NCBI GenBank assembly: GCA_020831465.1
Contig: JAFIGI010000012.1
Coordinates: forward strand, 2,073 to 66,072
Length of the DNA stretch: 64,000 nucleotides
Direction: 5' to 3'
Origin: Chlamydiales bacterium
Lineage (GTDB): Bacteria; Chlamydiota; Chlamydiia; Chlamydiales; JAAKFR01
The notes beneath the pieces were generated by a model that worked only from the letters and a program-made list of their open reading frames with translations, did no database searches and was not told the origin of the DNA. Numbering within the stretch: position 1 is the first letter of the stretch; every line of letters begins with the position of its first letter. Shown here piece by piece: positions 1 to 64,000 of this stretch. The translations under genes were made by a program, and so were the position numbers.

Positions 1-1130
1 TTCTCGCTTGAAAGCCCATCTTCACCCTCATAAAAGGAGTGCAGAGTGATCTTGCCAATCACCCCGTCGCCATAAGGCTCTGCCTCGACGTCGACCCGCT
101 TGTCATCCAAAACGATTTTTTTTCGAATCAGCTCGACTGTCAAAAATTGAGGATCGCGATCTGTCTTACGCATAATCCCCAAAACGGTCCTGGTCCCCTC
201 TTTACCACGCATCAATTCAAGCACTTTATGAAAAGAGGCGTGTCTAATCTCTTCTCCATCGACTGCGACAATCGCGTCACCCTCCTGGATCCGCCCGCTC
301 TTCTCAGCCGGCCCCCCCTTGATCAATTCGCGGACCGTTATGCCATCTACTCCCTCACGTAAAACAACACCGATTCCGCACATCCCTTTTTCGAGCTGGA
401 CTTTCATTGCGTAGGCTTCCTCGGGACTGTAGTAGGCAGTATGCGCGTCCAAGCTTTGAGCTAAAGCTTTTAGGGTGCGCAAAATGACTTGATGTTCCTG
501 TCTCTGCTGTGCAAGAGGACGTCCGTGGTCGTCCAACCCGAGATATTCGTTTTCAAGAATGCGAATCTGTTTTTCACAAAGTTCGACCAGCAGTCTCTCT
601 TTTCCTTCACATGTGCCGCAACCTAACTCATCCATCTGAAAGGCTACAAACCGGATAAATCTGTCATAGTGGCGCTCTTGTAGCTCTTGGAGATTCTTAG
701 CGTAGCTCTTTTCGGGCCGGGCGTTTATCTCGACTTCACGTGCATCCTCGACAACTTTATGAGGATTTTGCTCCCATTTAACGCGCCACTGACGAGCCCT
801 CTGAATGCTATTTTGAACGGTTTTATTTAGAGAAAAGTAGGTTGAAAAACGGTGTTGCTGATATTCCCTCTGCATCGTACGCAATAAGTCCTGCTTTGGA
901 TGGACATAAGGGAGAGCCTCCTCATTAAGAAGATAGGCGTGAGAAGGGTCGAATTGATTCAAATAAATATTTAAAGAACGTTCAAGAAGCTGCGATGAAA
1001 TCTCCTTCTTGTCGACATGTAACTCAAAAAATTGATTCATAACCGATTGAACATCTTTTCCCGTGAGAAGGGTCTCTTGCGAATAAAGAGATGAACAAAG
1101 AAGCAAGATTAAGAGAAAGCGTAGTCTCAT
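1..1130 (-). CDS. S41 tail-specific (C-terminal processing) protease paralog, N-terminal part; gene runs off the window start
   Basis: Own translation of the minus strand from the ATG at 1130-1128 gives MRLRFLLILLLCSSLYSQETLLTGKDVQSVMNQFFELHVDKKEIS... The frame stays open to position 1, so it is absent from the ORF track. It has a signal peptide and a region colinear with the Tsp at 36666-38573 (LDAHTAYYSPEEA vs [13 protein letters not shown]). A PDZ-like block follows: GIGVVLREGVDGITVRELIKGGPAEKSGRIQEGDAIVAVDG. Confidence 0.75.
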   Translation of the reverse strand, partial: MRLRFLLILLLCSSLYSQETLLTGKDVQSVMNQFFELHVDKKEISSQLLERSLNIYLNQFDPSHAYLLNEEALPYVHPKQDLLRTMQREYQQHRFSTYFSLNKTVQNSIQRARQWRVKWEQNPHKVVEDAREVEINARPEKSYAKNLQELQERHYDRFIRFVAFQMDELGCGTCEGKERLLVELCEKQIRILENEYLGLDDHGRPLAQQRQEHQVILRTLKALAQSLDAHTAYYSPEEAYAMKVQLEKGMCGIGVVLREGVDGITVRELIKGGPAEKSGRIQEGDAIVAVDGEEIRHASFHKVLELMRGKEGTRTVLGIMRKTDRDPQFLTVELIRKKIVLDDKRVDVEAEPYGDGVIGKITLHSFYEGEDGLSSE

Positions 1131-1224
1131 TGCATTTTCCCGATATTTCGGTTATTCTATTTTGAGAGAAAAAGCCCACCTAGTGCGCGCGTCCTAGTTA
1201 TCGGAATTAACAAGAAATTCTTTA

Positions 1225-1938
1225 GTGAGTCATTTTAACGGCCCGACATTCTCTTTGGAAAACTTCGAAGGGAGCTTGGAACTCCTTCTCTATCTCATTC
1301 AAAAAGATGAGATGGATGTTTGCTCCATTACCCTACAGGAATTGACAAAGCAGTTGATGCAAACCCTTGATAAATCAGGTGTTGAAACTGGCGCTGAGCT
1401 GATGGGTCTCGCCGCGACGCTTTTGTTGATGAAAAGTCAGAAACTCCTTCCAATTCAAGAGGGTGAAGGTGGCGCGTGGGAAGAAGATCCGCGGATCGAA
1501 ATGATTGAAAAATTAATCGAGTATTGCCGCTTTCGCGATGCTGCAGCGACTTTACTTTCACGCGAAGAGGAGCAAAAAGCCTATTTTCCCCGCTCCGCCC
1601 CGCTATATAGAAGGGAGTTGAACTCCGGTCTTGATGAGGTTGGGCTAGAAGACCTGAAACAGGTAATGCTTGATTTGCTAAAGCGATCCGAAAAGAAGAT
1701 CGCGACTATTCTGGATGAAGAGTGGCAGGTGGCGCCCAAAATCTCCTGGCTTCAGCAGGAGATCAAAGAAAAAAAACGGATCTCCTTTTCGGAAATCTTC
1801 TCTGAAGGGAAGTGCCGCGGCGAACTGATCGTCTCTTTTCTGGCGCTGCTCGAACTCATGAAACTACAAGAGCTTAAGATTGTCAAAGAAAACAATTTTA
1901 TGTATATTACCTGGGCAAATGAACCTAAATCTTCTTGA
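1225..1938 (+). CDS. scpA: segregation and condensation protein A (kleisin)
   Basis: 237-aa ORF with a GTG start. N-terminus FSLENFEGSLELLLYLIQKDEMDVCSITLQELTKQ is typical ScpA. The scpB gene follows directly. Confidence 0.85.
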   Translation: MSHFNGPTFSLENFEGSLELLLYLIQKDEMDVCSITLQELTKQLMQTLDKSGVETGAELMGLAATLLLMKSQKLLPIQEGEGGAWEEDPRIEMIEKLIEYCRFRDAAATLLSREEEQKAYFPRSAPLYRRELNSGLDEVGLEDLKQVMLDLLKRSEKKIATILDEEWQVAPKISWLQQEIKEKKRISFSEIFSEGKCRGELIVSFLALLELMKLQELKIVKENNFMYITWANEPKSS

Positions 1939-1990
1939 AGAGACTTTAGAGATAACATCCGAAAGATCCCATTCAACTAGGGAGCGGGAG

Positions 1991-2500
1991 ATGAAGCGCA
2001 TTATAGAGGGGCTCCTCTTCGCAAGCAACGAACCCCTCCCCCTTCAAAAACTCAAAGAGGTGATCCAAACACACTACCCCGTGCGGAGCATCGAGTTGAA
2101 GAGGCTTATCGAAGAGTTGAGTCAGGAATACGATAATGAAGGACATGCGTTTCAAATCGCTGAGATCGGCGGCGGTTATCTTCTACGTACGGTCGAGGAG
2201 ATGCGCCCTTACCTCGATTTGCTGCATCACGATCGCCGGGGAGAAAAACTCTCCCGCGCCGCAACGGAAGTACTGGCCATTATCGCCTATCGGCAGCCGA
2301 TTACGCGGCGGGAAATGGAGGAGATCCGCGGCGTTGATTGTTCCGGGACGGTCGTTTCTCTCATGGAAAGAGGGTTGATCGAACCGGTCGGGCGTAAAGA
2401 GGCTCCGGGGCGTCCTATTCAATACGGCATCACCAAACGTTTTTTGCAGCACTTCGGTTTAAAAGACTTGGAAGATTTAACAAATCTAATCGTCCATTAG
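1991..2500 (+). CDS. scpB: segregation and condensation protein B
   Basis: ORF 1880-2500. ScpB-like sequence IIEGLLFASNEPLPLQKLKEV and AATEVLAIIAYRQPITRREMEEIRGVD. I prefer the ATG at 1991, which has AGGGAG 6 nt upstream. ATG 1919 and the ORF-track start at 1880 are alternatives that overlap scpA. Confidence 0.8.
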   Translation: MKRIIEGLLFASNEPLPLQKLKEVIQTHYPVRSIELKRLIEELSQEYDNEGHAFQIAEIGGGYLLRTVEEMRPYLDLLHHDRRGEKLSRAATEVLAIIAYRQPITRREMEEIRGVDCSGTVVSLMERGLIEPVGRKEAPGRPIQYGITKRFLQHFGLKDLEDLTNLIVH

Positions 2501-2860
2501 AACCTGCCACTCTTTTCCTAGAAGCTCCCACCCTCTACTCTGGCAGTCGCGCACAGAAGCAATGGCCATATGAGCGAGAGCTCCCATAAAGACGGCAATT
2601 CCCATTGTCCCGATTAAGGTGCCGCCCAGATAAGGAAACATTCCCAGTCCCATTGTGACTTCAGGAGGAAGGGTACTCGCCCCGAAAAGGGCAAAGGCTA
2701 GTGACATAAAGACAAGGGCGACGATCGTCAGGGCAAAAGCGGTGATACGCGCATCTCGCGCCTTTCTTTCACTCAGATCGACTCGGTACTTGACGTCTTT
2801 CTCCCCTAGGTCAGCGGAGGAAGAAGGAGGAAATCCCAAACAGTTCGCCATAGAAGGCAA
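2486..2860 (-). CDS. hypothetical membrane protein with paired hydrophobic segments (Inc-like candidate)
   Basis: 124-aa ORF. Two adjacent hydrophobic stretches, ITAFALTIVALVFMSLAFALFGA and GLGMFPYLGGTLIGTMGIAVFMGALAHMAIA, are separated by a short loop. I recognise no family. Confidence 0.45.
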   Translation of the reverse strand: MPSMANCLGFPPSSSADLGEKDVKYRVDLSERKARDARITAFALTIVALVFMSLAFALFGASTLPPEVTMGLGMFPYLGGTLIGTMGIAVFMGALAHMAIASVRDCQSRGWELLGKEWQVLMDD

Positions 2861-2902
2861 TAATACCTAAGATCTAATTTAAATTCAAATGCTTGGATTA
2901 AC

Positions 2903-3637
2903 TTAACACGAAAAATATTTCCTGCGTCTTTTTTTCCATATCCTATATGAGCGATACCGCTCAAAGAGTGTGGCGACATAACGGTTGCGCACCCTATAGG
3001 CCTCGTCGGCAACCTGAAGAGGTTCACTTGTCGAGAGAGAATATTGATGTTCGCGAAAAGAGGCTAAGACGGTCGGCAGGGCGAAAGGGGGCGTTTGGGC
3101 CGCAAGGCGAAGCCAGAGGTCGTAATCCATGCAATATTTCAAACTTTTGTGAAAGCCTCCCACTCTTTCAAAGAGGGTACGCCTGATAAAGACCGCCGGG
3201 TGAGAGATAAAGTTATAGCGGCGGAGTCGTTTGATGCTGAATGGTTCATAAGGAGTCGTCCGTTTATACTCCCCCTTGAAGTCAATGACCTTCACTCTAC
3301 CATAAAGCCAGTCCACCTCTGGATGGAGCCTAAGAGTGGTGTCAACCATAGCCAAGACTTGGGGAGCGGCTAAAAGATCGTCCGCATGCAGGTGGATGAG
3401 AAAATCCCCATTAGCAAGCGCCGCGCCGCGGTTCATTGCATCTGCAATCCCCTCGTCTTGCCCCTCATAAAGGGTGGCGTGAGGAAAAGAACGGGCAATT
3501 TCTAGAGTCCTGTCGACGCTTCCACCATCCCAGATGAGATGCTCATAGTCAGTAAACTCCTGCGCAGCAACCGAGCGAAGGGTCTGCTCCAGATAGGCAG
3601 CGGCATTGTACGTCACAGTGATCACGCTAAACTTCAT
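2903..3637 (-). CDS. family 2 glycosyltransferase
   Basis: MKFSVITVTYNAAAYLEQTLRSVAAQEFTDYEHLIWDGGSVDRT and HADD are GT2 hallmarks. Start placed at the ATG at 3637 (M14 of ORF 2903-3676). Confidence 0.8.
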   Translation of the reverse strand: MKFSVITVTYNAAAYLEQTLRSVAAQEFTDYEHLIWDGGSVDRTLEIARSFPHATLYEGQDEGIADAMNRGAALANGDFLIHLHADDLLAAPQVLAMVDTTLRLHPEVDWLYGRVKVIDFKGEYKRTTPYEPFSIKRLRRYNFISHPAVFIRRTLFERVGGFHKSLKYCMDYDLWLRLAAQTPPFALPTVLASFREHQYSLSTSEPLQVADEAYRVRNRYVATLFERYRSYRIWKKRRRKYFSC

Positions 3638-3690
3638 GAGGAAAAATCTAGCATTGCGTAAAAAAAAGAGCATCATTAAAACCTTCTTTA

Positions 3691-4716
3691 ATGAGATCTC
3701 TCTTCATTTTCCTTTTCTCTTTTGCCTCCCCGCTTTTCGCAAACGGATATAGCGTGCTCGGACTAGGGGCTCCCTGCTTGGACTATGTGATCAAAGCGGA
3801 AGAGAAAGATCTTGCCCGATATGGACTGAAGAAGGGAGGCTCGATCGAGATCGATGCCGATACGCTAGCCTCCATCCTGCATGATAACACCTCTCTCGTC
3901 TTTTCCGGGGGCTGCGTCGCAAACACAATAAAGGGGATGGCAACCCTTGGGATTTCTTGCGCGCTGACCGGCAAGGTCGGAAACGATCAGATGGGTGCTA
4001 AAATCGGCTCAATTTTCCAAGAGGTCGGAGTAACCGCTTTTTTTACACAATCGACCTACCCCACCACCCAAATAGCCTGCCTCGTTACTCCAGACGGCGA
4101 ACGTTCCTTTTGCTCCTGCGCAAAAACGGAACGCGAAATCAGCGAAAAAGAGCTGAACCCTGCTCATTTCAAAGAGATCAGACTCGCCTACCTATCGGGG
4201 TACCGACTACTCAACGGGAGCTACATCGAAAAAAGTTTTCGCTTAGCGAAAGAGGCCGGTGCGCTCGTTTCTTTTGATCTCGCGGACTCTTCCATTGTCG
4301 ACAAGTACCGGGAACGCCTATGGGCGACGATCCCCGCCTATGTCGACATCCTCTTTGCCAACGAGGAAGAAGCCTATTCTCTTGTTGGGCTTCCCCCTAA
4401 GAGAGCTGCGGCCTTTCTAAAAAACTTTTGTAAAATCGCCATCGTGAAGGTCGGCTCTAATGGTTGCTGGATCTCTTCCAAGGAGGGAATTTTCCACTCT
4501 CCCGGCGTTCCGACTCAAACTGTCGATACGACAGGAGCCGGAGACCTCTTCGCCGCCGGTTTTCTCTACGCCTACTTGAAGGGTAAACCTCTTCCGGCTT
4601 GCGCCTACCTAGGAAATTTAGCCGGCAGCGCGGCAGTCGAGCGGCATGGAGCCGAGCTTTCCGCGGAAAGGTGGAGCCGAGTCCTCTCGGATTTTGAAAA
4701 ATCCTATGGGCAATAA
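3691..4716 (+). CDS. PfkB-family carbohydrate/nucleoside kinase
   Basis: 341 aa. N-terminal GLGAPCLDYV and C-terminal DTTGAGDLFAAGFLYAYLKG match the PfkB signatures. The ATG start adds a hydrophobic 20-aa leader; the GTG at 3754 is an alternative start. Confidence 0.75.
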   Translation: MRSLFIFLFSFASPLFANGYSVLGLGAPCLDYVIKAEEKDLARYGLKKGGSIEIDADTLASILHDNTSLVFSGGCVANTIKGMATLGISCALTGKVGNDQMGAKIGSIFQEVGVTAFFTQSTYPTTQIACLVTPDGERSFCSCAKTEREISEKELNPAHFKEIRLAYLSGYRLLNGSYIEKSFRLAKEAGALVSFDLADSSIVDKYRERLWATIPAYVDILFANEEEAYSLVGLPPKRAAAFLKNFCKIAIVKVGSNGCWISSKEGIFHSPGVPTQTVDTTGAGDLFAAGFLYAYLKGKPLPACAYLGNLAGSAAVERHGAELSAERWSRVLSDFEKSYGQ

Positions 4717-4725
4717 ATAATCAGA

Positions 4726-4754
4726 TTGCATTCAAACGGATTCATCTCTATAGT
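4726..4754 (+). promoter_or_regulatory. candidate housekeeping-sigma promoter of the str cluster
   Basis: TTGCAT (4726-4731), a 17-nt spacer, then TATAGT (4749-4754), about 50 nt upstream of rpsL. This is sequence pattern only. Confidence 0.4.
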
Positions 4755-4801
4755 ATACTCTTTCCACTTGTGAATTTTTTAGTTTTTGAGGCGAAACGAA
4801 T

Positions 4802-5173
4802 ATGCCAACGATCAATCAGTTAATTCGGAAGGGCCGAGGACAAAAGGTCCGACGAAAAAAATCACCCGCTCTGCAGCGCTGTCCGCATAGACGGGGGGTT
4901 TGTCTTCAGGTGAAAACAAAAACACCGAAAAAGCCGAACTCCGCTTTGCGTAAAGTAGCATGGGTGAGACTCTCCAACGGGCAAGAGATTATTGCTTACA
5001 TCGGAGGGGAAGGGCACAACCTCCAAGAGCACAGCATCGTTCTGGTGCGCGGAGGACGTGTGAAAGACCTCCCCGGTGTGCGCTACCACATTGTGCGCGG
5101 AGCGTTAGATTGTGCGGCCGTAAAAGACCGCAAACAAGGAAGATCGCTGTACGGGGCAAAACGGCCCAAATAA
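4802..5173 (+). CDS. rpsL: 30S ribosomal protein S12
   Basis: [12 protein letters not shown]...[18 protein letters not shown] is unmistakably S12. Confidence 0.97.
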
Positions 5174-5178
5174 ATGCC

Positions 5179-5289
5179 ATGTGCGAGTTTTTTGCCATGC
5201 AGGAGGCAATAGCCTTGTGCCATTTCCGACAAGAGAGGATTGATATGGCAAAGTCGCAGCTGCTCCTGAATGGCAGAAAACTCGCACAT
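5179..5289 (+). repeat. long imperfect hairpin in the rpsL-rpsG spacer
   Basis: The 27-nt arms at 5179-5205 and 5263-5289 are reverse complements with 2 mismatches. One mismatch is a G-U wobble on the + strand RNA. Weaker pairing continues inward. Confidence 0.6.
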
Positions 5290-5463
5290 TGCGTAAATAG
5301 CGTAGTAACGCTGGGATGGTTGAAAAATAGCCCTCCTAGTTCGAAATCTCCTTTTTCAGTGAGAAGGGAGATTTCGCACGGTCTTTATAAAAGACAGGTG
5401 AAGAAAAGCGGCTTCCTAAAATATTTATGTTTAAGAACTAAGCTAATGAGTTAAGGTTGAACT

Positions 5464-5937
5464 ATGTCTAGAAGACATCGTGCTGAAAAAAGAAAACCGG
5501 AGCCCGATCCCCTTTACGGGAGCATCACTCTGGAAAAGTTTATTAACAAAGTCATGCTCAGCGGGAAAAAAGCAAAAGCGCGCCAGATCGTCTACAGCGC
5601 GATCCGCACCTTTGCGCAAAAGGTTAATGTCGAAAATCCCTTAGATGCCTTTGAACAAGCTCTTGAAAACGCAAAGCCCTCTTTAGAGGTTAAGTCGCGT
5701 CGAATCGGCGGAGCGACCTACCAAGTCCCGGTCGAGATCGCACCCGATCGCAGGACCGCTATGGCGATGCGCTGGATTATCAACAACTCGCGTTCGAAGG
5801 TTGGCCGTTCGATGCAAGAGGGCCTTGCCCAGGAGTTGAACGATTGCTACAACAACCAAGGCGCAACGATCAAGAAGAAAGACGATACGCACCGCATGGC
5901 TGAAGCCAACAAAGCGTTTGCGCACTACAAATGGTAA
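5464..5937 (+). CDS. rpsG: 30S ribosomal protein S7
   Basis: 157 aa. KFINKVMLSGKKAKARQIVY...GGATYQVPVEI...AHYKW is S7. Confidence 0.97.
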   Translation: MSRRHRAEKRKPEPDPLYGSITLEKFINKVMLSGKKAKARQIVYSAIRTFAQKVNVENPLDAFEQALENAKPSLEVKSRRIGGATYQVPVEIAPDRRTAMAMRWIINNSRSKVGRSMQEGLAQELNDCYNNQGATIKKKDDTHRMAEANKAFAHYKW

Positions 5938-5951
5938 GGGGAAAATAAGCT

Positions 5952-8036
5952 ATGCCTAGAAAAAAAGAAGATCGTCTTGATCAGGTCAGAAATATCGGAA
6001 TCATGGCGCATATCGACGCCGGGAAGACGACAACCACAGAGCGTATCCTTTTTTACGCCGGCCGCTCCCACAAAATCGGAGAAGTCCACGAAGGAGCTGC
6101 TACGATGGACTGGATGGCGCAAGAGCAAGAGCGCGGAATCACGATAACCTCAGCGGCAACAACCGTCTATTGGGCCGATTCCAAGATCAATATCATTGAT
6201 ACACCGGGTCACGTCGACTTTACCATTGAGGTAGAACGCTCGCTGCGCGTTCTCGATGGTTCCGTAGCCGTTTTCGACGCCGTTTCCGGAGTCGAGCCGC
6301 AATCCGAAACCGTCTGGCGTCAAGCGGATAAATATCACGTCCCTCGAATCGCTTTCGTCAACAAAATGGACCGCATGGGAGCCGATTTCTTTGCTGCCGT
6401 CCAGTCGATGAAAGAAAAGCTCGGGGCAAATGCAATCGCCGTCCAATGTCCGATTGGAGCTGAGAGCGAATTCTCTGGCATGGTCGATCTAGTCACAATG
6501 AAAGCTTGGATTGCCCGCGATGAGATGGGATCTCAATGGGACGAAACCGAAATCCCCGCCGACTTGAAAGATAAATGCGACGAGATGCGCATGGAACTTC
6601 TTGAAGAGCTCGCGACCATTGATGAGGAAAATGAGGCCTTCATGCACAAAGTCCTCGAAGATCCTGACAGTCTGACGCCCGATGAGATCCATGCTGTCAT
6701 ACGAAAGGGAGTTTGTGAAAACCGTTTTAACCCTGTCTTGTGTGGATCGGCCTTTAAAAATAAGGGTGTGCAGTTCCTTCTCGACGCGATTGTCCGTTGG
6801 ATGCCCTCTCCTCTTGACCGCGGCGCGGTAAAAGGAGTGAATCTAAACACAGGCGAACCGTTGTCCATTCCTCCCGAAGACGAGGCTCCTTTAGCGGCGC
6901 TTGCCTTCAAGATCATGACGGACCCCTATGTCGGCCGCATTACCTTCGTCCGCATCTATGCGGGAACAATGAAAAAAGGAACTACGCTCATCAACACGAC
7001 CAAAGATAAAAAAGAGCGTGTCTCCAGATTGCTACAGATGCATGCAAACGACCGGACCGATTGCGACGAATTTTTTACCGGCGATATCGCCGCCTGCATC
7101 GGGTTGAAAAACACAACGACCGGGGATACCTTGTGCTCAGAAGGAAGCGAACTTCTTCTTGAGAAAATGGAATTTCCCGAGCCCGTTATCGATATGGCGA
7201 TCGAGCCCAAGTCGAAAGCGGACCGTGAAAAGCTGGCGAATGCGCTGGGCGCTCTTTCCGAAGAGGATCCCACATTCCGCGTGACCTCTAATGAAGAGAC
7301 AGGCCAGACCATTATCTCAGGGATGGGCGAGCTTCACCTTGACATTCTACGCGACCGTATGATCCGCGAATTCAAGGTCGAAGCGAATGTTGGAAAACCG
7401 CAGGTTTCGTACAAAGAGACGATCACAATTCCGAGCAGTACCGAGACAAAGTTTGTCAAGCAGTCAGGCGGACGCGGCCAGTATGCGCACGTTTGTCTTG
7501 AGATCGAACCGAACGAACCCGGAAAAGGGACCGAAGTCGTCAGCAAAATTGTGGGCGGGGTGATCCCGAAAGAATACATCCCCGCTGTCATGAAGGGAAT
7601 CGAAGAGGGACTCTCTTCGGGTGTTCTCGCCGGTTACAATCTTGTCGACGTAAAAGTCGCGATCACGTTTGGATCCTACCATGAAGTCGACTCAAATGAG
7701 ATGGCATTTAAGATCTGCGGATCGATGGCCGTCAAAGAGGCTTGTAGAAAGGCAAAACCGGTTATCCTGGAGCCCATCATGAAAGTCGACGTTATGACGC
7801 CCGAAGAAAGTTTGGGCGACGTGATCGGCGACCTGAACCGACGGCGAGGAAAGATTCTGGGACAAGAATCTCAGAAAGGGATGACGAAAGTCAATGCCGA
7901 GGTGCCGCTCAGTGAAATGTTCGGATACACCACTTCGCTGCGCTCTTTGAGCTCAGGCCGAGCGACTTCCACTATGGAACCGGCTTATTTCGCAAAGGTT
8001 CCGCAAAAAATTCAAGATGAAATCGTCAAGAAGTAA
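5952..8036 (+). CDS. fusA: elongation factor G
   Basis: 694 aa. [28 protein letters not shown] and NKMD GTPase motifs, in str-operon context. Confidence 0.97.
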
Positions 8037-8042
8037 ACAATT

Positions 8043-8363
8043 ATGGCTAAGCAAGATAAACAAAAAATTCGCATTCGTCTCAAAGGGTTCGATCAGCGTC
8101 AGCTCGATCGTTCTACTGGAGATATCGTAGAAACTGCGAAACGGACAGGCGCTCGTGTTGTCGGCCCTATTCCCCTGCCGACTAAACGCGAAATCTATAC
8201 CGTTTTACGCTCTCCCCATGTCGACCGCAAGTCGCGCGAGCAATTCGAAATCCGCACTCACAAGCGGCTGATCGATATTCTCGATCCGACAGGGAAGACG
8301 ATCGATGCGCTGAAAACACTCTCCTTACCGGCTGGTGTCGACATTAAAATCAAAGCCGCTTAA
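8043..8363 (+). CDS. rpsJ: 30S ribosomal protein S10
   Basis: 106 aa. [39 protein letters not shown] is S10. Confidence 0.97.
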
Positions 8364-9330
8364 GACCTTTTTAGCGCGCATAAAAGAGCGAATCCGGCTC
8401 AATCCCGGATCGGAGAAAGAGACCTATCACATAGTTCTTGATTTAGAAGGGTCCGGGATTGAGTACTCAGTTGGGGATTGTATAGGCATTTATCCCCAAA
8501 ACGATCCTCATTATGTGGGTGCGCTTGTTGACGCATTCGGAGAACCCGCTTTACACGATTTTCTACTCAAAGCGGCCAATTTAAACCGGATTCCCAAAAA
8601 AATTTTAGGAGGGCATTCCGATCTTCTTGCGCTAGCACGCACCCAAAAAATTGAACCCGACACTCTTCGAGAAAAGCTTCTTCCTCTCCTTCCCCGTTTT
8701 TACTCGATCGCTTCCTCTTCAAGCCGCGTGAAAAACGAAGTCCATTTGACTGTCGCTCTTACAAAAAATTCTCCCGAATGCCCCACACCTTTTGGTGTCT
8801 GTTCCCATTATCTCTGCCATAGGGCTCCTCTTCAGCAACCGATCATCCCTATTTTCCATCAACCTTCCCGCCATTTTTTCTTACCTGACGATTCAGCAGA
8901 TGCCCCGATCATCATGGTGGGCCCCGGTACTGGAGTCGCCCCTTTCCGCGGTTTCATGCAAGAACGCACACATGCGAGAAACTGGCTTTTTTTTGGCGAA
9001 CGCCACGAAAAAACCGATTTCTACTACCGCTCTTTTTGGGAAGAGCTCTCTACACAAAATCGCCTTCGAATAGACTGTGCTTTTTCACGCGATCAAGAAG
9101 AAAAAGTCTATGTCCAACATAAAATGCTCGAAAAGAGTGCCGATTTATGGAAGTGGATTAATGAGGGAGCCTATCTTTTTGTCTGCGGAGATGCGGCTAG
9201 AATGGCCAAGGATGTCGACCAAGCGCTTCAACGGATTGTTGAAATCGAAGGAAACAAAACTCCTGATGATGCAAAATCTTATATAAGAAATTTAAAAAAA
9301 GAGATGCGCTACCAGCGGGATGTCTACTAA
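8335..9330 (+). CDS. cysJ: CysJ-like FAD/NADPH-binding flavoprotein (no flavodoxin domain)
   Basis: [34 protein letters not shown] and C-terminal RYQRDVY are ferredoxin-NADP reductase / CysJ family motifs. The only canonical start is the GTG at 8335, overlapping rpsJ by 29 nt. The same rs10-cysJ adjacency exists in C. trachomatis as I recall it. Confidence 0.75.
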
Positions 9331-9413
9331 ATTTTTTTCTTAATTTGATTTTAATCTTCTCACCCTTTATAGTCTTGTGGGGTGACGGCAATTAGAGCGT
9401 ATCGGAGATATAA

Positions 9414-10583
9414 ATGAAATTACACAAAACCGGAGTAATTGCAGCAGGACTCGCGCTTTTTTCTATGTTTTTTGGTGCAGGAGACCTGATTTGGCCCCTG
9501 ATATTAGGCGGGCAGGCCGGCGACAAGAACTTGTACGCAGTATTAGGGCTTCTGATTACAGGAGTTAGCCTTCCCCTCTTGGGACTCATGGCGATGATGC
9601 TCTTTCAGGGAGATTACCGCGCATTTTTCGGACAAACCGGAAGGATTCCCGGTATTATTTTGCTTTTTGTCATCCAAGCGATTTTGGGACCTTTCGGCTC
9701 GACTCCCCGTCTCTTCACTCTAGCTCACGCGACCTTGAAACCCTATCTTCCCGATTTTGTCAACTTACCCGTTTTTTGTATCATTGCGATTGCCCTTGTC
9801 TTTCTATTTACTATGCGTCGCCAGCGAGTCGTCGATATCATTGGGCTCTTTTTATGTCCTATCCTCCTTTTCTCTCTTGGCCTGATCATCTTTTTAGGAT
9901 TGCGCGGCCACCCTCTCCCCAAGGCCTCTCTCTTAAGCGACGGTGCTGCATTTTTCAAGGGGCTCAACGTCGGGTACAACACCCTCGACCTGATCGCCTC
10001 CTTTATCTTTGCGCCTCTCGTCCTCTCTTATTTCCACCATGACGAGGGTGCGGCAGATACACCGGAAGCGAGGCGGCATGTTTTCAAAAAAATGATAAAA
10101 TCATGCGCGATCGCGGGCTTGCTTCTTTCCGCGATGTTCGTAGGGTTGACCTATGTCGCCTCCTACTACAAAGAAGTCCTTCCCCCTCATGCTGCGGAAG
10201 AGCGCCTTGCGACAATTTCGATGTATTTGCTTGGTTCAAGAGGGGCTTTTTTTTCTTGTCTGGCCGTTTCCCTCTCTTGCTTGACTACCGCTATTCCGAT
10301 CTCGGTCATCTCCGCAGAATATATCCAAACCCAATTCATGCAGGGAAGAGGGACGCAAACCTTCCCGATTTTAATTTCGCTCGGCCTCTCGGCTGTCGTT
10401 GCGAATCTCGGCTTTATGGGAATCGCAAACATGCTTGCGCCGGTTTTGCAGATTATATGCCCGGGGCTGATTATTCTTTGTATATTAAGTATCTTGCATA
10501 AACTTTACGAAATGCGCATAAGGCGTGTCCCTGTTTTTGCCGCCTTTGCCCTCTCGTTTATTGGTTATTTTCTAAAGATATAG
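9414..10583 (+). CDS. brnQ: branched-chain amino acid transport carrier (LIVCS family)
   Basis: 389 aa and polytopic. LFSMFFGAGDLIWPLILGGQAG resembles the BrnQ N-terminal signature. Confidence 0.8.
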   Translation: MKLHKTGVIAAGLALFSMFFGAGDLIWPLILGGQAGDKNLYAVLGLLITGVSLPLLGLMAMMLFQGDYRAFFGQTGRIPGIILLFVIQAILGPFGSTPRLFTLAHATLKPYLPDFVNLPVFCIIAIALVFLFTMRRQRVVDIIGLFLCPILLFSLGLIIFLGLRGHPLPKASLLSDGAAFFKGLNVGYNTLDLIASFIFAPLVLSYFHHDEGAADTPEARRHVFKKMIKSCAIAGLLLSAMFVGLTYVASYYKEVLPPHAAEERLATISMYLLGSRGAFFSCLAVSLSCLTTAIPISVISAEYIQTQFMQGRGTQTFPILISLGLSAVVANLGFMGIANMLAPVLQIICPGLIILCILSILHKLYEMRIRRVPVFAAFALSFIGYFLKI

Positions 10584-10594
10584 TCCTAATCTCA

Positions 10595-10642
10595 ATAGCA
10601 GAATCAGTTGAAAATGTAAATTTTTCAACTGATTCTGCTATA
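10595..10642. repeat. palindromic intergenic repeat, copy 1 (short form)
   Basis: ATAGCAGAATCAGTTG is fused to the full right arm AAAATGTAAATTTTTCAACTGATTCTGCTATA. The element nearly fills the convergent brnQ/MOMP spacer and abuts the MOMP stop codon. Confidence 0.8.
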
Positions 10643-11503
10643 TTAGAAACGTAGCTGCATGTTGACATGAACCGCTTTTTCATCTCCCCAACGCCCCTCA
10701 ACTGTTGCACCAAGCCCTTCACAAAAGGTGATAGTCAGGCCTGCGGCATATCCCCAATACTTATTATTCCCCAGTTTGAAAAGTGTGGCTTGATCATCAT
10801 CGGGTCCTACAACAGCCTCGCGGAAATCTAATTGATTACCTGACCATTTCAGAGCAAGATAAGGAATAGCGGAAACTCCCGAACACCCAACCTGGAGCAA
10901 ATAGGAAGCTCCAATACCAACTTGCCACTCGGAATACCGCATATCGATCCGACCATCAGGGTATTCAATAAAGACCCCTTCAACCTGTGCGGTTTTAAGG
11001 CTGGGTTTAGTATAGAAATATTGACCTTCAATTCCGAAAAAGAAAGAGTTATAATCCCAGATAGTCAACCGACCGCCAATACTCCAAGAAAAATCTGTCT
11101 CACTAGCAAGTTGGATTTTCGAGTCTGCGATGAGTCCGAAAATTGCAGGATTCGCATATAGATCAATGTTTGTTGCTCCAAGAGTTGTAAAGAGGTCAAA
11201 TCGGTTGCAAATATTCAGTGCAAAATAAGCGGCATTTGTAAAGAGCATCGTCTCGTCAGCATCGGCATGATCTTCGACATCCAGTTCCATATGCCTGTTG
11301 AATACATAGTCTCCGTAAAACCCCACCCTAAAGCTCCATGCGTTGCACCAGTTGAAACAAGGATTGAATCGACTAGAGCTCACATCGCAATTTTCAAGAA
11401 GTACACCCTTACGGTATAAGCTTGCATCCATCGGATTTCCTATAGGAAGAGCGTAAAGGTTTGAAAATAAAAAAACAGATAGAATCAGTATCCATTTCTT
11501 CAT
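10643..11503 (-). CDS. MOMP-family (chlamydial major outer membrane protein-like) porin
   Basis: Signal peptide, then ALPIGNPMDASL...NPCFNWCNAWSFRVGFYGDYVFNR and C-terminal KAVHVNMQLRF. These parallel C. trachomatis MOMP LPVGNPAEPSL...[24 protein letters not shown]...AAHVNAQFRF, quoted from memory. Confidence 0.85.
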   Translation of the reverse strand: MKKWILILSVFLFSNLYALPIGNPMDASLYRKGVLLENCDVSSSRFNPCFNWCNAWSFRVGFYGDYVFNRHMELDVEDHADADETMLFTNAAYFALNICNRFDLFTTLGATNIDLYANPAIFGLIADSKIQLASETDFSWSIGGRLTIWDYNSFFFGIEGQYFYTKPSLKTAQVEGVFIEYPDGRIDMRYSEWQVGIGASYLLQVGCSGVSAIPYLALKWSGNQLDFREAVVGPDDDQATLFKLGNNKYWGYAAGLTITFCEGLGATVEGRWGDEKAVHVNMQLRF

Positions 11504-11604
11504 GGAGCCTCCAAAAATGCCTTTCTTAAATTGAATTCAGACTGTTAAATAGTCTCTTGGTTGTCAAGAAAAGAATTGAAATTATATTTTTTGCCTAAAG
11601 TGAG

Positions 11605-12084
11605 TTATTCAATAGTGGTGATGATGCAGAAACACTGGAGCCCGAGTCCGCAGCCGAAATCTGTCAGCCCCTCGCCCGTTGTGGCGGTGATACCAATTTG
11701 GGTTGGATCTAGGTTCATTTCTCGGGCAATGTTTTCTTTAAGCTCAGGGATACGTTCGAGCAGCTTCGGGCGTGAGGCCTCTATTGTCAAGGCTACATGA
11801 GTGATCTGCTGCTTACCTAGCGTTTTAAGCGCCTCATGCAAGTAGACGCTGCTATCGGTAATCCCCTCCCTTTCCAAAAGCTCATCGGCCCGCTTGCCAA
11901 GGATAATCTCCCCGGTGATCGAAGAGATCGCGTTGCAGATCGCATGAAAGATCACGTCTCCATCAGAATTGGCTCGAAATCCAGGGACATCCTCAAAGAC
12001 TATGCCTCCTAATAGGCAGGGTTTTGTTGATTCCTCGTGAAGAAAGCGGTGGCTGTCTTGGCCGATGCCTGTTCTAAATTTCAT
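11605..12084 (-). CDS. ispF: 2-C-methyl-D-erythritol 2,4-cyclodiphosphate synthase
   Basis: 159 aa. [14 protein letters not shown]...[14 protein letters not shown] is IspF. Confidence 0.92.
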
Positions 12085-12118
12085 TGAAATAACTATATCA
12101 AATAAGGGAGTTTATGCG

Positions 12119-12149
12119 AAAAAAAAAGCCGCCAGGTTAACCTGGCGGC
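12119..12149 (-). terminator. rho-independent terminator downstream of omcB
   Basis: Perfect 9-bp stem GCCGCCAGG/CCTGGCGGC with a TTAA loop (12128-12149). On the minus strand it is followed by a 9-nt U run (the A run at 12119-12127). Confidence 0.7.
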
Positions 12150-12173
12150 TTCGTTTAAGACACTCTCGCCTAA

Positions 12174-13865
12174 TTAGTAGACGTGTGTGGCTTCAGTATC
12201 GGTTACCGGAGCGCCCAACCCATCTGAGTTTAGGGTCGCTTCAGCCCTGGCATCTCCGACTGAGACCGCTCTAACGCGGACGCAGTACTCAACGCATTGC
12301 TTAGGATCAAGCCTTTGGATAGGCTCGAAAATAACCGTCTGTCCTGAAATTCTTCCTCTTGTAGGACCACTCACGCTTTCAGGCTGCAACTCATCTGTGA
12401 ACGTGATCTGCAGCTGAACGTTTGTATCTTCCGCGCTTCCGCGGTTAGAGATGCAAACTTTGTAGGATGTCATGTCATCTCCATCGAGACAGACCGGATC
12501 GCAAGTATCCACCATACACATATGTGTCGCCGGAATTCCTTTCCAGCATGTGACGGCTTCCGCGCATGTTACACACGGTCCACAGTCTGAATTGGTCGAC
12601 ACGGTTACCTTATTTGTCAAGCAGCCGGCAACTTGCGATTGCAGCGAGACATGGAATGTCTTGGTTTCGCCGGGGCAGAACTCAGGGATGCACCAGATTG
12701 CTCTGTTGCAGCAGATTTCAGCTCCCGGAGCATCAACTATGACGGTTCCGATTGGAGAGACGTCATCCACAACAACATCCCTTAAGACCAAATCACCCGG
12801 GTTTGTAACCGTAATCGTGTAGTCGACGGTCTTGCAGATGTAAGCCCAATCGGGGCCGGTTTTAGTAACTTCAACGCATGGCTCATTCACAAGCGTAGAC
12901 GCTTCTGCAGAGCATATAGGACCTCCGCAGTAAGTGACAGTCGCAACGTTAGTTACACATCCGCGCTTGGTTGCGCAAAAGTCAACATTGAAGCATCGGC
13001 TTTGACCGGGACACAAATCGCCCAACTGATAGGTAAGGCAAGTCATTCCGCTCGCATGAGAAAGGCCGTCCGGTACTTGGTCTTGGACGACAACATCATA
13101 AGCTGTTGCTGAACCGGAGTTGCATACTTCGATCCGGTAGGAAACCGGGCAATATAAGCACACGCACTCAGGACCGCACTTTCTGATACAGATTACAGGT
13201 TGGCCGCAGTTTGTGTAGGCGCAAATTTGCGGACATGCGCATACAGTAGCCGCAGTTGGACAGCAACCTTCTTTCATCGGACGCACCCAGACGCAGATTC
13301 TCTGGGACTCGCCGCAGTTCATGTGAGGGAATTCCCACTGAAGCGAGTTGTGCTGGTCAGGCTGTGCGGGTGGATCGCTTCTGATAAACTCAGAATCACC
13401 AGGCAGCGTTTGACGTACGATAATGTCTGCACATTCCTTTTGAGCAGTTATACTGATCTCAATAGGATAGGGCGAGCCGACTGTTGCGTACTCGGGTGCC
13501 CTTTGGCACAACTCGACGACACGATCGTCAGATGTTTGGTAGGCTCTCATATTTCCATAGCAACGCTCCCCGGGGAAGGGTTGCTCGCACTGGCCGCTTC
13601 CGCAAGGATAGTAACTAGGGTCGCATGGAAAATATATGTTATCTTCCGGGCCACTAAGCTGTGGACATGGAGCCGGACAATATGGTTCGCTAATAGGCGA
13701 CGGAGGGCAAGAGTCGTATCGTGGCGGACATGGGTCGCACGTCGGTGGACATTTTACTTCGCAAGGCGAGCAGAAACTATCGCACCAGTTACGATTACAA
13801 CTTGCCAAGCAAAACACGCTCATCAAAAAGAGAGCTGCTACAGCAGTTCGTAAGGGTTGAATCAT
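12174..13865 (-). CDS. omcB: 60-kDa cysteine-rich outer membrane complex protein OmcB
   Basis: 563 aa. Signal/lipobox FCLASC, a very Cys-rich N-terminus, then repeated DUF11-like beta modules (VTVTNPGD, VCNSGSATAYDVVV). OmcA-like genes lie upstream, as in Chlamydia. Confidence 0.9.
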   Translation of the reverse strand: MIQPLRTAVAALFLMSVFCLASCNRNWCDSFCSPCEVKCPPTCDPCPPRYDSCPPSPISEPYCPAPCPQLSGPEDNIYFPCDPSYYPCGSGQCEQPFPGERCYGNMRAYQTSDDRVVELCQRAPEYATVGSPYPIEISITAQKECADIIVRQTLPGDSEFIRSDPPAQPDQHNSLQWEFPHMNCGESQRICVWVRPMKEGCCPTAATVCACPQICAYTNCGQPVICIRKCGPECVCLYCPVSYRIEVCNSGSATAYDVVVQDQVPDGLSHASGMTCLTYQLGDLCPGQSRCFNVDFCATKRGCVTNVATVTYCGGPICSAEASTLVNEPCVEVTKTGPDWAYICKTVDYTITVTNPGDLVLRDVVVDDVSPIGTVIVDAPGAEICCNRAIWCIPEFCPGETKTFHVSLQSQVAGCLTNKVTVSTNSDCGPCVTCAEAVTCWKGIPATHMCMVDTCDPVCLDGDDMTSYKVCISNRGSAEDTNVQLQITFTDELQPESVSGPTRGRISGQTVIFEPIQRLDPKQCVEYCVRVRAVSVGDARAEATLNSDGLGAPVTDTEATHVY

Positions 13866-14084
13866 AGGAAACTCCTATAAGTTTGATTAGAGACTAACTT
13901 TTTCCCAACAGTGACCTGGTAGAAATGTTCACCTCGGATTTCAAGGCCGTTATCAGGCTTTGAACCCTGAACACTTTCTTTTCGACTCCTAGCCATTCAT
14001 TTTCTCCTACTTGTGGATTCAGGCCTGAGGGAAATCCCCTCAGCACCTGAATACATTTCTACCTGCGGTTGTGCCTCTTTTCGA

Positions 14085-14327
14085 TTACGGGCAAACCGGA
14101 CATCTTGGTGGGCACGCTGGCGGGCAAGCCGGTGGGCATGATGGCGGGCAATATTGCGCAGGTGGGCATGATGGCGGGCAAGCCGGTGGGCAAGCTGGTG
14201 GACATGCTGGTGGGCAATATTGCGGACAAGGTGGACATGCTGGCTGACAACATGGGTTGCAGCTTGCCAAGCTGAACATGCTCATTACAAATAGAGCGGC
14301 GAAAAACATTTTCAAAGACCGTTTCAT
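14085..14327 (-). CDS. omcA: OmcA-like small cysteine/proline-rich lipoprotein, copy 1
   Basis: Start at the ATG at 14327 (M26 of ORF 14085-14402), preceded by AAGGAG. MKRSLKMFFAALFVMSMFSLASC is a lipobox, followed by CPPA/CPPS repeats. Confidence 0.75.
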   Translation of the reverse strand: MKRSLKMFFAALFVMSMFSLASCNPCCQPACPPCPQYCPPACPPACPPACPPSCPPAQYCPPSCPPACPPACPPRCPVCP

Positions 14328-14851
14328 ATGAAACTCCTTAAGTTGATTTGAGTCTAGTTGTTTAATAAAATGCCCTCTTATACAAATCTGGGGGCTCTGC
14401 ACTCTTCGGTACAGTCCTTATGAATCTATTATCAAATGAAAACTAAAATTTTATCAAACTTTTTTATAATAAAACTTTCTAAAATCGCACTCTCTTTTTT
14501 GAATAGTTAGCTATCTTCATGTCATTCTCAAAGACTTATGTGCGCACTCTTCTTCTGTCGGAAAAAAATTACGATCCCCCTTTATGCAACCGTTCATTCC
14601 GTTCATTTCAGCAAATTTGAATTTCTAATCGCGAATCGTAGTCGATTATGTTTGAAATGATAGAAATTGGGCGCAAGATTTTGTTGAAGCAGGAAATGCG
14701 CAGAGCAAATCTAACCTCAATCCAGTTAGCGAGTTCGAGCACAATGTCCTAGATAAAAAGATACGGAGCAATCTTAGTCAGATTTATAAGAGTGTTTTGA
14801 AACTCATATTTTTAAATATGAGCAAGAAACGATTTTGTAAAGATGAGCGGT

Positions 14852-14950
14852 TATAGCAGCATCAGTTGAAAAATTTACATTTTGACGATCGGTCAAGCCC
14901 GGGAGCTTTGACGCGGTGAAAATGTAAATTTTTCAACTGATGCTGCTATA
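14852..14950. repeat. palindromic intergenic repeat, copy 2 (long form)
   Basis: Perfect 32-nt arms TATAGCAGCATCAGTTGAAAAATTTACATTTT (14852-14883) and the reverse complement (14919-14950) flank a 35-nt centre containing CCCGGG. Confidence 0.85.
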
Positions 14951-15048
14951 GATTAAGGGTATGAATCGACTATTAAAGAAAGAGCCTTGTGGAGTCAAAA
15001 AACCGATCTCCACAAGGCATATCTACCTGCGCTTATTCCAAGCACAAA

Positions 15049-15381
15049 TTACGGACAACGAGGCGGGCATCTTGGCGGACACTTAGGTGGACAAACCGGT
15101 GTGTATACTGGGCATCCTGGCTCGCATCGAGGGGTCGGAGAACATGGACCTGGACAAACAGGACAAGCTGGCGGACAATATTGCGGACAAGGTTCAGGGC
15201 ATGGGCAAGGTTCAGGACATGGACAAGGCGGACATGTAGGTGGACAGCAAGGATCGCACTTAGGTGGACATCTCCATCCACATGGATCGCAGAAGAAATT
15301 ATTCGATCTTCCACAGCTTGTTAAGCTAAACATGCTCATCACAAACAGAGCGGCGAAAAACATTTTCAAAGAACGTTTCAT
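15049..15381 (-). CDS. OmcA-like small cysteine/proline-rich lipoprotein, copy 2
   Basis: Start at the ATG at 15381 (M5 of ORF 15049-15393). The signal peptide MKRSLKMFFAALFVMSMFSLTSC is nearly identical to copy 1. The mature part is CPP/CPxP-rich (CPPKC, CPPTCPPCPCPEPCPCPEPC). Confidence 0.75.
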   Translation of the reverse strand: MKRSLKMFFAALFVMSMFSLTSCGRSNNFFCDPCGWRCPPKCDPCCPPTCPPCPCPEPCPCPEPCPQYCPPACPVCPGPCSPTPRCEPGCPVYTPVCPPKCPPRCPPRCP

Positions 15382-15552
15382 ATGAAACTCCATTGGGTTG
15401 ATTAGAGTCTTAAAATGCCCCCTTATTATTCCTTTTGGAGAATCTGGATCCTTCAGGTGACATTCCTTATAAATTTATTATCAAACGAACAAAAAATTTT
15501 ATCAAACTTTATTTACAACAACCCATTTAAACAATTTTTCTATCTATAAAAG

Positions 15553-15645
15553 CAAGTAACTTGCAAACCTGTTCCTTAGGCTGTGTTGAAAAACTTAGGA
15601 TGTTCAGATTCAGTCAGATTTGGTTTTCAACACAGCTGTTACTTG
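15553..15645. repeat. degenerate palindrome in the omcA2/murA divergent spacer
   Basis: Inner arms GCTGTGTTGAAAA (15580-15592) and TTTTCAACACAGC (15624-15636). Outer arms CAAGTAAC (15553-15560) and GTTACTTG (15638-15645). It shares the GTTGAAAA core with the TATAGCAG repeat family. Confidence 0.5.
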
Positions 15646-15757
15646 TCGGTTTCGAGAAAAATTGCGTTGCAACTTTGACCTAAGTCCGCTAGGTTTATGG
15701 GGGAAAATTCAGCGAAAATAATGTGAAAAAAAGGACTGATTTTCAAAAGGATAGAAG

Positions 15758-17158
15758 ATGGATGTACTCCAAGTGAATGGAAATGGGAAACTTAAGGGAG
15801 AGGTAAAAGCTGCCGGGGCAAAAAATGCGATGACAAAGCTGCTCGTGGCGTCGCTTTTATCCGATAAGAAATGCGTTTTTTACAATGTTCCCGATATAGG
15901 AGACGTTCACATCACCGTTAACTTGTGCAAAGAGATCGGCGCTGATGTTCAATGGGATCGAGAAAAGGGGGTTATAGAAATTATCACTAAAGAGCTGAAA
16001 ACGACTTACATTCCTCAACGCTTTTCCGGTGCGAACCGCATTCCCATCTTGATGGCGGGCGCCCTTTTAGGTAGAACCGACGAAGATATCATCATTCCGA
16101 CCGTCGGAGGGGATGCAATCGGGAAGCGGTCAATCGATTTTCATGTTTCAGCTCTGACGCAGCTAGGCGCCTCGGTTGAATACCGCGAGATGAAAAAGGA
16201 AGGAGCTTATCTCGCTCACGCCCATAACGGATTGACAGGAAACCATATCCAGCTTCCTTACCCATCGGTGGGCGCAACCGAAAACGCCATTCTGGCAGGG
16301 GTTCGGGCAAAAGGGAATACCGTAATCAAAAACGCAGCTATTGAACCGGAAATTGTTGATCTTATTCTATTTCTCCAAAAACTCGGTGCGAATATTTCGA
16401 TCGACGTCGACCGCACGATCCATATCGAGGGAACTAAAACTTCGCATGAGGTCGAACATACAGTCATGTCCGACAGGATCGAAGCAGCCTCCTTCGGGAT
16501 GGCAGCTATTGCGACAAAGGGGAGTGTCTTTGTGCAAGGGGCGCAGCATCTGCACATGATCACCTTTTTAAACAAGCTGCGCGAGCTTGGCGGAGGGTTT
16601 GTCATCAAAAGCGACGGAATCGAGTTTTTCTATCAAGGTCCTCTTGTGGGGGGCATCCATGTAGAGACCGATGTCCACCCCGGATTTATGACCGACTGGC
16701 AGCAGCCCTATGCGATCCTCTTGACTCAGGCGCAAGGAATCTCTGTTATCCATGAGACCGTTTATGAAAATCGATTCGGCTACACCCAAACGCTCAAAAA
16801 GATGGGGGCAGAGATCGATCTCTTCAAACAATGCCTTGGCAACAAACCCTGTCGGTATGCGATGAGAAGCTACGAGCACAGCATCATCGTTCGAGGCAGT
16901 ACCCCCTTGCAGGGCTGCGAGATCACGATTCCCGACCTACGCGCCGGGTTTGCATACGTCATGGCTGCTCTGATCGCATCGGGAGAAAGCACGATCAACG
17001 GGATGCGCTTTCTCGATCGCGGTTATGAAAATCTAGTGGCGAAACTCCAAAAACTTGGCGCAAATATCAACCGTGTCCAGACACAACCCGATACCAAACC
17101 CCTCAACCCCATCCTTCCCGCGCCGAAAGCCCCTAGAAAAAATAAGCTGACCGTATGA
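15758..17158 (+). CDS. murA: UDP-N-acetylglucosamine 1-carboxyvinyltransferase
   Basis: 466 aa. AAGAKNAMTKLLVASLL and the active-site loop PTVGGDAIGKRSIDFH, with Asp at the position of E. coli Cys115. Confidence 0.93.
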   Translation: MDVLQVNGNGKLKGEVKAAGAKNAMTKLLVASLLSDKKCVFYNVPDIGDVHITVNLCKEIGADVQWDREKGVIEIITKELKTTYIPQRFSGANRIPILMAGALLGRTDEDIIIPTVGGDAIGKRSIDFHVSALTQLGASVEYREMKKEGAYLAHAHNGLTGNHIQLPYPSVGATENAILAGVRAKGNTVIKNAAIEPEIVDLILFLQKLGANISIDVDRTIHIEGTKTSHEVEHTVMSDRIEAASFGMAAIATKGSVFVQGAQHLHMITFLNKLRELGGGFVIKSDGIEFFYQGPLVGGIHVETDVHPGFMTDWQQPYAILLTQAQGISVIHETVYENRFGYTQTLKKMGAEIDLFKQCLGNKPCRYAMRSYEHSIIVRGSTPLQGCEITIPDLRAGFAYVMAALIASGESTINGMRFLDRGYENLVAKLQKLGANINRVQTQPDTKPLNPILPAPKAPRKNKLTV

Positions 17159-26122: not shown

Positions 26123-27034
26123 TTAAGTGTAGACGATCTCTAAAAATATGTACACAAGAGGAGCCGTAAAAAGCAACGAATCAATCATATCGAGAATTCC
26201 ACCGACTCCGGGTATCGAGTTGCTGTCCTTAACTCCGGCATCTCGCTTTAAAAGCGATTCGGCTAAATCCCCCATCTGCCCGAGCACGCCCATTAGGCAC
26301 CCGAGCCAAAGTGATTGCACATAGGTAAAGCCTCCTAAAACTCCTCCTACCTTCCTTCCTAGAAAACAGATCAAAAGGCTCATCGCAATCGAAGCGGCAA
26401 GACCCCCTAAGGCCCCCTCTAAAGTTTTATTAGGGCTTAATCGATGAGCAAGCTTCCGTTTTCCGAAGTAACTGCCGATGAAGTAGCCTCCGACATCAGC
26501 GCTTTTTGTGGTGGCGATCAAATAGACGATCCACCAACTCCCCTGAAATTGAGGATCTTCCACCCCATCGAATGAGAAAAAATAGATCACACGGACAAAA
26601 AGTCCCAGTGGAATGGCAATATAGACGATTCCGAAAAAGGAGGTGGCAATATTTAAAAGGGGGGAATTCGGGATCGCGGTAAAGTAGGCGAAACAAGCGA
26701 AAAAGGCAATTCCCAAGATAATCTCGGGAAGATGGTGCCAAAGGTAGGGATAATGGGGATAGGGCGCCTGTGTTTTGAAAAAAACGGCGAAAATATATAA
26801 AACGGCAGCCGTAACACTAAGGGCAACCGCCGGAGTCAGCTCTTTCCTTTTTAACAACCGATTGTATTCCCAGATGGCAATCGAGGCAATTGCGGCAATA
26901 GCAGCGGTAAAGAGCCAGCGAAGCGGATTCACTTCAGCTAAAAAAATAAAGAGAGCGATCAGAAGGGCGCTAAGGCCATTGATCAACGTTCTTTGTGTTA
27001 AATCTTTCGCTTTTCTAAGATTTTTTTTGCTCAT
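26123..27034 (-). CDS. cdsA: phosphatidate cytidylyltransferase
   Basis: 303 aa and polytopic. The C-terminal SLLKRDAGVKDSNSIPGVGGILDMIDS resembles the CdsA signature, with V in place of the usual H and M in place of R/K. Confidence 0.85.
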   Translation of the reverse strand: MSKKNLRKAKDLTQRTLINGLSALLIALFIFLAEVNPLRWLFTAAIAAIASIAIWEYNRLLKRKELTPAVALSVTAAVLYIFAVFFKTQAPYPHYPYLWHHLPEIILGIAFFACFAYFTAIPNSPLLNIATSFFGIVYIAIPLGLFVRVIYFFSFDGVEDPQFQGSWWIVYLIATTKSADVGGYFIGSYFGKRKLAHRLSPNKTLEGALGGLAASIAMSLLICFLGRKVGGVLGGFTYVQSLWLGCLMGVLGQMGDLAESLLKRDAGVKDSNSIPGVGGILDMIDSLLFTAPLVYIFLEIVYT

Positions 27035-27795
27035 TTACCTAAGCGTCGAGTTCGTTTTTGAAAATCTAGCACAGCATCCATTAGATCGCGAGGGGTAAAG
27101 TCGGGCCACAAAACCTCGGTGGTATAAACTTCGGTATAGGCAAGCTGCCAGAGAAGGAAATTGCTGATACGCTTCTCTCCGCTAGTCCGGATCAGCAATT
27201 CAGGATCGCGATAAGGGGCTGTATCCAAATAGCTGTTGATCACCTCTTCGGTAACCTCCTCTTTTTCCAAATCCCCCCGTTCAATCGCCCCCATCATCGA
27301 GAGAAGGGCCCGGCGCATCTCATCGCGCGCCCCGTAATTCATCGCTAACACAAGGTCGATTGTCGATCCCCTGGTCGTTGCTTCGCGGGTTTTTTCGATC
27401 TCGTCTTTAACACTTTGGGGAAAGGGGGTGAGATCGCCTATCGTCCCAAATCTGACCCCCATCTCGATCATTCTTGCGCGGTTTTCACGCAAATAGGTTT
27501 TGAAAATCGTAAAGAGCGTTTGGATTTCCAGCTTTGGGCGCTTCCAATTCTCTGTGGAAAAGCTGTAGACCGTCAGAACTTTTACACCCAAATCGGAGGC
27601 TGCCTCTAAAATTGTGGTGACGATCGATGCCCCGGCCCAATGCCCCTTCATCGGATTCAAACAGGATTGGCGCCTCGCCCACCGTCGGTTTCCATCGGGA
27701 ATAATTGCGATATGTTGAGGCACAGGATGGCGCTGAACCAAATAGAGCTCCTCATCGGAATAAAAAGAAGAGTGGACAGCGCACTCAAAAGACAC
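27031..27795 (-). CDS. uppS: undecaprenyl diphosphate synthase
   Basis: 254 aa. HIAIIPDGNRRWA and RTSGEKRISNFLLWQLAYTE are UppS motifs. Confidence 0.93.
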   Translation of the reverse strand: MSFECAVHSSFYSDEELYLVQRHPVPQHIAIIPDGNRRWARRQSCLNPMKGHWAGASIVTTILEAASDLGVKVLTVYSFSTENWKRPKLEIQTLFTIFKTYLRENRARMIEMGVRFGTIGDLTPFPQSVKDEIEKTREATTRGSTIDLVLAMNYGARDEMRRALLSMMGAIERGDLEKEEVTEEVINSYLDTAPYRDPELLIRTSGEKRISNFLLWQLAYTEVYTTEVLWPDFTPRDLMDAVLDFQKRTRRLGK

Positions 27796-29017
27796 CGCTT
27801 ACCTCTTTTTCTTCAACAAAAATATCGCGCATCATCACAGCGCATTCCCGGCCGGGCCCCATCGACAAGAGGCTGATTGGCACGCTCAACAACGATTCAA
27901 TGCATCTTAAGTAATGCTTTGCATTGGGCGGTAGGTCGTTGAAATCGGTAATCCCCCTCAAAGAGGTCCGCCACCCCGGGAACGTTTCGTAAATCGGTTC
28001 CAATTCTTCAAAAGCTTCGGGATCTTTAGGGAGGCAGTGGCAAGGGCTTCCGCGCAAACGATAGCCTACGCACATTTTAATCGATTTCAACCGGTCGAGC
28101 ATGTCGAGCTTGGTGAGCGCGATCGAATCGATCCCGTTTAATCGGATCGACTCGCGCGCCAGAACAATGTCGAACCATCCCAGACGCCGTTTTGAACAAG
28201 AGGAAAGGTCGGGGATATTCAAATCATCTTCGGTAGGCAGCGGTCCTTCCCCGACCCTCGTCGTGTAGGCCTTGAAAACACCTAATGTGTGGTCAATCCG
28301 TGTCGGCCCGATTCCCGCACCGTACAAGACTCCTGCAGCGGTTGTCAAAGAGGGAGCTACGAAGGGATAAGTTCCGTAAGTCGGATCCAAAAAAGTGCCC
28401 TGAGCACCTTCGAATACGACGGCTTCTCGTTTGCGCAGAGCCGTATCGATCATCTCCTCTACATTTCCTGTGAAGGGCAACAGGCATTCGCCAAATCTCC
28501 GATAGCGTTCGAATAGGGCTTCAAAAGCTATGGGTTCCTCAATCTGCTTATTTTTGACTGGAAGAATCCGTTCAAGAGCTCTTTTCAGAAGAGGCGGACG
28601 GACCAGATCGGCGATTCTAATGCCTTGCCGGTTAAGTTTGTCGGCAATACAGGAGACGATTTCTTGGCTACTTTCTTTATGATAGGAGTTCCTACCATGG
28701 TAGGGAAAGATCACATGGGCCGCTTCCGAAAGAAAGAGGCGTCCCTCTAATTGGATCTCCTGCCCTTTGAGATACTCTATCTCGCCCAGCAACGCTTCAG
28801 GATCGACTAGAGTCCCTGCAGCAATATAACACTGGGTATGAGGCGCTGTAATCCCTGAAGGAACCAAATAGAGTTCCCTATCTCCCTCTGCCGTATGGTT
28901 TTCGTTAGGGCCTCCCTGAGCCCGCACAACATGCCGCGCCTTGGCCGTCAACAGATCGACAACCCTTCCCTTCCCCTCATCGCCACATTGAGCTCCAACA
29001 ACTATGATAGCCGGCAT
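27785..29017 (-). CDS. adenylosuccinate synthetase-like protein (divergent)
   Basis: 410 aa. P-loop VVGAQCGDEGKG, FEGAQGTFLD, TRVGEGPLPTE, TKLDMLD and SMGPGR are conserved. The IGTTGRGIGP and GATTGRRRR regions of canonical PurA are not recognisable. Confidence 0.7.
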   Translation of the reverse strand: MPAIIVVGAQCGDEGKGRVVDLLTAKARHVVRAQGGPNENHTAEGDRELYLVPSGITAPHTQCYIAAGTLVDPEALLGEIEYLKGQEIQLEGRLFLSEAAHVIFPYHGRNSYHKESSQEIVSCIADKLNRQGIRIADLVRPPLLKRALERILPVKNKQIEEPIAFEALFERYRRFGECLLPFTGNVEEMIDTALRKREAVVFEGAQGTFLDPTYGTYPFVAPSLTTAAGVLYGAGIGPTRIDHTLGVFKAYTTRVGEGPLPTEDDLNIPDLSSCSKRRLGWFDIVLARESIRLNGIDSIALTKLDMLDRLKSIKMCVGYRLRGSPCHCLPKDPEAFEELEPIYETFPGWRTSLRGITDFNDLPPNAKHYLRCIESLLSVPISLLSMGPGRECAVMMRDIFVEEKEVSGVF

Positions 29018-29107
29018 CTAAATAAAAAAATTTGTCTATTTTCTATGAGCGTTCAAAAATACACAACGATTTAATAAGAAGCCAGCCTTAAATAGTTACT
29101 AAGGAGA

Positions 29108-29137
29108 TTGACAGATAGGGGTGCGAAGTGCTATCTT
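29108..29137 (+). promoter_or_regulatory. candidate promoter of secDF
   Basis: TTGACA (29108-29113), an 18-nt spacer, then TATCTT (29132-29137), about 30 nt upstream of the secDF ATG. This is pattern only. Confidence 0.3.
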
Positions 29138-29168
29138 TTCAGAATTATTATAGAAAAAGGTACTATCC

Positions 29169-32100
29169 ATGGAAAAACGGAAACGGTGGCAACTCTTTCT
29201 CATCTTAGCGGTTGTTTTTCTTACCATTTACAACATTCTCCCAACTATTTTTTATTATGCGCAGCCCCTCAAAAAGCCGATTGGCCCCTCAGAAGCCGAA
29301 AGAGTCGCTAGCGGCATCGTCGAACGTGTGAACAGTTTGGAAGACTTTACACTTTCATGGTTGAGAGCGCAAAGTAAAAATTTGGGAATAAAACCTATTG
29401 AAATCACTCTGGATGAAGAGGATCCGCGCCTGGCACGGATTGTCTTTCGTAAACCGGAAGAGGCCGATTTTTTTACAAAAACACTCTACCGCGCCGGTTC
29501 TTTAATTCCTTTCGTCCCCGCTCAACTATCGCCCTCTCCCTCCTCTCCAAAGAACGGGGAGACGACAGTCGTCGTACAAAGGCGTATCGGTGTCCGTTTC
29601 GATCCCGCGATGCTGGAGAGCTACTTTGCCTTTGTCCCCAAGACCACCGAGGAGGGAGATGTCTCTCCCGAGTACCGCCGGCTGATCAACGACCGGGCCG
29701 CCTCTCTTGCACTCGGTTTCGGAGGGGTGAGTGAACCGGGCAGGATTGTCAACGAAGTCAGCCAGGGGCGCGGAAGCGAAGATGAGATCATCCGCCTCGC
29801 GCGCACTATCGTGGAATATGAAAATGCCTTCGGAGATCAAAGTCCTATCACCGAACGGTACTACGCGAGCTTCACTCAAGTTCCCCCCTCGCTCTCAAAA
29901 GCCGATCTTGTACAAAAGTTCGCGGCAAGGTTAGAGAATGTCAGCCAAAGGCTCGGTTCGCGTATCGGCAAAATGAAAGAGGAGCAGAAGAAGCTTCAGG
30001 AAGAAGGAAAGTTTTTCGACTCTGTCCAGCAGCAACGTCTTGAAGTTTTCGAAAGCCAGAAAAATATCGTCGATTCAGCCGCTACGATCGTACGCCGCAA
30101 CAGCGCCGCCTTTGAAAAGGGAGCCTCTCCGCTCGTCAAAGAGGAGGTTCTCAAATCATTGAGAGCCGCTCCGATTCCCGACGACAAAGTCCAAACAATC
30201 GAAATCGGCGAGCGCAATCCTTTTGTAAAATCAATTGAAATCGACTGGAACAAGGACCAGCTGCAACTCACTTTGCACTCGGAAGTAAATAGGATACGCA
30301 CGCTAGACGCGACAACGGAAGTTGATGCGATCCGTCAAGAAAAGCTGACTCAGCTTCTCTACAACGAAATTGCCGCTGCTTCACGCGCCTCCGATGAAAC
30401 CGTCAAACCTTCTCTCACCAGTTTCGTAGTCACCCTCAACAAACTCACCGGGAGCTCCAGTCTTCTGACGCTTGATATTGGAAAGATAGCCGAAATGCAA
30501 TCCCAGACTATCGAACACATGCTCTCGACAAGCTGGCAGCCGAAAGAGGGAGAGCTCTCCAGCAAAGCCTACCCCATTTATACATACGAAGAGTTCAAAA
30601 ATCTACCTCCCCAGGAACAAAAACTGGGATTCCTTATCTATGCCCCGGCAATGGAGAGGATAAGCGGAGAGGGTTTCCGGAACAGCTCGATTTATGTGAT
30701 TGCCCGTGGACTCGATACCATTCGGCAAAAGTATCAAGACCTTCCTGACAGTCCCGAAAAAACGGCTTTTGAAAAGGAGTTCCATGCCCTCCAGGAGCTA
30801 ATGCGTCAAAACGGATTCATCGCCTATTCCGGTGCGGCCTCTGCTTTGCCTGCAACCTATAAGAACGACTACATCTTCGAACTTGACGACTACTACTCCT
30901 ATTTGCTGGCAGCCACTCGCGAAGATTTTTCGATTAAAGGAAGTAAAGAGTACGCCGTTTTAGAATTCACCGACGTTGAGCAACGGATTCTGACCCTTAA
31001 TAAAATCGAGACCCGGATCCACGAAGATCTTGTCAAATGGCGTGACGAATACCGCCAGGCTCGCGTCTCTGTCGATCCAAAAGCAAAATACGACGTGCCC
31101 CCTCCGACTCAAAATGTTCTCTTGAACAATTTAAGACTTAGTTTCGTTAAATATTTCCGCGGAGACGAGCGCAAAATCATCAAGTGGGGACTCGATTTGT
31201 CTGGCGGAAAGACAGTCCGTGTCGGCTTACGCGACCAGAGCAACCAGCCGATTACCAACGAAGCAGACCTCAAGCAGGCAGTCAATGAACTTTACAGCCG
31301 CGTCAATAGGTTGGGTGTTTCCGAGGTCGGGATACGGATCGAGGGATCGACAATCGTCCTCGATTTTCCCGGATCTCAGGCGCTTTCTGCAACCGACTTG
31401 ATTCAAGCCTCGGCCATGCAATTCCATGTCGTGAACGAGAAGTTTACCGCAAATAACCCCACCCTTGCCGAAGCCGTCAACACTTTCCTTGAAGAGGTGT
31501 GGAATGAAGCGGTTATTACTAACCGGACCGATCCTGAAAACCTCAATGAAATCGCGTGGCAGCACTTAGGGGGAGATTCTGAAAACCCCGATGAATTCCA
31601 TCCACTAACGAGCCATGCCCAGCTGCTCTATGAACACGGACTGCGGTTTGCGGGTCCAAAAGCGCCGCCAAGTTCGGGCGCTTTCGACGACTCGCTCTCT
31701 GCGATCTCGATTTTCCGTGGTTCCGACTATGCCGACTGGCAAGGACAGACCTATCCCCTTCTGATCGTCTTCCGCAATTACGCCCTTGAGGGTTCGAATT
31801 TGGAGAACGTCCAGACAGGATATGACCCCTCCGAGGGTAATACTCTTTATTTTGGTGTAAAAGGCGCCTATACCGGCAAAACCGGCGAAAGGATCAATCC
31901 GCGGGATGACTTCTATACGTGGACCTCGCAATTCTCCGAAGAGAAAATTGCAGGGACGACTAAGGAAGCCTTCACACGTGGCAGAGGTTGGCGTATGGCG
32001 GTAGTCCTTAACGGCTCGATCATCAGCGCCCCAGCCCTTAATTCTCCCTTGCGCGATAGCGCCCGCATCACAGGACATTTCTCGCAAAGAGAGATCAACC

Positions 32101-33719
32101 AGCTTGCTGCAGACCTCAAAGCGGGATCACTTAGCTTCACGCCGCATATTCTCTCCGAGGAAAACGTAAGCCCAGATCTTGGAAAGGAGCAGCGCACACA
32201 AGGTATCTTAGCTGCAGTCCTCGGCCTCTTTCTCGTCTTTCTGGTCATGATCTCTTATTATCGGTTCAGTGGTGTTGTTGCTTGCCTCGCCGTCGTCTTT
32301 AACCTGCTCATTATTTGGGGAGTGCTACAAAACCTAGGGGCCGCCCTTACCTTGCCGAGCATTGCGGGAATTATCCTGGCGGTCGGCATGTCCGTTGACG
32401 CCAACGTCCTGGTTTTTGAGCGGATACGCGAAGAGTTCTCCCTCTCTAAGAGGCTTCCCATAGCCGTCGCTGCCGGCTACCGGAAAGCCTTCAGCGCGAT
32501 TGTCGACTCGAACCTGACTACCATTATCGCGGCGATCATTCTACTTAACTTCGACTCGGGACCAATCAAAGGTTTCGCCCTTACGTTGATTATCGGGATT
32601 GTCTCTTCAATGTTTACCTCTCTATTTGTCACACGCTTCTTCTTCTCAGAATGGGTGCAAAATCCAAAACACAAAGAGTTGAAGATGGCACGCCTTTTCG
32701 GACAGACAAAGATCGACTTTCTCAAGAGAGCCCGCCTAGCGATCACGCTTTCAATCATCTTGATCATTGGAGGCGGCTTCTTTCTGGCGAAAGAACGCGA
32801 AACGATCTTCGGTATGGACTTTACCGGCGGCTATGCGCTGACGCTTGACCTCAAAGAGCAACCGGATATGAACTACCGCCTTGCCGCTGAAAACGCACTT
32901 AACGAAGCAGGAGCCGCTCCAAGCGACTTCCAAATCCAAGAGCTTAATAAGCCGAACCAGCTGCGCATTCAGTTAGGAACCAGCATGGAACAAGAAGGAA
33001 AACCATTCTACAACCTCGATGAGAAACCGCCCGTTGAAAATGCTCTCTTCACCTACGAGAACAATCCGCGTATTGTCTGGATTGTGGATGCACTCGAAAG
33101 AGGTGGCCTCGAATTGAATCCGGCCTCTCTGCCGGAGCTCAACCTCCATTGGACAGAGATGAGCGGGCAGCTTTCCGAAACTATGCGTAACCAGGCATTG
33201 ATCGGCCTCGGGCTGGCGTTGCTTTGCATTTTGATCTATATCACCTTCCGGTTCGAATTCAAGTACGCGATCAGCGCGACCCTGGCGCTGGCTCACGACC
33301 TTTTGATTACATTGGGCCTACTCGCCCTTCTGCACCTATTCTTCGAAGGGATTCGCATCGATCTTCAAGTCATCGCTGCCTTAATGACAATTGTCGGTTA
33401 TTCATTGAACGATACGATTATCATCTTCGACAGGATTCGAGAAGACATCAGGGTTCTCAGAAAGCTTTCATTCGCGGAGATCGTCAATCACGCCTTGAAT
33501 GCGACTTTGAGTCGGACCGTCATGACTTCCGGAACGACACTAGTTGTCTTGCTTGCACTTGTCATTTTTGGCGGGAGCTCAATCTTCAATTTTGCCCTGA
33601 TTATGACTCTGGGCGTAGGCGTCGGAACGCTTTCATCGCTCTATGTCGCCGCTCCACTTCTGCTCTATTTCCAAAAGCGAGAAGAGAGTAAAGCAGCCGC
33701 ATCCACCAAGAACGCATAA
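29169..33719 (+). CDS. secDF: SecD/SecF fusion protein-export membrane protein
   Basis: 1516 aa. A long periplasmic N-terminal region is followed by two SecD/SecF-type 6-TM modules (GIILAVGMSVDANVLVFERIRE and VGYSLNDTIIIFDRIRE). Giant SecDF fusions are typical of Chlamydiae. Confidence 0.9.
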   Translation: MEKRKRWQLFLILAVVFLTIYNILPTIFYYAQPLKKPIGPSEAERVASGIVERVNSLEDFTLSWLRAQSKNLGIKPIEITLDEEDPRLARIVFRKPEEADFFTKTLYRAGSLIPFVPAQLSPSPSSPKNGETTVVVQRRIGVRFDPAMLESYFAFVPKTTEEGDVSPEYRRLINDRAASLALGFGGVSEPGRIVNEVSQGRGSEDEIIRLARTIVEYENAFGDQSPITERYYASFTQVPPSLSKADLVQKFAARLENVSQRLGSRIGKMKEEQKKLQEEGKFFDSVQQQRLEVFESQKNIVDSAATIVRRNSAAFEKGASPLVKEEVLKSLRAAPIPDDKVQTIEIGERNPFVKSIEIDWNKDQLQLTLHSEVNRIRTLDATTEVDAIRQEKLTQLLYNEIAAASRASDETVKPSLTSFVVTLNKLTGSSSLLTLDIGKIAEMQSQTIEHMLSTSWQPKEGELSSKAYPIYTYEEFKNLPPQEQKLGFLIYAPAMERISGEGFRNSSIYVIARGLDTIRQKYQDLPDSPEKTAFEKEFHALQELMRQNGFIAYSGAASALPATYKNDYIFELDDYYSYLLAATREDFSIKGSKEYAVLEFTDVEQRILTLNKIETRIHEDLVKWRDEYRQARVSVDPKAKYDVPPPTQNVLLNNLRLSFVKYFRGDERKIIKWGLDLSGGKTVRVGLRDQSNQPITNEADLKQAVNELYSRVNRLGVSEVGIRIEGSTIVLDFPGSQALSATDLIQASAMQFHVVNEKFTANNPTLAEAVNTFLEEVWNEAVITNRTDPENLNEIAWQHLGGDSENPDEFHPLTSHAQLLYEHGLRFAGPKAPPSSGAFDDSLSAISIFRGSDYADWQGQTYPLLIVFRNYALEGSNLENVQTGYDPSEGNTLYFGVKGAYTGKTGERINPRDDFYTWTSQFSEEKIAGTTKEAFTRGRGWRMAVVLNGSIISAPALNSPLRDSARITGHFSQREINQLAADLKAGSLSFTPHILSEENVSPDLGKEQRTQGILAAVLGLFLVFLVMISYYRFSGVVACLAVVFNLLIIWGVLQNLGAALTLPSIAGIILAVGMSVDANVLVFERIREEFSLSKRLPIAVAAGYRKAFSAIVDSNLTTIIAAIILLNFDSGPIKGFALTLIIGIVSSMFTSLFVTRFFFSEWVQNPKHKELKMARLFGQTKIDFLKRARLAITLSIILIIGGGFFLAKERETIFGMDFTGGYALTLDLKEQPDMNYRLAAENALNEAGAAPSDFQIQELNKPNQLRIQLGTSMEQEGKPFYNLDEKPPVENALFTYENNPRIVWIVDALERGGLELNPASLPELNLHWTEMSGQLSETMRNQALIGLGLALLCILIYITFRFEFKYAISATLALAHDLLITLGLLALLHLFFEGIRIDLQVIAALMTIVGYSLNDTIIIFDRIREDIRVLRKLSFAEIVNHALNATLSRTVMTSGTTLVVLLALVIFGGSSIFNFALIMTLGVGVGTLSSLYVAAPLLLYFQKREESKAAASTKNA

Positions 33720-33827
33720 CAAGAAAGCCTAAAACGCGGAAAAGAGTGGCCAACTGGATGATTGCTTGCTATCATGACACATTCTTACTAGGCGCGCGTC
33801 CTAACGCGACCTTTGACATGAGTTAAT

Positions 33828-35558
33828 ATGGAGTCAACAAATGAACCGATCTGGATCTTTCCCGAGGAAAATCCATCCTGGTTAGAACAGATCATTCAAG
33901 AATTTCGCATCCATCCGATTACCGCGCAAATTCTCGTCTCGAGAGGATTTCCCACGCTTGGAGACATCCATCATTTTCTCTATAGTAAGTTGCCCGATCT
34001 TTATGATCCGAAGCAGTTTCTCGATATGCCAAAGGCGGTGAACCGCATCACGGGCGCAGTCAAAAACGGGGAGGGCATCCTCATTTATGGAGATAACGAT
34101 GTCGACGGAATGACCGGGACTGCGCTGCTAGCCGATTTTCTGAAGAAAATCGGTGGAAAAGTTTTCTATTATGTACCCAACCCCAATGTCCAGCGGGAAG
34201 GGCTTTTTCTAGACGCTCTGCAATTTGCTAAAGATCACAACTGTACGCTCATGATCACGGTTGATTGCGGGATCACGGCCTCCAAAGAAATCCAAAAAAT
34301 CATCAACGAAAAGATCGACGTGATCATCACCGACCACCATGAGCCAACCGATAAAATCCCCAACTGCATCGCCACCCTCAATCCTAAGCTCCTTAATCAG
34401 ACCTACCCAAACCGCGACTTGACAGGCGTAGGCGTCGCTTTTAAGCTGGCCCATGCCTTGACAAACCACCTGGCTTCTATAGAGGAGCTTCCGCCAAAAA
34501 AGATCGACCTCAAAGTATTTCTCGATCTCGTTGCCCTCGGAACGATTGCCGACATGGGCGTCCTTCTGGATGAAAACCGGATTCTCGTTCGATACGGAAT
34601 CAAGCAGCTGCAAAAGACGAAGCGGATGGGGCTGATCAAGCTTTTTTCTATCTGCGGTTTGGAGCGTAATGAGTTGAATGCTGTCGATGTTGCCTCTAAG
34701 ATCGCTCCGCGTATGAACAGCCTCGGAAGGGTTGCCGATCCAACTAAAGGGGTAGAACTTCTCCTCGTCCGCGACGAAAAGAAGGCAACCGAACTTGCCA
34801 AAGAACTCGATCTTTTTAATATGGAACGACAAAAAATCGAGCAGATCGTTTCGGGGGATGTAGAAAATACTTTGGAGGAGAACCCCTCAATCGTAGAAAA
34901 CAAAGCGATCGTCATCAGCTCTACTAACTGGCATCCGGGCGTCATCCCTATCATTTCGGCTCGCATCGCAAAGGTTTATAACAGGCCTGCCGTTATCATC
35001 GCGATCGACAACGGAATCGGAAAAGGGTCGATCCGCACCATCCGAGAATTTCCTCTTCTCCCCGTCCTAAAAAAATGCAGCGACCTCTTCCTCAACTATG
35101 GAGGGCACGACTTTGCTGCCGGCCTAACGATCAGAGAGGAGAATATCGAGAAATTTAAGAAGCGCTTCCTCCATGCGGCCAATTCTTCTCTGCGCGAACA
35201 AGATATTATTTCTAAACTTTACCTCGATGCCCATGCTAACTTTAAGGACCTAACCTACGATCTTCTTGCTTCCCTCGAGCTTTTCGAACCCTACGGCAAT
35301 GAAAACTCGCAGCCCATCCTCTATTGTGAAGCCAAACAGGCCTGGCCACCTAAAATCATCGGGGGAACACATCTCAAGCTCTATCTGGAGCAAGGGGACC
35401 GTATGCTGGAGGGAATCGCTTTCGGGATGGCTGAGCGGCGCACTCAATTAAGAAGAAAAGATCTCTCTCTCCGTATCGCCTACACTCCCCAAGTCAACCG
35501 TTTTCATAACAAAAGCAGCATTCAGCTACTCATCCGGGATTTTCAAATCCTCGAATAA
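33828..35558 (+). CDS. recJ: single-stranded-DNA-specific exonuclease RecJ
   Basis: 576 aa. DHH family motifs GDNDVDGMTG, VDCG and ITDHHEP. Confidence 0.9.
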   Translation: MESTNEPIWIFPEENPSWLEQIIQEFRIHPITAQILVSRGFPTLGDIHHFLYSKLPDLYDPKQFLDMPKAVNRITGAVKNGEGILIYGDNDVDGMTGTALLADFLKKIGGKVFYYVPNPNVQREGLFLDALQFAKDHNCTLMITVDCGITASKEIQKIINEKIDVIITDHHEPTDKIPNCIATLNPKLLNQTYPNRDLTGVGVAFKLAHALTNHLASIEELPPKKIDLKVFLDLVALGTIADMGVLLDENRILVRYGIKQLQKTKRMGLIKLFSICGLERNELNAVDVASKIAPRMNSLGRVADPTKGVELLLVRDEKKATELAKELDLFNMERQKIEQIVSGDVENTLEENPSIVENKAIVISSTNWHPGVIPIISARIAKVYNRPAVIIAIDNGIGKGSIRTIREFPLLPVLKKCSDLFLNYGGHDFAAGLTIREENIEKFKKRFLHAANSSLREQDIISKLYLDAHANFKDLTYDLLASLELFEPYGNENSQPILYCEAKQAWPPKIIGGTHLKLYLEQGDRMLEGIAFGMAERRTQLRRKDLSLRIAYTPQVNRFHNKSSIQLLIRDFQILE

Positions 35559-35632
35559 TATAGCAGAATGAGTTGAAAAATTTACCTTTTCACGCAGGTC
35601 AAAATGTAAATTTTTCAACTCATTCTGCTATA
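35559..35632. repeat. palindromic intergenic repeat, copy 3
   Basis: Arms TATAGCAGAATGAGTTGAAAAATTTACCTTTT (35559-35590) and AAAATGTAAATTTTTCAACTCATTCTGCTATA (35601-35632). It starts immediately after the recJ stop codon. Confidence 0.85.
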
Positions 35633-35643
35633 CCTATTGGTAT

Positions 35644-35675
35644 AAAAAAACGCCCATATTTAAAAATATGGACGT
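35644..35675 (-). terminator. rho-independent terminator downstream of the euo-like gene
   Basis: On the minus strand: ACGTCCATATTTTTAAATATGGGCGT hairpin followed by TTTTTTT (the A run at 35644-35650). Confidence 0.6.
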
Positions 35676-35695
35676 CTTAAGAGAAGGGAGCCGAA

Positions 35696-36169
35696 TTAGC
35701 TAGCTTGCTTTTGCTTAGACGCTTTCTTCTCTAGATATTCGCTTTTATAACGAGCGACTTCATCTTCATGGATAACCCAGGCGGCCCCTTTGCGAGAACC
35801 TTTGATCATCCCTGTACGCGTGGCGTAATAGATTTTTTGAGCCGGAACGCCAAGCATCTTAGCGACCTGATTAACGGAATAATACCCTTTTTGGTTATCA
35901 AAAAGTAATTCCCCGTCATACATAGACTTTGTGCGGGAATACTTGTTTTTGCGGTACTCCTCCAAATCTTTCAAATCGATTTCCCAACGGGTCTTTTTTG
36001 TCGCCTTAAGCTTTTTTTGCTTGATCGCGACATAAATCGCCTGTCTGGTTACTTGGTTGATTTTTGCAGCCTCTGTGATCGAAACGACCTTTCTATCTTC
36101 CGCATTTTGAGAAGAGGCCTCCGGATTCTCCAGAGCATGCAAACTTTGCATCTCTTTCATATCTTCCAT
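35696..36169 (-). CDS. euo: DNA-binding protein with two excisionase-type HTH repeats, Euo-like developmental regulator
   Basis: 157 aa with two similar HTH units (ITEAAKINQVTRQAIYVAIKQKKLKA and VNQVAKMLGVPAQKIYYATRTGMIKG). It lies next to recJ, as euo (CT446) does next to recJ (CT447) in C. trachomatis by my recollection. A 496-bp AT-rich upstream spacer follows. Confidence 0.6.
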   Translation of the reverse strand: MEDMKEMQSLHALENPEASSQNAEDRKVVSITEAAKINQVTRQAIYVAIKQKKLKATKKTRWEIDLKDLEEYRKNKYSRTKSMYDGELLFDNQKGYYSVNQVAKMLGVPAQKIYYATRTGMIKGSRKGAAWVIHEDEVARYKSEYLEKKASKQKQAS

Positions 36170-36665
36170 TTTCTTAACCCCCTAAGGTTTTTTTAGTTTC
36201 ACAATAACTTGTGTTTGAGGCGCACTTGAGTCATTTTCTTAGTCGTTTCTACTATTTAGTAATAGGTCGTTGAACACCCCGATTATTTATTTCTCTCGAT
36301 TTTGTTAACTTAATGTAACTCAATCCCTTTGAAGTATTTATTATCTCTTAAAATAGATTTAGGAATCAAGGATTTTTTTTGCCGAATTGTAAATTTGAGG
36401 ATCGTACAACCGGAAATCGAAAAGTTCATTTCTCCTCCCAAAATCCTATTTTCGTGTAATATTTTCATTAAGAATAGAATTCAAATCAACCATTTTCTTA
36501 TCTATTTGTTTTAATCTTTACCTTTTCTTAATACAGATAGTTGCTTATTCGTTAAGGTTTTTAAAAGCTTATAACCCCTATTTCTCTCGATAAAATTCGA
36601 TTTTTTTCTTTATGCATTCTTAATTATCTGTACAATTAATCTATTCATCATAATGATGAGAGATA

Positions 36666-38573
36666 ATGATTCGATACGCCCTATTTCTCCTTTTTTTTAC
36701 CGTTCAGGCAATCTATGGGAGCAAGCTTCCCGAGATTTCCGACCGTGATGTGGTCGCTACACTCGCTCAAATGATGGAGGCGCATGCTTCTTATAAAGAG
36801 CTTTCGCCTTCGCTGGTCGAAAGGGTGCTGGAACAGTACCTCGAAGAGCTTGATCCAACTAAAACCTATTTATTAGAAGGGGAGGTTGAAAAATGGCTTA
36901 GGCCAACCGACGAGACTCTTCAAGAGGTCTTGAGCGAGACTCAAAAGGGAAGTTTCACGGCATTTAACTCGATCCACAATTTGATGGTTGAGGCAGTTAC
37001 GCGACGTGCAAAGTTGGAAAAGCGGATTGAAGAGGTTGAACTTCCCGAGAATGTATCGGTAAATGAATTTAAAGAGCTCAAATGGGTCAAAACGGAAGAA
37101 GAACTTCTTGAGCGTTTGATGCGGATCAAGGCCTTGCAGGTGCAGGCGACCGAACGGCTGGGCGACCCCGATTCGCGCGATAGGGCTCTTCAAAGGATTG
37201 CCAAGAGACGCCTATCCAGGGAAGAGGAGATCGCCTCTAAGGACGCCGAAGAGCGCAGCCGCCTCATTCGTTCCCAAATCCTCAAAGCTTTTGCAGCCTC
37301 ATTTGATACCCATACAGCCTATTTTACGCCCGGTGAAGCCTCACAATTTATGATCCAGGTACAACAACGTCTTTTTGGAATTGGGGCCCAACTCCGCGAT
37401 GACCTAAACGGTTTCACAATCGTCAAGATTATTGAAGGGGGACCCGCAAGCCGGGCGACGGGACTCAAGGTGAATGACCGGATTATCGCGATCAATCACG
37501 AGCCTGTTGTCGGTCTAGAAATTACGGAGGCTGTTGAATTGATCCGTGGAGAAGAGGGAACGGCCGTCCTTTTAACGGTCCTTAGAGACGAAAATGAGAA
37601 GCATGAAATCGAGATCATTCGGGGCGAGGTTGTCATCAAAGAAGCACGTATCGAATCCTCAACGATCCCCTACGGCGATGGAGTTATCGCCCATATCTCT
37701 CTTCATGCCTTTTACCAGGATCCACTTCACTCCTCCGCTGCGGATCTTTACGAAGAAATCGCAAAAATCCGTTCCGATCATTTGATTAAGGGGATCATTC
37801 TCGACTTGCGCCTCAATTCAGGGGGAGTCCTTCCTCAAGCTGTCGCTGTAACCGGCCTTTTTATCACAAAAGGAATCGTCGTCTCGATTAAGGATAACCA
37901 CGGCGCTGTCGAGCACTTGCGCGACATCGATGGGAAGACGGCCTATGACGGCCCTCTGATCGTTCTGACGAGCAAGCTCAGCGCTTCGGCAGCAGAAATA
38001 GTGGCGCAAACTCTTCAAGATTATGGACGCGCTCTCGTTGTCGGAGATGAACATACCTACGGGAAAGGTACTTTTCAGACCTTTACTCTCGACGCAGGAA
38101 GTAACGGCAAGGTCAATCCAAAAGGTGAATTTAAAGTAACCCGCGGACGTTATTATACCGTATCGGGAAAAAGTCCTCAGCTTGTCGGGGTAAAACCCGA
38201 TATTGTCGTCCCCGGGTTCTACTCTGCTACGGAAATTGGGGAAATGCATGCAAAATACCCCCTTGAAAACGATTCTATCCCGGAGAATTTCCACGATGAC
38301 CTTTCCGATATTCCTGTTGTCCAACGCGATCAGATCAGCTGGCTCTACCGCTTCAACCTTCAGCCTAAGCTTAAAACTTACGTACGTCTCCTTCCCCAAC
38401 TCAAGATAAATTCAGAAGAGCGCATCGCAAAAAATAAGCTCTATCAAAGCTTTTTAGCAGCCCTTCAGGAGGAGGAGGTCCCCCCGGAAAAGGTCGATCT
38501 CTATATGGAGGGAGATCCTCAACTCTCGGAGGCGGTCAATATCATGCAAGATCTCATAGTCTTGTCGAAATAG
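36666..38573 (+). CDS. tsp: tail-specific protease (S41, C-terminal processing peptidase)
   Basis: 635 aa. Signal peptide, PDZ region ([40 protein letters not shown]), and S41 catalytic region ([16 protein letters not shown]). Confidence 0.85.
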
Positions 38574-38616
38574 GCCTGCTTGTTTATACTTCCCCTCTCA
38601 AAAACTAGGAAATATT

Positions 38617-40110
38617 ATGGATAAGCCCGTTCGGGTGCGCATCGCCCCCTCTCCTACCGGAGACCCACACGTTGGTACCGCCTTCATGGCCCTCTTCAAT
38701 CTTATCTTCGCGCGCCGTCATGGGGGGAAGTTCGTTCTGCGAATTGAGGACACTGACCGGACGCGCAGCCGCCCTGAATTTGAGAAGAACATCTATGAAG
38801 CGCTGCACTGGTGCGGCATCGAATGGGATGAGGGACCTGATCTGGGAGGTCCTTTCGCCCCCTATCGCCAATCAGAGCGTAGCGAGATCTACAGGAAATA
38901 TGCCCTGCAGCTTGTAGACCAGGGAAAGGCTTACAAATGTTTCGCCACTCCTGAAGAGCTAGCGGAGATGCGCGAAATATCGAAGGGGTATGACCGCCGC
39001 TACCGAAACCTTAGCCCGGAAGAGGTTGCTGCGCGTGAAGAGGCAGGCCAGTCTTACGTGATCCGTCTGAAGGTCCCTCTAACCGGGGAATGCCTCTTTG
39101 AAGACATGGCGAAAGGGCGGATTAGCTTCCCCTGGGCCGATATCGACGATCAAATCCTACTTAAATCGGACGGCTTTCCCACCTATCATCTAGCCAATGT
39201 TGTGGACGACCATTTGATGGAGATTAGCCATGTTATAAGGGGCGATGAGTGGATTAGTTCTACGCCTAAACATATCCTGCTCTACGAGGTTTTTGGCTGG
39301 GAACCTCCCCAATTCCTCCACATGCCCCTTCTGCTTGGAATGGATGGAAAAAAGCTCTCCAAAAGACGCAATCCCACCTCGATTTTTTTCTATAGGGATT
39401 CGGGCTATCTTCCTGAGGCCTTTCTGAATTTCCTTACCCTGATGGGCTACAGCATGACCTCCGAAAGGGAGGTCTATTCGGTAGGTGAGATCATCAAAGA
39501 ATTCGACTCCAAACGCATCGGCCTTTCGGGAGCGATATTCGACATCTCCAAGCTCGACTGGCTAAACCAACACTACCTGATTAATAATATTCCTCAAGAT
39601 GCGCTTTGGAACCGGATCAAAGAATGGAGTTTTTCTGACGCCTTTATGCAGAAGCTGATGCCCCTTGCGCACACCCGCATTAAGACATTCGGCGAGTTTA
39701 TGGAGCTCTGCCACTTCTTTTTTATCAACCACATCCCCTACACCGAAGAGTTGCTTACCCCCAAAGGCCTCACCCCTGAGCAGGCCGCTTCCATTCTTCA
39801 GACTATTATCTGGTCGATGGAAGAGCAAGAGAATTGGGGACGCGAAGGGATAGAAAAAGCTTCAAGAGAGATAGCCGAAGCCTTTGGTGTTAACCACAAA
39901 AAAATCGTGATGGCCCTTCTTTTTGTAGCCATTACAGGGAGGCGGCAAGGCCCCCCCCTTTTCGATTCTGTGCAAATCCTGGGCAAAGACCGCACCAGAG
40001 CCCGCCTTCTCCAAGCGATCTCCTTCCTAGGGGGGCTTTCTAATAAAAAATTAGGACACCTCAAGGAGTTATGGACAAAGAGAGCGTGCACATCTCTGAT
40101 GGCGGAGTAG
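38617..40110 (+). CDS. gltX: glutamate--tRNA ligase
   Basis: 497 aa. [15 protein letters not shown] (HIGH-type) and KLSKR (KMSKS-type) motifs. Confidence 0.95.
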
Positions 40111-40225
40111 GCTCTACCGGTTTCTCTCTTTCAGCAACGATATAGATAGGTTGATAGGGGAGAGGTTGGCAACAACATCCATTCATAAAGATTCCAAAAA
40201 GAAGCAGCAATAAAACTCTCTTCAT
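40061..40225 (-). CDS. possible small cysteine-rich lipoprotein (54 aa; below the ORF-track cutoff)
   Basis: Own translation: [54 protein letters not shown]. Signal-peptide-like N-terminus with a weak lipobox (MNGC). It overlaps the gltX 3' end by 50 nt. No RBS assessed. Confidence 0.25.
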
Positions 40226-40357
40226 AGATTTATTTTATTAATAAACCAAATTATATAAAATATTAAGATTAAATTAAAAACTTAAATAATTGGAAATAAA
40301 TTACAAATATGATAAAATGTTCTTTATTAATAATAACTTTAGGGGTAAGTATTTATT

Positions 40358-41665
40358 ATGACTAAGAACGTTGATTCATTAGAACTTAAAAATAATATAA
40401 CTACGAAGTACCCAGCACGTGCTGACAAGCTTTCTAGGTTCATGTACGGCTGTGAGTGGGAAGAAGAAACTCGGCGCGACCGGCTTCTGCCTCAAACAGC
40501 TGCTAGCACTAAAGAAAAGATAAAGAGGGGTCTTAAGAGAGGTGGGCTTTTTTTGGGTGGAATAGTGGGAGGCCCCCTCAACTTATCTGAAGAATTTCGT
40601 AAAGCCACCTTTGAAGTCGCTCTCAAAGGATACAAGGAAAAGAAAATATTTAGGGGCGGAACCAATCCTTTGGATGCGGAACGCAAAGTTGTTAAAGCGC
40701 ACCAGCCAAATCTGATAAAAGAGTTATCGGAACGGAATGAGTACGATTTAAAAAACTCCGGAGATATTCAGCAGCTTCTGCGAGAACCTCATATCAAAGG
40801 TGGGCTTATAAGCGATGGGAAAGGAAATTCCTACCTTCCATTAGATGATAAGAGCTTTATTTTTGTTTCCAAAGGCGATGCTAGTAGAGCCACTCTGGTT
40901 TCTCGTCCGCTTACTAAGCTGATTATCAGATTGGGATACGATCCAAAGGACCGGGAGACAATTAAAGCTTATATCGACCGCCCTGATATCCGCAAACAAC
41001 TCCTGTCGGATGGGCATGGAAATTACTATCTTCCTGAGCATCGCCGCAATGGAACTTCAAGTTTTCTATTTATTTCGAAGGGAAATTTTAACAACCCCTC
41101 TTCGATCGTGATTTCAGATACAAATACGGGGGAAGCCTTAAAAGGTTCTCAATTCGAAAAAGCGATGTTCGCTTATGGCTATCAATACGAAGATATGATC
41201 AATGGGATAGAAAAAAAAGCGAATGAAATTGCTCAACGGATTGCTAAGGATAAGGGCTGGGACCCAACTAAGGATAAGGATAAAATTGATAAGGAGAAGG
41301 AGGAGATTAAAAAGTACTGGCGAACTGTGGTTATAAGTCCCAAAATGGGTCAATCTCGGCTTTACTCAAGTGTTAATCCAAATGCTAGAGGTATTTTTGG
41401 AGGTCACGCATTCTCTAATCCTTATACGGGAACACATCTTAAATGGGAGAGCCAAACAGAAAAAGCAATCACAGAATTATATCAAAAGAAGGCGGATGAC
41501 AGGCTAACTAAAGATCGGCCGTTTGAAAATGACAATTCCCAAGGGTCGCAACCTCCTCTGCAGCCCAAACGACCACTTGATCTAGAAGACCAAGAAGAAA
41601 CCTTAGAACGTAAAAACCAGGATCCGGAGATCGTACACCCTGGTAAAATTGAAGTGGTTAGTTAA
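40358..41665 (+). CDS. hypothetical protein with an internal ~50-aa duplication (orphan, AT-rich)
   Basis: 435 aa. It is preceded by a very AT-rich 130-bp spacer. Repeat units lie around aa 136-182 and 201-252 (LISDGKGNSYLP...FIFVSKG vs LLSDGHGNYYLP...FLFISKG). A Lys/Asp/Glu-rich region follows. No family recognised. Confidence 0.6.
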   Translation: MTKNVDSLELKNNITTKYPARADKLSRFMYGCEWEEETRRDRLLPQTAASTKEKIKRGLKRGGLFLGGIVGGPLNLSEEFRKATFEVALKGYKEKKIFRGGTNPLDAERKVVKAHQPNLIKELSERNEYDLKNSGDIQQLLREPHIKGGLISDGKGNSYLPLDDKSFIFVSKGDASRATLVSRPLTKLIIRLGYDPKDRETIKAYIDRPDIRKQLLSDGHGNYYLPEHRRNGTSSFLFISKGNFNNPSSIVISDTNTGEALKGSQFEKAMFAYGYQYEDMINGIEKKANEIAQRIAKDKGWDPTKDKDKIDKEKEEIKKYWRTVVISPKMGQSRLYSSVNPNARGIFGGHAFSNPYTGTHLKWESQTEKAITELYQKKADDRLTKDRPFENDNSQGSQPPLQPKRPLDLEDQEETLERKNQDPEIVHPGKIEVVS

Positions 41666-41667
41666 GA

Positions 41668-42477
41668 CTAACCTATAGCCGACAAACACTCACTCAGTAA
41701 AGGGCGCTCATCCGAGCGCCCTTTTTTATACCCGCCGATGGAGCAAATGGGACGCACCCCACCCATTGTGTTAGTGCGGAAATAGGCTCCCTCATCGGGA
41801 AGCTCATCGAGTTTAGCTTCGACCTCCTCAACGCGGTACCCCTGGCACTTAGCCCCTTCGATTAACTTGGAAAGGGTGACGCCGAAATAGAGAGGTAGCG
41901 TGCGGCTGGGGGTATAGAGTCTCTTTCCTATTACCCAGCACAAGTTTCCGAAAGCGGCCTCAAGCACAATTCCGCCTTCTGTCAGCGTAAGACAGTCGTC
42001 GACTCCTTGCCGACGCGCCTCTTCCATGATGTAGAGACGGTTGAGATGGGCTAGACTTTTGTACGAAGCGTGGCAGATGTGGAAAGGATGGGGGAAGATC
42101 CCGATTTCAAGCGGTTTGTCCGAGGGAGTTTCTGAAGGTTTTAGGGTGATAAGGAGCCGACCTCGGCGCTCGGGGAGATGGAGGGCAGGATCATCCCCTC
42201 CCGTCACGATGATTTTCATCCGCCAAATTCTCTCTTCGGCTCGGTTAAGGCGAATGATTTCATTGATGACCCTCTTTTTTAGAGGAGGCATTGCCAGATT
42301 AAACGAACGGCATTGTTCGGCCAGCCTCTCCAAATGAGTCTCCAAAAAAAGAGGGATCCCCTCTCTCACTTGGATCGTCGCATACGCTCCGTCTCCGAAC
42401 AGCAATCCTCGGTCGGTGACCGGAACACGCGCCTCTGCCTCCGGCAGAAAAGCACCTTCATAATACACAAAGCTCAT
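41668..42477 (-). CDS. pabC: class IV aminotransferase fold protein, probable aminodeoxychorismate lyase
   Basis: FLPEAEARVPVTDRGLLFGDGAYATIQV is class IV PLP-enzyme-like. The pabC call rests on its position directly downstream of, and overlapping, pabB. Start set at the ATG at 42477 (M11 of ORF 41668-42507). Confidence 0.65.
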   Translation of the reverse strand: MSFVYYEGAFLPEAEARVPVTDRGLLFGDGAYATIQVREGIPLFLETHLERLAEQCRSFNLAMPPLKKRVINEIIRLNRAEERIWRMKIIVTGGDDPALHLPERRGRLLITLKPSETPSDKPLEIGIFPHPFHICHASYKSLAHLNRLYIMEEARRQGVDDCLTLTEGGIVLEAAFGNLCWVIGKRLYTPSRTLPLYFGVTLSKLIEGAKCQGYRVEEVEAKLDELPDEGAYFRTNTMGGVRPICSIGGYKKGRSDERPLLSECLSAIG

Positions 42478-43741
42478 GAGCCCCCAACACTTTAAATAGC
42501 GATTCACCTTTATGCAGCGTCTCTTCGAACTCTTTGACAGGATCGGAGTCGATTACGATCGCCCCCCCAAGTTGAACCTGCACATGAGAGGGGTGGACGA
42601 CAAGGGTGCGTATGGCGATGTTGAAATCGAAATCCCCATTCGCAGCGAAGTAGCCGATCGATCCTGTGTATACTCCTCGGGGCCTTTTTTCCAATAGCGC
42701 AATCGCTTCCATCGCACGCAGTTTCGGACATCCCGTAATCGACCCGCCGGGAAAAAGCTGCCGCACCAATGAAACGGGGCTTTTTTTAGACCTCCCCTCG
42801 ATGATCGAGAGAAGATGAAAGACATTTGTGTACGATTCGCACCGCCAAATCTCCCGTGTCTTCACGGAACCGGGAGCCGAAACTCTCCCCAAATCGTTGC
42901 GCATCAGGTCAGTAATCATTAATAACTCTGCCCTTTCTTTTTCGGAGCTGAGCAAAGTGCGTCGGTTGCGGGCATCCTCTTCGGGTGTCTTTCCCCGGGG
43001 AGCTGTTCCTTTGATTGGACGGGTTTCCAAAAGATCCCCTTTTCTCGATAAAAAGCGTTCAGGAGAAGATGAGACCAAAGCGAAATCCCCGCACTGCGCA
43101 TAAGCCGAAAAGGGGGCGGGATTGAGAAGAGAAACCTTTTGAAAGAGGGAAAAAGGGTCGCTCTTTCCCTCCAAGTGAAATTCCTGCGATAGGTTGACTT
43201 GATAGATCTCCCCATCCAATATCCACTCCTTGGCTTGCGCAATTTTTTTTATATAGCTCTCAAGGGTATCTGAACAAAATCCAAGTTGCAGCTCGGATGG
43301 CAAGAGAGTGCGCTCTCGCTCCAGAGAAATCTCTCCTTCGCCGTAAAGTGTTGCCTTAGAGGTGGAATGGTCAAAATGGATGACTGCGGAAGGGCGGTAG
43401 AAAGAGCAGTCGGGAGTTTGGGCTGAGAAGTAAGGAGTTTCGATATCGTTATCGGCGAAAGACCCCATCTCATAGCCGAGATAGCCGACCCATTTGGGGA
43501 TTGGAAGAGCGGAATCGAACGCCCCCATCGCCTCTTCAAGCCTCTCCCAACAGCCCTTTTGGGCGTTCAAAGTGATTTTCTCTTTTGGGAATAGGCAAAG
43601 GTAGGAATGGCGCGCAGAATCGAGCCCCCCTCCCGATTGAAGAAGGACCGTTCCTTCCATATCGGAAAAACGGCTCGCCAAAGAGAGAGGCTCATCGCGG
43701 TTAAAGATCCATGTTGTGATAGACCGCATTGACATCCTCAA
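42458..43741 (-). CDS. pabB: chorismate-binding enzyme, probable aminodeoxychorismate synthase component I
   Basis: 427 aa. SPERFL, LFPGGSITGCPK and VYTGSIGYF motifs of the TrpE/PabB family. Start uncertain: 43741 overlaps yebC, and the ATG at 43660 is an alternative. Confidence 0.75.
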   Translation of the reverse strand: MRMSMRSITTWIFNRDEPLSLASRFSDMEGTVLLQSGGGLDSARHSYLCLFPKEKITLNAQKGCWERLEEAMGAFDSALPIPKWVGYLGYEMGSFADNDIETPYFSAQTPDCSFYRPSAVIHFDHSTSKATLYGEGEISLERERTLLPSELQLGFCSDTLESYIKKIAQAKEWILDGEIYQVNLSQEFHLEGKSDPFSLFQKVSLLNPAPFSAYAQCGDFALVSSSPERFLSRKGDLLETRPIKGTAPRGKTPEEDARNRRTLLSSEKERAELLMITDLMRNDLGRVSAPGSVKTREIWRCESYTNVFHLLSIIEGRSKKSPVSLVRQLFPGGSITGCPKLRAMEAIALLEKRPRGVYTGSIGYFAANGDFDFNIAIRTLVVHPSHVQVQLGGAIVIDSDPVKEFEETLHKGESLFKVLGAHELCVL

Positions 43742-44417
43742 GTTCTTCCAACCAGTCGATCAGAGCCAAATTAGCTGCACGCGTCTCTTCGTCACAGTCG
43801 ATTAGTGTCTTTGGCAATCTCTCGATATCGGCTTCTGTAGCCGGAATCTGCTTTTCGTCGAGTTTTTCTTTAACGGCGTAGAGTTCTGCCGGATCGGTTG
43901 TGATCATATACCCCTCTTCGGCCGCTTCGAAATCTTCGGCTCCCGCTTCGATGGCGGCGTTGAAAAGGGTCTCCTCCTTCATCTTCCCTTTTTCAACCTG
44001 GATCACCCCTTTGCTGTCGAAGTTAAAGGCGACCGCGCCCGGCTGGGCGATATTGCCCCCTCTTTTGTTAGTCGCAATGCGCATATCAGAAGCGGTGCGG
44101 TTTTTATTGTCTGTCATTGCCTCGACAATGATGCCAACTCCTCCATGTCCGTAAATTTCATAGGTGACCGACTCATAGTCGGATTGATCGTCGCTTGAGG
44201 CCTTTTTAATGTTCCGTTCGACATTGTCGTTTGGCATATTGGCCTCTTTTGCCTTTTGGATCGCCAGACGCAGACGGGGATTGTTTTTAGGATCGGGGCC
44301 ACCCATTTTGACGGCACTGATGATCTCTTTGGCAAGGCGGGAAAAGATTTTCCCCTTTTGTTTATCTGCCCGCTCTTTTTTATGCTTGATGTTCGCCCAT
44401 TTACTATGACCGGCCAT
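43701..44417 (-). CDS. yebC: YebC/PmpR family DNA-binding regulator
   Basis: 238 aa. MAGHSKWANIKHKK...GGPDPKNNPRLR is YebC. Confidence 0.93.
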   Translation of the reverse strand: MAGHSKWANIKHKKERADKQKGKIFSRLAKEIISAVKMGGPDPKNNPRLRLAIQKAKEANMPNDNVERNIKKASSDDQSDYESVTYEIYGHGGVGIIVEAMTDNKNRTASDMRIATNKRGGNIAQPGAVAFNFDSKGVIQVEKGKMKEETLFNAAIEAGAEDFEAAEEGYMITTDPAELYAVKEKLDEKQIPATEADIERLPKTLIDCDEETRAANLALIDWLEELEDVNAVYHNMDL

Positions 44418-44419
44418 AC

Positions 44420-45097
44420 TTACCTTTTAAAAAAGTGGTTTTTGTTCTTCTTCTCCCATGCAATCGCTTCTGCGTACTGCCCGAATTGTCGTTCCCGCTC
44501 TTTAAACGCTTTTCCATGGATGCAAAAACGGCCCCGCTCATCTATATGTCCCGGAATAACCGCATGGAGCATTTCGTGATAGAGAATAAATTTTAGGAAA
44601 AATTCAGGAATAAAGGGATCATCGAGAATCCGGTGGATCTTAATTAGACGCAAGTTGTCGTGATACTGACCAAATACAATACGGCTTCTGCTTTTTCGCC
44701 CCCAGGCTCCAAACCAGGTGACCGCCAGCTCCAGCTCCCCATTGAAATACTGACGGTTCAATTCGTCGAAGAGAGGGACGAGATGATAAATCCGCCCTTT
44801 TTGCTCAAGCTTGGTTCGGTCCAAGCGGTTTGAGACGTCATACCTCGAGAGATTCTCCTCGATATAGCCGCGCAAGATCAGATTTTGTTTCTGCGCCTCT
44901 CTACGTTTTCCCCTTAAATAGTGGGCGACCGCCGCTATTACAGAATCGGGCGCCTCAAGAAACATTTTGTGCAAAGAGAGCGTTTTCCTGTTATTTCGGA
45001 AGCTAACCATCGTTGAGCGATTATTATTGATCACAAGCTCGAAATCCTGCTTTAGCAGTTTACGGAGCCTATTCTTGAGGGAGAGCTCGTCGGTCAC
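44420..45097 (-). CDS. HExxH zinc metallopeptidase-like protein (DUF45/SprT-like)
   Basis: 225 aa. FILYHEMLHAVIPGH carries the HExxH motif, with the preceding pattern WGRKSRSRIVFGQY...IKIHRIL. Confidence 0.55.
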   Translation of the reverse strand: MTDELSLKNRLRKLLKQDFELVINNNRSTMVSFRNNRKTLSLHKMFLEAPDSVIAAVAHYLRGKRREAQKQNLILRGYIEENLSRYDVSNRLDRTKLEQKGRIYHLVPLFDELNRQYFNGELELAVTWFGAWGRKSRSRIVFGQYHDNLRLIKIHRILDDPFIPEFFLKFILYHEMLHAVIPGHIDERGRFCIHGKAFKERERQFGQYAEAIAWEKKNKNHFFKR

Positions 45098-45606
45098 AAA
45101 ATGCGTTCCATGATGATCTTCCCGATATACTCGCCGTTCTCTTTCATAAAGTGCTTTTGAAATCCGATTTCGCGGAAGCCAAAGCGTTCATAAAGGGTGA
45201 TCGCGCGATTGCCTTCATAGACTTCAAGATAGAGAACCTCGATTCCAAAATACTCTTTCGCGAGATGCATCAAGTTGTTCATAAGGAGCGTGCCGACCCC
45301 CTTTCCTCGTGCCTCTTTCGATACGATGATCGAAACTAGACATTGGTGGATCAGTTTCCGGTAGGGCATCAAACAGAGGGTCGCAAGCCCGACAGGCTTA
45401 CCCTCGATGGTCGCCGTAAGGCTGCTTTTGTATTTAGAAAATCCGATCCAGTGTTTAACCGAATCCTCGACTTCGGGAGGATCAGCCATTGGAAAGGCGC
45501 GCAAAATGCCCGGCTCTTCCAACCACTCTTTCAGATAAGGCCCATCTTCGAGTGTTGTATACCGGATTTCCACTTTCGGCTCAGCCTCTTTATTCTCTTC
45601 ATCCAT
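45094..45606 (-). CDS. GNAT family N-acetyltransferase
   Basis: 170 aa. IIVSKEARGKGVGTLLMNNLMHLAKE is the acetyl-CoA-binding motif A (R/Q-x-x-G-x-G/A). Confidence 0.8.
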   Translation of the reverse strand: MDEENKEAEPKVEIRYTTLEDGPYLKEWLEEPGILRAFPMADPPEVEDSVKHWIGFSKYKSSLTATIEGKPVGLATLCLMPYRKLIHQCLVSIIVSKEARGKGVGTLLMNNLMHLAKEYFGIEVLYLEVYEGNRAITLYERFGFREIGFQKHFMKENGEYIGKIIMERIL

Positions 45607-45609
45607 CTC

Positions 45610-46708
45610 TCACCCAAATTCCTTTAAATAAGCAATGATAAAATCATCGAGCAATTCTCCATCCATCATCGCCTGAATATTGCCAGATTCGTAATGCGTG
45701 CGCGTATCCTTGACCAACGTATAGGGTTGGAAGACATAGTTTCGGATCTGCGATCCCCACGCAATCTCTTTTTTCTCTCCTCCCATCGCCCGGATGCTCT
45801 CTTCACGCTCCATGACCTCTTTTTCATAGAGTTTAGAGCGGAGCAGCTTCAAACAAGTTTCACGATTTTGCAGCTGGCTGCGCTCGCTTTGGCAAGAGAC
45901 CACGATTCCCGTCGGAACGTGGGTAATCCGGACAGCGGAATCGGTCACATTGACATGCTGCCCCCCCGCCCCTGAGGCGCGAAAAGTATCGACTCTGATG
46001 TCGCTCGGCGAAATTTCGATTTGGATATCATCTGTGATTTCGGGAGTCACATCGACAGAAGCAAAACTTGTGTGGCGCCGGTTGCCGCTGTCGAAGGGTG
46101 AGATGCGCACGAGGCGGTGGACCCCTTTCTCGGCTTTTGCATATCCATATGCAAAAGGCCCGATGAATTTGAGTGTGATGCTCTTGATTCCGGCGACCTC
46201 GCCATCGACGGAGTCAACGACTTCTATTTTCCAGTCGCGCTTTTCGGCCCAGCGATGGTACATACGCGACAGCATCAGAGCCCAGTCGCACGCTTCGGTA
46301 CCCCCCGCTCCCGCGTTGATGCTTAAAAAGCATGCCTTCTCATCCATCTCTCCCGAAAGCATCCGGCGCACTTCGAGCGCCTCGAGCTCTTTTTCGATTT
46401 TGGAAAGCTCCTCGAGCAGCTCGTTGATCAGGGAGTCATCCTCCATCTCACACGCTTCGGGCAGAAGGCTCTCTACCCCATCGAAACGCGTTTTGATCTC
46501 ACTGTAGGGAACCGTCCATCCCTTAAGCGCATTTGCTTCTGCAATCACCGCTTGAGCTTTGGCATTGTCATCCCAAAACTCAGGGTCTCCCATCTGCTTT
46601 TCTAACTCTTCGACACGCGTTTGCTTTGCCGCCAGGTCAAAGATACCTCCACATGTGAAGGGTTCGTTCTTTCACATTTTCCAAACGCTGTTGAATCTCT
46701 TCCCGCAT
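45610..46708 (-). CDS. prfB: peptide chain release factor 2, with programmed +1 frameshift
   Basis: Frame 0 from the ATG at 46708 (AGGAG upstream) encodes MREEIQQRLENVKERTLHMWRYL and then hits TGA in the motif AGG TAT CTT TGA C (CTTTGAC = 46642-46636). Shifting +1 continues DLAAKQTRVEELEKQMGDPEFW into ORF 45610-46593, which contains SPF and GGQHVN. Confidence 0.9.
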
Positions 46709-46781
46709 ACTCGCACTCCTAAGTGGCGGACCAGTCTACGTTTTCCTTTCCAAAAAGTCAATTTTGAAGATAATTTAGCAG

Positions 46782-47015
46782 ATGGCTTTTATCCCTGCTT
46801 TGCTTTCCGGATCTACGCAACTGACAATGACCACGGCACATGGTTCGGCAATGGCTCTTTCGTTAAATGATTTTTTTCTGAATCTCTTCATGAATCCCGG
46901 CGAAAATTCGACGGCTATTATGATCATGGGGGGTGTGACCGTCGCTGCCTGTGTAGGCCTCGCCTTTTTAATCATGAGACTCTACGAGAAGTGCTGCCCC
47001 GAAAGGAATACTTGA
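46782..47015 (+). CDS. possible small membrane protein
   Basis: 77-aa ORF in an otherwise 273-bp gap. C-terminal TM-like AIMIMGGVTVAACVGLAFLIM. No clear RBS. A 66-aa ORF also exists on the opposite strand. Confidence 0.3.
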   Translation: MAFIPALLSGSTQLTMTTAHGSAMALSLNDFFLNLFMNPGENSTAIMIMGGVTVAACVGLAFLIMRLYEKCCPERNT

Positions 47016-49015
47016 TTCCCTCTCATTTTGTAATGCCATTCCCAGCCGGCCCTCTCTTTCGCAAAAGATCCGTCCTTTCTTGCAATCCAGCGCTCTCCAT
47101 CGGGAACAACGATCGTCCGCTCCCCTTCAAAGACCACATCCTCGGCATAAAACTCGGAGTGACCCTCCAGCACAATGTTCAGGGCCCCCTGCCGCTTGAT
47201 TTGATTTTTCCAATAAGTGTTGGACGCCGAGCGGCAGATCCCCTCGTTTCTCACCTTCACCCCTCTTAAGACGCATTTCCCGGTCTTCTGGCTGTAGCGA
47301 AGGATCCCCTGTGAAAGATGCCCGATGATGTTGCGAGCTGAAATCCGCAAACTCCCCTCCAAATCAAAGCTCTCCATCTTCAAATCGGCAATCTCAAGCT
47401 GCAACTCAGCCCCATCGGCCATTCGTCCCTTGTGAATTTTTTGGGCAATAAGGGAGTAGAGTGGACCCAGAGCAGGGTGATAGAGGAAAAGGTTAGAGGG
47501 TCCCTCCTTCAAATAGGTTTCAGGAGAAGAAAAATCGGAAGCAACGACTGAGCACCATTCCCTTAAGAGGGTATGGGAGTTCAAGAGAAGATCATAAAAT
47601 GCACCCTCGGGAGTTTCGAGCATTTTATGGCCTGCCTCGAAACTTCTTTTCGCTGCGGAAATGGTACGCCGGCGTTCGTTGTAGGTCAAGAAGGTCGGAA
47701 GCGCTCTCCCTTTTTTTACCGGAAGAGCATCGGTAATATTTTGCATCATGCTCTCAAGGCGCCCCCCGATAAACTTGTCTTTCATGTTTAAAATCAGGCC
47801 TGGGAGAGGGTTTTTTTTGATCGCCGGTTGGAGCTTTTTGATATCGGCATACAAAATATTCGTGTTAGCGGGGTAAGAGGCGCCTTCAATTCCATATTTC
47901 TTAAAATCGGTATACTCGATATTCGAAAGATGGGAGAGCCCTCCCTCTTCTTTCATCACTAAAACGCCTTCAGCAGCATCGGGAAGTCGTTCGCAAGAGG
48001 CGAATCCGAAGGTTTTTTGCTCTTTTTTCCCGACACCTGCAAGGGCAAGCAGACCATGATCGACCCCTCCGATCGGGTTGTTGATTTGGCGGATCAGCAC
48101 TCTATGTTTCCCCTGTTTGAGAAACCAGTTAAAGACGCCCTCTTCCTCCGCCGTGCGCCATAGTGCTCCATGCCCTCCCGGCTCTAAAAGCGGCTCAAGC
48201 GGCGCACGCATCACCCATTCACCACGCGCACTAACCACCGGTACAGAGAGTTGCGAAAAGAGAAAAAAACTCTCTTTAGGACGGCTAAACCAGTTGTTTT
48301 TTTCGCAGATCGCGCGCACCAGGAGCGCGTTTTTTTTCTCAAGTGAGGTCATCATCGCGACCGGCATCGTAACCTGCTTTCCGAAAAGGCGGTAATAGAG
48401 GAACTCGCGTGCCTGCAGATCGCGTATAAGGCCGTGGAGCAATGTGGTGCCTAGAAAGGGCAGGCAGGCCGCGGGAAGGGGTTCGCCGCTTTTCGAGATC
48501 AAATTTAAGCGCGAGCCAAGCCCTCCAATCGGATAGATTTCGCCCATTTCAGGAATTGCTTCTATCCCCGCAGCCACAGAGGCCTCCACATCGCTTGATG
48601 CACACGCGAGATCGATCCCTGGAGCCCGCGTATAACGCGCCGCCGGGACTTCCTCTTCTTTTTTTGCGAGAAGCTGCAAGACCTTAAGGTGGTAGCCTGC
48701 TATCCCGCCGATGCTTTCATAGAACCTCTCTATCGAAGTCAGAAGAGCGATTAGCGCACGCAACTTCTCTCTGGGGGGACTGCCTTCGGGATAGAAGAAA
48801 AGACGTTTTTCCTGGCCAATAGCTACCAAGGAAAAGAGAGCGATTTTAGACGAAAGATCGTAGCTGTGGAGGAAAAATGGCTTCAAGCTCTCTTCTGAAG
48901 CCCTATTTAGTCGCGGGTGAGAGAGGAGGATTTCCTGCTTCTCTCCTAAATCCCTGGTCCTTTTTAAAGATAGGACTAGCGGAGTGAGTATTGCGATTTC
49001 CTCTTCAAAATCCAT
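46982..49015 (-). CDS. UDP-sugar pyrophosphorylase (UDPGP family)-like nucleotidyltransferase
   Basis: 677 aa. IYPIGGLGSRL nucleotidyltransferase loop and LEPGGHGALWR resemble eukaryote-type UDPGP motifs (LNGGLGTxMG, PxGHGD). Confidence 0.55.
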   Translation of the reverse strand: MDFEEEIAILTPLVLSLKRTRDLGEKQEILLSHPRLNRASEESLKPFFLHSYDLSSKIALFSLVAIGQEKRLFFYPEGSPPREKLRALIALLTSIERFYESIGGIAGYHLKVLQLLAKKEEEVPAARYTRAPGIDLACASSDVEASVAAGIEAIPEMGEIYPIGGLGSRLNLISKSGEPLPAACLPFLGTTLLHGLIRDLQAREFLYYRLFGKQVTMPVAMMTSLEKKNALLVRAICEKNNWFSRPKESFFLFSQLSVPVVSARGEWVMRAPLEPLLEPGGHGALWRTAEEEGVFNWFLKQGKHRVLIRQINNPIGGVDHGLLALAGVGKKEQKTFGFASCERLPDAAEGVLVMKEEGGLSHLSNIEYTDFKKYGIEGASYPANTNILYADIKKLQPAIKKNPLPGLILNMKDKFIGGRLESMMQNITDALPVKKGRALPTFLTYNERRRTISAAKRSFEAGHKMLETPEGAFYDLLLNSHTLLREWCSVVASDFSSPETYLKEGPSNLFLYHPALGPLYSLIAQKIHKGRMADGAELQLEIADLKMESFDLEGSLRISARNIIGHLSQGILRYSQKTGKCVLRGVKVRNEGICRSASNTYWKNQIKRQGALNIVLEGHSEFYAEDVVFEGERTIVVPDGERWIARKDGSFAKERAGWEWHYKMRGNQVFLSGQHFS

Positions 49016-49169
49016 AGCGCGAAAAGATAGTATACAATCTATTAAGGTTCAAATATTTAAAATCTCTCTGGAGAGCGAGCTCTTTAATTTGTTTTGACGA
49101 GAAACCGCTGTGAACGATAAAAGAATTGGAACGAAGAGTAAACTTTTTTTCCAAGTTAAGGAGTTAAAC

Positions 49170-49430
49170 ATGGTGACAAAGAAGAAAAACAGCGCATTTA
49201 TGCAGCCTGTCGATATTAGCGACGATCTAAAAGCTGTTGTTGGACCGGGCCCTTTGCCGCGTACAGAAATCATTAAAAAGTTGTGGGCATATATCAAAAA
49301 ACATGGTTGCCAGGATCAAAAAAACAAACGCAATATCATTCCTGATGAGAAACTTGCGAAGGTATTCGGTTCAAAGAGTCCGATCGACATGTTCCAAATG
49401 ACAAAAAAAGTTTCAAAACACATCAAGTAA
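49170..49430 (+). CDS. SWIB/MDM2 domain protein
   Basis: 86 aa from the ATG at 49170 (AAGGAG upstream). LKAVVGPGPLPRTEIIKKLWAYIKKHGCQDQKNKRNIIPDEKLAKVFG is a SWIB domain. It lies near prfB, as CT460 does in C. trachomatis. Confidence 0.85.
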   Translation: MVTKKKNSAFMQPVDISDDLKAVVGPGPLPRTEIIKKLWAYIKKHGCQDQKNKRNIIPDEKLAKVFGSKSPIDMFQMTKKVSKHIK

Positions 49431-49486
49431 CTTTTTTGTTATTACCTTGTAAATCTTAAGTAGCAATCTTCATGGTTGCTGCTTTG

Positions 49487-49629
49487 GGTGTGTCATCAAT
49501 TAGAGGAGGCTGGACATTTAGAGATTGCTGCGGTAAAATCGTCGATCTCATGCGTAGGACTTTATGGGGGGATAGGCAATTTTACCCAAAAAGCTCCAAT
49601 GTACACCTTCCTCTAATTGATGACACACC
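49487..49629. repeat. long inverted repeat (143-bp imperfect hairpin) upstream of the yaeI-like gene
   Basis: Perfect 21-nt arms GGTGTGTCATCAATTAGAGGA (49487-49507) and TCCTCTAATTGATGACACACC (49609-49629). Weaker inner complementarity (CGGTAAAATCG vs CAATTTTACCC). It ends 2 nt before the ATG at 49631. Confidence 0.6.
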
Positions 49630-49630
49630 T

Positions 49631-50584
49631 ATGTCTCTCTTTATTGATTTTCTGAGTATTGCTTCCGTTCTCGGAATTTGGCCTCGTTTTATTGAACCTA
49701 AAATGGTTTCCCTAACCGAAACTATATGGAATTTAGGTCCGGGTCAAAGTCATTTGGACAACCTCTCGATTGTCCACATCAGCGACCTCCATTTTCATAA
49801 GGATCTTTCCCAAAAATTTTTGGACAAAGTTGTCCGCCGGATCTGCCGAAAACGACCCGATTTAATCCTTTTTACCGGGGATCTCCTTTGTTACGGCCGG
49901 TTGGAGGAGGCAAGCCGCCTGAAACGCTTTCTTGAAAGATTGGAAGCCCCTTTGGGGTGTTATTGCACTTTAGGGAATCACGACTACAGCCGGTACGTCA
50001 CTCTAAACCGGGAGGGGAAGTATGATTTGCTCCCTCCTCTAAACCCGATTCGAGGCGTGCTCCGCGGCCTGGCTGCACTCATCTTATCTTCTCCAACGGG
50101 AAAGGGAGTTACTGATGCCGTCCTTTCCATCCCGCTTCATCAAGAGCTATGTGCGCTTTTAAGCGAGACCCCTTTTCAATTGCTTGAAAACGCAACGGTG
50201 ACCCTGCCTATTGGATTGAATATCACAGGCTTAGGAGATATGGCTCTTGGCAGGTGCCGACCTGACACCGCCTTTGCCGGCTACAATCGGGAGTACCCCG
50301 GAATGATTCTCTCGCACAACCCCGACTCATTTCCCCTGCTTCTTCCCTATCCCGGCGACTGGATTCTCTCGGGCCATACTCATGGAGAGCAAATTCACTT
50401 TCCCTGGCCGAAATGGCTCAACCGGATCTCCCAAAAGCTTGCACGCCTCGAGAATCGCGGGTATACTCGTGGGCTCTTTACAGTCGGAGATAAAAAAATG
50501 TATGTAAACAGAGGTTTGGGGTGCCACAAGCCCTTCCGCTTCTGCTCAATCCCTGAAATAAACGTCATACGAACGAAAAGATGA
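49631..50584 (+). CDS. YaeI-like metallophosphoesterase
   Basis: VHISDLHFH, GDLL, GNHD and GHTHGEQ calcineurin-like phosphoesterase motifs. Start placed at M54 of ORF 49472-50584 because the upstream 53 codons coincide with the inverted repeat. Confidence 0.8.
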   Translation: MSLFIDFLSIASVLGIWPRFIEPKMVSLTETIWNLGPGQSHLDNLSIVHISDLHFHKDLSQKFLDKVVRRICRKRPDLILFTGDLLCYGRLEEASRLKRFLERLEAPLGCYCTLGNHDYSRYVTLNREGKYDLLPPLNPIRGVLRGLAALILSSPTGKGVTDAVLSIPLHQELCALLSETPFQLLENATVTLPIGLNITGLGDMALGRCRPDTAFAGYNREYPGMILSHNPDSFPLLLPYPGDWILSGHTHGEQIHFPWPKWLNRISQKLARLENRGYTRGLFTVGDKKMYVNRGLGCHKPFRFCSIPEINVIRTKR

Positions 50585-51249
50585 AGATCAGCGTCATTCT
50601 GCTTGCCGGAGGAAAAGGGAGCCGGATGGGAACAGCGCTTCCCAAGCAATTTCTGCTTCTTGATGAAAGGCCGATTGCCTGCAGGAGTTTAGAGATATTT
50701 CTGAACCACTCTGCTGTTTCTGAGGTGATTGTGGTCTGCGCCTCTGCATACCGCCCTTTTTTTTCCGGATACGACGTACAGTTTGCCAATCCGGGAGAGA
50801 GGCGACAAGACTCTCTGTTTAACGGCCTTGCATTTGCCAGGCATGAGTGGGTCTGCGTCCACGACGCAGCTCGTCCCTACCTCACTCGCGAACTGCTGAC
50901 ACGGTTAATCGACGAAGGAAAAGAGATAGGAGCTGCGACCCTTGCGATGCCGGTCAAGAATACGGTTAAAGAGAGCGATGAAAGCGGTTTTGTCCGCTCA
51001 ACCCCCGATCGAGAGTACATCTGGGAAGTGCAAACCCCACAGCTACTCACTAAAGAGGTTTTGCTCAAAGGATTTGCTTATGCGGACAAGCACGGCCTCA
51101 CTGTGACCGACGACGTCTCGCTTGCCGAATTGATCGGTCATCCTGTCAAGCTTGTTCCCGGTTCCTATGAAAACATCAAAATCACAACTCCTGAAGATTT
51201 ATGCCAAAATATAGGTTTACCCTCTCTTACGATGGGACTGACTATGTAG
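50581..51249 (+). CDS. ispD: 2-C-methyl-D-erythritol 4-phosphate cytidylyltransferase
   Basis: 222 aa. ISVILLAGGKGSRMG...PKQF and VHDAARP are IspD motifs. Confidence 0.92.
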   Translation: MKISVILLAGGKGSRMGTALPKQFLLLDERPIACRSLEIFLNHSAVSEVIVVCASAYRPFFSGYDVQFANPGERRQDSLFNGLAFARHEWVCVHDAARPYLTRELLTRLIDEGKEIGAATLAMPVKNTVKESDESGFVRSTPDREYIWEVQTPQLLTKEVLLKGFAYADKHGLTVTDDVSLAELIGHPVKLVPGSYENIKITTPEDLCQNIGLPSLTMGLTM

Positions 51250-51986
51250 GGTGGCAGATCCAGCCAAACGGCAGGTCTATCCAGGGACTTCTTGAGGAGG
51301 CCCTAAAGACTCTACTGGGCGAAAAGACCCGCGTCTACGGAGCAGGTAGGACTGACGCGGGAGCGCATGCGTTAGAGCAATCGGCCCACTTTCTCTCAGA
51401 AGCAGAACTCGATTGCGAGCAGGCGCTCCGCTCGTTAAACGGGATGCTCCCCTACGATATCCGTCTTTTGCAGCTTTTTCCCGCTCCCGAGACTTTTCAC
51501 GCGCAATATTCAGCCGTTGGCAAGGATTACCATTACCATCTATGGCTCGGCCCGACGATCTCCCCCTTCGTCCGCCGCTACCGCCATCAAATTGGCTACC
51601 CGCTCGACCTCAAGCGTATGAACCTGGCGGCCCAGGAGTTTGTTGGAACCCACGATTTCGCCACTTTTGCCAATCTCGGCAGCTCGGTTAAAACGACCGT
51701 CCGCACGATTAAACGTCTCGATATTATCGAGCAAGAGGGAGGAGTCCGTCTGGAGTTTCAAGGGGACGGTTTTTTGTATAAAATGGTACGCAATATCGTA
51801 GGTACGCTCATTGAAGTGGCAAGCGGAAGAAGAGAGTTCCAGGAGATTTGCGCTCTCTTGGAGGCAAAAGATCGGCGCGCAGCCGGCATCGCCGCACCTG
51901 CTCGAGGCCTCTTTCTCGTGCGCGTGCATTATTTACCGAGATCGTCAAAGCTAGAGACATGCTCGAACTTTTTATCCAATTCTTGA
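51201..51986 (+). CDS. truA: tRNA pseudouridine(38-40) synthase
   Basis: 261 aa. YRFTLSYDGTDYVGWQIQPN and GAGRTDAGAHA (catalytic Asp). Confidence 0.92.
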   Translation: MPKYRFTLSYDGTDYVGWQIQPNGRSIQGLLEEALKTLLGEKTRVYGAGRTDAGAHALEQSAHFLSEAELDCEQALRSLNGMLPYDIRLLQLFPAPETFHAQYSAVGKDYHYHLWLGPTISPFVRRYRHQIGYPLDLKRMNLAAQEFVGTHDFATFANLGSSVKTTVRTIKRLDIIEQEGGVRLEFQGDGFLYKMVRNIVGTLIEVASGRREFQEICALLEAKDRRAAGIAAPARGLFLVRVHYLPRSSKLETCSNFLSNS

Positions 51987-52624
51987 GCGAGCTTTTTCAA
52001 TTCTTGTTCAGAAAAAAGATCAGTGACCAGAACAGCCTTCGCATCGGTCCCCAAAAGAGCTTTCAACCCGCGTGGAGAGTCTTCGAACCCGATCACCCTT
52101 TCCCCCTCTTCCGCCAGCTTCTCGATCGCCCTCTGATAACATTCGGGCGAGGGCTTCGGCTCGGAATAATCTTCGCGTGTGATCCAATGGGGAATCGAAT
52201 TGAGGACCGGCTGGCGGGCGCGAATCAATTTGATCTGCTCGGCGCTTGAGTGGGTGACGACGCATCGCTTGATCCCCGATCTTTCGAGCTCTTTGAGCAG
52301 CCTTTCGACTCCGGGCATTAGAGAGGCGCCTCGACGGACTAGAAGTTCGGCATATGCCTGTTTTTTCTCCCGGTAAAGAATCTCCCAGCACGGTTCATAA
52401 CGTTTCAAATCGGGAAACTCTTGATAGATTCCCTCTTTTAGGCCGCTAGCACTGTACATCGCGTGGCGAATATATGTTCGCATATCCCATTTGAGCGAAA
52501 ATCCACGATTGGCGCACATTTTCTTGTAAGCAAGGTAGTGAAGCTCCTCGGTATTCACAAGAATTCCGTCGAAATCAAAGAGAAAAAGTTGATAATCGTG
52601 AATCCAATGCACAATCGCTATCAT
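51929..52624 (-). CDS. HAD-superfamily hydrolase (phosphoglycolate phosphatase / beta-phosphoglucomutase-like)
   Basis: 231 aa. LFLFDFDGILVNTE (DxDG motif I), VVTHS (motif II), FEDSPRG. Confidence 0.8.
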   Translation of the reverse strand: MIAIVHWIHDYQLFLFDFDGILVNTEELHYLAYKKMCANRGFSLKWDMRTYIRHAMYSASGLKEGIYQEFPDLKRYEPCWEILYREKKQAYAELLVRRGASLMPGVERLLKELERSGIKRCVVTHSSAEQIKLIRARQPVLNSIPHWITREDYSEPKPSPECYQRAIEKLAEEGERVIGFEDSPRGLKALLGTDAKAVLVTDLFSEQELKKLAQELDKKFEHVSSFDDLGK

Positions 52625-53413
52625 AAAGTTCTGCTACTATTTCTTCTACTCTTAGTTACCGGCTGTAGTGACGATGGGAAGAAGGTGCGCCGGCAGAATT
52701 TGCGCGGCGAATTTCTCGTCCGCAATCATGACGAATATTTTTTTACCCCGCCTCCGCCCCAGCCGCGAACACGCGCTACCTATCCATGGGAAGAGACATA
52801 TGTAGGAGGCTTTCCGCGGATTACAAAAGAATTTTTCCGCTGCAAAGGAAATCCCCTAAATCCCGTCGTTGTCCAGGAAAGAGGTGGTAAAGAACCTTTT
52901 TACTTCCGCGATTGCCCCGGGGGGAGGCGGCACGGCCTTCCTCTGAAGGAAGGGAGGGAATTCGTCTATCCCTGCCTAATCGACCTGCTTAACTACATCC
53001 AGGAAAAGACGGAAAGGCGTGTTGTCGTCACGACAGGCCACAGATGCCCTATCCACAATGCTTACTGCGATCAAACCCCTTACAACTGGGGGTCCAAGCA
53101 CATGCTGGGGGCCGAAGTTGACTTTTACGTCGAAGGAATGGAGGAAGAGCCCGAAAAAATCATCAATCTGCTTATGGCCTACTACAAAAATGAGGAGCCA
53201 TTTTTGCGCTACAACCGCGAGGGGCTAAATATCTCGACCCCTCCTTGGTACAACAAGGAGATATTTATTAAACTCTACCTTTCCCATGAGGGGCGTGACT
53301 TCGACAACCAGCATCCCTATCCCTATATTGGCATCCAGGTCCGCTACGATCGCGACGAGAAGGCGCGCGTGGTCTTTACCCAGGAACAGGCGCAAAACTA
53401 TTTGCGCCATTAG
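52607..53413 (+). CDS. lipoprotein with peptidase M15A (YcbK/MepK-like) motif
   Basis: Start at M49 of ORF 52463-53413. MHNRYHKVLLLFLLLLVTGC is a lipobox. TTGHRCPIHNAYC...WGSKHMLGAEVDF fits the S-x-H-x-x-G-x-A-x-D zinc-peptidase pattern. Confidence 0.5.
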   Translation: MHNRYHKVLLLFLLLLVTGCSDDGKKVRRQNLRGEFLVRNHDEYFFTPPPPQPRTRATYPWEETYVGGFPRITKEFFRCKGNPLNPVVVQERGGKEPFYFRDCPGGRRHGLPLKEGREFVYPCLIDLLNYIQEKTERRVVVTTGHRCPIHNAYCDQTPYNWGSKHMLGAEVDFYVEGMEEEPEKIINLLMAYYKNEEPFLRYNREGLNISTPPWYNKEIFIKLYLSHEGRDFDNQHPYPYIGIQVRYDRDEKARVVFTQEQAQNYLRH

Positions 53414-53448
53414 CTTTCAACCTGTATAGTTTTGCTACCCACTTAGGC

Positions 53449-53532
53449 GCCGACGTGGCGGAATTGGTAGACGCGGTAGACTCAAAATCTACTTCTAGCG
53501 ATAGAGTGTCGGTTCGAGTCCGACCGTCGGCA
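53449..53532 (+). tRNA. tRNA-Leu (anticodon CAA)
   Basis: Hand fold: acceptor GCCGACG/CGTCGGC, D arm GCGGAATTGGTAGACGC, anticodon stem GTAGA/TCTAC with loop CTCAAAA, long variable arm, T arm GTCGG-TTCGAGT-CCGAC. CCA is not encoded. Confidence 0.9.
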
Positions 53533-53536
53533 CATT

Positions 53537-55183
53537 TTAAAGCGAAAAAAGCTCTGTAAATCGGAAAGCTTCTCCATCGAAAAGTCCCCGGTCGCTTAAT
53601 TTTAGCTGAGGAATGACAAGAAGAGCCATAAAGGAGAGGGTCATAAAGGGCGCATTCAAGGTGCATCCAAGAGATTTAGCCAAAGCTTCCAAACCCTTGT
53701 ACTTCTTTGCGACGAGAGTTCCTTCTAGATTTGACATGAGCCCTGCAATCGGAAAGGGCAAACACTCCTCGACCTCTCCATCAATCGCACAAAGTCCTCC
53801 TTGATGCACAATGATGCAATTGACCGCCCTGCAAAGAGATTCATCCGTAGCTCCTACGGCTATAATATTGTGGGAATCATGAGCGACCGAAGAGGCGATA
53901 GCTCCCCGCTGAAGACCAAAACCCTTAATAAAGGCAACCATCGGCGGTTTATTTTGGTAACGATTGACGACCGCTATCTTGAGAAGATCTCGACTTGGGT
54001 CGGGAACAACGAAATTTCCCTTAAGAAGAGGACTAGCGAGGGATTTTTTTGTAATGAGCTGGCCATCGATCGCCTCAATCACTTTGATCGAGCCTGGACT
54101 AGCAAGAACGCGAAAATCCTCGACTAATTTCTTCTTCGCCTCAAAATGATTAATGAGTTCGGGAATAATCCGAGGGAATAGAATTTTACCCTCCCTATAA
54201 ACGCATTCCCCATTAACAAAAGCACTCCGAACAGTGAAATCTTTTAAATTGTCCACTTCAATGAAATCCCCAGGATCCCCCTCTCTAAGCAATCCCATTT
54301 CGAGTCCATAGTGCTGAATCGGATTCCAAGAGGCGGAACGGAGAACCTTCATTAAATCTGCCCCCTTCTCTACCGCTCGTCTCACAAGAAGATTCACCCC
54401 GCCCTGAAGAAGGGAATAGGGGTCTATGTCATCGGTACACAACATGCAATCTTCCGGAGCTTCTAATAGAAGAGGAAAGAGGGAATCAAAATTACGGGCA
54501 GCCGACCCTTCTCGAATCAAAATCTTCATCCCTAAAGCAATTTTCTGCTTTGCTTCGTCTACTGAAACACATTCGTGATCCGTAGCTATGCCCGCTGAGA
54601 TATACTTCTTTAAATCTTCACCGCTTACTTGAGGGGCATGTCCATCAATTTTTTTGTGGAGTTCATTGGCAATCGCAATTTTCGCGATTATCCCAGGATT
54701 TCGCTGGATGACGCCTGGAAAATCCATCACCTCGGTGAGATATTTAATTTCATTTTTTGAAAGAAGATAACGAACTTCATCAGATCCTATATTCGCCCCT
54801 GAAGTCTCAAAATTTGTAGCTGGAACGCAAGAAGGCGCTCCAAAATAAAACTTAAAAGGGACATGGGAGGCATTTTGCAACATGTATTCTACACCGGCCA
54901 CTCCTAGGACATTCCCAATTTCATGGGGGTCGCTAATCGTTGCAAGCACCCCGGCCGGAAGGGCAAATCGGGCAAATTCCGATGGCGGTAACATGGAGCT
55001 CTCAATGTGAACGTGAGAATCGACAAAGCCCGGGATTAGAAAGCGACCCTCCACTCCCTCCTTGCGATGAATCGAAAAAATTTTTCCCTCTTTAATTTCT
55101 ATCGTCGCCGGATATATGGTTTCATGAATAATATCGACTAGATTGCCTGAAATTTTTTTAGATTCTCCCATCGGGTTGTTCAC
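53537..55183 (-). CDS. ade: adenine deaminase
   Basis: 548 aa. GFVDSHVHIESSMLPPSEFARFALPAGVLATISDPHEIGNVLG closely parallels E. coli Ade (GFIDAHLHIESSMM...DPHEIVNVMG, from memory). Confidence 0.88.
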   Translation of the reverse strand: MNNPMGESKKISGNLVDIIHETIYPATIEIKEGKIFSIHRKEGVEGRFLIPGFVDSHVHIESSMLPPSEFARFALPAGVLATISDPHEIGNVLGVAGVEYMLQNASHVPFKFYFGAPSCVPATNFETSGANIGSDEVRYLLSKNEIKYLTEVMDFPGVIQRNPGIIAKIAIANELHKKIDGHAPQVSGEDLKKYISAGIATDHECVSVDEAKQKIALGMKILIREGSAARNFDSLFPLLLEAPEDCMLCTDDIDPYSLLQGGVNLLVRRAVEKGADLMKVLRSASWNPIQHYGLEMGLLREGDPGDFIEVDNLKDFTVRSAFVNGECVYREGKILFPRIIPELINHFEAKKKLVEDFRVLASPGSIKVIEAIDGQLITKKSLASPLLKGNFVVPDPSRDLLKIAVVNRYQNKPPMVAFIKGFGLQRGAIASSVAHDSHNIIAVGATDESLCRAVNCIIVHQGGLCAIDGEVEECLPFPIAGLMSNLEGTLVAKKYKGLEALAKSLGCTLNAPFMTLSFMALLVIPQLKLSDRGLFDGEAFRFTELFSL

Positions 55184-56559
55184 CTGGTTAACGAAGCTGC
55201 TGCAATCGGTTTAAGTCCTTCAAGCAAACTCGGCACGAGCTCGGTGACGGTAGGATGGATGTGAACGCACTGCTGGATAGAGGTGTAGGGAGCCTTTGCT
55301 TGGATGATGTTGGCAATCATCTGAATCACTTCGTCACAGCCGGTTCCTAGAAAGCTCGCTCCTAAGATCCATTTGGATTCGGCGTCAACGAGGATCTTCA
55401 TAAAACCTTCGGTCTCCCCCTTCTCGCGTGCGCGCGCTACTTTCGTCATGGGTAGAGTCGCTTTGAGCGCGCTGATTCCCGATTCTTTAACCTGCTCTTC
55501 AGTCATGCCGACCCGCCCAAGAGGTGGGTCGATAAAAAGAGCATAGATGGGGATCCGGTCGCTTGCTTTGCGCGATGCGTTGTCAAAGAGATTGGCGGCG
55601 ACGATCTCGTAGTCGTTGTAGGAGGTGTGGGTGAATGCCCCGCGCCCGTTGCAATCTCCAATCGCCCAGATATGCGGCCGGCTGGTGCGCAGCGTATCGT
55701 CGACTTTGATGAAGCCGCGCTTGTCAACCTCGATGCCGGCTTTTTCGAGGCCAAGGTCGTCGGTGTTGGGGATTCTCCCGGTGGCGAGTAGGAGATGCGT
55801 TCCATGAAAGCTCTTTTGCTCCACCTTGATGTGGATATCTCCCTCTTTTGATTCGGGCAAAATTTCCAGCTCTTTTGCTTCAGTGATGATTTCAATCCCC
55901 TCTTTTTTCAGTATCTCGCGAATCGCCAGCGAAACGTCGACGTCTTCTTTAGGCATAATGTGAGGGCGGCGTTGAAAGAGGGTGACTTTGCTTCCAAAAC
56001 GGCGGAAAATCTGGGCGAACTCGACAGCGATATACCCTCCCCCGACAATTAGGAGGTGCTCAGGGAGATAGTCGACATCCATCAGAGAGGAATTGTTCAG
56101 ATAGGGAACCTTTTCCAGGCCGGGAATCCTCGGTCTATCGGCCCGCCCGCCGACATTGATAAAAATCTTCTCCCCTTCAATGACCTGATTATTGACGCGG
56201 ACCTGATTGGGCCCGTCGAAAACGGCCTGCCCCTCGATCACAGTGCAGCCGCCCATCCCCTTAAGCCACTCATGCACTCCCCTCGCACTCTCTTTCACAA
56301 GAGCGTCTTTGCGCGCCTTGACTTTCTTCATATCAATCGTAAATCTTTCGACTTCAATCCCGAAGAACGCAGCATTTCGGACTGTATGCATCGCCTTGGC
56401 GTTTGCAACAAGAGCTTTTGTTGGGGTGCAACCATTGTTGACGCAGGTCCCGCCGAAACGCTTGCGCTCGATGATCGCGACTCTCTTCCCCTCTTTTGAA
56501 AACCTGCCGGCTAAAGAGGGACCGGACTGCCCTGTGCCAATAATGATCGCGTCGTACAT
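55180..56559 (-). CDS. class I pyridine nucleotide-disulfide oxidoreductase
   Basis: Start at M71 of ORF 55180-56769. MYDAIIIGTGQSGPS (FAD GxGxxG), redox-active GGTCVNNGCTPTK, and C-terminal HIHPTVTE dimerisation motif. 4-nt overlap with the ade start. Confidence 0.85.
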   Translation of the reverse strand: MYDAIIIGTGQSGPSLAGRFSKEGKRVAIIERKRFGGTCVNNGCTPTKALVANAKAMHTVRNAAFFGIEVERFTIDMKKVKARKDALVKESARGVHEWLKGMGGCTVIEGQAVFDGPNQVRVNNQVIEGEKIFINVGGRADRPRIPGLEKVPYLNNSSLMDVDYLPEHLLIVGGGYIAVEFAQIFRRFGSKVTLFQRRPHIMPKEDVDVSLAIREILKKEGIEIITEAKELEILPESKEGDIHIKVEQKSFHGTHLLLATGRIPNTDDLGLEKAGIEVDKRGFIKVDDTLRTSRPHIWAIGDCNGRGAFTHTSYNDYEIVAANLFDNASRKASDRIPIYALFIDPPLGRVGMTEEQVKESGISALKATLPMTKVARAREKGETEGFMKILVDAESKWILGASFLGTGCDEVIQMIANIIQAKAPYTSIQQCVHIHPTVTELVPSLLEGLKPIAAASLTR

Positions 56560-56623
56560 TTTTCCTCGATTTAGTCTCTTTATATTGCGAAAAATTCTTT
56601 TCTGTCTATTGTAGGAACTGCAT

Positions 56624-56947
56624 ATGAAAGAAGAAAAACTCCTGCATCTGCTGAAAAAGAAGAAGGGCTTCTTTGAAACGATCCTCGATTTAACCGAGAC
56701 AGAAGCCGATCTTCCTATCCAAGAATGGATCGCCACTTTGGAACAGAAAAAAATTCTTCTCTCCTGCATCGATGAGCTAGATGCTGAAATCCGCCCCTTT
56801 CAGCAGAGGATGCATGACATTTCTCAAGAAGTTTCTGAAGAGCTCGAGCAGATCCGTAAGGTTATTCGAAAGATCCTCCACCTCGACTCCCAAAATCAAC
56901 TGAAACGCAAACAAGAGCTCAAACTCGATGAAGGAATTATCGACTGA
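56624..56947 (+). CDS. hypothetical helical protein upstream of ctcB
   Basis: 107-aa coiled-coil-like ORF overlapping the ctcB start by 20 nt. No family recognised. Confidence 0.5.
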   Translation: MKEEKLLHLLKKKKGFFETILDLTETEADLPIQEWIATLEQKKILLSCIDELDAEIRPFQQRMHDISQEVSEELEQIRKVIRKILHLDSQNQLKRKQELKLDEGIID

Positions 56948-58022
56948 CCTTCACAGCCAAGTCGCTCTTTTTTCTAAAGAAACAAAACGTCTTGAAGAAG
57001 CGCACGAGCTGCTCCAGAAGCGATTCGATGAGCTAAAAGCGAAATTCGACGCCTCGCATCAAACGTTGGAAAAAATCGTCAGCCATATGTCGGACGGTCT
57101 TTTCTTCGTGACTCAAGAAGGAATCGTCACCCTCTATAACCCCGCTGCGGCCTCTATTATTGAGATACCTCAAGAAATGGTGCTCGGACGACCCTTCTGG
57201 GACCATTTCTGCGATGAGCTGTTTGGGTTCCCTCTTGCAAACGCCTTGAAAAACGGGCGCACGCCGGGACGGATTCTATTGACTCTTTCTAATGAACGTG
57301 AAATTGAAGTCGCTCCTACTCTCATCCCCGAAAAAGGGATCGTACTTCTACTCAATGACCGTACCCAGCTTAAACAATTAGAAAATAGCGTTCAACAGAG
57401 CGATAGACTTAAAGAACTTGGGGAGATGGCGGCAACTCTCGCCCACGAAATACGCAACCCTCTCGGCGGGATCGAGGGGTTCGCTTCTCTATTGAAAAGG
57501 GAATTGAAAGAACCTCTGCAACAACGCATGGTTGATTCCATTCTAGAGGGAAGTCGCACCCTTAACTCTCTTGTAATAAATGTTTTAGAGTACGCACGCC
57601 CTCTTGCTCTTCATTTCGAGCTGACCGATTTGGCGGCTTTTATCCAAGAAACCGCCGAGCTCGCCCAAAGCTGCGGCCACTGCTGCAAGGTTAAGATTGA
57701 AAGTAGATGCACTGCTTCGATAGATCCCTGTCGGATGCGACTTGTGCTTCTCAACCTGATTAGAAACGGATGCGAGGCGGGATCCTCTTTTGTCGAGATT
57801 ATCTTGACCAAAGCGGGAAAGGTTGTCATAAAGGACCGGGGTGAGGGGATTGCGGAAGAAAAACTCGAGAAAATCTTTACCCCTTTTTTCACCACTAAGA
57901 CGACAGGAACGGGTTTAGGCCTTTCTGAGGCATACAAAGTCATGCAGGCGCATGGGGGCACCATTACCGTTGACTCAAAATTGGGAAAGGGGACATCTAT
58001 TACATTAGATTATGGGAATTGA
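56928..58022 (+). CDS. ctcB: sensor histidine kinase (CtcB / AtoS-NtrB-like)
   Basis: 364 aa. PAS-like region, H-box MAATLAHEIRNPLGGI, and ATPase G-boxes DRGEGI and GTGLGLS. Confidence 0.8.
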   Translation: MKELSTDLHSQVALFSKETKRLEEAHELLQKRFDELKAKFDASHQTLEKIVSHMSDGLFFVTQEGIVTLYNPAAASIIEIPQEMVLGRPFWDHFCDELFGFPLANALKNGRTPGRILLTLSNEREIEVAPTLIPEKGIVLLLNDRTQLKQLENSVQQSDRLKELGEMAATLAHEIRNPLGGIEGFASLLKRELKEPLQQRMVDSILEGSRTLNSLVINVLEYARPLALHFELTDLAAFIQETAELAQSCGHCCKVKIESRCTASIDPCRMRLVLLNLIRNGCEAGSSFVEIILTKAGKVVIKDRGEGIAEEKLEKIFTPFFTTKTTGTGLGLSEAYKVMQAHGGTITVDSKLGKGTSITLDYGN

Positions 58023-59169
58023 AACGATCTTAGTTGCCGAAGATGAGGAGCTCATGCGCCGCTTTTTGGAAGAAGCCCTTAAGCGGAAAGGATTTGCTGT
58101 CGATGCAGCCGAAAATGGGAAAGAGGCTATCTCCCTACTCAAGAAAAACTCCTACGACCTTGTGATTACCGACATGAAAATGCCGGATCTCTCAGGACTT
58201 GAGATACTAAAAAAAACGAAAGAACTCTCTCCCCAGACACTTGTTCTCGTGATGACGGCCTATGGAACGATCGAAAATGCCGTAGAGGCGATGCGACTGG
58301 GAGCGTTCAACTATCTGCTCAAACCTTTCACTCCGGAAGCAATCGAGGCTCTAATCGACAAGGCATCGGAACATCAATCGCTCATAAACGAGAACACCTA
58401 CCTTAGAGAGCAGGTAGCCTCCAAAGTTAAAATCATTGCAGAAAGCCCATTGATGAAGAGGGTCCTCGAGGAGGCGGTCCGGGTTGCCAAAAGCCAGGCA
58501 AGCGTACTAATCCATGGTGAATCCGGCACAGGCAAGGAGGTGATCGCAGGAGCGATCCACGCCCATTCTCTACGCGCAAAAAATCCTTATATTCGCGTCA
58601 ACTGCGCCGCCGTACCGGACACACTCATCGAATCGGAATTTTTTGGTCATGAGAAAGGCTCCTTTACGGGGGCGAACTCGAAGCGACTGGGCCGTTTCGA
58701 GCTGGCGGACGGAGGAACACTGCTGCTCGACGAGATCACCGAGATCCCCCTTAACTTGCAGCCAAAGTTGCTTCGCGTCATTCAGGAACAGGAATTTGAA
58801 CGTGTTGGTGGAAGCCGGCCGGTCTCTGTAGACGTCCGTTTAATCTCTACATCCAACAGAAATTTGAAAAATGCAATTGAAGAAAAAATCTTCAGGGAAG
58901 ACCTCTATTACCGTCTCAATGTGGTTCCTATCTTTCTCCCCTCCCTGCGCGAACGAAAAGAAGATATTCTCCCACTTGTCCGCCACTTTCTGGATAAATT
59001 TTGTTTTGAAAACAATAAAAGGGTTAAAATCCTCTCGAAAAAAGCGGAGGAAAAACTCCTCGAATACCATTGGCCGGGAAATATTCGCGAGCTGGCAAAC
59101 GTCATTGAACGAGTCGTTGTCTTGGATTACGGCGAAACCGTTGAGCCCGCGCATTTTTCATTAGATTAA
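58012..59169 (+). CDS. ctcC: sigma-54-dependent response regulator (CtcC / NtrC-like) without a C-terminal HTH
   Basis: 385 aa. Receiver domain (DLVITDMKMP), AAA+ Walker A GESGTGKE, and GSFTGA (the GAFTGA sigma-54 contact motif). It ends shortly after the AAA+ domain, as in the chlamydial CtcC. Confidence 0.88.
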   Translation: MGIETILVAEDEELMRRFLEEALKRKGFAVDAAENGKEAISLLKKNSYDLVITDMKMPDLSGLEILKKTKELSPQTLVLVMTAYGTIENAVEAMRLGAFNYLLKPFTPEAIEALIDKASEHQSLINENTYLREQVASKVKIIAESPLMKRVLEEAVRVAKSQASVLIHGESGTGKEVIAGAIHAHSLRAKNPYIRVNCAAVPDTLIESEFFGHEKGSFTGANSKRLGRFELADGGTLLLDEITEIPLNLQPKLLRVIQEQEFERVGGSRPVSVDVRLISTSNRNLKNAIEEKIFREDLYYRLNVVPIFLPSLRERKEDILPLVRHFLDKFCFENNKRVKILSKKAEEKLLEYHWPGNIRELANVIERVVVLDYGETVEPAHFSLD

Positions 59170-59190
59170 TTGTAAAAATAGAGAGATTTT

Positions 59191-59574
59191 ATGACTTGTA
59201 CTCCTTCTCCCTACTTCTACAGAGAGGGAGCTTGCGAGCATCTTATTAAAGGGACCGCTTGGGGAGCGGGGTCGATCGGGACAACCCTTACGATTGTTAT
59301 GATTGCCGTAGGGATGCTGATCCTCGGAGTGGCATCTATTGTATGGGATATCTCTTTTATCTATAAATGGTCTATCGTCAATTCCTTCAATCTTCTTTGG
59401 GGCATCCCCGTAACCACCCTCCTTATTGCTCTCGATATCGGGCTTACCTGGCGGATCGGCACTTACTCTGTCGAGGCGATCCGCGGCTTAGCCGGTTTGA
59501 CCAAAGTTGCGGTAGAGAATGCGCGCACTCACTTTAGGGCCATCTGCTTGACTCCTGCCAATAGCATCTTGTAG
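59191..59574 (+). CDS. hypothetical membrane protein (two TM segments)
   Basis: 127 aa. IGTTLTIVMIAVGMLILGVASIVW and LLWGIPVTTLLIALDIGLTW. Confidence 0.5.
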   Translation: MTCTPSPYFYREGACEHLIKGTAWGAGSIGTTLTIVMIAVGMLILGVASIVWDISFIYKWSIVNSFNLLWGIPVTTLLIALDIGLTWRIGTYSVEAIRGLAGLTKVAVENARTHFRAICLTPANSIL

Positions 59575-60026
59575 GAGGGCAAACCCGATTCAAACCGAAA
59601 ATGGCCGGCTATAGAATCAAAATGGCCGGTCAATACTTGCTCACCGTTCGCCAATGCAAGATAGGGAGCTTTCACAACGGAATTATACCCGACGACCTGG
59701 TTCGCAAATTTAGGCGTCAGGGGAACAGCTTTACACTCGACCATCAAGAGGGGGAAAAGTGGGTGGTCAGGATGAATCTCTTTTGCAAAGGCGATCAGGT
59801 CCGCACGCCGTTTGGGTGTTTCACTTTGAACCTGTCGCAAATGCGGCAAGAGCGAGAGCTCCTTTTCTACCGACAATAGGGATAACGGATAGCCCAACTC
59901 CCCTACCATCTTTTGAATCAGCTCCTGGCGGATGACCTCTTCCGGCTCGGGTTCGACCCATTTCTTGCGAACGGGATCAAAAAGGCGATTATTCCGCTTC
60001 GATAACTCCATAATTTCCATCATCAC
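59529..60026 (-). CDS. HsdR N-terminal-like (type I restriction enzyme R N-terminus family) domain protein
   Basis: 165 aa. PEEVIRQELIQKMVGELGYP...KRRADLIAF...LMVECK fits the HSDR_N nuclease-like pattern. Start among the MMMEIM codons is uncertain. Confidence 0.5.
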   Translation of the reverse strand: MMMEIMELSKRNNRLFDPVRKKWVEPEPEEVIRQELIQKMVGELGYPLSLLSVEKELSLLPHLRQVQSETPKRRADLIAFAKEIHPDHPLFPLLMVECKAVPLTPKFANQVVGYNSVVKAPYLALANGEQVLTGHFDSIAGHFRFESGLPSYKMLLAGVKQMALK

Positions 60027-60627
60027 GGCGATAGATCACTTTCAGCTTCTGATCCTCTTCGCTTCTGTAAACCAAAAAGTGTTCTTCAGAGAGCTCCATT
60101 TTCATGATCGCCTCTTCTTGATTGAGCGTTTTGAGCCGACGTTTCTCCTTGCTCACGACCCTGTGGGGGCGCAGTTCCTCTTCGACATGGCGCAGGTTTT
60201 CTTCCTCGATTTGATCATTGATATCATCAAGCGGCGAGATCCGTTCGATTACATTGACATTCACATCGATTTCGGCAAGCCCTTTCGCGTTATGCTCATG
60301 AATCCGTTTCATATAGCGGCGCAGCTTTGACTCGAGGCGGGCAATTGCCCGATCAACCGAAGCGTACATGTTTTCGCTGCGACCCGTCACTTTGATCACG
60401 GTGTTGTTGACATTGACGAGAAAATCGACACTTTGCATCAATTTTTGGATATCCATGATGATAACCGCGTCGATCACACGTCCGCCGAATCGTTCCACTT
60501 TCGAGAGTTTATCGATCGCATAGGATTTCATCGGTTCAGTGATATCAACATGCCGGCCGATGATTTGAATCGGATACTCTTTATGGGTGAATTTTTCCTT
60601 GACTTCAGCTTTTGTCTTCTCAGGCAT
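59989..60627 (-). CDS. hpf: ribosome hibernation promoting factor, long form
   Basis: 212 aa. IQIIGRHVDITEPMKSYAIDKLSKVERF (S30AE/RaiA fold) plus a C-terminal dimerisation domain FLVYRSEEDQKLKVIYRRDDGNYGVIE. Confidence 0.88.
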   Translation of the reverse strand: MPEKTKAEVKEKFTHKEYPIQIIGRHVDITEPMKSYAIDKLSKVERFGGRVIDAVIIMDIQKLMQSVDFLVNVNNTVIKVTGRSENMYASVDRAIARLESKLRRYMKRIHEHNAKGLAEIDVNVNVIERISPLDDINDQIEEENLRHVEEELRPHRVVSKEKRRLKTLNQEEAIMKMELSEEHFLVYRSEEDQKLKVIYRRDDGNYGVIEAE

Positions 60628-60691
60628 GGTTCCCTCTCATTTCAGTTATGATGACTATACAACAAAAAAAAGAAGAAACCCAATGGAAATC

Positions 60692-61738
60692 TTAACGTCG
60701 CTGCCGAATGGTTTTACGCAATTTAAGGTTGCCGAGCTGTCCGCACGCCGCCATAATCTGCTGCCCCTTGGTTCCGCGCACAAACGTTAAATAGCCGTGG
60801 GCGCGCATACGGGCGGCAAAAGCATCGACTCTCTGTCCCTCCGGCGCAGCGAACCTGTCTCGGCTCTGCGGATTGTAAGGAATCAGATTGAGAGTCAGAC
60901 GGAGCCCCTGGAGATAAACGGCGAGCTCATCGGCGTTCTTAAGGCTGTCGGTTTTTCCCGCGATCAGCACATATTCAGCCAAGATGCGCCGTCTCGGATC
61001 GCGACAATAAGCTTCCATCGCCGCCTTCAGCTCTTCCATATCATGACGACGATTCACCGGCATCAGGCGGTTGCGCATTTCATTATTAGGAGAGTTGATT
61101 GAGACTGCAAGATTGATTGCCGGGTTGGCCTCTTCGATTAGGCGGTAGATTTGATCGACAAGTCCGCTTGTCGAAATCGTGATCCGGCTCGGTCCAAGCC
61201 CAAATCCATTCATATCGGTCAAGATGCGGATAGCCCCCATCACCGCTTCATAGTTATCCAGCGGCTCTCCCATTCCCATGAAGACGATATTGCGCACATC
61301 GAGGCCCAAGCCATGCTTGGCCTGATAGATTTGGCCGACGATTTCATCAACCGTTAACGAACGCAGCAGGCCCATGCGGCCCGTTTCACAGAACAGACAC
61401 CCCATCCGGCAGCCGACCTGCGAGGAGATGCAGAGTGTGCACCCGGCCTTCATAGGTAGTGAAACCATCTCCACTTCCAGTCCATCAGCCGTTTTGAGCA
61501 GATGTTTTTCCGTTTGATTTTCATCTCCCCGCCCGATTAGCGGGAGGAGGGAAAAGTCGGTCAGCCCGATGATCTCATTTAGAAGTTTTTGTGCGTTTTT
61601 GAAATGGGGATCCTTTCCTGCGGACGTCCCTTCCTGAAACCATTCGCGGTAGAGCAGCCGGGCATGTTCCATTCCCTTTCCCAATCTCTTTACTACAGCT
61701 TCGGCGTAGGATTTTGATGTATGTGCAAGAATTTTCAA
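60692..61738 (-). CDS. rlmN: 23S rRNA/tRNA adenine-C2 methyltransferase, radical SAM
   Basis: 348 aa. CISSQVGCRMGCLFCETG (CxxxCxxC), GMGEPLDN, and C-terminal AACGQL. Confidence 0.92.
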   Translation of the reverse strand: MKILAHTSKSYAEAVVKRLGKGMEHARLLYREWFQEGTSAGKDPHFKNAQKLLNEIIGLTDFSLLPLIGRGDENQTEKHLLKTADGLEVEMVSLPMKAGCTLCISSQVGCRMGCLFCETGRMGLLRSLTVDEIVGQIYQAKHGLGLDVRNIVFMGMGEPLDNYEAVMGAIRILTDMNGFGLGPSRITISTSGLVDQIYRLIEEANPAINLAVSINSPNNEMRNRLMPVNRRHDMEELKAAMEAYCRDPRRRILAEYVLIAGKTDSLKNADELAVYLQGLRLTLNLIPYNPQSRDRFAAPEGQRVDAFAARMRAHGYLTFVRGTKGQQIMAACGQLGNLKLRKTIRQRR

Positions 61739-61812
61739 TTGAAAACGAGAGATTTTGGTGCAGTAGGCGAAAAGCCGGTTCGTTCAAATGCGGACAAAAG
61801 ATCCACTTTATT

Positions 61813-61886
61813 CGCACCGAAGAGGACTCGAACCTCTAACCACCTGGTTCGAAGCCAGGTACTCTATCCGATTGAGCTATCGGTGC
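61813..61886 (-). tRNA. tRNA-Arg (anticodon TCG)
   Basis: Hand fold of the reverse complement: acceptor GCACCGA/TCGGTGC, D arm GCTC-AATCGGATA-GAGT, anticodon stem CCTGG/CCAGG with loop CTTCGAA, T arm AGAGG-TTCGAGT-CCTCT, discriminator G. Confidence 0.9.
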
Positions 61887-61948
61887 AGGTGGGAGAAGAT
61901 TAGCAGGTTTTGGGGTTGACGACAAGGAGAATGTGGATCAGAATTCTT

Positions 61949-62114
61949 CATGAACCTATCCGCAAAGTGATGAACTTGCTTTTTGACTCTTTTTACGCAT
62001 CTTTTCGAGGCAGTGAGCACTCCTACTTACTTAAGTATGTCCTGCTCACTACCTCGAAAACCTGCGAAAAAATCCAACTAAAATCAAATCCACCACTTTA
62101 CGGATAGGTTCATG
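61949..62114. repeat. nested inverted-repeat element (candidate structured RNA) between tRNA-Arg and recO
   Basis: Outer 21-nt arms 61949-61969 / 62094-62114 with 1 mismatch. Inner 18-nt arms 62002-62019 / 62043-62060 with 1 mismatch. The stems are separated by 32- and 33-nt unpaired segments. The outer right arm covers the recO ATG. Confidence 0.6.
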
Positions 62115-62771
62115 GAACGTTGCTTTGGGGTTGTTTTATCGGTTTTGGATTTTCGGGAGAGTGATCAGATTGTGACTCTTTTTACTCCGGGAGGGATTAT
62201 TAAATTTTTCGTTAAGCGGCGGCGTTCGCCTTTGGTTGCGGTTTTGAATGAGGGGGAGTTTGTTTATGTTGCAGGGAGGGGGGAGATGCATAGGCTTCGG
62301 GACGGGACGATTTTGGAGCAGCATGGGCGGCTAAGGGAGCGGCTGGAGAATTTGGAGGCAGCGGGGAAGCTGGTCCAGGCGATCCGGAAATCCCAGATGC
62401 CGGGAAAGGCTGCGCCCCATTTGTATCAACTTTTCTGCTATTTTTTGCGGGTGATTCCGGAGGTCGAGCGTCCTTTGGATGTGGCTGCCCTCTTTTTGGT
62501 CAAAACGTTGAAGCACGAGGGGATTTTCCAGCTTTTGGAGCGCTGCTCGTTATGCGAAAACCCTCCTTTGGCCCGTTATGGAGGCGAGCGGTTTTGCCGG
62601 GAACACGCCCCGATCGAAGCCGTTGAACTCTCTATGGAAGAGGAAAAACGACTCCAAGAGCTGGCCGAGGGGCGCTCATTGAAAGAGCTATTGGCCAAGC
62701 CAATTGAGCTGCACGAGCAAATCTCTTTATTTTTTAATCAAATCTTTAATAATAAAAAATATAATATATAG
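62112..62771 (+). CDS. recO: DNA repair protein RecO
   Basis: 219 aa. N-terminal OB-fold pattern GVVLSVLDFRESDQIVTLFTPGG and a Cys-containing zinc-finger-like C-terminal half (CSLCENP...FCREH). Confidence 0.8.
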   Translation: MERCFGVVLSVLDFRESDQIVTLFTPGGIIKFFVKRRRSPLVAVLNEGEFVYVAGRGEMHRLRDGTILEQHGRLRERLENLEAAGKLVQAIRKSQMPGKAAPHLYQLFCYFLRVIPEVERPLDVAALFLVKTLKHEGIFQLLERCSLCENPPLARYGGERFCREHAPIEAVELSMEEEKRLQELAEGRSLKELLAKPIELHEQISLFFNQIFNNKKYNI

Positions 62772-62803
62772 ATAGTTATGATTAAATATGATACAATGTT
62801 AGT

Positions 62804-63523
62804 ATGTTAAAATTACCATATATAAATATTTCAATTTCTTTAATCGGTAAGCCTACCGAGGGTTTTTTAAAAAAAAACTGCAGAGATGAAAAAAAATTTG
62901 GATCAAGAGAGATTTTGACCCGAATGGTGAGCTTCGGGAGCTCAATCGGTGTTGCTTTTACAGGAATAGCGGATACGTTTATTGGGCTTAGTTGCGCGTT
63001 AGGAGCAATAGGAACCTTAGGCAGGTCTGAAAAAGCTAACTTACACACTTTTAATCATTTACAAAGTTGTACCAAGCTCATCTCCCGGCCTTATAAGTAT
63101 CTAGTGCAAACCTTGAATCCCCATGCTAAGTTCACAAAAGAGGGATCTGTTCCGATTGAGGGTGGTGGGTTGATCACCGATTTTGTGAAACAAAAATTAA
63201 ATGATGCTCTTAAGTCATGCACCAAGCCCGAAAGAGGATCGGGAGGAATGAGGCATATCGTCTCTAGATTGACAGTAATTCTGAGAACAGTTGCCTCTCT
63301 CATTACGCGGATTGTGGATTTTCCAATCGGCTTGATCGCGGGGCTTTTCTCCCTTCTCACTTTTGGAAGATACGAATCCTTGAATAATGCGGCATTGAGA
63401 GGCCTTCAGATCACTGGAATCGTAACCGATCTCTTTGAGGGCGTGATTCAATTTCTGAATCCAGAAGCCACCGTACAAATTGGCTACTATGATCCTCTTA
63501 CAAAAAAGTTAGTATACCTATAG
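62804..63523 (+). CDS. hypothetical membrane-associated protein (AT-rich, orphan)
   Basis: 239 aa. Hydrophobic stretches SIGVAFTGIADTFIGLSCALGAIGTLG and FPIGLIAGLFSLLTFG. Very AT-rich upstream spacer. Start uncertain (M41 is possible). Confidence 0.5.
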   Translation: MLKLPYINISISLIGKPTEGFLKKNCRDEKKFGSREILTRMVSFGSSIGVAFTGIADTFIGLSCALGAIGTLGRSEKANLHTFNHLQSCTKLISRPYKYLVQTLNPHAKFTKEGSVPIEGGGLITDFVKQKLNDALKSCTKPERGSGGMRHIVSRLTVILRTVASLITRIVDFPIGLIAGLFSLLTFGRYESLNNAALRGLQITGIVTDLFEGVIQFLNPEATVQIGYYDPLTKKLVYL

Positions 63524-63549
63524 AAAAAAACCACCGTTAGCAACCAAAA

Positions 63550-64000
63550 CTAAGCCTCAGCTAAACTTTCTTTGGTCCTGTGCATGGTCTCTTCCAGAAC
63601 CGTCGAGATCAGGGCGGTCCATCCGGTCTGGTGGCTGGCGCCCAACCCCTTCCCTGTCTCTGCATGATAATACTCGTGGAATAGGACAAGATCTTTCCAG
63701 TGGGGCTCTGTCGCATATCGGAAGTCGTGCCCATGGCAGGGGCGCAACCCTTCGCCGTCGGGTTTGAAGATCCTACAGAGGCGGCAGTTGAGCTCGATGC
63801 GTACCTGCTGCAAATTGAGAAAGCGGCCTGAACCGAAGGGATATTCGACTTTTACGTCGTCTCCGTAGAAATGGTAGTAGCGCTCAAGCGCATCAATGAT
63901 GAGGTGGTTGAGGGGAAACCAGATCGGGCCGCGCCAGTTGGAATTTCCTCCGAACATATAGCTGTTCCCTTCGCCTGGGACATAGTCGACAATATGGGTT
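63550..64000 (-). CDS. GH63-like glucosidase (six-hairpin glycosidase), C-terminal part; gene continues past the window end
   Basis: YMFGGNSNWRGPIWFPLNHLIIDALERYY...GASHQTGWTALI. The reading frame stays open upstream of the listed M to position 64000 (own translation ...THIVDYVPGEGNSYMFGG). Confidence 0.7.
   Translation of the reverse strand, partial: THIVDYVPGEGNSYMFGGNSNWRGPIWFPLNHLIIDALERYYHFYGDDVKVEYPFGSGRFLNLQQVRIELNCRLCRIFKPDGEGLRPCHGHDFRYATEPHWKDLVLFHEYYHAETGKGLGASHQTGWTALISTVLEETMHRTKESLAEA

Follow-up and report, generated by a model that had tools for sequence, protein, structure and literature searches.

Two small genes lie between murA and omcB on the minus strand of a metagenome-assembled genome (MAG) from an uncultured, environmental member of the Chlamydiales (Table 1). 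The stretch of this genome that was analysed, 64,000 nucleotides in length, is referred to as the window. Copy 1, the gene next to omcB, and copy 2, on the murA side, code for proteins with mature lengths of 58 and 88 amino acids, in which cysteine makes up 28% and 26% of the residues, respectively, and proline 36-43% (43% in copy 1). Copy 1 and omcB are co-oriented, with a gap of 219 nt between the copy 1 stop codon and omcB. Both small proteins start with MKRSLK, followed by a 13-residue hydrophobic core and a lipobox, L-A-S-C in copy 1 and L-T-S-C in copy 2, which was assigned as an SPase II site by motif inspection alone. In AlphaFold models of both proteins (pLDDT 47-59), an N-terminal helix spans the signal-peptide segment and the mature parts are without regular structure. 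The adjoining larger gene codes for a protein matching PF03504 (Chlam_OMP6, E 5.9e-28) and PF01345 (DUF11, E 5.5e-27), and this protein is MCC5831650.1, named 'OmcB family cysteine-rich outer membrane protein' by NCBI. The initial annotation had placed the small genes on the minus strand, and this assignment holds, with signal peptide, RBS, promoter and synteny all kept across species. GGH/GGQ-rich ORFs on the opposite strand (14071-14247 and 14987-15385) are mirror images of the Cys-Pro frame and were rejected, because only the minus frame combines mostly synonymous substitutions with a signal peptide, RBS and promoter that are conserved.

Table 1. Genes and sequence features at the omcB locus of the window.
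Feature	Position	Strand	Description or evidence
Copy 1	14085..14327	(-)	80 aa; translation MKRSLKMFFAALFVMSMFSLASC + CNPCCQPACPPCPQYCPPACPPACPPACPPSCPPAQYCPPSCPPACPPACPPRCPVCP
Copy 2	15049..15381	(-)	110 aa; translation MKRSLKMFFAALFVMSMFSLTSC + GRSNNFFCDPCGWRCPPKCDPCCPPTCPPCPCPEPCPCPEPCPQYC...CPPKCPPRCPPRCP
omcB	12174..13865	(-)	563 aa; Chlam_OMP6 + DUF11 repeats
CPP[A/S] tetrapeptide array of copy 1	14106..14230	(-)	Tandem Repeats Finder, repeat search, autocorrelation
18-nt tandem unit (CPCPEP) in copy 2	15185..15228	(-)	2.4 copies, 88% matches, score 74 (Tandem Repeats Finder)
Copy 1 promoter-like site; ~100-nt leader (two hairpins, AAGGAG RBS)	14328..14457	(-)	Promoter scan, cross-species alignment
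Copy 2 promoter-like site and ~95-nt leader with GGAG RBS	15382..15505	(-)	Promoter scan, alignment, identity matrix
Intrinsic-terminator-like hairpin after copy 2	14975..15018	(-)	GCCUUGUGGAG...CUCCACAAGGC, then CUCUUUCUUU; RNA fold
Spacer between duplicated units	14466..14974	.	blastn against all loci
Copy 1-omcB intergenic region	13866..14084	(-)	Orthologous to the spacer between the omcA-like gene and omcB in relatives (alignment)

Both copies have a predicted RBS and a predicted sigma-70-like promoter that is conserved, the promoter-like sites being TTGATA-18-GATAAT (14428-14457) for copy 1 and TTGATA-17-GATAAT (15477-15505) for copy 2. The copy 1 regulatory region is 81-87% identical to those of the orthologues in loci L004, L005, L006, L011, L025 and L028 and, judged by this sequence similarity, appears to be of the ancestral type. 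The leader of copy 2 has diverged, with about 70% identity to that of copy 1 and to those of the orthologues. The first leader hairpin is 90% paired in 27 sequences by manual count, with weak covariation; RNAalifold predicted no structure on the leaders, owing to misalignment of the second hairpin. The hairpin 3' of copy 2 (-33 kcal/mol, z = -5.6) resembles an intrinsic terminator and would give copy 2 its own transcription unit. By blastn against all loci, the spacer between the duplicated units has no counterpart in related loci except for a long palindrome (14852-14950), which has 35-nt arms that are 97% complementary, folds at -55.6 kcal/mol (z = -14) and belongs to a dispersed hairpin family with more copies at 10595-10642 and 35559-35632. 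Matches of this palindrome to Rfam miRNA models were sub-threshold and were dismissed as generic hairpin matches. Between copy 1 and omcB, a conserved 15-bp hairpin without a U tail is located at 14017-14052 (window and L001 folded), and the translation-initiation region of omcB (CTCTAATCAA..AGGAGTTTCCTATG) resembles those of the small genes.

The full family architecture is retained in copy 2, which consists of the signal peptide, FFCDPCGW, a Cys-X3 array, the core SPTPRCEPGCPVYTPVC and the tail CPPKCPPRCPPRCP, and thereby keeps the family motifs FCDPCGW, TPRCEPGCPxYTP (core) and CPPKCPPRC (tail). It aligns over its full length with orthologues from 23 loci, has the homologues P0003-P0007, and 12 of its 22 Cys-to-Cys intervals are four residues long. 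Neither the DCFCDPCGW motif nor the TPRCEPGCPxYTP core is present in copy 1, whose CNPCCQPACPPCP is matched by blastn segments to CDPCCPPTCPPCP of copy 2. The CPPA/CPPS repeats with a 12-nt period that had been read from the sequence of copy 1 were recovered by Tandem Repeats Finder (period 12, 8.8 copies, 14106-14217, 65% matches; period 24, 14107-14230, 76% matches). The array also contains a higher-order 66-nt repeat (82% identical), has a lag-12 autocorrelation of 0.57, the second highest among 27 family genes, and spaces cysteines by four residues in 10 of 15 intervals. At the DNA level, these 12-nt tandem repeats are imperfect, with varied synonymous codons and a longest exact direct repeat of 21 nt. 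The initial annotation had proposed a search for CPPA-repeat lipoproteins in related Chlamydiae, and neither the 28 related loci nor the database matches contained a CPP[A/S] array.

Wherever the gene is complete, in 28 related loci, a small Cys-rich lipoprotein is encoded just upstream of omcB and co-oriented with it. The gene is present as a single copy in 27 of these loci, for instance in the order murA, small gene, omcB in L002 and L003, and a single copy is thus the rule from which the tandem paralogues adjoining omcB, recognised as such from the start, depart. Only L018 is duplicated as well, and its duplication is independent of that in the window. The array units differ completely between species (CAPK, CEPR x18, CGPS, CDPCGYS). 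In the closest relative, L001 (88% OmcB identity), the contig ends within the small gene. A metagenome scan with a narrow family alignment yielded five loci, none from the same species. Of 1.84 billion representatives searched with the family profile, 14 matched, corresponding to 14 among 5.8 billion proteins, none of them named. Four of these were set aside: P0031 (971 aa), a hydrophobic repeat protein without relationship to the family, and three secreted proteins of another, CKPKCEP type. An exact look-up with six start choices showed that the two small proteins of the window are missing from the protein collection; the OmcB of the same MAG is present. Neither the window proteins nor the 25 family members tested had an OmcA-family match in Pfam, and no NCBIfam model at all was matched. 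For PF03503 (Chlam_OMP3), which is carried by 13 of the 13 canonical OmcA proteins retrieved, there was no match at E <= 1 for the window proteins and at E <= 10 for the 25 family members. Weak Pfam matches of family members to C_tripleX and LELP1 are due to composition.

A relationship to OmcA emerged at the profile level. The N-terminus of the small-protein family was matched by hhalign to canonical OmcA (PF03503) with 95.6% and E 1e-8; the match spans only about 40 N-terminal columns, half of which are signal peptide. Within it, the canonical post-lipobox motif CCRIVDCCFEDPC aligns with the family consensus C-N-R-W-x-D-C-F-C-D-P-C-G-W, of which copy 2 retains only FFCDPCGW and copy 1 nothing. 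The first ~71 residues of the window OmcB (13653-13865) are likewise composed of a lipoprotein signal peptide, CNRNWCDSFCSPC and a CPP-rich stretch. The family matches the OmcB N-terminus with 99.0% and E 5e-18 (hhalign), and on this similarity the OmcB N-terminus can be regarded as a third copy of the small-lipoprotein module. The initial annotation's description of the Chlamydia protein also agrees with real OmcA sequences: canonical OmcA is single-copy and is not a CPP polymer, containing 0 CPP, 17-20% Cys and 10% Pro.

From the nearly identical signal peptides, the initial annotation had suggested a recent duplication or gene conversion. The near-identity itself was reproduced, as the peptides differ in one residue (A/T) and the DNA is identical at 62 of 69 nt (90%), with six of the seven differences being synonymous and 92% identity over a 78-nt block that includes the RBS. 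However, neither a recent duplication nor gene conversion was supported, as the signal-peptide DNA of the two copies is no closer to each other than to that of orthologues across species. The copies share 90% identity (74% at third codon positions), and each shares 80-94% (57-83% at third positions) with orthologues of other species, including 91% (74-78% at third positions) with L005 and L006. At omcB third positions, the window is only ~45% identical to L005/L006; L011, L025 and L014 were left out of this comparison since indels invalidate ungapped alignments. Over promoter and leader, the copies are only 70% alike, and copy 1 is closer to the orthologues of most of the nearer species. The sequence PCPQYCPPACP is common to copies 1 and 2 and occurs in no orthologue, which indicates a lineage-specific origin.

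The repeats had also been thought prone to length change, and at the family level repeat-length change is real. Between L008 and L027, the small genes are 97% identical and are set apart by four in-frame indels (3, 12, 9 and 3 nt), omcB, at 98% identity, shows a 24-nt difference equal to two CEPR units, the repeat number differs between L002 and L010, and the OmcB N-terminus of L001 is 10 residues longer than that of the window. The claim stands for relatives that are 97-98% identical; in the window the units are imperfect (65-76% alike in DNA). One might go further and regard the arrays as a fast contingency-type switch, in which slipped-strand mispairing tunes cross-linking or antigenicity within populations. 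The in-frame differences in both small gene and omcB, exact internal repeats of 20-40 nt in several family members and the complete difference in unit type between species would fit such a switch. Contingency loci are recognised by long near-perfect tandem DNA repeats, whereas the window units vary at synonymous positions and share no exact repeat longer than 21 nt; in addition, periods that are multiples of three make on/off frameshifting impossible, and L005 and L006 (93% identical) differ by no indel. We consider a fast switch improbable. Somewhat less improbable, yet still unlikely, is that copy 1 is a decaying, functionless low-complexity remnant that drifts by repeat expansion. It has lost a motif and a core that are present in most orthologues, its type of array is found in none of the 28 related loci and in none of the database matches, and the other duplicated locus, L018, also has one short core-less copy; copy 1 could therefore be drifting under relaxed constraint. 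Against this, its ORF, lipobox, RBS and promoter are all intact, it holds the ancestral slot directly upstream of omcB, its leader is more similar to those of the six orthologues named above than that of copy 2, and nearly all signal-peptide differences are synonymous. Moreover, Cys and Pro positions are constant over units with differing synonymous codons, which suggests selection at the peptide level and not a fresh microsatellite.

Two further explanations concern the tandem arrangement and the function of the proteins. As the source is a MAG, the tandem could have arisen by serial joining of two strain variants of one locus during assembly, and the break of the related L001 contig inside the repeat gene shows that the arrays do disturb assembly. 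Strain variants would share flanks, though, and here the 3' flanks, the leaders (70% identical) and the coding sequences are all strongly different. Some 550 bp of unique sequence also lies between the copies, each of which is equipped with a promoter and a terminator or hairpin of its own, and two copies are also found in an independent MAG (L018). An assembly artefact is the least probable of the explanations considered, and hardly more credible is the idea that the proteins are periplasmic metallothionein-like metal-binding lipoproteins and not structural cross-linkers. Their very high Cys content would suit metal binding, and a gene for a heavy-metal-type P-type ATPase lies ~3 kb away (18094-20202), with one in L002 too. 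However, murA and a radical-SAM gene, which lie on other strands, come between this gene and the small genes. Furthermore, no metallothionein or metal-binding family was matched in Pfam or NCBIfam, the Pro-rich Cys-X3 spacing is atypical of CxC/CxxC metal clusters, and the genes are tightly linked to omcB in 28 related loci and share their N-terminal module with OmcB.

Judged from the analogous Chlamydia OmcA and P. amoebophila pc0617, the small proteins likely function as periplasmic, lipid-anchored disulfide cross-linkers of the outer-membrane complex. Taking this function and the ancestry together, we think it probable that both genes belong to a divergent OmcA type of small cysteine-rich lipoprotein with such a role and are paralogues arranged in tandem. 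From the alignments, the duplicated segment would have reached from the promoter to ~30 nt beyond the stop codon. Copy 2 may then have kept the ancestral coding architecture while its leader diverged and it acquired its own terminator. Copy 1, in the ancestral position, would have retained its promoter, leader and omcB-proximal flank in their ancestral form, and its coding region would have been remodelled by loss of DCFCDPCGW and TPRCEPGCPxYTP and multiplication of CPP[A/S] units. As in Chlamydia, both products would be exported, receive a lipid on the lipobox Cys and be anchored on the periplasmic side of the outer membrane, where the non-globular, Pro-stiffened chains might offer a Cys roughly once in four residues. 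These cysteines could, again by analogy, form intermolecular disulfides with OmcB and Cys-containing porins in the infectious stage and stiffen the envelope, and in-frame gain or loss of Cys-X3 units would change the number of cross-linking sites over evolutionary time.

We further speculate that OmcA has been rebuilt in this clade as a modular 'disulfide zipper', which combines a conserved export and anchor module, also found on OmcB, with rapidly evolving Cys-X3 arrays whose unit type and number turn over between near-identical strains. Duplication would have led twice, in the window and in L018, to a core-less paralogue, here a nearly pure (CPPA)n rod made from the ancestral omcA-omcB promoter. 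We offer this broader proposal tentatively and regard it as possible, though well short of probable. If array length sets cross-link density or the rigidity of the elementary body, the arrays would be a structural element open to tuning, with an undescribed, conserved and structured mRNA leader driving it.

OmcA and OmcB are the hallmark cross-linked proteins of the chlamydial envelope. In chlamydiae other than the Chlamydiaceae, the name 'OmcA' has until now been given on position and Cys content only (PMC1403754). What is new here is profile-level evidence that such positional analogues carry the N-terminal module of true OmcA, which in this clade is also that of OmcB, and that the Cys-X3 repeat array making up the remainder of the small protein evolves fast. 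Current annotation hardly captures these genes, and envelope inventories of environmental chlamydiae likely undercount them, given that only 14 unnamed matches were found in 5.8 billion proteins and that the window proteins are absent from the collection. The locus is a variation on the known OmcA/OmcB theme, and its biology extends a known system and does not constitute a new one.

Like canonical OmcA, the proteins described here are small and Cys-rich, have a lipoprotein signal peptide and, at the level of the family consensus, a related post-lipobox motif (C-x-R-x-x-D-C-x-F-x-D-P-C), come from genes that directly precede omcB and share its orientation, and are presumed to act as disulfide cross-linkers of the outer membrane complex. 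In contrast to canonical OmcA, they do not match PF03503 and contain Cys-X3 arrays with 36-43% Pro instead of 10% Pro and no CPP, as well as a clade-specific TPRCEPGCPxYTP core and CPPKCPPRC tail; in addition, the gene is duplicated here and copy 1 is motif-less. In the chlamydial outer membrane complex, OmcA, a proven lipoprotein, and OmcB are cross-linked by disulfides (PMC1403754, PMC2811131). OmcA proteins of environmental chlamydiae have been annotated by their Cys-richness and position upstream of omcB and have no BLAST similarity to OmcA of the Chlamydiaceae (PMC1403754). In P. amoebophila, pc0617 and pc0616 were detected in outer-membrane fractions (PMC3561449), and an 'extended omc family' with similar N-termini has been described in Waddlia and Protochlamydia (PMC2878342). 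The window proteins resemble pc0617 ('OmcA') of Protochlamydia amoebophila and the 'extended omc family' of Waddlia chondrophila and P. amoebophila in being positional OmcA analogues of environmental chlamydiae. Compared by published description, they appear to differ from pc0617 and the 'extended omc family' in their tetrapeptide Cys-Pro arrays, in the between-strain variation in array length and in the OmcA-like module on OmcB, none of which is described in the cited papers. Pro-stiffened disulfide peptides are also found in eukaryotes, namely in keratin-associated (high-sulfur) proteins, late cornified envelope/SPRR proteins and the IgG hinge (CPPCP). With the eukaryotic disulfide-matrix proteins, the chlamydial proteins share short, Cys-periodic, non-globular, Pro-stiffened chains and a presumed role in intermolecular disulfide cross-linking; the two groups have no homology and a convergent low-complexity composition, and the bacterial proteins, unlike the eukaryotic ones, are predicted to be lipid-anchored and periplasmic.

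Two minus-strand genes with near-identical signal peptides and a 12-nt periodicity had been described in the initial annotation, and all of this was borne out by the ORFs, by nucleotide comparison and by Tandem Repeats Finder (see table). Copy 1, which adjoins omcB, and copy 2, its full-type paralogue on the murA side, both begin with MKRSLKMFFAALFVMSMFSL(A/T)SC, with a hydrophobic core between a basic n-region and a lipobox. Across the signal-peptide DNA, 62 of 69 nucleotides are identical and six of the seven differences are synonymous, and identity is 92% over a 78-nt block that takes in the RBS. The mature part of copy 1 has 58 residues (28% Cys, 43% Pro; Cys-to-Cys spacing of four in 10 of 15 intervals) and that of copy 2 has 88 (26% Cys, 36% Pro; 12 of 22 intervals), and an 18-nt unit encoding CPCPEP was detected in copy 2 with Tandem Repeats Finder. 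The window OmcB is identical to the MAG-derived NCBI entry MCC5831650.1, 'OmcB family cysteine-rich outer membrane protein [Chlamydiales bacterium]'. A MOMP-like porin gene lies two genes downstream of omcB, past ispF, and the contig of the closest relative, L001, carries two such genes.

Features of the omcB-murA region and related loci (window positions unless a locus is named; for copy 1 and copy 2, the ATG with GGAG in front was chosen as start codon)
Feature	Position	Strand	Remarks
MOMP-like porin gene	10643-11503	minus	286 aa, 6 Cys; Pfam Chlam_OMP, E 3e-38
MOMP-like genes (two)	L001:2804-4601
omcB	12174-13865	minus	563 aa; Pfam Chlam_OMP6, E 6e-28; DUF11 repeats
OmcB residues 1-71	13653-13865		same architecture in L001-L029
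44-codon ORF	13862-13996	minus	MARSRKESVQGSKPDNGLEIRGEHFYQVTVGKKLVSNQTYRSFL; overlaps omcB start
44-codon ORF, L001	L001:251-385		two substitutions relative to window
Copy 1	14085-14327	minus	80 aa
12-nt periodicity, copy 1	14106-14217		8.8 copies
Promoter and leader, copy 1	14328-14457
Copy 2	15049-15381	minus	110 aa
Promoter and leader, copy 2	15382-15505
First homology block	14465-14260 vs 15513-15314		78% identical (blastn)
Palindrome	10595-10642		directly after MOMP-like stop codon
Palindrome	14852-14950		about 100 nt past copy 2 stop, beyond its terminator-like hairpin
Palindrome	35559-35632		directly after a stop codon, between convergent genes
Palindrome, L029	L029:5304-5344		after omcB
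Inverted repeat	15584-15632		between murA start and copy 2 promoter
murA	15758-17158	plus	flanks copy 2 side
CEPR array, L009	L009:3405-3845		18 successive units; DNA repeats exact over 40 nt or more

Only five relatives emerged when the database was searched with copy 2; two of them are on contigs (L002 and L003) that have one small gene between murA and omcB. An OmcB-guided scan of species-representative genomes added 21 Chlamydiota MAG loci and a metagenome scan five more. In all 28 related loci with a complete gene, an ORF scan showed that the gene next upstream of omcB encodes a small Cys-rich lipoprotein; it is single-copy in 27 of these and present as two tandem copies in L018. The family order is signal peptide, C-N-R-W-x-D-C-F-C-D-P-C-G-W, a Cys-X3 array, a core (C-x-P-T-P-R-C-E-P-G-C-P-x-Y-T-P), a second array and a CPPKCPPRC tail, with an array unit that varies by species (CAPK, CGPS, CPQP, CDPCGYS, or CEPR x18 in L009). 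The arrays of L009, L022, L023, L008 and L027 are extreme: the small gene of L022 contains CDPCGYS x4, and those of L008 and L027 have CCQPN/CCPQP units reminiscent of the high-sulfur keratin-associated proteins of mammals. Annotation of the family is almost absent: matches numbered 14 among 5.8 billion proteins and 14 representatives among 1.84 billion, none of them named, and both window proteins are absent from the protein collection searched.

The proposal in the initial annotation of a recent duplication or gene conversion could not be upheld. The signal-peptide DNA of the two copies (90% identical; 74% at third codon positions) is no closer than that of either copy and its orthologues in other species (80-94%; 57-83%). 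Against L005 or L006 the values are 91% and 74-78%, while omcB reaches only 74-75% and about 45%. Judging from these comparisons, constraint evidently acts on this stretch at the nucleotide level throughout the clade, and the similarity of the copies is therefore silent on the age of the duplication. PCPQYCPPACP is common to both copies and absent in all orthologues, which points to a lineage-specific origin. The first homology block begins some 140 nt ahead of the start and extends through the signal peptide; a second, 64% identical (blastn), runs from mid-gene to about 30 nt beyond the stop. The roughly 550 bp between the units have no counterpart elsewhere except the dispersed palindrome. 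Copy 2 retains every coding motif of the family; its leader has diverged (about 70% identity to all others), and a terminator-like hairpin of its own, complete with U tail, follows at the 3' end. Copy 1 has an ancestral-type promoter and leader (81-87% identity to orthologues in L004, L005, L006, L011, L025 and L028), and on the 3' side it is flanked by the orthologous omcA-omcB spacer, with a conserved hairpin lacking a U tail. Its coding region is remodelled: 18 post-lipobox residues are gone, the core is absent, CNPCCQPACPPCP is the counterpart of CDPCCPPTCPPCP in copy 2, and CPP[A/S] units occupy the middle. As the omcB-adjacent gene of L001 (OmcB 88% identical) ends with a full-type C-terminus, this remodelling is probably younger than the split from L001. 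One of the L018 copies also lacks the core, and both share a derived motif of their own, CNRCCDQGCGPCG, by which we regard that pair as an independent, parallel duplication.

Both copies are preceded by a conserved sigma-70-like promoter (TTGATA-17/18-GATAAT) and RBS. This promoter reads AAAAAAGTTTGATAAAATTTT...TTTGATAAT, each hexamer region containing TTTGATAA; it also precedes the small gene of L002-L029, and together with the leader of about 95 nt it is far more strongly conserved between species than the coding DNA. Two hairpins lie in the leader: CTGTAC/GTACAG is located about 12 nt past the -10 element, and GCCCC/GGGGC follows; other sequences form a hairpin at the same place in L018 (GCATC/GATGC), L003 (GCACT/AGTGC) and L022 (CTCTATC/GATAGAG). 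The leader may act as an mRNA-stabilising 5' stem-loop or be bound by a regulator of late genes. Copy 1 has its ancestral promoter and a downstream hairpin without a U tail and is probably transcribed partly together with omcB; for copy 2 a monocistronic transcript is probable. The 44-codon ORF at the omcB start has a gene call on the L001 contig; since the whole copy 1-omcB spacer is highly conserved in DNA among eight species, this region may simply be non-coding omcB leader. The long A/T-rich palindromes (TATAGCAGNATNAGTTGAAAAATTTACATTTT and its complement) are probably terminators or REP-like elements; the one past copy 2 folds with -55.6 kcal/mol (z = -14), and Rfam gave sub-threshold miRNA-model matches only. 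An inverted repeat near murA (GCTGTGTTGAAAA ... TTTTTCAACACAGC) has a similar core (GTTGAAAA/TTTTCAAC).

By analogy with Chlamydia and Protochlamydia, we propose that the small proteins would be lipid-anchored periplasmic chains with a Cys at about every fourth residue of a proline-stiffened backbone, which in the infectious stage would be cross-linked by intermolecular disulfides to OmcB and to porins containing Cys. The MOMP-like protein would be such a porin in the window, and the cross-linked envelope likely includes MOMP-like porins as partners. Both proteins carry export and lipidation signals, as judged from motifs, their genes are tightly linked to omcB, and AlphaFold models only the signal-peptide helix (pLDDT 47-59), leaving the mature parts non-globular. 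Taken together, lipid-anchored disulfide cross-linkers, with copy 1 partly co-transcribed with omcB and copy 2 monocistronic, would be a reasonably probable explanation. The remodelled copy 1 could instead be a drifting remnant; it retains its lipobox and ancestral promoter, and we consider this rather unlikely. Such Cys-rich chains might also serve as metal binders, to which we attach very little weight, and slightly less still to the tandem arrangement being an assembly artefact; a tandem pair also occurs in L018.

The arrays might also act as a fast contingency-type switch, and the initial annotation had anticipated changes in their length. At the family level such changes do occur: the small genes of L008 and L027 (97% identical) differ by four in-frame indels (3, 12, 9 and 3 nt), none of them outside the array, and their omcB genes (98% identical) by one 24-nt indel (2 x CEPR). 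Between L002 and L010 the differences are 6 and 12 nt, the OmcB N-terminal array is 10 residues longer in L001 than in the window, and the comparison of L005 with L006 revealed no indels. The window arrays, however, are imperfect in DNA (unit identity 65-76%, longest exact repeat 21 nt) and use differing synonymous codons, and we therefore see them as evolving arrays whose peptide appears to be held by selection rather than as a hypermutable tract; a switch seems distinctly improbable.

How do these proteins relate to OmcA? Pfam Chlam_OMP3 (PF03503), present in all genuine Chlamydia OmcA proteins retrieved, matched none of the 25 family members scanned, but in a profile-profile comparison the first 40 or so family columns, covering the signal peptide and CxRxxDCxFxDPC, align with Chlamydia OmcA (95.6%, E 1e-8). 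On these profiles, we therefore regard the small proteins as divergent OmcA homologues at the N-terminus, followed by a lineage-specific repeat body. OmcB of this clade carries an OmcA-like module at its own N-terminus; the module is homologous to the N-terminal part of the small proteins (hhalign 99%, E 5e-18), and in it a lipoprotein signal peptide is followed by CNRNWCDxFCSPC and a CPP/CEPR-rich array. Canonical Chlamydia OmcB is not known to begin in this way. For the 'OmcA' of P. amoebophila, annotation relied solely on its Cys content and its position, BLAST similarity being absent (PMC1403754), yet the protein was detected in outer-membrane fractions (PMC3561449); in Waddlia and Protochlamydia, an 'extended omc family' whose N-termini are similar has been described (PMC2878342). 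Our reading fits these reports. OmcA/OmcB analogues and extended Omc families of environmental chlamydiae were already known. New are an explicit account of how the OmcA-like proteins of this clade are built, their profile-level links to OmcA and the OmcB N-terminus, the evidence that arrays turn over between near-identical strains, and the 'role-swapped' duplication.

Follow-up and report, generated by a model that had tools for sequence, protein, structure and literature searches.

The intergenic palindromes analyzed here most likely constitute a previously undescribed family of miniature transposable elements, i.e., MITE-type palindromic repeats, a kind of element that is itself well known. 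They were found in a stretch of 64,000 nt (the window) of a MAG from an uncultured member of the Chlamydiales, in which three palindromic copies and one solo arm have in common a 32-nt, A+T-rich arm, TATAGCAG-N-AT-N-AGTTGAAAAATTTACATTTT. Four unrelated loci carry it, the arms differing at 0-2 positions, and the 3.5 copies seen all lie inside a span of 25 kb. With up to 3 mismatches allowed, the arm pattern was matched 5 times in the 64-kb window, versus 0.00 matches expected from 100 dinucleotide-preserving shuffles, and copies 2 and 3 are the top two inverted repeats of the whole window in the ranking of the repeat finder.

Structure of the copies and mirrored substitutions

The most complete form is copy 2, an unstranded feature of 99 nt (14852-14950), in which perfect 32-nt terminal inverted repeats (14852-14883 and 14919-14950, carrying the variant C at position 9) enclose a 35-nt centre, GACGATCGGTCAAGCCCGGGAGCTTTGACGCGGTG. 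This centre is partly self-complementary, the pairing of the hairpin runs on imperfectly into it, and the predicted RNA fold reaches -57.5 kcal/mol (z = -10.8). Copy 3 (35559-35632, 74 nt, likewise unstranded) consists of 32-nt arms with the variant G at position 12 and a 10-nt centre, CACGCAGGTC. Direct reading of these regions confirmed the perfect arms and the 35-nt centre originally described for copy 2, as well as the 10-nt centre of copy 3. Copy 1 (10595-10642, 48 nt, no strand assigned) combines a complete 32-nt right arm with the outer 20 nt of the left arm, and forms a hairpin with a perfect 20-bp stem and a 7-nt loop. Finally, the solo arm on the plus strand (23487-23510; nhmmer E = 0.023) corresponds to the outermost ~24 nt of the arm, AATATCAGAATCAGTTGAAAAATT; of these, 19 bases in a row, CAGAATCAGTTGAAAAATT, are identical to the 32-nt arm. 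The coordinates and sequences reported for the three copies and the half site in the original prediction thus hold, but copy 1 is not the symmetric short form that it was taken for. The predicted folds of the copies have z-scores of -8.6 to -14 against shuffled controls. A partner for the solo arm was searched for within 190 nt and none was detected, the alignment score being equal to the shuffle mean (P about 0.5); a reading of the half site as a decayed full copy was rejected on this ground.

The source being a MAG, and palindromic junction adapters and fold-back chimeras being known to occur, an artefact of assembly or library preparation, e.g., a palindromic linker or a fold-back chimera, was also considered. 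We find this scarcely credible. The copies carry private substitutions and differing centres, both flanks are unique collinear gene sequence and not inverted duplicates, a diverged copy is present in an independent assembly from another sample (L119, discussed below), and exact scans revealed no identical sequence in unrelated assemblies.

The copies differ from each other at two positions of the arm, and both arms of each copy carry the same base, as had been noted originally. At position 9 (left/right) copies 1 and 3 have A/A and copy 2 has C/C; at position 12 copies 1 and 2 have C/C and copy 3 has G/G. Against these two mirrored differences between copies stands one unmirrored mismatch within a copy, at arm position 28 of copy 3 (left C, right A). 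Independent parallel substitution at mirrored positions is by our estimate very unlikely, and therefore some coupling of the arms is real. The earlier statement that the hairpin is preserved is right as a description, but selection is not required, because template-switch correction of quasipalindromes yields the same mirrored pattern.

Template switching turns quasipalindromes into perfect palindromes (PMC7202029), and in REPINs, which are also mobile, the two arms of the hairpin frequently carry mirrored changes (PMC3116915). The mechanism documented at quasipalindrome hotspots in the thyA and lacZ reporters of E. coli predicts mirrored private substitutions of the type seen in the window element (PMC7202029). 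It is, however, a mutational process and not an element family, and it is known from E. coli reporters, not from Chlamydiae or from 32-nt arms 7-35 nt apart. In the window element, intramolecular template switching during replication would keep the arms identical by restoring the match of imperfect inverted repeats; any base substituted in a single arm would be either reverted or copied to the other, so that private mirrored changes would arise in the absence of selection. In any case, exact mirroring should be selected for only weakly, because one mismatch in a 32-bp stem costs little. Judging from three copies with two mirrored and one unmirrored substitution, template switching probably explains the mirrored changes better than selection. 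A more general caution follows, namely that "compensatory" patterns in DNA palindromes can come from template switching in replication and do not automatically indicate selection on structure.

Insertion sites and their counterparts in relatives

The ORF coordinates confirmed the original placement of copies 1 and 3 at stop codons and of copy 2 between omcA-like genes. The first base of copy 3 is the base after the recJ TAA (35556-35558). Copy 1 begins 11 nt past the stop of the brnQ-like gene (10583), and its right end (10642) is immediately adjacent to the stop codon of the MOMP-like gene (10643-10645, minus strand); the convergent spacer between these genes is 59 nt long and copy 1 is its only hairpin. 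Copy 2 lies between two omcA-like Cys/Pro-rich ORFs, and the solo arm between two paralogous genes without Pfam hits, variable among relatives. The gene identities hold for RecJ, OmcB, Chlam_OMP and Euo/HTH_17, and that of brnQ was deduced from synteny with PF05525 genes. The 64-kb window yielded no transposase/recombinase, integrase, RAYT or TnpB family (Pfam on 30 ORFs; 8-46 kb by synteny with Pfam-annotated relatives), nor any full-length insertion sequence whose ends match the arm, so that within the window the absence of an associated ORF or transposase stated in the original prediction is borne out by the ORF listing and by these searches.

A comparison of orthologous spacers, proposed together with the original prediction, was carried out against the syntenic loci of relatives (78-93% protein identity, about 70-83% DNA identity). 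Copies 1-3 and the solo arm are all missing from the orthologous spacers, the exception being a diverged arm in the recJ-euo spacer of L119, and all four sites coincide with structural differences from the relatives. On this circumstantial basis, the element may act as a recombination substrate, as originally suggested. The flanking dinucleotides are TA/TA in copies 2 and 3, which is compatible with TA duplication, and AA/TA in copy 1; a clean empty site is not available for comparison, since each of the sites is affected by larger indels in the relatives.

The MOMP-like gene beside copy 1 is inverted relative to L043 and L044, in which brnQ is followed by OMP genes of the same orientation with canonical terminators at their ends. 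Copy 2 lies inside a stretch (14486-15017) without homologue in L043-L047, which separates two tandem omcA-like paralogues at a place where the relatives have a single gene. This foreign-looking DNA gave no plasmid or phage match, and a 34-aa ORF in it that looked HTH-like was discarded after giving no Pfam hit even at E <= 1. Around copy 3, the window is homologous to the 93% relatives up to 35555 and again from 35641. The recJ-euo spacer holds a PF04518 Effector_1 gene in the 93% relatives and in L121-L123, is bare and 149 bp long in L120 (86%), and contains an insertion sequence (IS) in the organism of L119. Given these varied contents, the spacer is an insertion hot spot, and copy 3 therefore need not be the scar of a gene loss. 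In the spacer of L120, a TATAGC-N20-GCTATA sequence was spotted by eye, without statistical support, as a possible decayed copy, and was left out of the evidence.

Seven relatives, with 133 kb of syntenic DNA in total, lack the arm, as does the recJ 3' flank of L126. However, L119 (RecJ 90%, Logan sample SRR26074208) carries TATAGTCAAATAGATTGAAAATTTTACAT, starting 68 nt past the recJ stop, which agrees with the window arm at 22/29 positions. It outscored every other site in about 247 kb of DNA from relatives (next best 19/29), and none of 20,000 shuffles of the 96-nt tail of L119 reached 22 matches. This arm was scored by an ungapped identity scan with shuffle and real-DNA nulls, since the nhmmer profile built from the window only was too narrow (E = 17). 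The L119 contig extends for 30 nt from (A)TATAG and then ends; the outer boundary of the window arm lies at the same motif. Logan contigs keep all 31-mers distinct (PMC12424806), and a flank contig thus runs only 30 nt into a repeated or palindromic unit, which places the start of the unit in L119 at (A)TATAG. The family therefore exists outside the lineage of the window as well, in at least one further lineage, where it has diverged and is probably multicopy. It is also possible that the element is an old resident, the arm of L119 (and perhaps the sequence in L120) occupying the same spacer by descent, with concerted evolution within genomes and not recent transposition.

The same spacer in L119's organism bears on another explanation, according to which the palindromes are scars of IS elements, i.e., terminal or subterminal inverted repeats left after the IS interior was deleted in situ at each site. 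The euo-side contigs of that organism, L124 and the longer L125, show no mirror arm; past the euo terminator comes AGCCCTCATTTCGCAACTCA, and an ORF ~140 nt further on starts MKDECLAEYSSKDLDHLGLVAGMCRSL and has a weak match to DUF4277 (E = 0.02), which we take to be the N-terminal domain of IS1634/IS4-type transposases. On the recJ-side flank, an inverted match, AGCCCACATTTCGCA, directly precedes the arm-like 29-mer, with CTGAAGC on both sides. An arm-like sequence thus adjoins an IS-end-like one in a spacer that also holds a DUF4277-type transposase gene, and all four window sites are prone to rearrangement, which likewise speaks for IS scars. Nevertheless, the inner arm boundaries are the same in copies 2 and 3 out to 35 nt, which independent deletions would not reproduce; both copies must then descend from one amplified unit and not from independent in-situ deletions of a larger element. 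Moreover, the inferred end of the DUF4277-type IS (AGCCC-CATTTCGCA), whose transposase is the only one nearby, differs from the arm, and the rest of the IS is unlike any window DNA. The break of L124 lies exactly 30 nt inside the putative IS end, but the k = 31 break of L119 falls 30 nt past (A)TATAG and not past the IS-like end, 18 nt upstream. Because the two contigs break at different boundaries, the sequence favours the TATAG unit being an independent repeat that lies next to the IS or is nested in it, and we regard the IS scars as a very unlikely source of the family. The TnpB/IS605 element of L043 was also tried as a parent and rejected, its ends having no similarity to the arm.

Class of the element and its nearest known families

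Bacterial MITEs, as reviewed by Delihas, are non-coding elements of <200 bp with terminal inverted repeats (TIRs), 5'TA3' termini, A+T-rich sequence and target-site duplications, and give long stem-loop transcripts (PMC2229807). Measured against this description, the copies of the window are 48, 74 and 99 nt long and contain no ORF of at least 50 aa (only ORFs of 24-30 aa overlap copy 2); their 32-nt arms are 97-100% complementary within copies; their termini read TATAGCAG...CTGCTATA, and thus carry TA on either side; 7 of the 32 nt of the arm are G/C (22%), versus 44-52% G+C in the window; and they are dispersed over four loci and absent from the relatives' orthologous spacers. The element had been called REP/MITE-like. 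The MITE half of this label stands, the element being short, non-coding, A+T-rich and TA-ended, with TIRs, at unrelated loci. The REP half does not, as the arm starts TATAGCAG with no GTAG/CGTC head and does not by itself form a REP stem-loop of 20-40 nt (criteria of PMC3733652), and no RAYT was found in the window.

Of the families compared, the Correia elements of Neisseria (CREE/NEMIS) come nearest; they resemble the window element in being short (about 70-155 vs 48-99 nt), non-coding, dispersed and gene-adjacent, in having ~26-32-nt TIRs that start TATAG[C/T] and TA termini, and in showing length variants by internal deletion and solo repeats with no cognate transposase known (PMC2649163, PMC2229807). 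A further likeness is that the symmetric ends of Correia elements form RNA hairpins that are bound or cleaved by RNase III (PMC2649163, PMC2229807). In an end-anchored comparison, the window arm matched the best Correia variant at 18/27 positions (shuffle P = 2e-4) and, outside TATAG, at 12/21 (P = 0.02). The 26-nt Correia repeat reads TATAG[CT]GGATTAA(CAAAAA/ATTTAAA)..., and the published search for it allowed up to 3 mismatches (PMC2649163). Membership in this family was rejected, since 18/27 is too low a match and the Correia core with its CCGGTACGG / TCAGGACAA ends and IHF site is absent from the centres of copies 2 and 3. The hosts, in addition, belong to different phyla; as to the TA target duplication of Correia elements, the flanks of copies 2 and 3 would be compatible with it. 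The similarity is thus a resemblance and a lead to the mobilising enzyme, not membership; a remote possibility is that the TATAG[C/T] terminus marks the same enzyme that mobilises Correia elements.

The ERIC/IRU and RUP MITEs are likewise palindromes, imperfect or perfect, of ~100-127 nt with TA termini that occupy transcribed intergenic regions, and they share with the window element the shorter internal-deletion forms and the differing occupation of orthologous spacers between species (PMC2229807). An IS630-family transposase with TA as its target has been connected with RUP, which is often inserted within or close to IS elements (PMC2229807); the L119 copy, too, adjoins an IS. In contrast to these families, the TIRs of the window element are 32 nt long and not 7-9 nt, no sequence similarity was detected, and no matching IS was identified.

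REPINs are a further analogue. Like the window element, they form a long hairpin from two inverted conserved ends and a variable spacer, are extragenic with genome-specific sequence, show frequent mirrored changes and occur also as singlets, all this at a similar size (PMC3116915). The window element could accordingly be REPIN-like and moved as single-stranded DNA by a RAYT (HUH/Y1) or an IS200/IS605-type enzyme, the hairpin being the substrate and the solo arms being REP singlets. A TnpB/IS605-type gene does occur in the relative L043, near the site orthologous to that of copy 1. REPs typically show species-specific sequence at conserved intergenic positions, a pattern which the L119 copy in the same recJ-euo spacer would fit. 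On the other hand, the GTAG/CGTC tag of REPs (PMC3733652) is lacking, the A+T-rich arm forms no short G+C-rich REP stem-loop, neither Y1_Tnp/RAYT nor TnpA was found in the 64-kb window, and the ends of the L043 TnpB element are dissimilar to the arm. TA termini combined with 32-nt TIRs are instead typical of MITEs mobilised by DDE transposases. We consider a REPIN-like origin quite unlikely.

Several other kinds of site were dismissed by eye. Integron attC sites do not fit in R''/R' core orientation and sequence; hix/gix-type invertase and loxP/dif-type recombinase sites need a fixed short spacer, and the centres are of 7, 10 and 35 nt; a protelomerase target site has no supporting gene; and the consensus of an IHF site is not matched in the arm.

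The original prediction had not recognised the repeat as a described element, and this is consistent with Rfam, the literature and three scans of sequence collections. No match of the copies to Rfam 15 was obtained at the gathering threshold, two tRNAs being the sole hits in the window, and the literature searches returned no description of this element and no report of MITE-type repeats for Chlamydiae. An exact-core scan of GTDB species representatives yielded 39 singletons from unrelated phyla, about the chance expectation, none of them from Chlamydiae, while exact-core scans of JGI metagenomes and of IMG/VR viral contigs both gave 0 hits. A gapped palindromic scan of the JGI metagenomes returned 71 chance hairpins with nothing shared past the required seed (best 20/42 extra positions). 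On these scans, which used exact arm cores, the family is lineage-restricted.

Spread, decay and possible roles

For the preferred MITE-type reading, which assumes a high copy number in the whole genome, the following course of events can be proposed. The full form would be an element of ~99 nt, in which two 32-nt A+T-rich TIRs starting TA-TAGCAG flank a short core with partial self-complementarity. A transposase from another part of the genome would have copied it into TA-containing, A+T-rich sites, and copies would have survived where an insertion is tolerated, directly downstream of stop codons and in variable spacers. After insertion, the centre would be lost by slipped-strand deletion between short direct repeats, from 99 to 74 to 48 nt, and in a final step of decay a whole arm would be lost, leaving a solo arm. 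Long palindromes are indeed expected to decay by central deletion and then by loss of an arm. Read from the sequences, copy 1 is exactly a copy of the copy 2 type minus 50 nt between two TGAAAA direct repeats. The ends of the 10-nt centre of copy 3 (CAC...GTC) are also found in the centre of copy 2, which is consistent with, but no proof of, an internal deletion of a form like copy 2. The shorter copies thus fit central deletions of the 99-nt form, a derivation that is shown for copy 1 and suggested for copy 3.

A different route of spread would have each new copy rebuilt from a single arm via a snap-back (hairpin-capped) or fold-back-primed intermediate, and not by ordinary cut-and-paste. To this we give only a slim chance. 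If true, both arms would be copies of one duplex, hence the mirrored private substitutions, and imprecise resolution of the hairpin tip would account for the differing centre lengths; the solo arms would also be explained, as would the occurrence of several unrelated long palindromes in this lineage alone.

Such palindromes are not confined to the 32-nt-arm family. With arms of at least 20 nt at a minimum of 88%, five palindromes were found in the 64-kb window versus none in 133 kb of seven relatives. The repeat finder returned three further long palindromes of unrelated sequence, at 5176-5292, 49487-49629 and 61949-62114, the first of which (117 nt) represents a clean insertion of ~130 nt, starting 3 nt past the rpsL stop, in comparison with L044 and L046. 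It is therefore a general property of this lineage that long palindromes insert at the 3' ends of genes, and the phenomenon is not limited to the family described here.

Concerning a role of the copies in transcription, they had been proposed to act as bidirectional terminators or as mRNA stabilisers. The first proposal found no support in the sequence, as the stems are A+T-rich, no T-tract follows any of them (the following sequences are ATATTAGA, TGAGATTA, GATTAAGG, ACCGCTC, CCTATTGG and TTATTCGA), and the terminator scanner called no copy on either strand. Furthermore, copy 2 is downstream of the hairpin of omcA2 itself and copy 3 is beside the conserved euo terminator, so that a terminator would be redundant at both. 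An effect on mRNA processing or stability is possible. In transcribed 3' UTRs, perfect stems of 20-32 bp would be predicted substrates of RNase III or barriers to 3'-exonucleases, and effects of RNase III and RNase E are documented for the Correia and ERIC elements (PMC2649163, PMC2229807).

These considerations lead to a further explanation, in which the copies are a selected RNA or DNA hairpin module (a bidirectional stop, an RNase III site, an mRNA stabiliser or a protein-binding site) and the mirrored changes are truly compensatory. The position of copies 1 and 3 exactly at stop codons would agree with such a module, as would the related arm in the recJ-euo spacer of a second lineage. Copy 1 is also the sole hairpin of its spacer, and the MOMP gene of the window is without a terminator of the G+C-rich, T-tract type found at the L043/L044 OMP genes. 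However, apart from the missing T-tracts and terminator calls and the redundancy at copies 2 and 3, a single mismatch in a 32-bp stem of -57 kcal/mol would be cheap and exact mirroring only weakly selected, the centres vary in length (7, 10 and 35 nt), one copy consists of a single arm, the same spacers lack the element in most relatives, and Rfam gave no match. We therefore hold a selected module to be unlikely; there is no evidence yet that the copies have a cellular function.

An active MITE-type family in an environmental chlamydial lineage would mark recent genome plasticity. The copies are located near genes for surface proteins (MOMP-like, OmcA/OmcB), effector-like genes and the developmental regulator euo, and the elements may seed or mark rearrangements and alter the 3'-UTR processing of these important genes. 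Perfect 32-nt arms also break assemblies at k = 31, and could serve as strain-typing markers. Regarding outward transcription, reading by eye revealed no convincing sigma-70-type promoters in the arms. The solo arm itself reads TTGAAA-17-TATAAG, which is promoter-like.

Long palindromes in the window and its relatives

Applying the criteria of arms of at least 20 nt, complementarity of at least 88% and a loop of at most 120 nt, five long palindromes were found in the 64-kb window (1-64000), whereas 133 kb of syntenic sequence taken from seven relatives (L040, L043, L044, L046, L120, L121, and L123) contained none. The enrichment is lineage-specific. The palindromes concerned belong to at least three unrelated sequence families.

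A 117-nt palindrome (5176-5292; arms of 27-30 nt, 90-93% complementary), unrelated in sequence to the A+T-rich palindrome family under study, starts 3 nt past the rpsL stop codon (5171-5173). When aligned with the rpsL-rpsG spacer of L044 and with that of L046, it proved to be a clean insertion of approximately 130 nt. AAATA, a possible target duplication, is present on either side of it.

Another palindrome of 143 nt (49487-49629), with 21 perfect pairs and 32-nt arms at 91%, is located at the 5' edge of a metallophosphoesterase ORF (49472..50584). Since the Metallophos domain begins no earlier than residue 99 of this ORF, the palindrome could be upstream of the actual start or within an N-terminal extension. 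Finally, an imperfect palindrome of 166 nt (61949-62114), in which one pair of arms of 35 nt (86%) and another of 30 nt (87%) are nested, takes up nearly all of the spacer that separates recO (62112, plus strand) from a tRNA gene (61813-61886, minus strand).

The convergent recJ-euo spacer

This spacer is an insertion hot spot. In the window (35559-35695) it is occupied by a palindrome, while in L040 (11711-12482), L041, L042, L121 (10466-11247), L122, and L123 it is occupied by a type III effector-like gene (PF04518). In L124 and L125, which carry the euo side of the spacer in the organism represented on the recJ side by L119 (L119 3035-3130 and L125 2493-2801), an IS with a DUF4277-type transposase was found. 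The spacer of L120 (11732-11880) is bare and contains TATAGC-N20-GCTATA.

Gene-content differences at other loci

The window carries two tandem omcA-like Cys/Pro-rich genes on the minus strand (14085..14402 and 15049..15393; region 14054-15521), while relatives carry a single omcA. The pair has duplicated promoter and signal-peptide regions (73-92% identity), with a unique stretch of 532 bp lying between the two genes. The MOMP-like gene (PF01308) with its promoter region (10643-11604) is oriented oppositely to the OMP genes of L043 (a relative with 80% OmcB identity) and L044. In both of these, brnQ is followed by one or two OMP genes that share its strand, each having a TTGACATAACC-type promoter and ending in a canonical terminator. 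An OMP gene is lacking at the equivalent position in L046. In addition, ispF is inverted in L044, and in L043 a TnpB-type gene (12551-13744; 397 aa; HTH_OrfB_IS605, OrfB_IS605, and Cas12f1-like TNB), showing no similarity to the window palindromes, sits between ispF and the OMP genes.

In the window and in L121, purA (adenylosuccinate synthetase; 27785-29017) separates the prenyltransferase gene from secDF, but it is absent from that position in L040 and L120; no palindrome accompanies this difference.

Two paralogous proteins of 329 aa (22406-23395) and 304 aa (23935-24849) have no Pfam matches, but they share C-terminal motifs such as ...FKQYTG.... In relatives the locus comprises one or two genes of other lengths (405 and 406 aa in L040). 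The A+T-rich 540-bp spacer between the paralogue genes contains the solo arm, a single arm of the palindrome family without its partner (23487-23510), the sequence of which, TTGAAA-17-TATAAG, is promoter-like.
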